Under the pieces are notes generated by a model that saw nothing but the letters and a program-made list of their open reading frames with translations, did no database searches and was not told the DNA's origin. Positions 1 to 30,114 of a stretch of 30,114 nt of DNA are shown here, piece after piece. How positions within the stretch are numbered: the first letter of the stretch is position 1; each line of letters begins with the position of its first letter. A program made the translations under genes and the position numbers. The stretch is taken from IMG/VR virus record IMGVR_UViG_3300044723_007681, positions 1 to 30,114 of that record. One strand, given 5' to 3'. The stretch is from a virus (taxonomy: Duplodnaviria > Caudoviricetes).

Positions 1-2
1 GT

Positions 3-233
3 TATGCATACTTTAGAGAAATTATTCAGCACCCTAAACCAAAAGACATTAAATATTTTACAAATCAAACAAATATATATGGATCAACTGAGTTTACGTC
101 TTCTCGTATTCTTTGGCATAAAGCTAAGAACGAGAGACGTAAACTGCAATTGTATGCCAAAGCAATATTAGGTCAAATCGATTTCCGAGGAGAACGTACT
201 CGATTCACTGAGTGGACTAAGTCTCCTCTTTAG
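3..233 (+). CDS. 3' end of a plus-strand hypothetical protein (partial, enters from the left edge)
   Basis: Frame open from base 3 to TAG at 231-233 (YAYFREIIQHPKPKDIKYF...RFTEWTKSPL*). Not in the ORF track. Converges on, and overlaps by 17 nt, the 217..504 gene. Confidence 0.6.
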   Translation, partial: YAYFREIIQHPKPKDIKYFTNQTNIYGSTEFTSSRILWHKAKNERRKLQLYAKAILGQIDFRGERTRFTEWTKSPL

Positions 234-504
234 CCTGGCCCATAACGAATCTTCGTCGTGGATCTCCCCAGACATCTGAAGCTAGAACTCTGATAAACCT
301 CTTGTTGGTTTCATTCTTGTTTGGATTAGGAATAGTAAGCCAAACCTTTTTCATCTTAAGCCAAGCGTCTTGTTTATTACGAATTACTTGCAATGTGTTT
401 TGTTTATAATCACGTCTTTTGGCTTTCAAGATACTTTTATTTACATTTGGACGTTCGCCCTTTGATGTATAATGTTTACCTGAAGCCTTCTTACCTCTTG
501 CCAT
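217..504 (-). CDS. Small basic hypothetical phage protein
   Basis: 95 aa K/R-rich ORF with an AGGAG Shine-Dalgarno just upstream of the ATG. Confidence 0.8.
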   Translation of the reverse strand: MARGKKASGKHYTSKGERPNVNKSILKAKRRDYKQNTLQVIRNKQDAWLKMKKVWLTIPNPNKNETNKRFIRVLASDVWGDPRRRFVMGQAKEET

Positions 505-512
505 AGTGTCTC

Positions 513-992
513 CTATCCAATTCGAGTTAGAAATCTACCAATGTGGTGTACAAATGGTAGTAATGATAAAGCCATAAACAGATTTGCACCAGAGTGAGCT
601 ATTGCAATACGTAACGTATCACCCTTAGGCATTCCATCTGATACAAGAACACCAGCTATCCATATTGTACCTGTCGTACCTATGTTAGCTCCTAGTACAG
701 CAGCGATTGCTGCTGGTAGTGGTACAGCTCCTGATGCTACAAGAGCAATAATAGCAGTCGTGCTTAATGATGACGATTGCCATAGAAGCGTCATCACAAT
801 ACCACCTAAAAACATCCACAAAGGATTATGGATGAAGAAATTTAAATGGTCCAGGTTACCCATAGACTTCACACCACCTGAGAACATCTTTAGTCCAATA
901 TAAAATATTACCAATCCCACAAGCGCTGTGATTACTGGGTTACCCAATTCCATTTTTTTCACTTTCTTTATTAATTTCTTTGTCTGTTCCAT
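513..992 (-). CDS. Na+/phosphate cotransporter family protein (NptA/YjbB/SLC34-like), single repeat
   Basis: Hydrophobic protein with the family signatures QSSS (LLWQSSSLSTT) and GANIGTT. Only one repeat unit (159 aa). Confidence 0.85.
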   Translation of the reverse strand: MEQTKKLIKKVKKMELGNPVITALVGLVIFYIGLKMFSGGVKSMGNLDHLNFFIHNPLWMFLGGIVMTLLWQSSSLSTTAIIALVASGAVPLPAAIAAVLGANIGTTGTIWIAGVLVSDGMPKGDTLRIAIAHSGANLFMALSLLPFVHHIGRFLTRIG

Positions 993-997
993 GCTTA

Positions 998-1005
998 TAT
1001 TTATT
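998..1005 (-). promoter_or_regulatory. Putative T4-type late promoter (AATAAATA)
   Basis: 7/8 match to TATAAATA, 5 nt upstream of the ATG at 992, in an intergenic gap. Confidence 0.5.
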
Positions 1006-1037
1006 TGTTATTTTCTAATTTTAATAAAACTTTAATA

Positions 1038-1619
1038 TTAATTATCTATTGAAGCGGATTCCATTTGAGCTCTAAAAAAATTACATATGTAAAAGCTGTC
1101 CACAATATCACTAATAGGATTCTCCCCAGTATATCCAATAACATCTCGTAAATCAACCCCCGTTTGTGTAATAAAGCTAGATAACATCAGTTCTTTGTTG
1201 GCGTTTCCTTTACCAGTAGCATACTTCTTCACTTCTGTCGGGGTAACAGTAATAAACTCTATATCTCTAACTTGCATCTTGAATTTCAATATACCTGTGT
1301 TCTCTCCTATATTAAACACACGACCTGTTGCTGCATATGCATAATCTTCCAAGCATACGTTCTCAACATCATAGTTGTCTAAGACATCCAATGCCCAGCT
1401 AGATATAAACTTATACTTCCCAATTGGATTTAAAAAATAGTCATTCTTAGGTAGATATGACCCGAAGAACAGAAAGGGCTTGCTCCAATACTCCTCTTGG
1501 GTAAGTCCAGCTTTATTTGTCAAGAAATGAATATCCCAGTTATCACCTACTTTAATGCATATACTTGGACTGGTTGTACTGTAATCTATTCCAGCTAGAT
1601 TAGTCTTCCCATTCTTCAT
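1038..1619 (-). CDS. ruvC: RuvC-like Holliday junction resolvase / RNase H-fold endonuclease
   Basis: GIDYS at the N-terminus, LEDYAY, KKYATGKGNANKE and C-terminal DIVDS match the RuvC acidic catalytic pattern. Start moved to ATG 1619 because an upstream Zn-ribbon ORF occupies the longer extension. Confidence 0.8.
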   Translation of the reverse strand: MKNGKTNLAGIDYSTTSPSICIKVGDNWDIHFLTNKAGLTQEEYWSKPFLFFGSYLPKNDYFLNPIGKYKFISSWALDVLDNYDVENVCLEDYAYAATGRVFNIGENTGILKFKMQVRDIEFITVTPTEVKKYATGKGNANKELMLSSFITQTGVDLRDVIGYTGENPISDIVDSFYICNFFRAQMESASIDN

Positions 1620-1758
1620 TTTCGTCATCCACATCATCCCATTCTATAAGTTCATCACCACAATAAGGACAAAACTCAACGGAATCATTATCATTTTCAT
1701 CAGCATTCTTAACACTAAATTCAGCGCCGCATGATTCACAAGTTAAGGTATCTTCCAT
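1600..1758 (-). CDS. Small acidic zinc-ribbon protein (52 aa)
   Basis: Read manually: MEDTLTCESCGAEFSVKNADENDNDSVEFCPYCGDELIEWDDVDDENEEWED*. Two CxxC pairs and an AGGAG SD. Fills the gap between dCMP deaminase and ruvC; below the ORF track cutoff. Confidence 0.8.
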   Translation of the reverse strand: MEDTLTCESCGAEFSVKNADENDNDSVEFCPYCGDELIEWDDVDDENEEWED

Positions 1759-2195
1759 ATGTTTACTCCTGCACTTTTTAAAAAGTTAATTCCTTCATCA
1801 TTCCTATATTCATGTTTATATATGAATTCCTTTATTCCAGATTGGTATGCGAGTTTTGCACATTGCATACACGGAGAGTAATTACAGTATAATGAAGCAC
1901 CGTCTCCACTTTCATTTGACTTAGCAAGTTTTGCTATAGCATTTGATTCGGCATGCAAGACTTCTGGTCTTGTTTCAGAGTTATCATCTTCACATTGATT
2001 GTCAAAGCCAGATGGCATTCCATTCCATCCCATGCTAATGATTCTATCATCCTTTACAATCACACAACCAACTTGTAGTCGCTTAGCATATGACATTTCG
2101 GAGACGACCTCAGCAATCTCCATGTACATTGATTTGTATTTGTGGTCCTTAGCTGCTTTGTCGGCCAGTCTTGAAATCCAATTCTTACTATTCAT
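1743..2195 (-). CDS. cd: dCMP deaminase
   Basis: HAESNAI and SPCMQC Zn-binding motifs, VGCVIV and GWNG; lies beside nrdAB and thyX. Confidence 0.93.
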   Translation of the reverse strand: MNSKNWISRLADKAAKDHKYKSMYMEIAEVVSEMSYAKRLQVGCVIVKDDRIISMGWNGMPSGFDNQCEDDNSETRPEVLHAESNAIAKLAKSNESGDGASLYCNYSPCMQCAKLAYQSGIKEFIYKHEYRNDEGINFLKSAGVNIWKIP

Positions 2196-2203
2196 ATTAT
2201 TTC

Positions 2204-3172
2204 CTAGTTAGCCCATACGTCATCCCAAGAACCAGTCAAAGCACCCTTTGCATAATCAGTTGCACGATTTTCGAAGAAATTGGTATGGGTAGGAGCATTA
2301 ATCATCTCCTCAACCCATGGCAATGGATTCTTCTTTACCTTGAAGATACCCTTCATTCCCATACTGATTAGTCTTCGGTCTGCAATGTATCTGATGTACT
2401 CTTTAACTTCGGTGTCTCTGAGTCCTTCGACTTTACCCATTTGGAAGGCGAGGTCGACAAACTTATCTTCGAGTTCGACCATTTTAGTGGCAATTGTGTA
2501 AATTGTGCCTTTAGTTTCATCGGTCCAGATTTCACGGTTTTCCTCCACATATTCTCTGAATAATTTTATCATACCTTCAGCATGCATTGTTTCATCAACG
2601 ATTGACCATGTGACGATCTGACCCATTCCTCTCATCTTACCATGCCTGGGGAAATTTAATAGCATAATAAATGAGCTGAATAGAGCCAGTCCTTCTGTAA
2701 AGGCGCTTATAGCAGCGATTCTGACGGGTATAGACGTATTGTCACCGACGTTCTCGAGAAAGTACTCGTGCTTCTCTCTCATAGCATCATACTCAAGAAA
2801 CTCATTATATACTGTTTCTGGCATTCCTAGAGACTCAATCAAATGAGAGTATGCAGCAACATGTAGAGCTTCTCTGGCAGCAAATCCAGTGAGCATCATT
2901 CTGATTTCTGGTTGTGGAAACATTGGAAGATAGTTCTTAACATATCCACCTGCAACATCAATGTCTGATTGAGTGAAGAAACGAAAGATGTTTGTCAAGA
3001 AGTACTTCTCTTCTGTTGATAAACGGTTCTTCCAATCCTTAACGTCTTCTAGCATTGGTACTTCTGTGTGTAGCCAATGAGACTGTTCATGCTTCAACCA
3101 CATATCGTATGCCCATGGATAATGGAATGGTTTGAAGTAATCTCGTTCGTCTTGTAGTTTTAGCTTAGCCAT
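2204..3172 (-). CDS. nrdB: Ribonucleotide reductase class I beta subunit
   Basis: Di-metal ligands (SDIDV, REALH, TEG, DETMH), radical Tyr in HVAAY, C-terminal NFFENRATDY. Confidence 0.96.
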   Translation of the reverse strand: MAKLKLQDERDYFKPFHYPWAYDMWLKHEQSHWLHTEVPMLEDVKDWKNRLSTEEKYFLTNIFRFFTQSDIDVAGGYVKNYLPMFPQPEIRMMLTGFAAREALHVAAYSHLIESLGMPETVYNEFLEYDAMREKHEYFLENVGDNTSIPVRIAAISAFTEGLALFSSFIMLLNFPRHGKMRGMGQIVTWSIVDETMHAEGMIKLFREYVEENREIWTDETKGTIYTIATKMVELEDKFVDLAFQMGKVEGLRDTEVKEYIRYIADRRLISMGMKGIFKVKKNPLPWVEEMINAPTHTNFFENRATDYAKGALTGSWDDVWAN

Positions 3173-3175
3173 CTA

Positions 3176-4969
3176 TCAACCCTCGCATGCCAAGCACACT
3201 TCTTCAGAAGAAGCTAATTGGCTTATATCAATCTCGTTAATAATATCTCTTTCTATTCTTCTGCTGACTTTGTCTGCCTTACCAATCTTTTCTGAACGAC
3301 AATAGTACATTGTCTTTAATCCAGACTTCCATGCAAGGAAGTGAACGGCATGAAGGTATTTGATGTTGGCATCTGGTCTAAAGAACACATTAAGAGATTG
3401 TGCTTGATCAATATACTGTTGGCGGTCTGCTGCATGCTCAATCACCCAACGTTGATCAATCTCCATCGATGTCTTGAAGATATCTTTCTCATACTCTGAA
3501 AGACATTTGAGGTGTTGTACTGATCCATCGTTAGCAATAATCGATGACCAGATCTTATCATAATCCAACGAGTTATCCTCTTCACACTTGATCTTTAACA
3601 GCTTATCAAGATATTTATTCTTGTTCAAAGATGATCCAGAAATTGTATCTTGTCTATATGCATTTGCTCTCCAAGGTTCTATAGAAGGAGAGGTGTTGCC
3701 CATAATAATAGAACTGCTAGCATTAGGAGCAATAGCTTGCATGTGTGAAAAACGACGTCCTGTTCCCTCCGCATCGGGTGCCTCTCCTCTTAGTTTACCA
3801 AGAGCCAAATTAGCTTTATCCAACCCTTCTCTAATGTGTTTAAAAATCTTTAGGTTTTGTCCTTTGGCCAAAGCACTTTCCCATGGAATATTCTTCTTTT
3901 GCAAATATGCATGAAAACCTAGAGCACCTACCCCAACAGATCTTTCTCTCATTGCACTAAACTTTGCACGTGCTATTGCATCAGGTGCATTGGCAATGAA
4001 GTATGTCAATACATTATCTAACATCTCTGCAACATCATGTAGGAATTGAGGATCTTTCGACCATTCCTCAAAATACTCGAGGTTCAAACTCGACAGACAG
4101 CAAACAGCTGTACGGTCTTTATCTGTTGGTAAAATAATCTCCGAACATAGATTTGATTGCCTAATTGATAACCCTCTTGCCTTTAAGAAGTCAGGTAGCT
4201 TCTCATTACTTCTATCGATGAAGTGTAGATAAGGCTCACCAGTCTGCATTCTCATTTCAAGAATCCGTTGCCAGATATCTCTGGCTGATACAGTTTCTCG
4301 TACTTCATTTGTATGAGGATCTTTGAGATCCCAACTGTCGTCTGCATCACTGTCCATCATAGATTGCTCTATAACTTTCATAAAATCATCTGTAATGTTT
4401 AATCCGTGGTGTAGGTTCAAGCATCTGAAGTTCTGGTCACCTGTAGGTTTCCTCATTTCCAAGAATAGCAATAAATCAGGATGACTAATATCAAGATAGG
4501 CAGCATAAGAACCACGCCTTGTCTTACCTTGTCTGTAAGCCAAGCTAGAAGCGTCATACATTTTGAGATGAGGCATAACACCAGTAGACTTATCATCAGC
4601 AGACCTAATACCAAAACCAACGCCAACACCGCCTCCTAACATAGATAACCAGTTTGTCTCAGACAGATTCTCAACGAGACCTTCTGCAGTATCATTTATA
4701 TAATTCAAATAACAAGAGATTGGTAGACCACGTTCAGTACGACCAAATGCAAGAATAGGAGTTGAGTATGAAAGCCAATGCTGACTGCTGTAATCATACA
4801 GCCGTTGTGCATGTTCCGGATTTGATCCAAATGCCCTAGAAACAAATGCAAATCGTTCTTGTGGTGATACCTCACTTTCCTTCATATACGATTCTTTTAG
4901 TCTTTTAACACCAGTGATGTCAAAGAGATTGTCTCTATTAGGATCGATCTCAATTCCGTGTGCTTCCAT
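3176..4969 (-). CDS. nrdA: Ribonucleotide reductase class I alpha subunit (short, no ATP cone)
   Basis: PISCY, SNLCSEI catalytic motif, VCCLSSLN, APNASSS, KTMYY and C-terminal CLAC. No intron or intein evident. Confidence 0.96.
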   Translation of the reverse strand: MEAHGIEIDPNRDNLFDITGVKRLKESYMKESEVSPQERFAFVSRAFGSNPEHAQRLYDYSSQHWLSYSTPILAFGRTERGLPISCYLNYINDTAEGLVENLSETNWLSMLGGGVGVGFGIRSADDKSTGVMPHLKMYDASSLAYRQGKTRRGSYAAYLDISHPDLLLFLEMRKPTGDQNFRCLNLHHGLNITDDFMKVIEQSMMDSDADDSWDLKDPHTNEVRETVSARDIWQRILEMRMQTGEPYLHFIDRSNEKLPDFLKARGLSIRQSNLCSEIILPTDKDRTAVCCLSSLNLEYFEEWSKDPQFLHDVAEMLDNVLTYFIANAPDAIARAKFSAMRERSVGVGALGFHAYLQKKNIPWESALAKGQNLKIFKHIREGLDKANLALGKLRGEAPDAEGTGRRFSHMQAIAPNASSSIIMGNTSPSIEPWRANAYRQDTISGSSLNKNKYLDKLLKIKCEEDNSLDYDKIWSSIIANDGSVQHLKCLSEYEKDIFKTSMEIDQRWVIEHAADRQQYIDQAQSLNVFFRPDANIKYLHAVHFLAWKSGLKTMYYCRSEKIGKADKVSRRIERDIINEIDISQLASSEEVCLACEG

Positions 4970-5657
4970 TCTGCTCCTCCAGGATATCTTTAATTAGTGG
5001 AAAGACTTTAGCAATCTCAAATGCTGCCATCTGAGCTACTTGTCTGTGTTCTTTTTGTGTGCTTGGATCAGTTCGTAGTTCTATATAGTGCACCCAACTA
5101 CGTAGAGTTCCATTCATATACATTTTACTCATTGTAAGACCTTCAGGCAACAAGGCTCTTGCTTGTTCCTTAGCAATACCATTCATCCGAGCCCATGTAT
5201 AATAACTATTGCATACGTCTATAACTCTTTCTTGAGCTTGTATCCAACCTGCAACCAGGTCGTTGTTCTCTTTGTTCTTTGTATCAAGATCGATACTATT
5301 CTGTCTGTTCTTTTCATCCTGGAGTCTGCACTCTCTAGTAACAAACTCTAAATCTTGTGTTGGGTCAGCATACCTCTGACTAAATTCTTGAAAGCTAAAC
5401 GATCTGTGTCTAAGGATCTGTCTTGCTATGTCTCTCGTTGTTTGTATCTCTAACGTTGCACTTACCATCTCAAGTGGACTCCAATGTTTGTGCTTGATCA
5501 GGTATTTGATTAACTTTCTACTCGTTGATACATTTTGTTGATTACTTGGGTTAGACACTCGTGCACAATAAGCACACAGGTCTTCAAGTGTTTTCAATCC
5601 CGTTTCAAATGAAAACGTACTAACTGGTGTTGTATGACTAATCAATCTTACGTTCAT
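4950..5657 (-). CDS. thyX: Flavin-dependent thymidylate synthase
   Basis: RHRSFSFQEFSQRY ThyX motif, HWSPLE and KEQARALLP. Start at ATG 5657, coupled to the upstream stop (TAATG). Confidence 0.95.
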   Translation of the reverse strand: MNVRLISHTTPVSTFSFETGLKTLEDLCAYCARVSNPSNQQNVSTSRKLIKYLIKHKHWSPLEMVSATLEIQTTRDIARQILRHRSFSFQEFSQRYADPTQDLEFVTRECRLQDEKNRQNSIDLDTKNKENNDLVAGWIQAQERVIDVCNSYYTWARMNGIAKEQARALLPEGLTMSKMYMNGTLRSWVHYIELRTDPSTQKEHRQVAQMAAFEIAKVFPLIKDILEEQNGSTRN

Positions 5658-5878
5658 TACCACCCAACCTTCTTTCTGAATTTATCAATTTCACCTGCTG
5701 ACATTTTAAATACACTCCTTAATGATCCATACTTCTTAGCTTGTACACTATCATTTTTTACTAATGATTCATTATTACTATAAGTTACAATTAAGTCACT
5801 CCAAGAGTGGTGGGTGAATAATTGTTTCAATAATCTCATTTCCCTGTTATTGAAACACACGTACATTATTTGCTCCAT
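5657..5878 (-). CDS. Hypothetical protein
   Basis: 73 aa ORF overlapping the primase stop and coupled to the thyX start. Confidence 0.6.
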   Translation of the reverse strand: MEQIMYVCFNNREMRLLKQLFTHHSWSDLIVTYSNNESLVKNDSVQAKKYGSLRSVFKMSAGEIDKFRKKVGW

Positions 5879-6876
5879 ACACTCAGAGCCATCTTACCTG
5901 ACAATCCACTGAATGTGTTTTGTGAGATAATTAAGCTCAAATCAGCCTTACTTGTTCCTGTCATAACCATATCGTTTATATCTTTTTCCTTAACCTTACT
6001 CGGCCAGATTACTATTTTTCTACCAATGTCCAAGCTCTTTTGCATCTTATCAACTATTTGTTTATTCCTTGGCTCGTTATCATATATCATTACAGTCTTC
6101 TCAGGTACCATTGGTAATGTAACGTCGCTTCCACACATTGCAATACAATTATCGATAAACATGCTGTCTATCGGGCCTTCTGTTACATAAACTGTTTTAG
6201 ACATATCAACATCATCCAGGCCAAATAGTTTCGGCCTAGTCTCATCTAACATAATTGTTATATATCTAAGTTGTGAGTTCCTGAGCGCTCGCCCTTGGTA
6301 ACCAAAAAAGTTGCCTTGCTTATCGAGAAATGGAATAATAAGTCTAGGCTCATCTTTAGTTACCTCTTTGAATTTACCAGGCAGGATTTCGTTAGTCCAC
6401 CGGTAAAAATTTGGACAATAAAACAGTTTATGGTGGTACACATTTGGTATGTACCGGTCGTTTATGTATTGTTTAACTGGGTGATCCCAGTTTAATTGAC
6501 TGACTTTTTTCAGCCTTCGAAGAGGACTACCACGTTTCTTGTATCCAGGAAATGAGACAGCCTTAATTGTAGTATTACTTATCTGTTCTTTAGACTCGAG
6601 AGTAGAAGAATCTTTCAATTTTTCCAGTTTATATTCATTATGCAATAACTGATCATGATCCTGTAAAAACCTCTCAAAGTTCTTCGATACATTACAGTTA
6701 TGACAGTAGTACATGTAGCTATTTTTCTTTTCAATTAAATAGCCACGTGCCTTGAACTTATTTGAGGTACTATCACCACAATAAGGACATGAGAAATTAT
6801 ACAAATTCTCTTTTTGCTTAAAGTTTCGAAAGCGATTGGAAAGAAGTAGTATATACTTTCGTTCAATGAATACCAT
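5866..6876 (-). CDS. gp61: DNA primase (T4 gp61-like)
   Basis: N-terminal Zn finger CPYCGD...CHNC, GYQGR, TOPRIM motifs TEGPIDS, DNEPRN and KDINDM. Confidence 0.95.
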   Translation of the reverse strand: MVFIERKYILLLSNRFRNFKQKENLYNFSCPYCGDSTSNKFKARGYLIEKKNSYMYYCHNCNVSKNFERFLQDHDQLLHNEYKLEKLKDSSTLESKEQISNTTIKAVSFPGYKKRGSPLRRLKKVSQLNWDHPVKQYINDRYIPNVYHHKLFYCPNFYRWTNEILPGKFKEVTKDEPRLIIPFLDKQGNFFGYQGRALRNSQLRYITIMLDETRPKLFGLDDVDMSKTVYVTEGPIDSMFIDNCIAMCGSDVTLPMVPEKTVMIYDNEPRNKQIVDKMQKSLDIGRKIVIWPSKVKEKDINDMVMTGTSKADLSLIISQNTFSGLSGKMALSVWSK

Positions 6877-6903
6877 AATATATCCCTGTTAATGTACAGA
6901 GTT

Positions 6904-6932
6904 ATTATATACTACGTAAACTCTTTAGACAA
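6904..6932 (-). promoter_or_regulatory. sigma70-type promoter for the primase-thyX-nrd operon
   Basis: TTGTCT (6932-6927), 17 nt spacer, TATAAT (6909-6904); about 28 nt upstream of the primase ATG. Confidence 0.7.
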
Positions 6933-7577
6933 CAGATAATTTCTATAGGGGAAGCCTGATGCTTTAAGGTACGGTTTGTACTCCTTGTCAAGCAAGTTTT
7001 TAGGATTGATAATCTGAAGCAGGTAGTATCTATCAACATCACCGCCGTTGATGAACGTATGTGTGACAAAGTTATTTACAAGGTAAGCCTTACCTGGTTT
7101 AGGTGTGAATGAATAAGCCTTATTATCATCTAGTCTAAAGATAAATGAACAATCATCATTACTAATTACTGGAATTTGAAAACCAATACAAACATCAGTA
7201 TGCCAGGCATAAGATGATCGTGGTTCCATCTTTGCATATGTTCCACCTATTAATTTATACTTATCTTTTATTTCCTGGTAGTATGTGTCTATTCTATGCT
7301 CCCAGGCTATGTCTCTAATTCTTGCTCTGCAACCTCTTGTTGCACCTGGGTAAGTTTCTTTTGATCTCTTGTCAGTTGATTCTTTCCATTCTAAAGCTAC
7401 TTCACTATCAGAATCATCTGCTTCAGTAAAATCAAACCAAGGTAAGTGAGGATCCATTGTATTGAGATCATTAACTAACTTGTCGACGTCTACATCACAA
7501 AATTCTTCAAACAACCACTCAGGTTTATGATTACCAAGAGTTCCATAATCTTTTTTAATTAACACACTATCCTCCAA
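6912..7577 (-). CDS. Putative 2OG-Fe(II) oxygenase (Asp/Asn beta-hydroxylase-like DSBH fold)
   Basis: WHTD (HxD), FQIPVISN, distal His in VTHTFING, Arg in DRYYL. Confidence 0.65.
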   Translation of the reverse strand: MEDSVLIKKDYGTLGNHKPEWLFEEFCDVDVDKLVNDLNTMDPHLPWFDFTEADDSDSEVALEWKESTDKRSKETYPGATRGCRARIRDIAWEHRIDTYYQEIKDKYKLIGGTYAKMEPRSSYAWHTDVCIGFQIPVISNDDCSFIFRLDDNKAYSFTPKPGKAYLVNNFVTHTFINGGDVDRYYLLQIINPKNLLDKEYKPYLKASGFPYRNYLLSKEFT

Positions 7578-7866
7578 AGAGTTCCACTAACTTACTATTT
7601 CCTAGTAATGCACCTAACGTCAAAGCTCCACCAACTAATATCCATCTCCATTTTTCGATTGAATCAACCTTTTTCATCAACTCATCTCTCAAATCACCAA
7701 TTCTCTTATGCAATTTTTGAATTTGATCATACATTTGATTGTTGTAATCTTCTTGTTGTTCTAATTTGGTTTCATGAACAACTAGCACCTGTTTAATTTC
7801 ATGACTTACATCTGTTAGTCTTTGTATAGCTTCATCTAATTTTTGATAAAGTCTACTTTCTTCCAC
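7567..7866 (-). CDS. Coiled-coil protein with C-terminal TM helix (XhlA-like/holin-like architecture)
   Basis: Heptad-rich N-terminus, then WRWILVGGALTLGALLG. Confidence 0.6.
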   Translation of the reverse strand: MEESRLYQKLDEAIQRLTDVSHEIKQVLVVHETKLEQQEDYNNQMYDQIQKLHKRIGDLRDELMKKVDSIEKWRWILVGGALTLGALLGNSKLVELFGG

Positions 7867-8104
7867 TTTCTAACTCCTCTATTCTTTCTTCTAAGTCAAT
7901 TAGTTTAGCAGTTAGTTGTGGAAACTTTGCTAAAGCCTTTTGCTCGTCTGTTAAAATTTTAAGTCCATAACGACGTGCAGCCCAGCAATATAAATCATCC
8001 ATTTTATTGTAAAACCAAACACCTAGTTTAGTATCTCTAAACCAGCTGTCTGTAGCACTCCCAATTATACTACCAGCAATTGATGAAATCAACCAGAACA
8101 ACAT
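7853..8104 (-). CDS. Small hypothetical protein with hydrophobic N-terminus
   Basis: 83 aa; starts MLFWLISSIAGSIIG; C-terminal coiled coil; follows a late-promoter-like motif. Confidence 0.7.
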   Translation of the reverse strand: MLFWLISSIAGSIIGSATDSWFRDTKLGVWFYNKMDDLYCWAARRYGLKILTDEQKALAKFPQLTAKLIDLEERIEELESGRK

Positions 8105-8131
8105 GTATTTAAACCTTATGTTTGATATAGT

Positions 8132-8139
8132 TATTTATT
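8132..8139 (-). promoter_or_regulatory. Putative late promoter (AATAAATA)
   Basis: 7/8 match to TATAAATA, about 28 nt upstream of ATG 8104. Confidence 0.5.
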
Positions 8140-8794
8140 ATTTCCGGAAATGCTCTTTCAACAATAGCTTCATATCATTATATGACGTTTCTGCAAACAC
8201 ATATCTTAGTATACATCTTGGTCTTCCATCTGACACAGGCGCATGTAATTTTTGACTGTTAATTAATGCTACTTTGTAATTTATACCACCGATGTCAATT
8301 CCATCACGTTGTTTCTCACCATTTTCTATTGCAAATCTTATATCTTGATTTCCGGATACCATAATACCAAGCCAACATTTTGATGATGGATCTTTATGAA
8401 ATGGTATAGTATTATCAATCATAAATTGCCATCGCCATCCAATTCTATGTTGTTCAGGTAGTTTTGGCAGCTGTTCAAATATTTGATCAATAGGACCTTG
8501 AGGACTGTTTATATGTTTTCTAAACAAAACATGAACACGTCCCCATCCATTCATTGGAGGATTTTTTGTGGGGGTACCATCATCTTTAATTGCTGTTTGT
8601 CTATTAGCCCATTTTTTTTTATCAGTAACTACTAAACTTTCGTTAAGATCCCATTCATCTAAAAATTGTTGTCTTACTTTATATTGTAATTGTTCAGAAT
8701 AGTTTATATAAGGTGAACAATCAAACACCCAATCTTCAAGATCCATAATATAATCCTTATATTTTTTCTTTATAATATCTTTGTAATTGCCCAT
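8138..8794 (-). CDS. Putative 2OG-Fe(II) oxygenase-like protein
   Basis: PFHKD (HxD), then YKVALINSQKLH and RCILRYVF. C-terminal half resembles that of 24059..24844. Confidence 0.55.
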   Translation of the reverse strand: MGNYKDIIKKKYKDYIMDLEDWVFDCSPYINYSEQLQYKVRQQFLDEWDLNESLVVTDKKKWANRQTAIKDDGTPTKNPPMNGWGRVHVLFRKHINSPQGPIDQIFEQLPKLPEQHRIGWRWQFMIDNTIPFHKDPSSKCWLGIMVSGNQDIRFAIENGEKQRDGIDIGGINYKVALINSQKLHAPVSDGRPRCILRYVFAETSYNDMKLLLKEHFRK

Positions 8795-8951
8795 AAGTTA
8801 AAACATTAATCATATACATCATGTCATACACTGGTATTTTTTTACCAAATAATCTATGACAATTTTCTAAACTTTCTTCCATAGCTTTTATTGTCCAGAA
8901 AGATGTTCCTCTGGCGACACTTATTCCAAATCCTGTGTCTTTCCAGGACAT
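8757..8951 (-). CDS. Hypothetical protein
   Basis: 64 aa ORF coupled by TAATG overlap to the upstream gene. Confidence 0.55.
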   Translation of the reverse strand: MSWKDTGFGISVARGTSFWTIKAMEESLENCHRLFGKKIPVYDMMYMINVLTYGQLQRYYKEKI

Positions 8952-9754
8952 TATCCAGTCATACCCTTTGGTGCAATTTTCTCACAAACGAGCTGAGCTA
9001 CAATTGGTGAGATTACACTACCAACAAAGATACCAACACCCGCTGGTGTAGCAAGGCTTACACTTAACACTGCTGGATTACACGTTGCAATCACATTCAC
9101 AATTACATTGTTTAGTGTCTGTTTGTTACAATTACCTTTAACACCTGGAATCAACCAGATGCTCTCTGTAATTAAGTGACCAACCGCAGTTGCCATTGCA
9201 GCATTTGTTCCCTTTGAAACAATGTAACCAAGATATGTTGCACTGATTGCTGTGCTTGTAACAGTACCAGGTTCTGCTGGATCTGGCTTTGGAGTAAAGT
9301 ACATTACACAACCCGTTGTTAATGCTAGATTCAATCCAACATAACAAGCATTTGCATCAATCCATTCCCAGGCTTCTGTGGCTACATGCTCAACAGCTTC
9401 TACACCATGACTCACCGCATCGCAAGCTGCCTTTGAACCACTTTTCCATTCGTCAGAAGCAACGTCAAAACCCTGTTTGGCATATTCACTAGCTTGCGCT
9501 GCACAGGTATCAGCAGTATACTGTACTGCCTTGCTTGTATCATTCACAAGATCATTGACAAAGTTTGCAGTCTCATTAGCTGCATCGGTTACTGTGTCAG
9601 CTACTTGATTAGCTGCATCAGTTACCGTATCTGCTACTTGATTAGCTGCATCAACTGTTCCATCTACAATCTTATTTCCAACATCTTCAATTGGTTTTAC
9701 GATTGCATCGCCTAGATCAGTCCATGATGATTTCTTAAATGGATTCCATCCCAT
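8951..9754 (-). CDS. Putative lipid/membrane-associated protein with 11-mer amphipathic repeats and a Cys-containing hydrophobic C-terminal domain
   Basis: (T/V)DAANQVADTV repeats and hydrophobic C-terminal segments. Start overlaps the lipase 3' end. Confidence 0.75.
   Translation of the reverse strand: MGWNPFKKSSWTDLGDAIVKPIEDVGNKIVDGTVDAANQVADTVTDAANQVADTVTDAANETANFVNDLVNDTSKAVQYTADTCAAQASEYAKQGFDVASDEWKSGSKAACDAVSHGVEAVEHVATEAWEWIDANACYVGLNLALTTGCVMYFTPKPDPAEPGTVTSTAISATYLGYIVSKGTNAAMATAVGHLITESIWLIPGVKGNCNKQTLNNVIVNVIATCNPAVLSVSLATPAGVGIFVGSVISPIVAQLVCEKIAPKGMTG
9575..9653. repeat. 33-bp tandem repeat, about 2.4 copies, in frame
   Basis: attagctgcatcggttactgtgtcagctacttg / attagctgcatcagttaccgtatctgctacttg / attagctgcatca; differences between the two full copies are at synonymous positions. 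Confidence 0.85.
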
Positions 9755-10541
9755 TGTTTAATTCCTTCCATTGGTTATACGTATAAGTCACGTAATTTGA
9801 AATACTATGATCAGTTAAACTATCAAAAAATTGAAACTTTTTAAAAGCTGCAACATGACCTCTAAATTTGTCTTTTATTCTTTGCCAGGCTGTACAGTCT
9901 CTGACATTTCCATAATGATTGATGTATTTTAACCAACCAGTATGTCTAAATCCCAAAAATGATGGTGGTACTGTTGGTACTGCATCATTATTATTCACTA
10001 CTCTACAATGAAATGGTTCGTAATTTTTTACAAATTCTTTTGTACCAGATCTAGGCGCTCCATATGTATACACACTCGGACAATTCTGAGGTCTGCATGC
10101 TTGTGCATATAACACTGCCATGGCGCCACCAAGAGAATGACCTGCTACGTAAACATCTTTTTTTGTGTCATATACATGCTTAGCAAGATGATCGTATAAC
10201 TTCCAAACTTCTTGCATAAATCCTCTATGCACTCTACCATAACCTCTATGCCATGTCTTTCTAAAACTTAAATCAGCTTTGATATCATTCCAAGACTTTG
10301 GTTCTGTACCTCTAAACACAACAAAAATCTTCTTACGATCCTCTAGGACATAACACTCAGCACCTTCTTCTTCATAGAAAGATATCTTCATATTTAAAGG
10401 TTCTAACAACTTTTCGGCTTGATCTGGGTCTTTATATGCAATTGCACTTAATGCTGCAAAGAAAAATGTTCTGTAGCTTCTACAACTCCAATGCTCAGAT
10501 ACACTACCAGAATTTAAGTCTCTCAAGTACTCCACTGTCAT
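9735..10541 (-). CDS. Class 3 lipase (alpha/beta hydrolase)
   Basis: VVFRGT, VHRGF, nucleophile elbow AGHSLGGA, YTYGAPR, NNNDAVP (Asp), TDHS (His). Likely start is ATG 10541 rather than 10649. Confidence 0.9.
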   Translation of the reverse strand: MTVEYLRDLNSGSVSEHWSCRSYRTFFFAALSAIAYKDPDQAEKLLEPLNMKISFYEEEGAECYVLEDRKKIFVVFRGTEPKSWNDIKADLSFRKTWHRGYGRVHRGFMQEVWKLYDHLAKHVYDTKKDVYVAGHSLGGAMAVLYAQACRPQNCPSVYTYGAPRSGTKEFVKNYEPFHCRVVNNNDAVPTVPPSFLGFRHTGWLKYINHYGNVRDCTAWQRIKDKFRGHVAAFKKFQFFDSLTDHSISNYVTYTYNQWKELNNGMESI

Positions 10542-10968
10542 TTTTTTCAGTCCTTTGTGCAGTTGCTTCTTTTTGTTTTTTGTCTTGATCATTATTAAAC
10601 TGCTCAATAGTTTCAGCTTGACGCTTCTGGTATTTATTATATGCTTCAATCATTAATCTTTGTTGTTCTATCACGGTCAGTATTTTTGTCATGTTTACTG
10701 ACAAATTCTCATATCCCTTATCAGTCAGGCCCATTAACACTGGATCATATTTTTTCTTTTCCAATTCTTTCCAAACATCTTCTTGGTTCTTTTCAGTAAT
10801 AACAAACCAATCAACAGGGTCTAGTTTAAGTGTATCAACCTTTGGAAGGTTTAGTTGTACTTGATTGACAGGACTATATTTTATTTCAATTGGTTTGACA
10901 CTACTGCACCCTGTTAGGATTAGCAATGCTAGGGCAGCTATTGTTAAGCTGACTTGGCTTCGTTGCAT
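10504..10968 (-). CDS. Outer-membrane lipoprotein, probable o-spanin (Rz1-like)
   Basis: Lipobox LILTG-C after a hydrophobic signal, Pro-containing segment. Overlaps the 3' end of the i-spanin gene by 68 nt. Confidence 0.75.
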   Translation of the reverse strand: MQRSQVSLTIAALALLILTGCSSVKPIEIKYSPVNQVQLNLPKVDTLKLDPVDWFVITEKNQEDVWKELEKKKYDPVLMGLTDKGYENLSVNMTKILTVIEQQRLMIEAYNKYQKRQAETIEQFNNDQDKKQKEATAQRTEKNDSGVLERLKFW

Positions 10969-11383
10969 TGTTTTCTTTCTCCGTCAGTTTAGCACCTGTT
11001 GCAATTTCAAAACATCTTAATTTTTCCATAGTGCCCTTATTTAATATTTTTTGAATCGAATCTGGTTTGCTTGCCGCCATCTTGCCAATATCTCTAGAAC
11101 CAAGAAGTTTACTTACTTTATTAAATTTGGTCCTTTCATCATCAATCTGTTTCTTAAATTCTTTTACTTGATTTTGCAATGACTCAGCTAAACTCTGAGC
11201 TAATTGTATATCACCTTCAAGATTTTTGATTGTTTCTTTTTGTAAGTTAGTGGCTTGTTCTAGTTTAGCATTATTCTGATTGAGAATTGCCATCTTTTCT
11301 TGTGTGTCAGTATAATACCAATAACCAATACCACCCATTGATATCATTATAATTAACATCACACCTGCTAACTTTAAACCCAT
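10901..11383 (-). CDS. Probable i-spanin (Rz-like)
   Basis: N-terminal TM helix, long periplasmic coiled coil, two C-terminal Cys, AGGAG SD; overlapping lipoprotein partner downstream. Confidence 0.75.
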   Translation of the reverse strand: MGLKLAGVMLIIMISMGGIGYWYYTDTQEKMAILNQNNAKLEQATNLQKETIKNLEGDIQLAQSLAESLQNQVKEFKKQIDDERTKFNKVSKLLGSRDIGKMAASKPDSIQKILNKGTMEKLRCFEIATGAKLTEKENNATKPSQLNNSCPSIANPNRVQ

Positions 11384-11392
11384 TTTAATCTC

Positions 11393-11872
11393 CTATTTAC
11401 TCATGTTATTTAGAGGATTCTCCAGAGCCTTCTTTATCTTTTGATCAAGTTCTTTTTTTATCTCTTTTATTTCTCGTTGAAACTCTCTACTATCTTCTTT
11501 GACTCTCTGCTCCGTATCCTCAACGATCTTTTCAATACGACGAATATCTGTCTTCATATCAACTTTGAGATCACGGTTTACACCACCAATAAGTTTCACC
11601 TCACTCTTAACGATTTCCATCTCTTCCTTAAAGACGTTCAGTGTATCTCCTATCTTACTTTCCATCACAGAAATGCGCTTATCAAAACCTGATAGATCAG
11701 GCGCTGTATAGTTTGTTATTGCATCCTTCATATCCATATAGTCTCTATGAAACTCAAATGCTCCATATAGACCACCTCCGAGGGTACTCAGTGCTGTAAT
11801 AATAACGAATATCTTTCCACCTCGAAATTTAACCCCGGCAAACTCTACTTCTGTTTTGCCGTCGTCTGACAT
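11393..11872 (-). CDS. Membrane-anchored coiled-coil protein
   Basis: TM segment IFVIITALSTLGGGLYGAF followed by a long heptad helix. Confidence 0.75.
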   Translation of the reverse strand: MSDDGKTEVEFAGVKFRGGKIFVIITALSTLGGGLYGAFEFHRDYMDMKDAITNYTAPDLSGFDKRISVMESKIGDTLNVFKEEMEIVKSEVKLIGGVNRDLKVDMKTDIRRIEKIVEDTEQRVKEDSREFQREIKEIKKELDQKIKKALENPLNNMSK

Positions 11873-12034
11873 TTATTTTTTCTCCTGCAACTTGTTTACA
11901 AGTTCAAAAAGTGTTTTTATCTTTTCACTCTGTATCTCTATTGCATAGTGCATCTTTGCTAACACAATAACCAATGTTACAAACCCAACTGCAATTGGCC
12001 AAGTTGCTCCAATAATCGCCGTAATTTGTTCCAT
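11873..12034 (-). CDS. Small single-TM protein (53 aa; holin-like candidate)
   Basis: Read manually: MEQITAIIGATWPIAVGFVTLVIVLAKMHYAIEIQSEKIKTLFELVNKLQEKK*. Fills the gap exactly; missing from the ORF track. Confidence 0.75.
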   Translation of the reverse strand: MEQITAIIGATWPIAVGFVTLVIVLAKMHYAIEIQSEKIKTLFELVNKLQEKK

Positions 12035-12035
12035 A

Positions 12036-13649
12036 TTACTTTCCGTACTGAGAGTTGACTAAGCTGTTCATTACAACATCACTCCCACCAAACATGAAAT
12101 ACTGCGCCATGTTGTTATTGGTAATTGCTTGGTTATCATATACCGTGGTTGACTGATACCAAGACGAATTGTCTTGTAGCACTGGCTGATTTGCAGTAAT
12201 ATCTGCAGAGACTAAGTTCATCAATGCTACCTGTGTGGCTTGATCTTGAGCTGAGTCTCCTAAACGAGCAACGATACTCTGTACGATCTTTTGGGCCATT
12301 TCTCGTTTTGCTTCGGCTTTTGTTTTTGGCTCAGTCTTTGTGTCAGACTTTGATTCTGACTTTGTTTCTGATTTGGGTTCTGACTTTGGCTCACTGGTTC
12401 CACTTTCCGCCTTGTCCTCAGAAGATTCATTTGAGCTTGCACTTGCTGGTTCGGGGCTATCGGATACATTTTCTGTCACCTCTGCTACTTGTGTTTCGAC
12501 TTCAGCTTCTACTGATTCAACTGTTTCAGCAATTGTTTCAACAGTACCAGCATCATTCATATCTGCTATTGGCTCAACGGTTATTTCCATGTTAGAATCA
12601 ACTGTCACTTCAAATGATTCCATACCACCCATGCTATCTGTCACTTGAACTTCAAAGACCTCAATCGGAGCAATCTCCATTTCCATCTCTACGGTCTCAA
12701 CTGTGGGCTCAGATAAGTCAAGTATTTCTGATGTTGTTGAAGCACTGTCCGTAAGAGTGTCTATTGCTGTTGCTACCAACTCTTCTGTGATTGTAGTAAT
12801 TTGAGAAACGATAAGCTGTGTTTGATTAAAAGTTGTTTCAATTAGTGTATTATCAAACGTGGGTCCAAAGTTACCTTCATAAAACCCTTGATCCATACCA
12901 AACAACTCGAGTGTAGCAAATGCGCTGGTATAATTATTTTCTTCAATAGTTTGTGTAAAGAAGAACTTTTGGTACCCAGAAAAGTTTATATCGTCAAATA
13001 CGTGTTCAAACTTATGAAGCAGTGTACCATTTGAATCTGTAATACCTAGTGTGATAGAAAATTGGTCTTTGCAGTCTGATTGGAACCCAGTCTCACTACA
13101 GAGTGGAACATCCAGATTTGAACTATCGGAACCAACATCAGCACCATATTTAATTGTGAATCCTTGATTGATCTCACTCTGTGTCATTTTATCAAATAGA
13201 TTTACTGTTTGTGCCGCCGTACCGCCACTTGTACTCTGGTTGCCAGTTTGAAGACAATTTCCTCCAGCTGGCCCACACGTGTCACCAACTACAACACTAC
13301 CACTCGTATTCCAATTAGGAGCTGTCGTTGTGTTTGTGCTTGCTTCGAATCCTGGATTTTTTACGAAGTTGCTTGTTGTCACAGATTTTGTTTGTTCTGT
13401 AGTAACTTCTTCTATTGTTGTGGTCGTATGAACTTCTAGTCCACCACCTAGACTCTCGACTGTTGTTTCTTCTGATACGATAGTTCCGCCGTTTGGGCCT
13501 ACATCCTGTGCATTAGAATAATAGGGGTATGCCAAGACAAGCAATACCACTAGTGAAAAAACAACCAACACCCAAGACAACAACACCGGCTGCGACCGTT
13601 GATGGTCTGTGGTCTGTAATTTCATGATTGTCGGAATCAATATAGTCAT
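12036..13649 (-). CDS. Large exported or membrane-anchored protein (beta-rich domain, acidic linker, helical C-terminus)
   Basis: Hydrophobic signal or TM ending YSNA-QD; NPGFE...WNTSG resembles the start of a carbohydrate-binding-like jelly roll; 4 Cys; E/T/S-rich linker with KSEP/KSET repeats. Start codon uncertain. Confidence 0.75.
   Translation of the reverse strand: MTILIPTIMKLQTTDHQRSQPVLLSWVLVVFSLVVLLVLAYPYYSNAQDVGPNGGTIVSEETTVESLGGGLEVHTTTTIEEVTTEQTKSVTTSNFVKNPGFEASTNTTTAPNWNTSGSVVVGDTCGPAGGNCLQTGNQSTSGGTAAQTVNLFDKMTQSEINQGFTIKYGADVGSDSSNLDVPLCSETGFQSDCKDQFSITLGITDSNGTLLHKFEHVFDDINFSGYQKFFFTQTIEENNYTSAFATLELFGMDQGFYEGNFGPTFDNTLIETTFNQTQLIVSQITTITEELVATAIDTLTDSASTTSEILDLSEPTVETVEMEMEIAPIEVFEVQVTDSMGGMESFEVTVDSNMEITVEPIADMNDAGTVETIAETVESVEAEVETQVAEVTENVSDSPEPASASSNESSEDKAESGTSEPKSEPKSETKSESKSDTKTEPKTKAEAKREMAQKIVQSIVARLGDSAQDQATQVALMNLVSADITANQPVLQDNSSWYQSTTVYDNQAITNNNMAQYFMFGGSDVVMNSLVNSQYGK
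12320..12395. repeat. Degenerate 12-bp coding repeat (KSEP-KSET-KSES-KSDT-KTEP)
   Basis: Plus strand ctttgattctga/ctttgtttctga/tttgggttctga with 12-nt periodicity. Confidence 0.65.
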
Positions 13650-13652
13650 CTT

Positions 13653-14171
13653 CTAATTGTCCTCGGCTGGAAAAGGGTAGTCATCGTTTTTTCTATCCTC
13701 CGAGCCACCCATTGACCTTTCAGATACCATTAATTTAGAGCCAGATGGAATGTCCTGAGGATTGTTTCTCCACTGATCTAATGCTTTGTCACCAATAGCA
13801 CCTTTATATGGACAAGGTGTTCCAGCCATTATCATTGCGTCAAAAACTCTCGCATCTTGACACATTGCTGATACTGCAGCAACTTTCATTCCCATTCCAA
13901 ACAAGGAACGTGCTAGCTTTAATCTCTCACAATTTTCATCTGTGATTGTTACACCAGATGCAATACCTAATATTTGTGTTTGTACACCAGCACTAAAAGC
14001 ACTTTTACATACGTCATTGTTGTTTACAACAATCGAAGGAGCCGATGCAGTTGGTGGTGTTTTATCTACTGTCACCGTACCGCTTGATACAGTAGAAACA
14101 GTGTTGGTTTGAGCAATGGCCTGTTGCACACTAAGAAACATAACGATTAAGGCCAACAATATCTTCTTCAT
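13653..14171 (-). CDS. Secreted Cys-containing hypothetical protein
   Basis: From ATG 14171 it has a classical signal peptide MKKILLALIVMFLSVQQAIA-Q, then TPPTASAP and 4 Cys (DVC, ENC, MCQD, TPCP). Confidence 0.8.
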   Translation of the reverse strand: MKKILLALIVMFLSVQQAIAQTNTVSTVSSGTVTVDKTPPTASAPSIVVNNNDVCKSAFSAGVQTQILGIASGVTITDENCERLKLARSLFGMGMKVAAVSAMCQDARVFDAMIMAGTPCPYKGAIGDKALDQWRNNPQDIPSGSKLMVSERSMGGSEDRKNDDYPFPAEDN

Positions 14172-14181
14172 TGCTGAATCC

Positions 14182-14451
14182 TTATCGTTGGAAGATGTTA
14201 TACTTTCTTTTTTTCTTTGCCCAATGGACTTGGTTATCGCCAGTGCCAACTACAGCAGAGCCAGTTGCATTAGTCGGTGCTTCTTCATTAGTATTTCGTA
14301 AATTTCTATCTAAATTCTTCTTTGCAGACAATTCTTTTGTCTTTAGGCGGGGCGATTTATTATCTTTTGGATCTTTTCGATCAAAGGCCCTTTGTTGAAA
14401 TCCCGAAGGTTTATAATTAACTCTTTCTGTAAATTGTTTAAAGTTCAGCAC
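14182..14451 (-). CDS. Hypothetical basic protein
   Basis: 89 aa; FKQFTE start and NEEAPTN internal motif, the same type of motif seen in the modular late proteins. Confidence 0.65.
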   Translation of the reverse strand: MLNFKQFTERVNYKPSGFQQRAFDRKDPKDNKSPRLKTKELSAKKNLDRNLRNTNEEAPTNATGSAVVGTGDNQVHWAKKKRKYNIFQR

Positions 14452-14830
14452 TGATTGACCTTAGCCTCTCTACTATTTTAATATCCAATGGGATATCAGT
14501 CGTATTAATAACAATACTATTTATCATTAGGCGGTCCGGAAGAATATTTAAAAATATAAGAAAAGGTTTCAAAAGTGAGGTATACTCTGGAAGTTTAACA
14601 AATAATAAATGAACAGCTATTTGTGGGCCAAATACGTTTGTTAATACAACAATGTGATTGAGAATCAATCTTTCTTTAAGGTCACCAGTATCTAGGTACT
14701 TGTTAAACAATCTCTTAATATATTTAAACTTATTAAGATCATCATAAAATTCATCTGTTGATGTACACTGTGGATTATCATAATATTTAGCAGCTACAAG
14801 AACAAAATTATCTTCACTTATATTATCCAT
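14438..14830 (-). CDS. Conserved hypothetical T4-like phage protein
   Basis: YDNPQC...EFYDDL..FKYIKRL...RLILNHI pattern, recalled from marine T4-like phages. Confidence 0.8.
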   Translation of the reverse strand: MDNISEDNFVLVAAKYYDNPQCTSTDEFYDDLNKFKYIKRLFNKYLDTGDLKERLILNHIVVLTNVFGPQIAVHLLFVKLPEYTSLLKPFLIFLNILPDRLMINSIVINTTDIPLDIKIVERLRSISAEL

Positions 14831-15147
14831 TAGAATGTGCTAATCGCAACCCTCTTTATAGTATTGGCCGCTGTAGCTACATAAATGAAATCACCATCCG
14901 ACCAAATCTGGCCCGCAGAGATGCCTTCAGCAAATCCGGGGCCAGCGTTGGCGGGAGTGGATGTATTACTAATGTGTAATTTATCAACGGTTGTATTAGC
15001 AAAGACCACGTTGGCTGTGATGTTACTAAAGAAAGTGTTAACAGTCACCTTCTGGGTGTTGGCTGTCCCTGATGTGTTTGAAACAAGGACAAGGACATCT
15101 GAATTAGCAGGGGCACTACCAGCACCCAGACCAGTGATCTTTGGCAT
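14830..15147 (-). CDS. Probable virion structural / fibre-associated protein
   Basis: KIT-L start and C-terminal GQIWSDGDFIYVATAANTIKRVAISTF, typical of short fibre modules. Confidence 0.65.
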   Translation of the reverse strand: MPKITGLGAGSAPANSDVLVLVSNTSGTANTQKVTVNTFFSNITANVVFANTTVDKLHISNTSTPANAGPGFAEGISAGQIWSDGDFIYVATAANTIKRVAISTF

Positions 15148-15163
15148 ACTATTCTCCTAAATC

Positions 15164-15979
15164 TTAGGAATCGGGTAGAATTGTATCGTCAGAACCATCT
15201 GTACCGATACCACCAGCAACGAGAACTTCGTTGTGGACTCGACCAGCACGACCACCTGAACCAACAGTTCTTAGAACAAAACCAGTATGTGCAACACCTT
15301 TGTTTGCACCACCACCAACTACTGCTACTGCAGTTGCAGTTTCACCAGTAAGAGTGTGACCAGTTTCTGATACACTAGCTGTAAGATTGATGTTTGCTCC
15401 ACCTGGGCTAGCAGCAAGTGCAATCACAGTTGAATTTGCAAACGAAACGTAGTAAGTCGTTCCACTTACTAATCCACCAACAGCAGTGTTACCTGCAGCT
15501 ACTGCATATGTTGCAGCGTCATCAACTGCCCATGTAGGCGCATCAGTCAATGTAATTGTTTCAGCTGTGTTTGAAACAGCAGTTAAAGCATTAAATGATT
15601 GTGCAGCTGGTGCAGCAATTGTTACTGCTGGAGCTGTTACGTAGTCATCTCCTGCTGCAGTGATATGGACCGTTATAACACGACCAGATGAGTTAACTTG
15701 AGCATTTGCCTCACCAGAACCAGCAACGGTTACTGTAGCATTTGCATTGTATCCTGAACCTGTATCAGTGATGATCATTTGGGCAACCCCACCATCACCA
15801 ACACCAATTTCTGTGGCATCTACACCAAACACTCCAATAGTTGCACCAGAAATAAAAGCATCAGGTGTAACATTTCCAAACAGAGCATCTCTGTTATCAG
15901 TGTTAGCTGTTACTTTAACTTGCTGGGCAAAGTGTACTGAGGTGTTCGTTGCAGCATCCGAACTACCATATAGTGACAT
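15164..15979 (-). CDS. Probable virion structural protein (A/T/G/V-rich beta protein)
   Basis: GSGY and AGDDY turns, GLVSGTTYYV motif, GRAGRVHNEVLVA C-terminus. Confidence 0.7.
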   Translation of the reverse strand: MSLYGSSDAATNTSVHFAQQVKVTANTDNRDALFGNVTPDAFISGATIGVFGVDATEIGVGDGGVAQMIITDTGSGYNANATVTVAGSGEANAQVNSSGRVITVHITAAGDDYVTAPAVTIAAPAAQSFNALTAVSNTAETITLTDAPTWAVDDAATYAVAAGNTAVGGLVSGTTYYVSFANSTVIALAASPGGANINLTASVSETGHTLTGETATAVAVVGGGANKGVAHTGFVLRTVGSGGRAGRVHNEVLVAGGIGTDGSDDTILPDS

Positions 15980-16129
15980 TTATCCTTCTCCTTGTGTTAC
16001 TGTCTTTATATAATCAGACGTTTTTAAAAACTTTAGTCTACCGTATTTATCAGTTAGTCTACTTGCATCATCTTCGTGTTTCACGGCAATTTTTTTCTTA
16101 ACTGGTTTCTTTCTTGGTTTTCTTGCCAT
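15980..16129 (-). CDS. Small basic protein (49 aa)
   Basis: Read manually: MARKPRKKPVKKKIAVKHEDDASRLTDKYGRLKFLKTSDYIKTVTQGEG*. Coupled to both neighbours; missing from the ORF track. Confidence 0.6.
   Translation of the reverse strand: MARKPRKKPVKKKIAVKHEDDASRLTDKYGRLKFLKTSDYIKTVTQGEG
16044..16051 (-). promoter_or_regulatory. Possible late promoter (GATAAATA)
   Basis: 7/8 match, about 65 nt upstream of the 15979 start; lies inside the 49 aa ORF. Confidence 0.35.
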
Positions 16130-18432
16130 TAGTTATAATGACCCGATTTCTTCAATGGTGCAAGTAATGGGTTTACTTTTTTAGCTGCAGGACTCTTATC
16201 TAATGAACCTCCACTAGCAATATGCTTTAGTGCGTCATGCGAGTGTGCCATATGCTTTTGGAGCGTTTCTTTATCACCTGGTTTTGCAGTATTATATCTA
16301 TTTAGAGCTGCTCTTGCAGTCTTTTCAGACACCTTTTCTGTGCTATTGTTAAATTGAACACCTGAGTGTGTATCCTTTAGAGATACAACCTTACGAAGCT
16401 GCATTGCAATATGTTCTGGCTCATCCTTTGCAGCTTTAGTAACTCTTACTCCGGAAGCTTCTGCTGTGAAGTTGTAATCTTCAGCAGCTAGAATCTCTTC
16501 AATTTCAATCTCACTGAAATATGTTTCACCGACACCCAAGGGCTTTTCATCCCATGACTCAGCCTGACCTTCTGGCCGGCCTTCTTTTTCTTTCTGGCCC
16601 ATTGATTCGGCTTTACGATAAAACTTCTTTGCAGCAGCCATATACTTTGCTGCTGCTTCACCAGTTCCTTGAGTTTGAGCCTTCTTTGCCATCATGTAGT
16701 AATGCTTAGCAAGAGCTTGTGATTGTTTTGAGCTACGAACCTCTTCGTCACCCATTCCTTCATTTACTCTTTCTTCAGCGTGGACGTAGCCTTTCTTTAA
16801 TTTGTCCTTGACATCTTTCTTGTCAACAACTTGAACTCTAGCTTTACCTGGCTTATATGGATATGCCATCAAAGTCTCTTTTTTAGGATCTTTCAGCTGC
16901 CGAGGCATTTTTGCTTCTTCAACTTCAGTTTCTTCTGTGTGAGCTTGTTTAGGAAAACCTTGAGGATTCATAATAGACTTATTGTACCTTGTTGCACTTC
17001 TATTAGTACCTTTTGTAATGTTTTTTCTACCTCGTGTTAACTTAACACCTTTTGCAGTTCCAGGTGCAACCTTTGTTACTCCTCTATTTTTCATAAATTG
17101 CTTTATATCAACTCTATCCCTTGTATCCAGCAGTTCTTTTCGGCGTTTTGGATCCATTTTTTCATCAATCTGCTCAACATCTTCTTTCATAGCTTTAGAA
17201 ATAGCCTTACGACGATTCTTTAAATACTTATCGGACTTATCAACATCACCATCATTATCAATATCACCGTCCTCTTGTCCAACTGGATCTAATTTGTGTT
17301 TCGCTTCAGACATTTTCTTCTTACGTGTATGCATGTGAGATTCTTCTACAACAATCTCTAACTCTTCAACTGGAACATCTTCGACATAATTTAAACCAAA
17401 TAGAACATCATAATGCGTGACATAAGCCGTTCCATCTTCATTTTCAACAAGAGTATGCATACCAGGTAAACATTGACCTTCTCCATGCTCCTTATGAACA
17501 ACATGCTTTGCACAATCGTGTTGTAGAGCTTTATCAACAGCTGGAGTGTCTACATCGTTATGAGCTTCAGCCATACTAGCTTGAGCTTTTCTTACAGGAT
17601 CACCAGAGCTTTGTGCAGCTTTTTGATCTTTGGCTTTTTGTTTCATAGCTTTTAACTTTTGCTGTGCTAGAGCGGTCCCAGATTTAGCACCAGCAAGTCT
17701 TTGTCTATCTTTCATCACTTGTTGAACTCTATCAACTTTACTTTGAACCTTTTGCTGTTTTCTCTCTGCAGCATCAGCTCTACCTGCAGTTGACATTCTA
17801 TATGCAGCCTTTTTTGCACCTTTGGCAGCCAAGCTACCGGCACCTTTTGCAACAGCCTTAACACCTCTACCAAGAGCACCAAGGAGACCTTCTTCAAGTT
17901 CAATTAACTCTTCGTCAGACATCTCACTAATCATTTGAACGAAATCCCCTTCGGACATTTCTGTAATGAAATCTACATCCCAAATATCTTCTACCTGTTC
18001 ATGGTGCACTGTTACACCAGAATCTTTAAGGTCATCAATATGGGTATCTGATAATTTTTCACCCTTCTTAACTCGACCACCTGTCTTTTCTTTATTGACA
18101 GTGTAGCTCTTGCCATCTTTGTCCATCGAGACATGAACTGACATATCTTCATCAATCTCAACTTCTTCCATGTAGCCAAGTTTCTTAGCTACTTGATATC
18201 TATGCTTATCTGCTTCACCACCTGGTTTCTCATGACCACCAGATCGTCTATGATGATAGTCGATATGAGAATCTGGTGAACTAAATCGTGGGTCTTTCGA
18301 CTTACCACCATTTAGCTTTGCTGAGTCTTTAGTACCAAGATACTGTTCAACAATCTCAACTTCTGAAGATTCATTATTTAAAACAGCTTTTGCTGCATTT
18401 AAAAGACTATCTGAAAGACCGAATTTATTCAT
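16129..18432 (-). CDS. Large modular late protein, probable capsid-internal/prohead core polyprotein
   Basis: Basic modules alternate with short Glu-rich linkers (VEIVEQ, VEIDE, LIELEE, VEQIDE, EVEE, VNE); includes an EF-hand-like DGDIDNDGDVD segment. Confidence 0.75.
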   Translation of the reverse strand: MNKFGLSDSLLNAAKAVLNNESSEVEIVEQYLGTKDSAKLNGGKSKDPRFSSPDSHIDYHHRRSGGHEKPGGEADKHRYQVAKKLGYMEEVEIDEDMSVHVSMDKDGKSYTVNKEKTGGRVKKGEKLSDTHIDDLKDSGVTVHHEQVEDIWDVDFITEMSEGDFVQMISEMSDEELIELEEGLLGALGRGVKAVAKGAGSLAAKGAKKAAYRMSTAGRADAAERKQQKVQSKVDRVQQVMKDRQRLAGAKSGTALAQQKLKAMKQKAKDQKAAQSSGDPVRKAQASMAEAHNDVDTPAVDKALQHDCAKHVVHKEHGEGQCLPGMHTLVENEDGTAYVTHYDVLFGLNYVEDVPVEELEIVVEESHMHTRKKKMSEAKHKLDPVGQEDGDIDNDGDVDKSDKYLKNRRKAISKAMKEDVEQIDEKMDPKRRKELLDTRDRVDIKQFMKNRGVTKVAPGTAKGVKLTRGRKNITKGTNRSATRYNKSIMNPQGFPKQAHTEETEVEEAKMPRQLKDPKKETLMAYPYKPGKARVQVVDKKDVKDKLKKGYVHAEERVNEGMGDEEVRSSKQSQALAKHYYMMAKKAQTQGTGEAAAKYMAAAKKFYRKAESMGQKEKEGRPEGQAESWDEKPLGVGETYFSEIEIEEILAAEDYNFTAEASGVRVTKAAKDEPEHIAMQLRKVVSLKDTHSGVQFNNSTEKVSEKTARAALNRYNTAKPGDKETLQKHMAHSHDALKHIASGGSLDKSPAAKKVNPLLAPLKKSGHYN

Positions 18433-18698
18433 TTCATTTTTCCTTTTTGAACTCTATCTCTGAACCTAATGAAGGTGGGACCATCCGCCTCCAATGTTTT
18501 GATAAATTTGTTTAACAAGTCTAACAGTTTATCTCTTAGCAAAGGGTTCGTTAGAGCTCGTTCTCCTTGTTTTAGTGCTCTTCTAACAGTTTCTAACTCG
18601 TCTTGGTCAACCATTCCTAATCGAAGCAAACGATGTAGTTTTGGTGTTAAACCTACGAAATTCTCATCTATATTTATAAATTCTTCTTGCTTGTCCAT
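18429..18698 (-). CDS. Hypothetical helical protein
   Basis: 89 aa with LLRLGMVD and ALTNP motifs; N-terminal NIDE; ATGA overlap with the downstream gene. Confidence 0.75.
   Translation of the reverse strand: MDKQEEFINIDENFVGLTPKLHRLLRLGMVDQDELETVRRALKQGERALTNPLLRDKLLDLLNKFIKTLEADGPTFIRFRDRVQKGKMK
18671..18678 (-). promoter_or_regulatory. Possible late promoter (TATAAATA), intragenic
   Basis: Exact consensus about 240 nt upstream of the 767 aa gene, but inside a CDS. Confidence 0.4.
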
Positions 18699-20261
18699 TT
18701 AATCCTCTACCCATGTTAATGCAGCGGATGCTCTACTGATTGTTGATGATCCGTTTACACTGATTATGATGTAGTTCTGTGGTGGTATGATCATTCTTAA
18801 ACTTTCAAGATCAATATTATCATGGCCATCGTTCGAGATCAAGAATGAATAGATTGGTACTTGACCCGAAGTTGTAACTTCAGTTTCTGTAGTGCTATAA
18901 GATATTGGAGTTTCTGTACTTTCATCCACCCAAACAAGAGGATCGGCAGTTGGTGCATTAAACCATATAGTAACTGTTACTGGTACACCACCAGCTGTTG
19001 CTGCAGCTGTACTGATTGCTCTCAAAATAAGTTCTCTTGTATTAATTTTACTATTATGGATTATGTTATTTCTAACTGCAAGAACAACGTGATGATCACT
19101 TGTGCTTGTCATTCCGGAAGTACGACTGTTGTTTACAGAACTCGGTAAGAATGTTGGCTCAAGTAATCCTTCAATCCCACCTAGCAACGATGCACCAGTT
19201 ACCACAATATTGCTACCTGTACCACCGAGGCTCGCAGCAACGTAACCTAGTTTCATTGCTGGATTATCAACACTTACATCTGTGTTTAAATTTCCAAATC
19301 TCTTTTTGTGAAAAATGACCAAATTGCCATCTGGCACTTCAACTGAAAATCTCATTTCTCCAGCACCCAACCATCGATACTGAATTTGATACACGTTAAG
19401 TTTGGTTGGATCAATATCCATTTGGCTGGCGCCAGTACCGTTTAACTTATCCTCACTGAACGATGTTTGTGGAATCCATTCATCAGTATGGGCAACACCA
19501 CTTTGCAACGTAGAACCAGTTACAGAAATAGTAGCAGTACTTGTCATAGAGTAAGTGCCACCCTTTGCACCAACCGACTTTGATAAGAAACAGATCTTTG
19601 TCGTATCAAACTCAACATTCCAAGCAGTATCAAAAGCACCGATGGCTTTCAACCCAGCAGAGAGCGATGCAATCCTATCTCCAAGAGTAGTACCAGAAAC
19701 AGTAACTGCTGCATATGCAACTGAGTTAAGTGTTACTGTGACATCACCTGCGGCTAGTGTTGTGATTGCAAATTTTTGTATATGTGCCTTGCCGTCATTT
19801 TCTATAAGAACACCAAATGATGTTCCATCATATCCAACTTGAATAGCTTGTTCCTGTGAAAAGAAACCAGCTCTCTGAGTATAACCAGCTACACCAGTAG
19901 TAAATGCAGCTGTGAACCTAGCTAGCGCTCCTTGCCCTGGCTTGTATCTTACAACCTGTCTGGTACGAATAACACCATACCCACCGACACTTGTTCCAGT
20001 TGAACATTGAAAAAGTGTTGGTGTAGTGGTAGCAGATCCACCAGCTGAAGTGAAGGTTTCAAACTTTCTTGTAGGCAATCCGTAGAGAGCGTCAGCTTGT
20101 ACGACTGGCGTTATCGGAACAGATATAGCTTCATCAAATGAACTTATAGATGTTGGACCGTCATCAATTATGTTACCGTAACGATCACCTCGCATGTATA
20201 CTTCAAAATTTGTTGTATCCTGAGCTCTATACTCTTGCGTGTCTTTACGCCATTGTGCCAT
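18699..20261 (-). CDS. Probable virion structural protein (beta-sandwich rich)
   Basis: 520 aa T/S/G/A-rich; RYKPGQG, WIPQTSF..DKLNGTG.S and YRWLGAG motifs, recalled from phage structural proteins. Confidence 0.7.
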   Translation of the reverse strand: MAQWRKDTQEYRAQDTTNFEVYMRGDRYGNIIDDGPTSISSFDEAISVPITPVVQADALYGLPTRKFETFTSAGGSATTTPTLFQCSTGTSVGGYGVIRTRQVVRYKPGQGALARFTAAFTTGVAGYTQRAGFFSQEQAIQVGYDGTSFGVLIENDGKAHIQKFAITTLAAGDVTVTLNSVAYAAVTVSGTTLGDRIASLSAGLKAIGAFDTAWNVEFDTTKICFLSKSVGAKGGTYSMTSTATISVTGSTLQSGVAHTDEWIPQTSFSEDKLNGTGASQMDIDPTKLNVYQIQYRWLGAGEMRFSVEVPDGNLVIFHKKRFGNLNTDVSVDNPAMKLGYVAASLGGTGSNIVVTGASLLGGIEGLLEPTFLPSSVNNSRTSGMTSTSDHHVVLAVRNNIIHNSKINTRELILRAISTAAATAGGVPVTVTIWFNAPTADPLVWVDESTETPISYSTTETEVTTSGQVPIYSFLISNDGHDNIDLESLRMIIPPQNYIIISVNGSSTISRASAALTWVED

Positions 20262-23200
20262 TTATTTTGCTTCCCCCGGTTTGCCAGATAAGAAGTTAGC
20301 ACGACTAAACTCAGCCCTATCAACAAGTTTTGATGGTTTATTATCTTTCGAAACAACAAAACCCTCACCTTTTGATTTAACACCTCCAATATGATGATCG
20401 AAATCTTGGTGTGTTGATAGTGATTTTACTAAATGATTCTTAGCTGATTGTAAGTGATGATGAATATCAAAAGCTCTTTGGAAGTGCTTTTTGTTTGCAT
20501 CAACATGATCAGTGTGTTCCTTGCCTACACCAATATGTTTTTCTTTTGCTGCATCAGTTTTTACTTTATCAGCTTTCTTTTGATAATGATCTTTAACATG
20601 ATCCTTGTAACCATTTACTGATGGCTTAGAACCTTCTCTAACAGTCTTGTTGATGTAAGTGTTAATATGAGTATTATGTGCATGAGCTCCAATGGCTTCA
20701 TGATGACCATCTTCAATTTTGTTGAAATGCTCAGTAGCCTTTTTCATATGGTGTTCATAACCTTTTTGGTTTTCTTCACTATGTTTGACTTTACTCATAT
20801 CGTGGTGAGGAGATATAACATGAACGTCCTTGTGACTTTTCATCTGTGAGACGTCTGCATTGAAGTGAGCCTTCATAGACTCAAGATCTTTACCTTTATA
20901 CTCTGTATGTGGAACTACACCAATCTTAGAGCTAGCAATTTTCTTACCGTGATCAGAACCTTTCTTGGTTGAGTAAGAGATTGTATTTGGCTTAAAGTGA
21001 TACTTACCTTCTTTATGCTCAACATCACCTTCTGGATTGCTTTTCGACTTAACACCACTATGCATTAAATCACCTTGATATACCTTACCCTTGGGTGTGA
21101 CTTTGGGTAAGTGTTTTAACGCATGTTTCAACTTTGCAGCAAGACCTGGTGCATGTCCATGATTCCTATCGATGTCTTCTTCTGTATGATTGATTTTAGG
21201 ATCTTTGTTGAACACTGACTTAGAGCCAACAAAGAACTTACCAGTCTTAGGATGATGACCGAAAACAATACTTGGAGCTCCGTCATACTTTGCTGTTACA
21301 GATGAACCATCTTTCTTCTTACCTTTGATCAGATCATGTGTATGCTCGAGTGAGTGGAAAGCATGATGGAAACCTTCATCACCACTGTTGTGTGCATGAT
21401 CCTCGACGTGATCCAAATGCTTTAGCTTTCCAGTATCTGTAGCAGCTTCGATAATGAACTCTTCTTTAAGAGTAAATCCTAAAGGCTCAAAGCCATCTTG
21501 AACTTTGGCACCAGCTCTCCATTGTTTACAACTCCAATACCTAGCTTTTGTTCTTGGTCCTGGATTGTCACAATTGTGTCTTGCTCTGAATGACTTTCTA
21601 CGAGTTGGACTATCTCTTTTGATTGAAAGATTTGGATCACCAAACCTTACTGTCTTTACATTACCAGTTGATGGATCTTTAACTTTAACCATAAACTTTT
21701 TAGGTCCACCAGGTGTACGAGATATCTTTCCTAACTTTTCTTCCTCAACTTTCTTCTTACCGAAATATTTGTCCTTATCGATAGGCTTACTCTTTACACC
21801 TCTGTTTCTTCTGTCATTATATGCTTGAAAGAATGTTTTTCCTTGAGACTGTGTGGAAGGAGATGTGGTTGCACCTGAACCAGCTGATGTGTAGTTTTCG
21901 TTAACTTGACCAGGAGTCATTTTTCGTGCATGTGCTGCTGCTTCTGGCGTTCCTTCTAACTTTTGATAAGGATTGGATGGTACATCTTTCTTTTCACCAA
22001 TCTTTAGAATGTATTCTTTATTGGTTTTCTTTTTCTTACCTTTGTTAGCTGCAGCTGCAATAATGTTTGTATCAAACTCTACAGGAACATTCTCTTTAAA
22101 CTGATCAAATCCTTCTCTTGTAAGTCTTTGCCTGACTGCAGATTTTGATCGGCCATGAATTCTTCTGAAATCACCTTCAGAATACTTAGCCAAGTCTCTG
22201 TGAACCTTAGTAACTCCTCCGACTGGACGTTTAGTATTAGATCCTAGCTTTGCACTAGAGGAACGTCTCAGATTAGACGCCTTTTTTCTGCCTCTACCAT
22301 ATCTTTTCTTAAACATTCCAGATGTTCTGGAGTTAATACTACTTTTACTTCTTAAAGCAGCACTTTTTCTTTTCAAACGCCTTTGATAGTTTTGTACACC
22401 TGGATGTCTATATGCTTCGGCTAGATCTGCATCCATTTCGATAGCAGCGCCACCTGAAATAAATGAATTGACTCTACCAAATCCATTTTCAATTCTGGAT
22501 TTGTCTTCGTGCAAACAGTCTTCCATTCCACGAATAAAGATCTCAAGAATTGCATCAAAAGGAATTTCTGACTCTTCTGACTTTCTTATTAGAGCTTCCA
22601 GATCCTCTTTTGTAACTAGAGGCTCTTCAACTCTATCTTTTTCATTCTTTTTCTTATATCTGTGTTTTGTATGAGATGCTACTGTTGGGTTTTCTTTTCT
22701 TACATGCTCTTTTCCACCAACAGCCTTTTTACCTACACTATCAGGCCATGCCTTTTCACTTATAAGTGCACCAACAAAACTATCAAATGAATTAGAAAGT
22801 CTTACGAGCTCAGCCTTTCTTGTCTTAGGTAAAGTTCTTGTTGCAATTCTATTAATAATTTTTTGTTTTGATTGAACTTTTTTATCAATAAACATTTTTG
22901 AAGCAGGAGATTGTGAAGAGTATGAAGCACCTCTTTTGCCTGCAACCTTTTTACGAACGACCTTAATAGCAGCCTTTCTTGCTCTTTGTCTTAGATTCTT
23001 TTCTGGAACTCTTCTTTTAGAGTACAGCTTCTTCATTCTTTTTAACTTTGGGCGAATTCGTCTCATTAACAACTTACGTTTGATACGAGCCTTCACATCC
23101 ATTACTGCTTCATCAATTAGAGCATCTTCATTTACTTTCTGTTGATCATTTTTAGCTTTCATTTGATCATCCTTAGCTTTACTATCTGTATTCTTCATTC

Positions 23201-24029
23201 TTTTTAATGCCCTTATGAATTGCATCGATGAGAGTGGGTCTTGCATGGTTTTTTTCAAATTGCCAATAGCATCTTTTGCAAATGTCCGCTGCCTTTGGTT
23301 CATGTATTCACCATCAGCTGCTTGGTCTAATGCTTTTTGAACTTGTAGGACCGGTATTTGATTGCGGTCCATCTGTTTCAGTCTCATTAAGGTTCTTTTT
23401 GCAATAGAATCAGCTTTTTTATCTGCAGGATCAGATTCTTTTGCTTTACTGTCACCATATGCTTCTTTAAGATTGCTGTTTACGTGATCCATAATCTCTT
23501 TAGCGTGAGGATGTAATGCTTTTGGAAGACCTGCTTTGAAAGACTTGTGATCACCATTCTTTGCATGCTCTCTCATCTTTGTACCAGATACACCTTCAGT
23601 ACCTTCAGAGTCTGGATCCCTATGACCTGCGCTTTTGACCTTTATTGATTTGAAGTTATAGTGACCATGTGGTCCTTCTTTACCATTGTAGGTGTGGAGA
23701 AGTTTATGCATTCCATCAACACGGTCACTCCCTACAACCATTGTGAGATGTGTATGACCTGCTTTATGTAACTTTGATGCTTGATGAAGAACGGATGGGT
23801 GAGTTTTATCAGACGAAGAAACATTTACACCTTTTGGTGCAACTTTTTTAACGTAACCAACTTTATGATCAGTTGGAACAGGGTTCTTCTTATTATCGTG
23901 GGAATGAGATACGATAACATGAGCAGTGGCACCTTGTGCCTTTGCTTCTTTATGTACAGCATGAATTAGTTTTTCATGCCCAGTCGTTGGAGGATTCATC
24001 CTCCCATACGTCATTACTACTTTACTCAT
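20262..24029 (-). CDS. 1255 aa multidomain protein: N-terminal HIGH-superfamily nucleotidyltransferase (cytidylyltransferase-like), basic modules, C-terminal KxDG ligase-like domain
   Basis: GRMNPPTTGH, VVGSDR and SGTKMR (HIGH/KMSKS-type) in aa 1-189. TAKYDGAP, QGDL, GEGFVV and KLVDR in the last 394 aa match motifs I, III, IV and V of the ligase/capping nucleotidyltransferase fold. Confidence 0.85.
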   Translation of the reverse strand: MSKVVMTYGRMNPPTTGHEKLIHAVHKEAKAQGATAHVIVSHSHDNKKNPVPTDHKVGYVKKVAPKGVNVSSSDKTHPSVLHQASKLHKAGHTHLTMVVGSDRVDGMHKLLHTYNGKEGPHGHYNFKSIKVKSAGHRDPDSEGTEGVSGTKMREHAKNGDHKSFKAGLPKALHPHAKEIMDHVNSNLKEAYGDSKAKESDPADKKADSIAKRTLMRLKQMDRNQIPVLQVQKALDQAADGEYMNQRQRTFAKDAIGNLKKTMQDPLSSMQFIRALKRMKNTDSKAKDDQMKAKNDQQKVNEDALIDEAVMDVKARIKRKLLMRRIRPKLKRMKKLYSKRRVPEKNLRQRARKAAIKVVRKKVAGKRGASYSSQSPASKMFIDKKVQSKQKIINRIATRTLPKTRKAELVRLSNSFDSFVGALISEKAWPDSVGKKAVGGKEHVRKENPTVASHTKHRYKKKNEKDRVEEPLVTKEDLEALIRKSEESEIPFDAILEIFIRGMEDCLHEDKSRIENGFGRVNSFISGGAAIEMDADLAEAYRHPGVQNYQRRLKRKSAALRSKSSINSRTSGMFKKRYGRGRKKASNLRRSSSAKLGSNTKRPVGGVTKVHRDLAKYSEGDFRRIHGRSKSAVRQRLTREGFDQFKENVPVEFDTNIIAAAANKGKKKKTNKEYILKIGEKKDVPSNPYQKLEGTPEAAAHARKMTPGQVNENYTSAGSGATTSPSTQSQGKTFFQAYNDRRNRGVKSKPIDKDKYFGKKKVEEEKLGKISRTPGGPKKFMVKVKDPSTGNVKTVRFGDPNLSIKRDSPTRRKSFRARHNCDNPGPRTKARYWSCKQWRAGAKVQDGFEPLGFTLKEEFIIEAATDTGKLKHLDHVEDHAHNSGDEGFHHAFHSLEHTHDLIKGKKKDGSSVTAKYDGAPSIVFGHHPKTGKFFVGSKSVFNKDPKINHTEEDIDRNHGHAPGLAAKLKHALKHLPKVTPKGKVYQGDLMHSGVKSKSNPEGDVEHKEGKYHFKPNTISYSTKKGSDHGKKIASSKIGVVPHTEYKGKDLESMKAHFNADVSQMKSHKDVHVISPHHDMSKVKHSEENQKGYEHHMKKATEHFNKIEDGHHEAIGAHAHNTHINTYINKTVREGSKPSVNGYKDHVKDHYQKKADKVKTDAAKEKHIGVGKEHTDHVDANKKHFQRAFDIHHHLQSAKNHLVKSLSTHQDFDHHIGGVKSKGEGFVVSKDNKPSKLVDRAEFSRANFLSGKPGEAK

Positions 24030-24058
24030 CCAGGTTTTCCTTAGACTATACTGGTTAA

Positions 24059-24844
24059 TTATGAGTTATTTATAAAACTTAACTTCTTTACTCTTCTTTT
24101 AATTTCCTCAAAAGGTAAATCATCGTATATTGAAAATCTAAACAACAATCTTTCATTAACACCATTCATGTGAACGTAATGAGTCCACTGAGTATTTAAT
24201 AATGCTGCTTTGTATGTGTATGACCAATCATCATCTGACTTAAAATATTCATCCCAAGCGTGTGTGTATCTTTGATTATTTTTAGTAAACATAACTGGTG
24301 CTGGACTATCATCATTAGACCATTCTTTACATAACAAAATATTTAAACTAGCAATAGAACCCTTTGCTTTTTTCTCCATATGATCTGCAGTCCATCCTGG
24401 AAGTAAATCATCTTTGGTATATGGAGGAACACTATTCGGTTTTACACCTCTTTTTGGAACATCGTAAAGCTGTCCATCCTTCTCAGTTTTAAAATTTCTA
24501 GCACTATCATAGTGAACATTGTAAATATAAGTTTTTAAATTATGAAAAAACCACGGAGCAACAATATCAAATTGTGATTTGATTTCATCACATAATTCAA
24601 CTATGTAAGGATACTTAGTTATAGGAAAATCATTGTTAACTTCAAAAACACCCTTAGTGTGATTATGTCTATAATCACATTCTGAATATGACCAACCTGC
24701 TCGTGACCATCCTGTATAATTTTCAGGGTATCTCCAGGGGTGTTTTTGTAAGATAGGCTGAATACTAATAAAAGTTTCTGTTAGAACTTTTGTATCAACA
24801 GAGTGGTCAAATGAAAAAATTCTTTCGTCATCGTATAATAACAT
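24059..24844 (-). CDS. Putative 2OG-Fe(II) oxygenase-like protein
   Basis: VHYD (HxD), ASLNILL, YKAALLNTQWTH, ERLLFRFSI; resembles 8138..8794. Confidence 0.55.
   Translation of the reverse strand: MLLYDDERIFSFDHSVDTKVLTETFISIQPILQKHPWRYPENYTGWSRAGWSYSECDYRHNHTKGVFEVNNDFPITKYPYIVELCDEIKSQFDIVAPWFFHNLKTYIYNVHYDSARNFKTEKDGQLYDVPKRGVKPNSVPPYTKDDLLPGWTADHMEKKAKGSIASLNILLCKEWSNDDSPAPVMFTKNNQRYTHAWDEYFKSDDDWSYTYKAALLNTQWTHYVHMNGVNERLLFRFSIYDDLPFEEIKRRVKKLSFINNS
24067..24074 (-). promoter_or_regulatory. T4-type late promoter (TATAAATA)
   Basis: Exact consensus about 38 nt upstream of the 1255 aa gene, with an AAGGA SD between them. Confidence 0.8.
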
Positions 24845-24850
24845 AATTTA

Positions 24851-25162
24851 TTAAACTGTTAATGCTGAAACAGCCTCGAGATTATACAATCTTACGGATC
24901 CTGCAGCAGCTAACTCATTTACCCTTGCTATATATCTGTCTTTAGCTGTAGATCTATTCTCTAAATTTTCATAATAAACAATTAAGTAAACATTACCATC
25001 TGAATCAATTTCCCATTCATCTTCTTGTGTCTTTAAATCATCATTGATTGTACTAACATCCTCAAATGGAATTCCAAGTTGCGTCTTACAATCAGCAACT
25101 GATGAAAATGTTGCTGATGGATCTGCTATTGAAATTACTTTATTTTTTACTTGAATAGCCAT
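24851..25162 (-). CDS. Hypothetical acidic protein
   Basis: 103 aa with an AGGAGG SD. Confidence 0.75.
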   Translation of the reverse strand: MAIQVKNKVISIADPSATFSSVADCKTQLGIPFEDVSTINDDLKTQEDEWEIDSDGNVYLIVYYENLENRSTAKDRYIARVNELAAAGSVRLYNLEAVSALTV

Positions 25163-25163
25163 T

Positions 25164-25367
25164 TTAACCTCCTGCTACCCAATCGGCTTTAGCTTCTTCC
25201 CACAAATCAGAATTACCAGCCTCTGCGTACAAAATATATGCTAAGCGAACTGCATCTCTTCCTGCAATTGGATGAGAGTAAGTATCATCACTTTCTATAA
25301 TTCTCTCAGCTGTTGGTAACAGAGCCTCACGAATATCATCGTGCATGGCATCTACTGGAATACTCAT
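25164..25367 (-). CDS. Hypothetical acidic protein
   Basis: 67 aa with an AAGGAG SD, directly after a late promoter. Confidence 0.75.
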   Translation of the reverse strand: MSIPVDAMHDDIREALLPTAERIIESDDTYSHPIAGRDAVRLAYILYAEAGNSDLWEEAKADWVAGG

Positions 25368-25396
25368 AATTATCTCCTTATTAAATGATTACTCAT

Positions 25397-25404
25397 TATT
25401 TATA
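25397..25404 (-). promoter_or_regulatory. T4-type late promoter (TATAAATA)
   Basis: Exact consensus in an intergenic gap about 30 nt upstream of ATG 25367. Confidence 0.8.
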
Positions 25405-25406
25405 AT

Positions 25407-25625
25407 TTATTTCCACTCCAGTTTATTCTCCATAGCAAATATTGCAGCCTCAATCCACTCTTTATCATCTGGACTGACGATTGGCCACATCTTTTGTATC
25501 CAAGCAAGTTGGTCTTTTATTGTCTCGTTGTATTTATCCTCCAAGTGGTGTCCTTTGATAAAATGATTTTCGATTTCCATCATCTTATCATTAAGAACTT
25601 GACGTAATGAAACTTTTTCAGTCAC
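25407..25625 (-). CDS. Small hypothetical (early) protein
   Basis: 72 aa, GTG start overlapping the upstream stop. Confidence 0.65.
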   Translation of the reverse strand: MTEKVSLRQVLNDKMMEIENHFIKGHHLEDKYNETIKDQLAWIQKMWPIVSPDDKEWIEAAIFAMENKLEWK

Positions 25626-25840
25626 ACCCCTAACACCCTTGTTGCTTTATCAAATCCTTTACTTGGCTTGTAACTATCTCTAAGATAACTTACAATCTGC
25701 TCGAAATAAAATGCACTATCTGGTTCATCTTCAAGTGCATATTGGCATTCTTGCATAAAATTAATTAGGTTTCTAATGTTAATGGTTTCAGGACCATCAA
25801 AGGCAGAAGCCCTATGTGTCTTACCAGGTCGTTGATGCAT
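25622..25840 (-). CDS. Small hypothetical (early) protein
   Basis: Likely start MHQRPGK at 25840, preceded by GGAGG. Confidence 0.7.
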   Translation of the reverse strand: MHQRPGKTHRASAFDGPETINIRNLINFMQECQYALEDEPDSAFYFEQIVSYLRDSYKPSKGFDKATRVLGV

Positions 25841-26057
25841 TGTGAATTGCCTCCAGATTAAGTTTAGCATCCTTTATAGTATAGCACCTAAACGACTTGT
25901 GGTCAAGGTATTGAGCGACATATTTTTTAGTCCCACGGAGTTCAGAGGGAGCTACTGTAGCTACTCTTTCTTCTTCCATGGCTCTGTTGAAAGCATAACC
26001 TTCATAGAAGGTCCAACCATTTTCATGTCTTTGTCTTATCCACCTTATGTGACTCAT
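25821..26057 (-). CDS. Small hypothetical (early) protein
   Basis: 78 aa, ATGA-coupled to the upstream gene, GGAG SD. Confidence 0.65.
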   Translation of the reverse strand: MSHIRWIRQRHENGWTFYEGYAFNRAMEEERVATVAPSELRGTKKYVAQYLDHKSFRCYTIKDAKLNLEAIHNASTTW

Positions 26058-26251
26058 AGTATCTCCATATTAAATATGTTTGTATCATTTTCATTAACGG
26101 CTAATCTCAAGGCATTATATTTTGAGAATTTAGAATCACCAGATTGTTTGTATGATTCCATAAAGTAATACACATAAGCCTCAATAACATTTTGTTTTTT
26201 TGCTTGTCGCCAGCCATCAAGAAAATCTTGTGATTGAGGATAAAAGTCCAT
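26054..26251 (-). CDS. Small hypothetical (early) protein
   Basis: 65 aa with an AGGAG SD; first gene after the consensus sigma70 promoter. Confidence 0.7.
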   Translation of the reverse strand: MDFYPQSQDFLDGWRQAKKQNVIEAYVYYFMESYKQSGDSKFSKYNALRLAVNENDTNIFNMEIL

Positions 26252-26277
26252 TTTTCACTCCTAGCCGAGTAATGTGT

Positions 26278-26306
26278 ATTATAAATAAGTTTGTAGAATA
26301 AGTCAA
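26278..26306 (-). promoter_or_regulatory. Strong sigma70-type early promoter
   Basis: TTGACT (26306-26301), 17 nt spacer, TATAAT (26283-26278). Confidence 0.85.
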
Positions 26307-26360
26307 CACTAACATGAGTTTTTAATGACTGCAACCACAACCCTAACCCTTCACCCCAGT

Positions 26361-26397
26361 AAAAAGGCCTGATATCTTGATTGATACCAGGCCTTTT
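26361..26397. terminator. Bidirectional intrinsic terminator
   Basis: aaaaaggcctg-atatc-ttgatt-gata-c-caggcctttt inverted repeat with T runs available on both strands; downstream of the gp43-uvsX-gp41 operon. Confidence 0.8.
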
Positions 26398-26500
26398 ATC
26401 TTTTGCACAGAGATATGGATAGGACGAACCCCACGTTTATTCCTATCAATTCCGAGAGTCTATTGACACTTGCCGCTAGAGAAGTCCCCCAACTACTCTA
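26398..26500 (-). ncRNA. Putative structured RNA element (two hairpins with G-rich loops)
   Basis: Minus strand UAGAGuAGU-UGGGGG-ACUuCUCUA (26500-26477) and GAUAGGA-AUAAACGUGGGGUUCG-UCCUAUC (26447-26418). No ORF here. Confidence 0.4.
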
Positions 26501-26713
26501 ACATACCTCGGCATCTTTATTTATAAGTTTAACCGGTGGAGTGATAAAAAAAGTTGGTGTTGCACCGTCAAAACCTCCACCTAAGTTAAGGTGTGAGGAA
26601 AGTCTGTAAGCGACATCTTTGTTTGAACTTTGTGCAACGATATAGTGTACATTGTCGATAATTTCAACAATATTATAGCTACTTCCAGATTTTTTTACCT
26701 TATACGAAGTCAT
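26498..26713 (-). CDS. Conserved small hypothetical protein downstream of the helicase
   Basis: 71 aa with an LNLGGGFDGATPTFF motif; overlaps the gp41 3' end. Confidence 0.75.
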   Translation of the reverse strand: MTSYKVKKSGSSYNIVEIIDNVHYIVAQSSNKDVAYRLSSHLNLGGGFDGATPTFFITPPVKLINKDAEVC

Positions 26714-28067
26714 TAAATGCTTCCTTTATGTTTCGGTTATGAACTTCAGAGTTATCAAAAACAGCTGCTTCATCCAACACATCATCTTGCGCAGACTGTT
26801 CCACATTATACAATGTCATCTTGGCTCTGTCAACACCAACAATAAACCTACGATTGAAACTCGGATCAGAGTATCTATTCTTCAGCTGCTTGACAAGAAT
26901 CTGGTTTAAGTCTTGGAGTTCTTCGGTGCTAATAATTGCAAACATAAAGTCAGCAGTCGCCGGCAAACCAAAGCTCTCCGAGGTGTCTTCAAGCCCCAGA
27001 TCAGTAGACGTGTAACCCGATCTTGTGGTTTGTGTAGCAGAGACGACTGGCACGTTGAATTCCACAGCGAGGCCTCGTAACTCTTCTGCAATCGCTTTAA
27101 TGTACGTATACGAATTGACTCCTGCTCCATATTTCATCCTCGAGCTCATCATGATATTAAGATAATCTACATATATGATGTCTGGGACGAACGACTTTTT
27201 AATCTTTAGTTCATTGAGTAGATATCTCAAATGGTTTACATTAGCACCTGTTGTAGGATATTCTTTAATAACTATCTTACCTAGATAGTTATTTTTTAAT
27301 CTCGTTATCTTTTTTTCATAAACTTCTTTTGAAAGTTCATGAACTTCATCAATAGTCAGACCCATAAGATTAGCGTCAATACGTTCTGCTATCTTTTCTT
27401 CTGCCATCTCTAATGTAACATAAAGAACATTCTTATTATCTCTTAGATTTCCTGCAGCGCAGTGGCACATGAACATGCTTTTACCGACACCAGTACCTGC
27501 AAGGACTACGTTAAGTGTTTTCTTTGATAATCCGCCCTTAGTTACATCATTGAGCAAATCAATATCAAATGGTAATTTAATTTCTTTCTGATGGTAGAAT
27601 TCCCATCTATCTTCAGCATCCTCTATGAAGTCATGACCAACGTGTGGATCAAAACTAACGGCAAGAGCATCAGTAAGGATTCCAGGTAATGCACCCCTAG
27701 ACTTGCTACTCTTACCATCGATAACACTAATAGATTCCATAATAGCATTGTAGATTGCCTTATCTTTACAAAAGGTCTCAGTTTGGTCTAGTAACCACTC
27801 AAAAGTCTCCCTGGTTGGTTGTAAACTTGACAAAAGTTCCCCAACCGCTTTGTATTGATCTTCTGTGTAATTACCATTGTTGCCCGCATCTAATCTTAGA
27901 GCATCGATGCTCGGGCAAGCATTATATTTTGTGAAGTGTTGTTCGATAGATTCAAAGATAGAACGATCAATATAATCTTGAAAATACTCCTTCTTTATAT
28001 ACGGTAGAACTTTCCTTACGTATTCTTCATTGTGAATCAGATTCGTCAGAATCGTCTGCTCTATCAA
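26700..28067 (-). CDS. gp41: Replicative DnaB-like helicase (T4 gp41)
   Basis: Walker A AGTGVGKS, TLEMAE, VDYLN, SATQTTR, SESFGLPATAD, KNRY. Confidence 0.96.
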   Translation of the reverse strand: MIEQTILTNLIHNEEYVRKVLPYIKKEYFQDYIDRSIFESIEQHFTKYNACPSIDALRLDAGNNGNYTEDQYKAVGELLSSLQPTRETFEWLLDQTETFCKDKAIYNAIMESISVIDGKSSKSRGALPGILTDALAVSFDPHVGHDFIEDAEDRWEFYHQKEIKLPFDIDLLNDVTKGGLSKKTLNVVLAGTGVGKSMFMCHCAAGNLRDNKNVLYVTLEMAEEKIAERIDANLMGLTIDEVHELSKEVYEKKITRLKNNYLGKIVIKEYPTTGANVNHLRYLLNELKIKKSFVPDIIYVDYLNIMMSSRMKYGAGVNSYTYIKAIAEELRGLAVEFNVPVVSATQTTRSGYTSTDLGLEDTSESFGLPATADFMFAIISTEELQDLNQILVKQLKNRYSDPSFNRRFIVGVDRAKMTLYNVEQSAQDDVLDEAAVFDNSEVHNRNIKEAFNDFV

Positions 28068-29088
28068 CTTCTACTCCTCCATACCTATACTTGTCATTAC
28101 ATAACTTCTCAATTGATTCCATCACTTCACTAGTGAAGTACTTCTCCGGATCTTTATAAATGGCTTTTGGATAAACTTTTTGATCATCGTGTGTCACAAC
28201 ACGATTTGCTGATGTTGTCCATACACCAGACTCAAGTGCTAGATCAATCAGTCCATAATATCTATCCAAACCAGTATCATAGTTAAGCAGACATTCAACT
28301 TCTTTGTTCTCCTTACTTAACCGTGACTTGAACATTTTTACTTTAATAATGTTACCAACGATGTCTTTACCATCTCGTTCTTTTTTCTTACCAAGAAAGG
28401 CAATAGTTGAAGCTGCATACTTTAGACCACTACCGCCACCCATCTCCTTCATTGGAATATAAGAACCAATGACTTCATATACATGGTTAGTAACGAGCAT
28501 AGGAACTTTAATCTTTGCTAGTTTAAGAGTCAGTACTCTGAATGCGCCTTTAATTAACTGAGACTTCGTCATGTCTCGGGTGTCGTTGCCAGCTGCACTA
28601 TCAGCTAGCTCTTTCTCAGACGAAAGAAGACCCAGCGAATCAAGCACCATCATCATTGGTGGCCTATCATTCTCAGGCGTTTTCTCATAATTCTCGATTA
28701 CTTTCAATGCATGTGTTCTAAACTTCTGAATAGTATCTGGCTCAGCAATAATAACTCGACGTGTATCAATACCTCGAGCCTCCATCATGTCCTTTGTTAC
28801 AGCAGCCTCTGTATCATAGTATACAACACCTGCATCTGGATTGTCATTTAGAAATTGAGTAACAACACCAAGAACAAAAAACGTTTTGCCAGTAGCAGAC
28901 TCGCCGGCAAATGCTGTTACTTTATTATTAGGTACACCACCATACACACTGCCAGATAATACAGCATTGAGAACATAAGAACCTGTATCAATTGTTCCAG
29001 TATATTCACCCGAGCTAAGTCCATCTGCTGCAATGGATGTATCTTCATCCTTGATGTCCTCAGCTAAATTACGAAAAAAGTCACTCAT
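28027..29088 (-). CDS. uvsX: RecA-like recombinase UvsX
   Basis: GESATGKT Walker A, YYDTE, LDSLG, GGGSGLKYAAS, KSR. Confidence 0.95.
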   Translation of the reverse strand: MSDFFRNLAEDIKDEDTSIAADGLSSGEYTGTIDTGSYVLNAVLSGSVYGGVPNNKVTAFAGESATGKTFFVLGVVTQFLNDNPDAGVVYYDTEAAVTKDMMEARGIDTRRVIIAEPDTIQKFRTHALKVIENYEKTPENDRPPMMMVLDSLGLLSSEKELADSAAGNDTRDMTKSQLIKGAFRVLTLKLAKIKVPMLVTNHVYEVIGSYIPMKEMGGGSGLKYAASTIAFLGKKKERDGKDIVGNIIKVKMFKSRLSKENKEVECLLNYDTGLDRYYGLIDLALESGVWTTSANRVVTHDDQKVYPKAIYKDPEKYFTSEVMESIEKLCNDKYRYGGVEVDRADDSDESDSQ

Positions 29089-29354
29089 CCTGTATAAATC
29101 TCCGTTAATTTGTCACGAAATTCTTCAACCTTATCATTGCGATTAGGCCAATAGATATATTCTTTTGTTGGGTTCTTTTGTAAATTATTAAGAAGCGGCA
29201 TAATCATATTGTATAGTGTATCACATTTGTCTTGTAAAGACAACGCTGTTGCAGTTGCTTGTGTTGCTTCTTCTTTGGTTGTTTGAACGGCATCAAGCTC
29301 ATCAGCATCCATTGCTGTAAAGCCAAAATCAAAATCAAAACTTTTATTTACCAT
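29085..29354 (-). CDS. Conserved hypothetical protein between gp43 and uvsX
   Basis: Likely start MVNKSFDFDFGF at 29354, overlapping the gp43 stop; PLLNNL..NP.KEYIYWPNR motif. Confidence 0.8.
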   Translation of the reverse strand: MVNKSFDFDFGFTAMDADELDAVQTTKEEATQATATALSLQDKCDTLYNMIMPLLNNLQKNPTKEYIYWPNRNDKVEEFRDKLTEIYTG

Positions 29355-30112
29355 CAGAAAAAATCCTCCAGTGTTGCACCACCACGTTCCAGTCTCCATT
29401 GGATTGTTTCAGCAATCGTTCTCATTGGTTCCAAAAAGCTCTTTTCAAATTGCATCTGGTAGTCTATGTATGGATGGATATCCAATTGTCTCGGTAAACT
29501 ATTAACAGCAGCAATTACATTTTCTCTAGCTGGGTTTGGTAGTGTTAAATAGCAGAACTTAATTTTATCACCTTCAAATACAGGATTGTACTTCGAAAGT
29601 AAATTCTTCTCTACTAATAAGTGATTAAAAACTAAAGCTCCACGTACGTGAATCGGTGTACCTTTACCATAAATTGTATCAGTACTTTTATATTTATTTA
29701 ATCCTCGGACTCCCCGAGGAAAGGCAACATCTTCAAATTGTAAATTCTTAAATTCATTACGAAAATCTTCAACGAAATCTATCAGAGACTTCTCATCCTT
29801 TTCCATAATTAGTTTAATAGCTTCTTTCATCTTTGATCGACAAATTGCAGGTACAGATGAACGTTGAGTCTCAAGACCTTGTATCTTTAATTGTGGTTCT
29901 GAAAACCTAACACTCTCCATTGAATGAACATGAAGAGCATATCGTTTCTTTGCTGTCCACATACCTTTGTCAGCAATTGCTTCACGTTTCATTACCATTT
30001 TTTGTTCGTAGGCATTGACCATCTTAGCAAGGTTTGTAAAAGTTTTATCAATAAACGGTTCAAATCCCTCTCTAGCCGCCACATCAAGCCAGGACACAAT
30101 ATCCCCCTGTGT
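29354..30112 (-). CDS. gp43: Family B DNA polymerase (T4 gp43), C-terminal part, truncated by the window edge
   Basis: MKREAIAD, WTAKKRYAL, KIQGLETQRSS, GTPIHVRG, GDKIKF and IDY..QFEK; ends TLEDFF (clamp-binding tail). Frame stays open to the edge. Confidence 0.95.
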   Translation of the reverse strand, partial: TQGDIVSWLDVAAREGFEPFIDKTFTNLAKMVNAYEQKMVMKREAIADKGMWTAKKRYALHVHSMESVRFSEPQLKIQGLETQRSSVPAICRSKMKEAIKLIMEKDEKSLIDFVEDFRNEFKNLQFEDVAFPRGVRGLNKYKSTDTIYGKGTPIHVRGALVFNHLLVEKNLLSKYNPVFEGDKIKFCYLTLPNPARENVIAAVNSLPRQLDIHPYIDYQMQFEKSFLEPMRTIAETIQWRLERGGATLEDFF

Positions 30113-30114
30113 AA

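Follow-up and report, generated by a model that had tools for sequence, protein, structure and literature searches.

Why would a phage join two unrelated nucleotidyltransferases in a single gene? The window analyzed here, a stretch of 30,114 nt from a virus of the Caudoviricetes, contains on the minus strand an ORF of 1255 aa, P0001 (20262..24029), with an ATG start and an unbroken frame. A preliminary description read it as a fusion of a HIGH-type enzyme with a KxDG domain, both acting in a coupled activity after delivery at infection. The ORF and all six motifs on which that reading relied were found again, on the minus strand; in the translation GRMNPPTTGH occupies aa 9-18 and SGTKMR aa 148-153 of the HIGH domain, with KYDG (914-917), QGDL (985-988), EGFVV (1222-1226) and KLVDR (1234-1238) in the C-terminal one. 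The fusion had been flagged as a possible assembly artefact, and this is ruled out: an independent sequencing run (X8) covers the entire ORF by several overlapping contigs, none spanning it alone, with 0 indels and 0 joints, and independent full-length fused ORFs exist in P0003 (95% identity), P0004 (88%) and P0006 (51%). The RNA runs contain only 5-9% of the sequence words, and no Rfam RNA was found in the window.

A T4-type late promoter consensus, TATAAATA (24067..24074, minus strand), lies 37 nt 5' of the ATG within the final codons of the upstream ORF, and a Shine-Dalgarno-like AAGGA can be read at 24038..24042 (minus strand). Taken by itself, the consensus carries little weight: the window has 5 matches where 2.0 are expected, and 6 of 100 shuffles give at least 5. 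Its position is kept among relatives, however. Of 156 ORFs of DUF6267, the family of the C-terminal domain, 64 have it no more than 80 nt ahead of the gene, as against 0 of 56 helicase/UvsX ORFs, in loci that include near-duplicates; this supports the late timing proposed earlier.

The N-terminal domain (aa 1-189; 23463..24029, minus strand; 11.8% His) ends at a candidate cleavage site, LKE189. It matches the PHROG cytidyltransferase with E 2e-58, its AF2 model (pLDDT 92) retrieves PPAT, NadD and FADS in Foldseek (E 2e-5), and it combines (H/T)xGH (here TTGH) and KMSKS-like (SGTKMR) motifs with a Rossmann-like fold; the Foldseek result for aa 1-189 bears out the HIGH-type assignment. His18, Ser148 and Arg153 are invariant in 107 of 107 homologs. 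The subfamily assignment rests on Foldseek and HMMs: Pfam CTP_transf_like gives 19 bits, slightly below its cut-off of 21, the NMNAT family cut-offs are not reached (20.9 bits where 112 are required, 13.5 where 341 are), and by sequence its top match in the PDB is MJ0951/UPF0348, not an NMNAT. Among the 107 homologs the weak family matches are to NadR (37), NadD (12), NadM-type (11) and PPAT (4). From its sequence, the domain appears to be a HIGH nucleotidyltransferase that is weakly NMNAT-like.

These matches bear on the idea that the HIGH enzyme is an NMNAT restoring NAD+ against NAD-depleting defences, with the ligase domain as a co-packaged helper. Cyanophage papers propose such a role, and the preliminary description named NAD restoration as one option. 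NMN adenylyltransferase models do head the weak matches, and the GRM-x-P start is common to the domain and the M. thermoautotrophicum NMNAT. However, of 10 related genomes or records, 2 being incomplete, only one has NAMPT/NadV, and the idea leaves unexplained why the HIGH gene is so strictly linked to a ligase fold. The available text of PMC9503650 reports NadV in every NadM phage. Weakened in this way, NAD restoration seems to us unlikely.

The C-terminal domain (aa 862-1255; 20265..21446, minus strand; 12.2% His) belongs to DUF6267 (Pfam E 1.6e-102), a name that our search of mostly open-access literature found in no paper. In VIA its AF2 model (pLDDT 95) has 5cot as top match (Z 8.9, rmsd 3.9, 186 aligned), with further matches to 1xdn (Z 7.9), Trl1 (7.4) and Rnl2 (7.2), and every listed match with more than 140 aligned residues is a ligase; at Z 8-9 the likeness of the model to ligases is moderate. 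An RNA ligase was also retrieved from BFVD (E 2.5e-3), while Foldseek against the PDB gave nothing at E<=0.001, its best matches being DNA ligases with E 0.1. Sequence searches of the PDB found nothing with P0001 and chance helical matches only with the DUF6267 profile. Pfam has no ligase match in P0001, and a scan of DUF6267 members gave RNA_lig_T4_1 in 2 of 85 and RNA_ligase in 2 of 85, at chance-like E-values; the RNA_ligase cluster that the Atlas gives at 0.75 is no more than a lead.

Conservation is consistent with an active enzyme. In 140 DUF6267 homologs, motif I KxDG retains the predicted nucleophile Lys914 in 138, Asp916 in 137 and the Gly in 139; QGD is kept in 134, 134 and 136, EG in 138 and 139, Glu1222 in 138, Lys1234 in 140 and R1238 in 139. 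Motifs I, III, IV and V occur in the expected order, where we take the numbers III, IV and V from the order of occurrence. As modelled, the domain combines the KxDG motif, the motif order and the adenylyltransferase fold of lysyl-NMP nucleotidyltransferases, and the ligase-type fold first proposed from its motifs is supported: the model follows the adenylyltransferase fold of RNA ligases, with a conserved KxDG.

Around this fold, a ligase-type nucleotidyltransferase with a helical insert, the usual appendages are missing. Counted within the domain, Lys914 is residue 53 and has a single long helix ahead of it, and the N-terminal module of Rnl5, defined as 126 aa ahead of the NTase domain (available text of PMC4408790), is absent. 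So are the Rnl2/REL-type C-terminal domain, the protein stopping 21 residues past Lys1234, and the OB domain of DNA ligases, for which the model has no sequence remaining after motif V. A conserved HLxHxED and a helix at residues 14-40 precede motif I, where NAD-dependent DNA ligases carry the helical, NMN-binding Ia domain; LigA is not among the 50 VIA matches listed. Bare NTase domains of Rnl2 and Rnl5 still seal pre-adenylated ends (excerpts of PMC3884662 and PMC4408790). From the model, the 120-aa helical insert could itself do the work of the absent substrate-binding domain, and no separate donor would then be required.

In an alternative scenario DUF6267 would be the missing DNA ligase of cyanophages and their relatives, a gp30 stand-in that seals nicked phage DNA; should it use NAD+, the HIGH enzyme would recycle the NMN. 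Cyanomyoviruses are described as lacking g30 (available text of PMC2984593), PF01068 is missing in 8 of 10 DUF6267 carriers and PF09414 in 11 of 11, the DUF6267 records are nearly all from cyanophages, and the weak top Foldseek matches are DNA ligases. Yet 2 of the 10 encode a gp30-type ligase as well, a late promoter and a leader are ill-suited to Okazaki joining, and the domain lacks OB and finds RNA ligases first in VIA. We consider this scenario quite unlikely.

The two enzymes are closely linked. A HIGH gene is present at 62 of 80 DUF6267 loci (the remaining 18 have a cut flank) and DUF6267 at 78 of 80 HIGH loci (the other 2 are cut), and both adjoin in every locus with sufficient flank; a start lies within 5 nt of the DUF6267 stop in 52 of 125 cases. 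These surveys bear out the earlier statement that the domains are usually separate neighbouring genes. Fusions in the reverse, DUF-HIGH order make up 36 of 150 family representatives, and 20 of 29 parsed linkers have no site, whereas only 2 of the 150 have the HIGH-first order of P0001, which is also found in 4 of 120 long matches, including one that is identical to P0001. DUF6267 with a HIGH partner occurs in 466 of 50,697 phage records, nearly all of cyanophages, plus SAR11 and OM43 phages. Complex prediction for the two domains scored 0.00 twice, and we give it no weight as evidence. For the split DUF6267 genes of loci L066, L070 and L072 an intron was considered and rejected: no Rfam intron was found, and the gap holds a small ORF.

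RNA or tRNA repair was another of the functions initially suggested; in the form of a T4-style Pnkp/Rnl kit it fails as a general explanation. The kit is patchy: 12 of 80 loci include a cluster of HAD phosphatases, and a strict pattern finds it in 4 and 0 of 160. A P-loop kinase cluster is frequent near the pair, but it lacks a leader and accompanies a DNA-modification gene. HTVC008M has kinase and HAD genes near the pair. Judging from the models, RNA end chemistry is the best match to the fold among the three functions proposed at the outset (RNA/tRNA repair, NAD restoration, NMP-ylation of a host target).

While both enzymes had been recognized correctly, the 670 aa between them had been passed over, and they hold the main clue. 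This middle part consists of six modules. On the minus strand, m2 (aa 190-307; 23109..23462) is followed by the very basic m3 (phrog_23027; aa 308-425; 22755..23108), widespread after the HIGH domain, by m4 (aa 426-538; 22416..22754), found in separate genes of other phages, by the basic/low-complexity m5-m7 (aa 539-763; 21741..22415; bounds LAE538, FKE646, VNE711 and VEE763) and by the conserved m8 (PHROG match phrog_7595; aa 764-850; 21480..21740). A putative remnant of a DUF6267 head-targeting leader (aa 851-861; 21447..21479, minus strand) then ends at candidate site IIE861. P0006 lacks m2, the loss being exact from Glu to Glu; P0003 has a 145-aa insert at Glu307, running IDE/A to FDE/A; and three runs contain an alternative m2 allele that is longer at Glu189, two short peptides of which have no match among the stored proteins. 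Furthermore, in loci L002, L027 and L031 m8 forms a separate gene of 88 aa that starts with a leader, and P0006 retains the old Met at the leader-remnant junction. A 767-aa neighbour (16129..18432, minus strand) is probably a second modular cargo protein of the same late block, with PHROG matches common with the P0001 gene block and 17 [ILVF]xE vs 12 expected. In an 89-aa ORF (14182..14451, minus strand) an internal Met appears to open a leader that shares the pattern F-x-x-F-x-E; similar sequence is found behind a site in long homologs.

The pattern of gp21-type sites, [ILVF]xE, occurs 15 times between the enzymes of P0001 (7.5 expected), 0 times in its HIGH domain (1.2) and once in its DUF6267 domain (4.0). 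Outside the domains of 50 non-redundant long homologs out of 120, we counted 657 vs 397 expected (1.65x), an enrichment limited to this spacing and to Glu; the ratio is 0.62x in HIGH domains, 0.57x in 85 DUF domains and 1.01x in 24 helicase/UvsX controls. In 39 of the 50 a site comes after the HIGH domain. T4 Alt is cleaved at comparable positions, ITE-6 and LTE-619 (available text of PMC5694885). The gp21 gene itself, not on the window's 30-kb fragment, is present in 5 of 5 related genomes, and the scaffold-position genes behind it have a ~2x ratio in all 5. Against a polyprotein it must be said that [ILVF]xE carries little information (the window's helicase has 14 vs 10.4 expected) and that MRE154 and VRE1132 are possible sites within the enzymes.

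Originally the fusion was read as an uncut protein in which an intermediate is channelled from one active site to the other. A single ORF is indeed kept in P0003, P0004 and P0006, and other phages have short, site-free two-domain fusions, but the 15 candidate sites and 670 aa separating the domains, the rarity of the HIGH-first order and the leader remnant ahead of DUF6267 make channelling distinctly improbable. The coupled activity itself is supported by gene linkage and by the short reverse-order fusions; the P0001 fusion, with its enzymes so far apart and candidate protease sites between them, adds nothing to it. It is very improbable that both domains are dead enzymes retained to help build the core or scaffold: site density in the central part of the chain is scaffold-like, but catalytic residues are near-invariant (137-140 of 140 in DUF6267, 107 of 107 in HIGH) and sites are depleted within the domains. 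Read from the sequence, the P0001 fusion is most likely a packaging polyprotein rather than a channelling enzyme.

The leader pattern is present in 109 of 120 stand-alone DUF6267 proteins (controls, 8 of 56) and in 60 of 120 short HIGH homologs; we presume that the DUF6267 leader resembles the T4 capsid-targeting leader. The start of the P0001 sequence has no N-terminal leader, so targeting must rest on internal signals. HIGH homologs have been detected in virions of S-SZBM1 (gp140; PMC9146016 Table 1), S-CREM2 (PMC10665884 Table 3) and S-SCSM1 (excerpts of PMC9602691). In S-SZBM1 the DUF6267 homolog, gp141, lacks a leader, and the list of 30 virion proteins does not include it; the protein named NMNAT in S-SCSM2R is not listed among 23 virion proteins in the available text of PMC12801897. 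Authors of cyanophage proteomics themselves allow for carry-over, and our search of mostly open-access literature found no prohead-protease-processed cyanophage polyprotein with semi-tryptic evidence. Taken together, the sites, the leaders and the HIGH homologs in three virion proteomes support packaging of the protein, as first proposed, as likely.

The delivery route of T4 Alt (excerpts of PMC9958956 and PMC5694885) suggests another use for the pair, as an Alt-like takeover tool that puts NMP or a larger nucleotide group onto a host protein, or caps nucleic-acid ends, without joining. The fold is common to capping enzymes, and a nucleic-acid-binding appendage of known type is absent; on the other hand RNA ligases are the nearest folds, and no target or eraser gene recurs among the neighbours. 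We assign this use a low probability.

In this context, we put forward, with slightly better than even confidence, a head-packaged, protease-divided polyprotein that releases an enzyme pair for RNA end sealing or tagging. The sequence shows a single ORF behind a late-promoter consensus, and P0001 is likely made late, as one chain. It would then likely be built into the prohead core and cleaved by a gp21-type head protease at hydrophobic-x-Glu, and the pieces injected; we think it highly probable that co-assembly and cleavage after Glu189, 307, 425, 538, 646, 711, 763 and 861 free the enzymes, the HIGH-first fusion serving to load several cargoes by one gene. The freed HIGH and DUF6267 enzymes would, with good probability, act as a pair. 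More tentatively, the HIGH enzyme may join ATP-derived AMP to a phosphorylated acceptor, most likely NMN, and DUF6267, without the extra domain by which known ligases adenylate their own substrate, may take the resulting A5'pp-X dinucleotide as a ready, activated donor via Lys914 and seal or cap RNA 3'-OH ends early in infection. RNA end sealing or tagging with a HIGH-made donor is our best guess for the function of the pair.

In its widest form, which we regard as doubtful, the proposal would be that T4-like phages carry protease-divided cargo polyproteins with modules swapped at cut sites, and that their constant cargo is a new type of two-part ligase, in which HIGH-made A5'pp-X (NAD+ or other) is the donor for a bare ligase domain and RNA ends are joined or tagged within minutes of injection. 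If true, a near-core pair of genes would gain a function, in cyanophages that have for long been regarded as ligase-less. A ligase fold in DUF6267 makes the claim that cyanomyoviruses lack a ligase directly testable. With the cut-site grammar, the long "cytidyltransferase" genes of T4-like phages could be read as inventories of the cargo injected, which probably includes early effectors not yet recognized; the grammar also predicts exact mature N-termini, confirmable from existing virion spectra.

How does this predicted system compare with known ones? The HIGH domain shares with NMNATs (NadM, NadR, NadD), PPAT and FAD synthetase the HIGH fold (TM ~0.55-0.6), TxGH and SGTKMR, but falls far under every family cut-off. 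Unlike NMNATs it has the additional conserved motifs SHS-x-D, GSDR and RDPD, and unlike in phage NAD salvage a NAMPT partner is mostly missing beside it; we take phage NARP2 to group with the NMNAT-type systems closest to this domain. DUF6267 has the adenylyltransferase fold (Z 6.5-8.9), the motif order I, III, IV, V and the KxDG lysine in common with the RNA ligases Rnl5 (NgrRnl, 5cot), Rnl2/REL1 (1s68, 1xdn), Trl1 and Rnl1. It differs from Rnl5 in lacking the N-terminal OB module, from Rnl2 and Rnl1 in lacking a C-terminal domain, and from RNA ligases in its inter-motif helical insert, its 9-12% identity and its constant HIGH partner.

As a probably packaged protein, P0001 resembles the polyvalent proteins (Iyer et al. 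2017, PMC5512222), large mosaic virion proteins with several injected activities. For these, the available text describes autoproteolysis or no processing, not module release by a prohead protease, and makes 0 mentions of cyanophages; Pfam and PHROG scans of P0001 found none of their typical domains (MPTase, ART, GNAT, MuF). A further parallel would be T4 IPI-III and Alt, with late expression, a short leader ending hydrophobic-x-Glu (in relatives of P0001), an enzyme flanked by processing sites and, as we infer here, delivery with the DNA. Unlike the T4 internal proteins, P0001 has no N-terminal leader, and unlike T4 cargo its own includes no ADP-ribosyltransferase and no restriction inhibitor. 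In T4 each cargo is its own gene and the ends alone are trimmed, whereas P0001 strings eight modules in one chain with internal sites.

The 1255 aa open reading frame under study, P0001, lies on the minus strand at 20262-24029 and contains all the motifs quoted in the preliminary description. The T4-type late promoter consensus TATAAATA is found at 24067-24074, 37 nt before its ATG. On its own, a count of five in the window where 2.0 are expected says little; in the loci compared, the consensus lies within 80 nt of 64/156 ORFs encoding DUF6267, the family of the P0001 C-terminal domain, versus 0/56 helicase/UvsX ORFs, counts in which the two locus sets overlap and near-duplicates are included. 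The window is a 30-kb T4-like phage fragment, with DNA polymerase, UvsX and helicase genes followed by the P0001 block and then by spanins, primase, thymidylate synthase and NrdAB. Of its words, 65-97% are present in ten runs of estuary, marine or biofilm origin, which come from ten studies and are not flagged as its possible sources. At 12036-14249 the late block encodes a 537 aa protein whose long tail is acidic and a 198 aa signal-peptide protein without Pfam matches. Since fused relatives exist at 95, 88 and 51% identity, an assembly artefact is ruled out as the source of the P0001 fusion. Among four runs aligned to the window no single contig spans the ORF; the overlapping contigs of one run, X8, tile it end to end with 0 indels and 0 joints.

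Both nucleotidyltransferase folds proposed earlier for this chain are supported. The model of aa 1-189 (pLDDT 92) has Foldseek matches of similar strength to PPAT, NadD, FAD synthetase and archaeal NMNAT (E 2e-5 to 3e-4), and this region is a HIGH transferase. All 107 sequences compared keep His18, Ser148 and Arg153, and their matches to specific families are weak (NadR 37, NadD 12, NadM-type 11, PPAT 4). Given the equal fold matches, the invariant residues and these weak specific matches, our best guess is at most an NMNAT-like enzyme; the domain scores below the cut-offs of the NMNAT families, and its best PDB sequence match is MJ0951 (E 8e-4). At the C-terminus, aa 870-1250 correspond to DUF6267 (pLDDT 95). 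Foldseek against the PDB returned nothing at E<=0.001 for this model, the best rows being DNA ligases. The VIA ranking places NgrRnl first (Z 8.9, rmsd 3.9, 186 aligned), followed by REL1, Trl1 and Rnl2; small helical bundles are interspersed. The K914-x-D-G, QGD, EG and K1234 motifs are conserved in 134-140 of 140 DUF6267 sequences, and even the 298 aa S-RIM2 version, with its insert shortened, retains them; ranking and motifs together support a KxDG ligase-type fold. The P0001 chain stops 21 residues past K1234, and the OB domain, the Rnl2 C-domain and the Rnl5 N-domain are all absent from its DUF6267 domain. Histidine makes up 12% of each enzyme domain (23463-24029 and 20265-21446) versus 1.3% of the intervening modules.

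In a survey of fused and split forms, 53 of 80 DUF6267 loci have the HIGH enzyme as a separate gene within 3 kb, 9 have it fused and 18 are cut short; among 80 HIGH loci, 78 contain DUF6267 and 2 are cut short. In 52/125 cases at most 5 nt separate the HIGH start from the DUF6267 stop, and 150 representatives (50% identity) include 36 DUF-HIGH and 2 HIGH-DUF fusions. Linkers of the DUF-HIGH type mostly lack the gp21-type candidate protease site [ILVF]xE (20/29 parsed, many of ~10 aa; 2/29 are badly bounded). Linkage supports a coupling of the two enzymes. The coupled activity suggested earlier stands on this linkage and on DUF-HIGH fusions elsewhere, but not on the P0001 fusion, where 670 aa and 15 sites separate the enzymes. 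No constant third gene accompanies the pair: a HAD phosphatase occurs in 12/80 loci, and a ferritin/Dps-like gene ~3 kb downstream of DUF6267 in 29/80 (loci L002-L081). A second, divergent HIGH paralog (~29% identity) adjoins the pair in many freshwater-type loci (L032, L033, L040, L041, L047, L057, L058 and others). P0299 (1145 aa) carries three transferase folds on one chain, DUF6267, HIGH and a Pol-beta nucleotidyltransferase, and P0257 combines DUF6267, LysM and HIGH. In HTVC008M (L001:6914-14865), DUF6267, a P-loop kinase, a HIGH protein and a HAD deoxyribonucleotidase form one block, reminiscent of a kinase-phosphatase-ligase kit, with a leader-like start on each gene.

At the start of stand-alone DUF6267 proteins is a short leader that finishes with hydrophobic-x-Glu (109/120 by strict pattern, versus 8/56 control proteins), which we take to resemble T4's own head-targeting leader. 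In T4, a ~10 aa leader loads IPII and IPIII, after which gp21 trims both (as outlined in PMC9958956), and the cuts in Alt fall at ITE-6 and LTE-619 (as outlined in PMC5694885). P0001 itself lacks an N-terminal leader; EFIIE|A (| marks the predicted cut) precedes its DUF6267 domain, and P0006, a fused relative, keeps the old Met at the same junction. Sites number 15 between the P0001 enzymes against 7.5 expected, with none inside HIGH and one inside DUF6267. Across 50 non-redundant long homologs (out of 120), they are enriched 1.65x outside the domains, an excess confined to this spacing and absent with Asp, versus 0.62x inside HIGH, 0.57x inside DUF6267 and 1.01x in helicase/UvsX controls. Genes behind gp21, named as scaffold by position, have ~2x in 5/5 related genomes. 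At three loci (L070:3335-5030, L066:9965-11606, L072:7772-8915) a small inserted gene of ~150 codons, which has its own leader, interrupts DUF6267 and leaves two ORFs (aa 1-147 and 147-end); of the halves only the first has a leader, and a tRNA cluster lies upstream.

Homology blocks begin and end at such sites. The P0001 relative P0003 has a 145 aa insert spanning IDE|A to FDE|A, and module m2 is missing from P0006. That insert (aa 308-452) is histidine-rich, with a motif recalling ParB/Srx domains and no Pfam match. Loose ends occur at 23455 and 23465 (Glu189) in three runs; one such end, read manually, has Leu-His-Glu ahead of the same codons, which suggests a further site-bounded insert, to which both ends would belong. 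In three loci module m8 stands as a separate 88 aa gene carrying a leader of its own. Read depth over m8 in the window (21527-21683) is 4 to 30 times higher in three runs, and m8 is thus common to many other viruses. By eye, an 89 aa gene at 18429-18698 resembles an internal module of a 416 aa protein (L085:9743-10993), and may be another module moving between gene and polyprotein. Given the leader remnant, the site enrichment between the enzymes, the site-bounded blocks and inserts and the stand-alone m8, these sequence patterns indicate that P0001 is likely a chain of cargo modules cleaved apart in the prohead.

HIGH homologs are among the proteins detected in the virions of S-SZBM1 (gp140, 2 peptides; PMC9146016, Table 1), S-CREM2 (ORF154, 3 peptides; PMC10665884, Table 3) and, as outlined in PMC9602691, S-SCSM1; in the available text, the authors of two of these three papers allow for carry-over. 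The S-SZBM1 HIGH protein has a leader and its DUF6267 protein, gp141, has none, and the 30 virion proteins detected do not include gp141 (PMC9146016), a pattern that fits the leader rule. Co-packaging is therefore not universal. The available text on S-SCSM2R does not name its NMNAT among the virion proteins (PMC12801897).

Full sealing by known ligases depends on an additional domain; when bare, the Rnl2 domain carries out steps 1 and 3 and not step 2, and pre-adenylated nicks are still sealed by Rnl5 lacking its N-domain (as outlined in PMC3884662, PMC4408790). Because DUF6267, a bare ligase domain, is tied to the HIGH enzyme, we tentatively put forward a donor relay as the simplest reading: the HIGH enzyme would make or recycle an activated donor (NAD+ formed from NMN being the likeliest), with which the ligase domain might then seal or tag RNA 3' ends. 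HIGH enzymes produce A5'pp-X compounds, and T4 RNA ligase accepts these as donors. That NAD salvage alone explains the HIGH enzyme, akin to the NAD restoration of the preliminary description, is weakened by the presence of NAMPT in only 1/10 genomes (cf. the available text of PMC9503650). Possibly, DUF6267 stands in for gp30, which is missing from 8/10 DUF6267 carriers but occurs alongside it in 2/10; the available text of PMC2984593 describes cyanomyoviruses as lacking g30. PF09414 was found in 0/11 carriers, the set of 10 or 11 including three isolates' records and two incomplete entries.

Our literature search found no paper naming DUF6267 or treating a processed cyanophage polyprotein. Rnl2 and Rnl5 resemble DUF6267 in fold but carry extra domains that it lacks, and it is likewise set apart from DNA ligases by domain content. 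The delivery proposed for P0001 is like the one used by T4's internal proteins and by Alt, while the nearest concept for its module chain is that of the polyvalent proteins, as outlined in PMC5512222 and PMC7824862.
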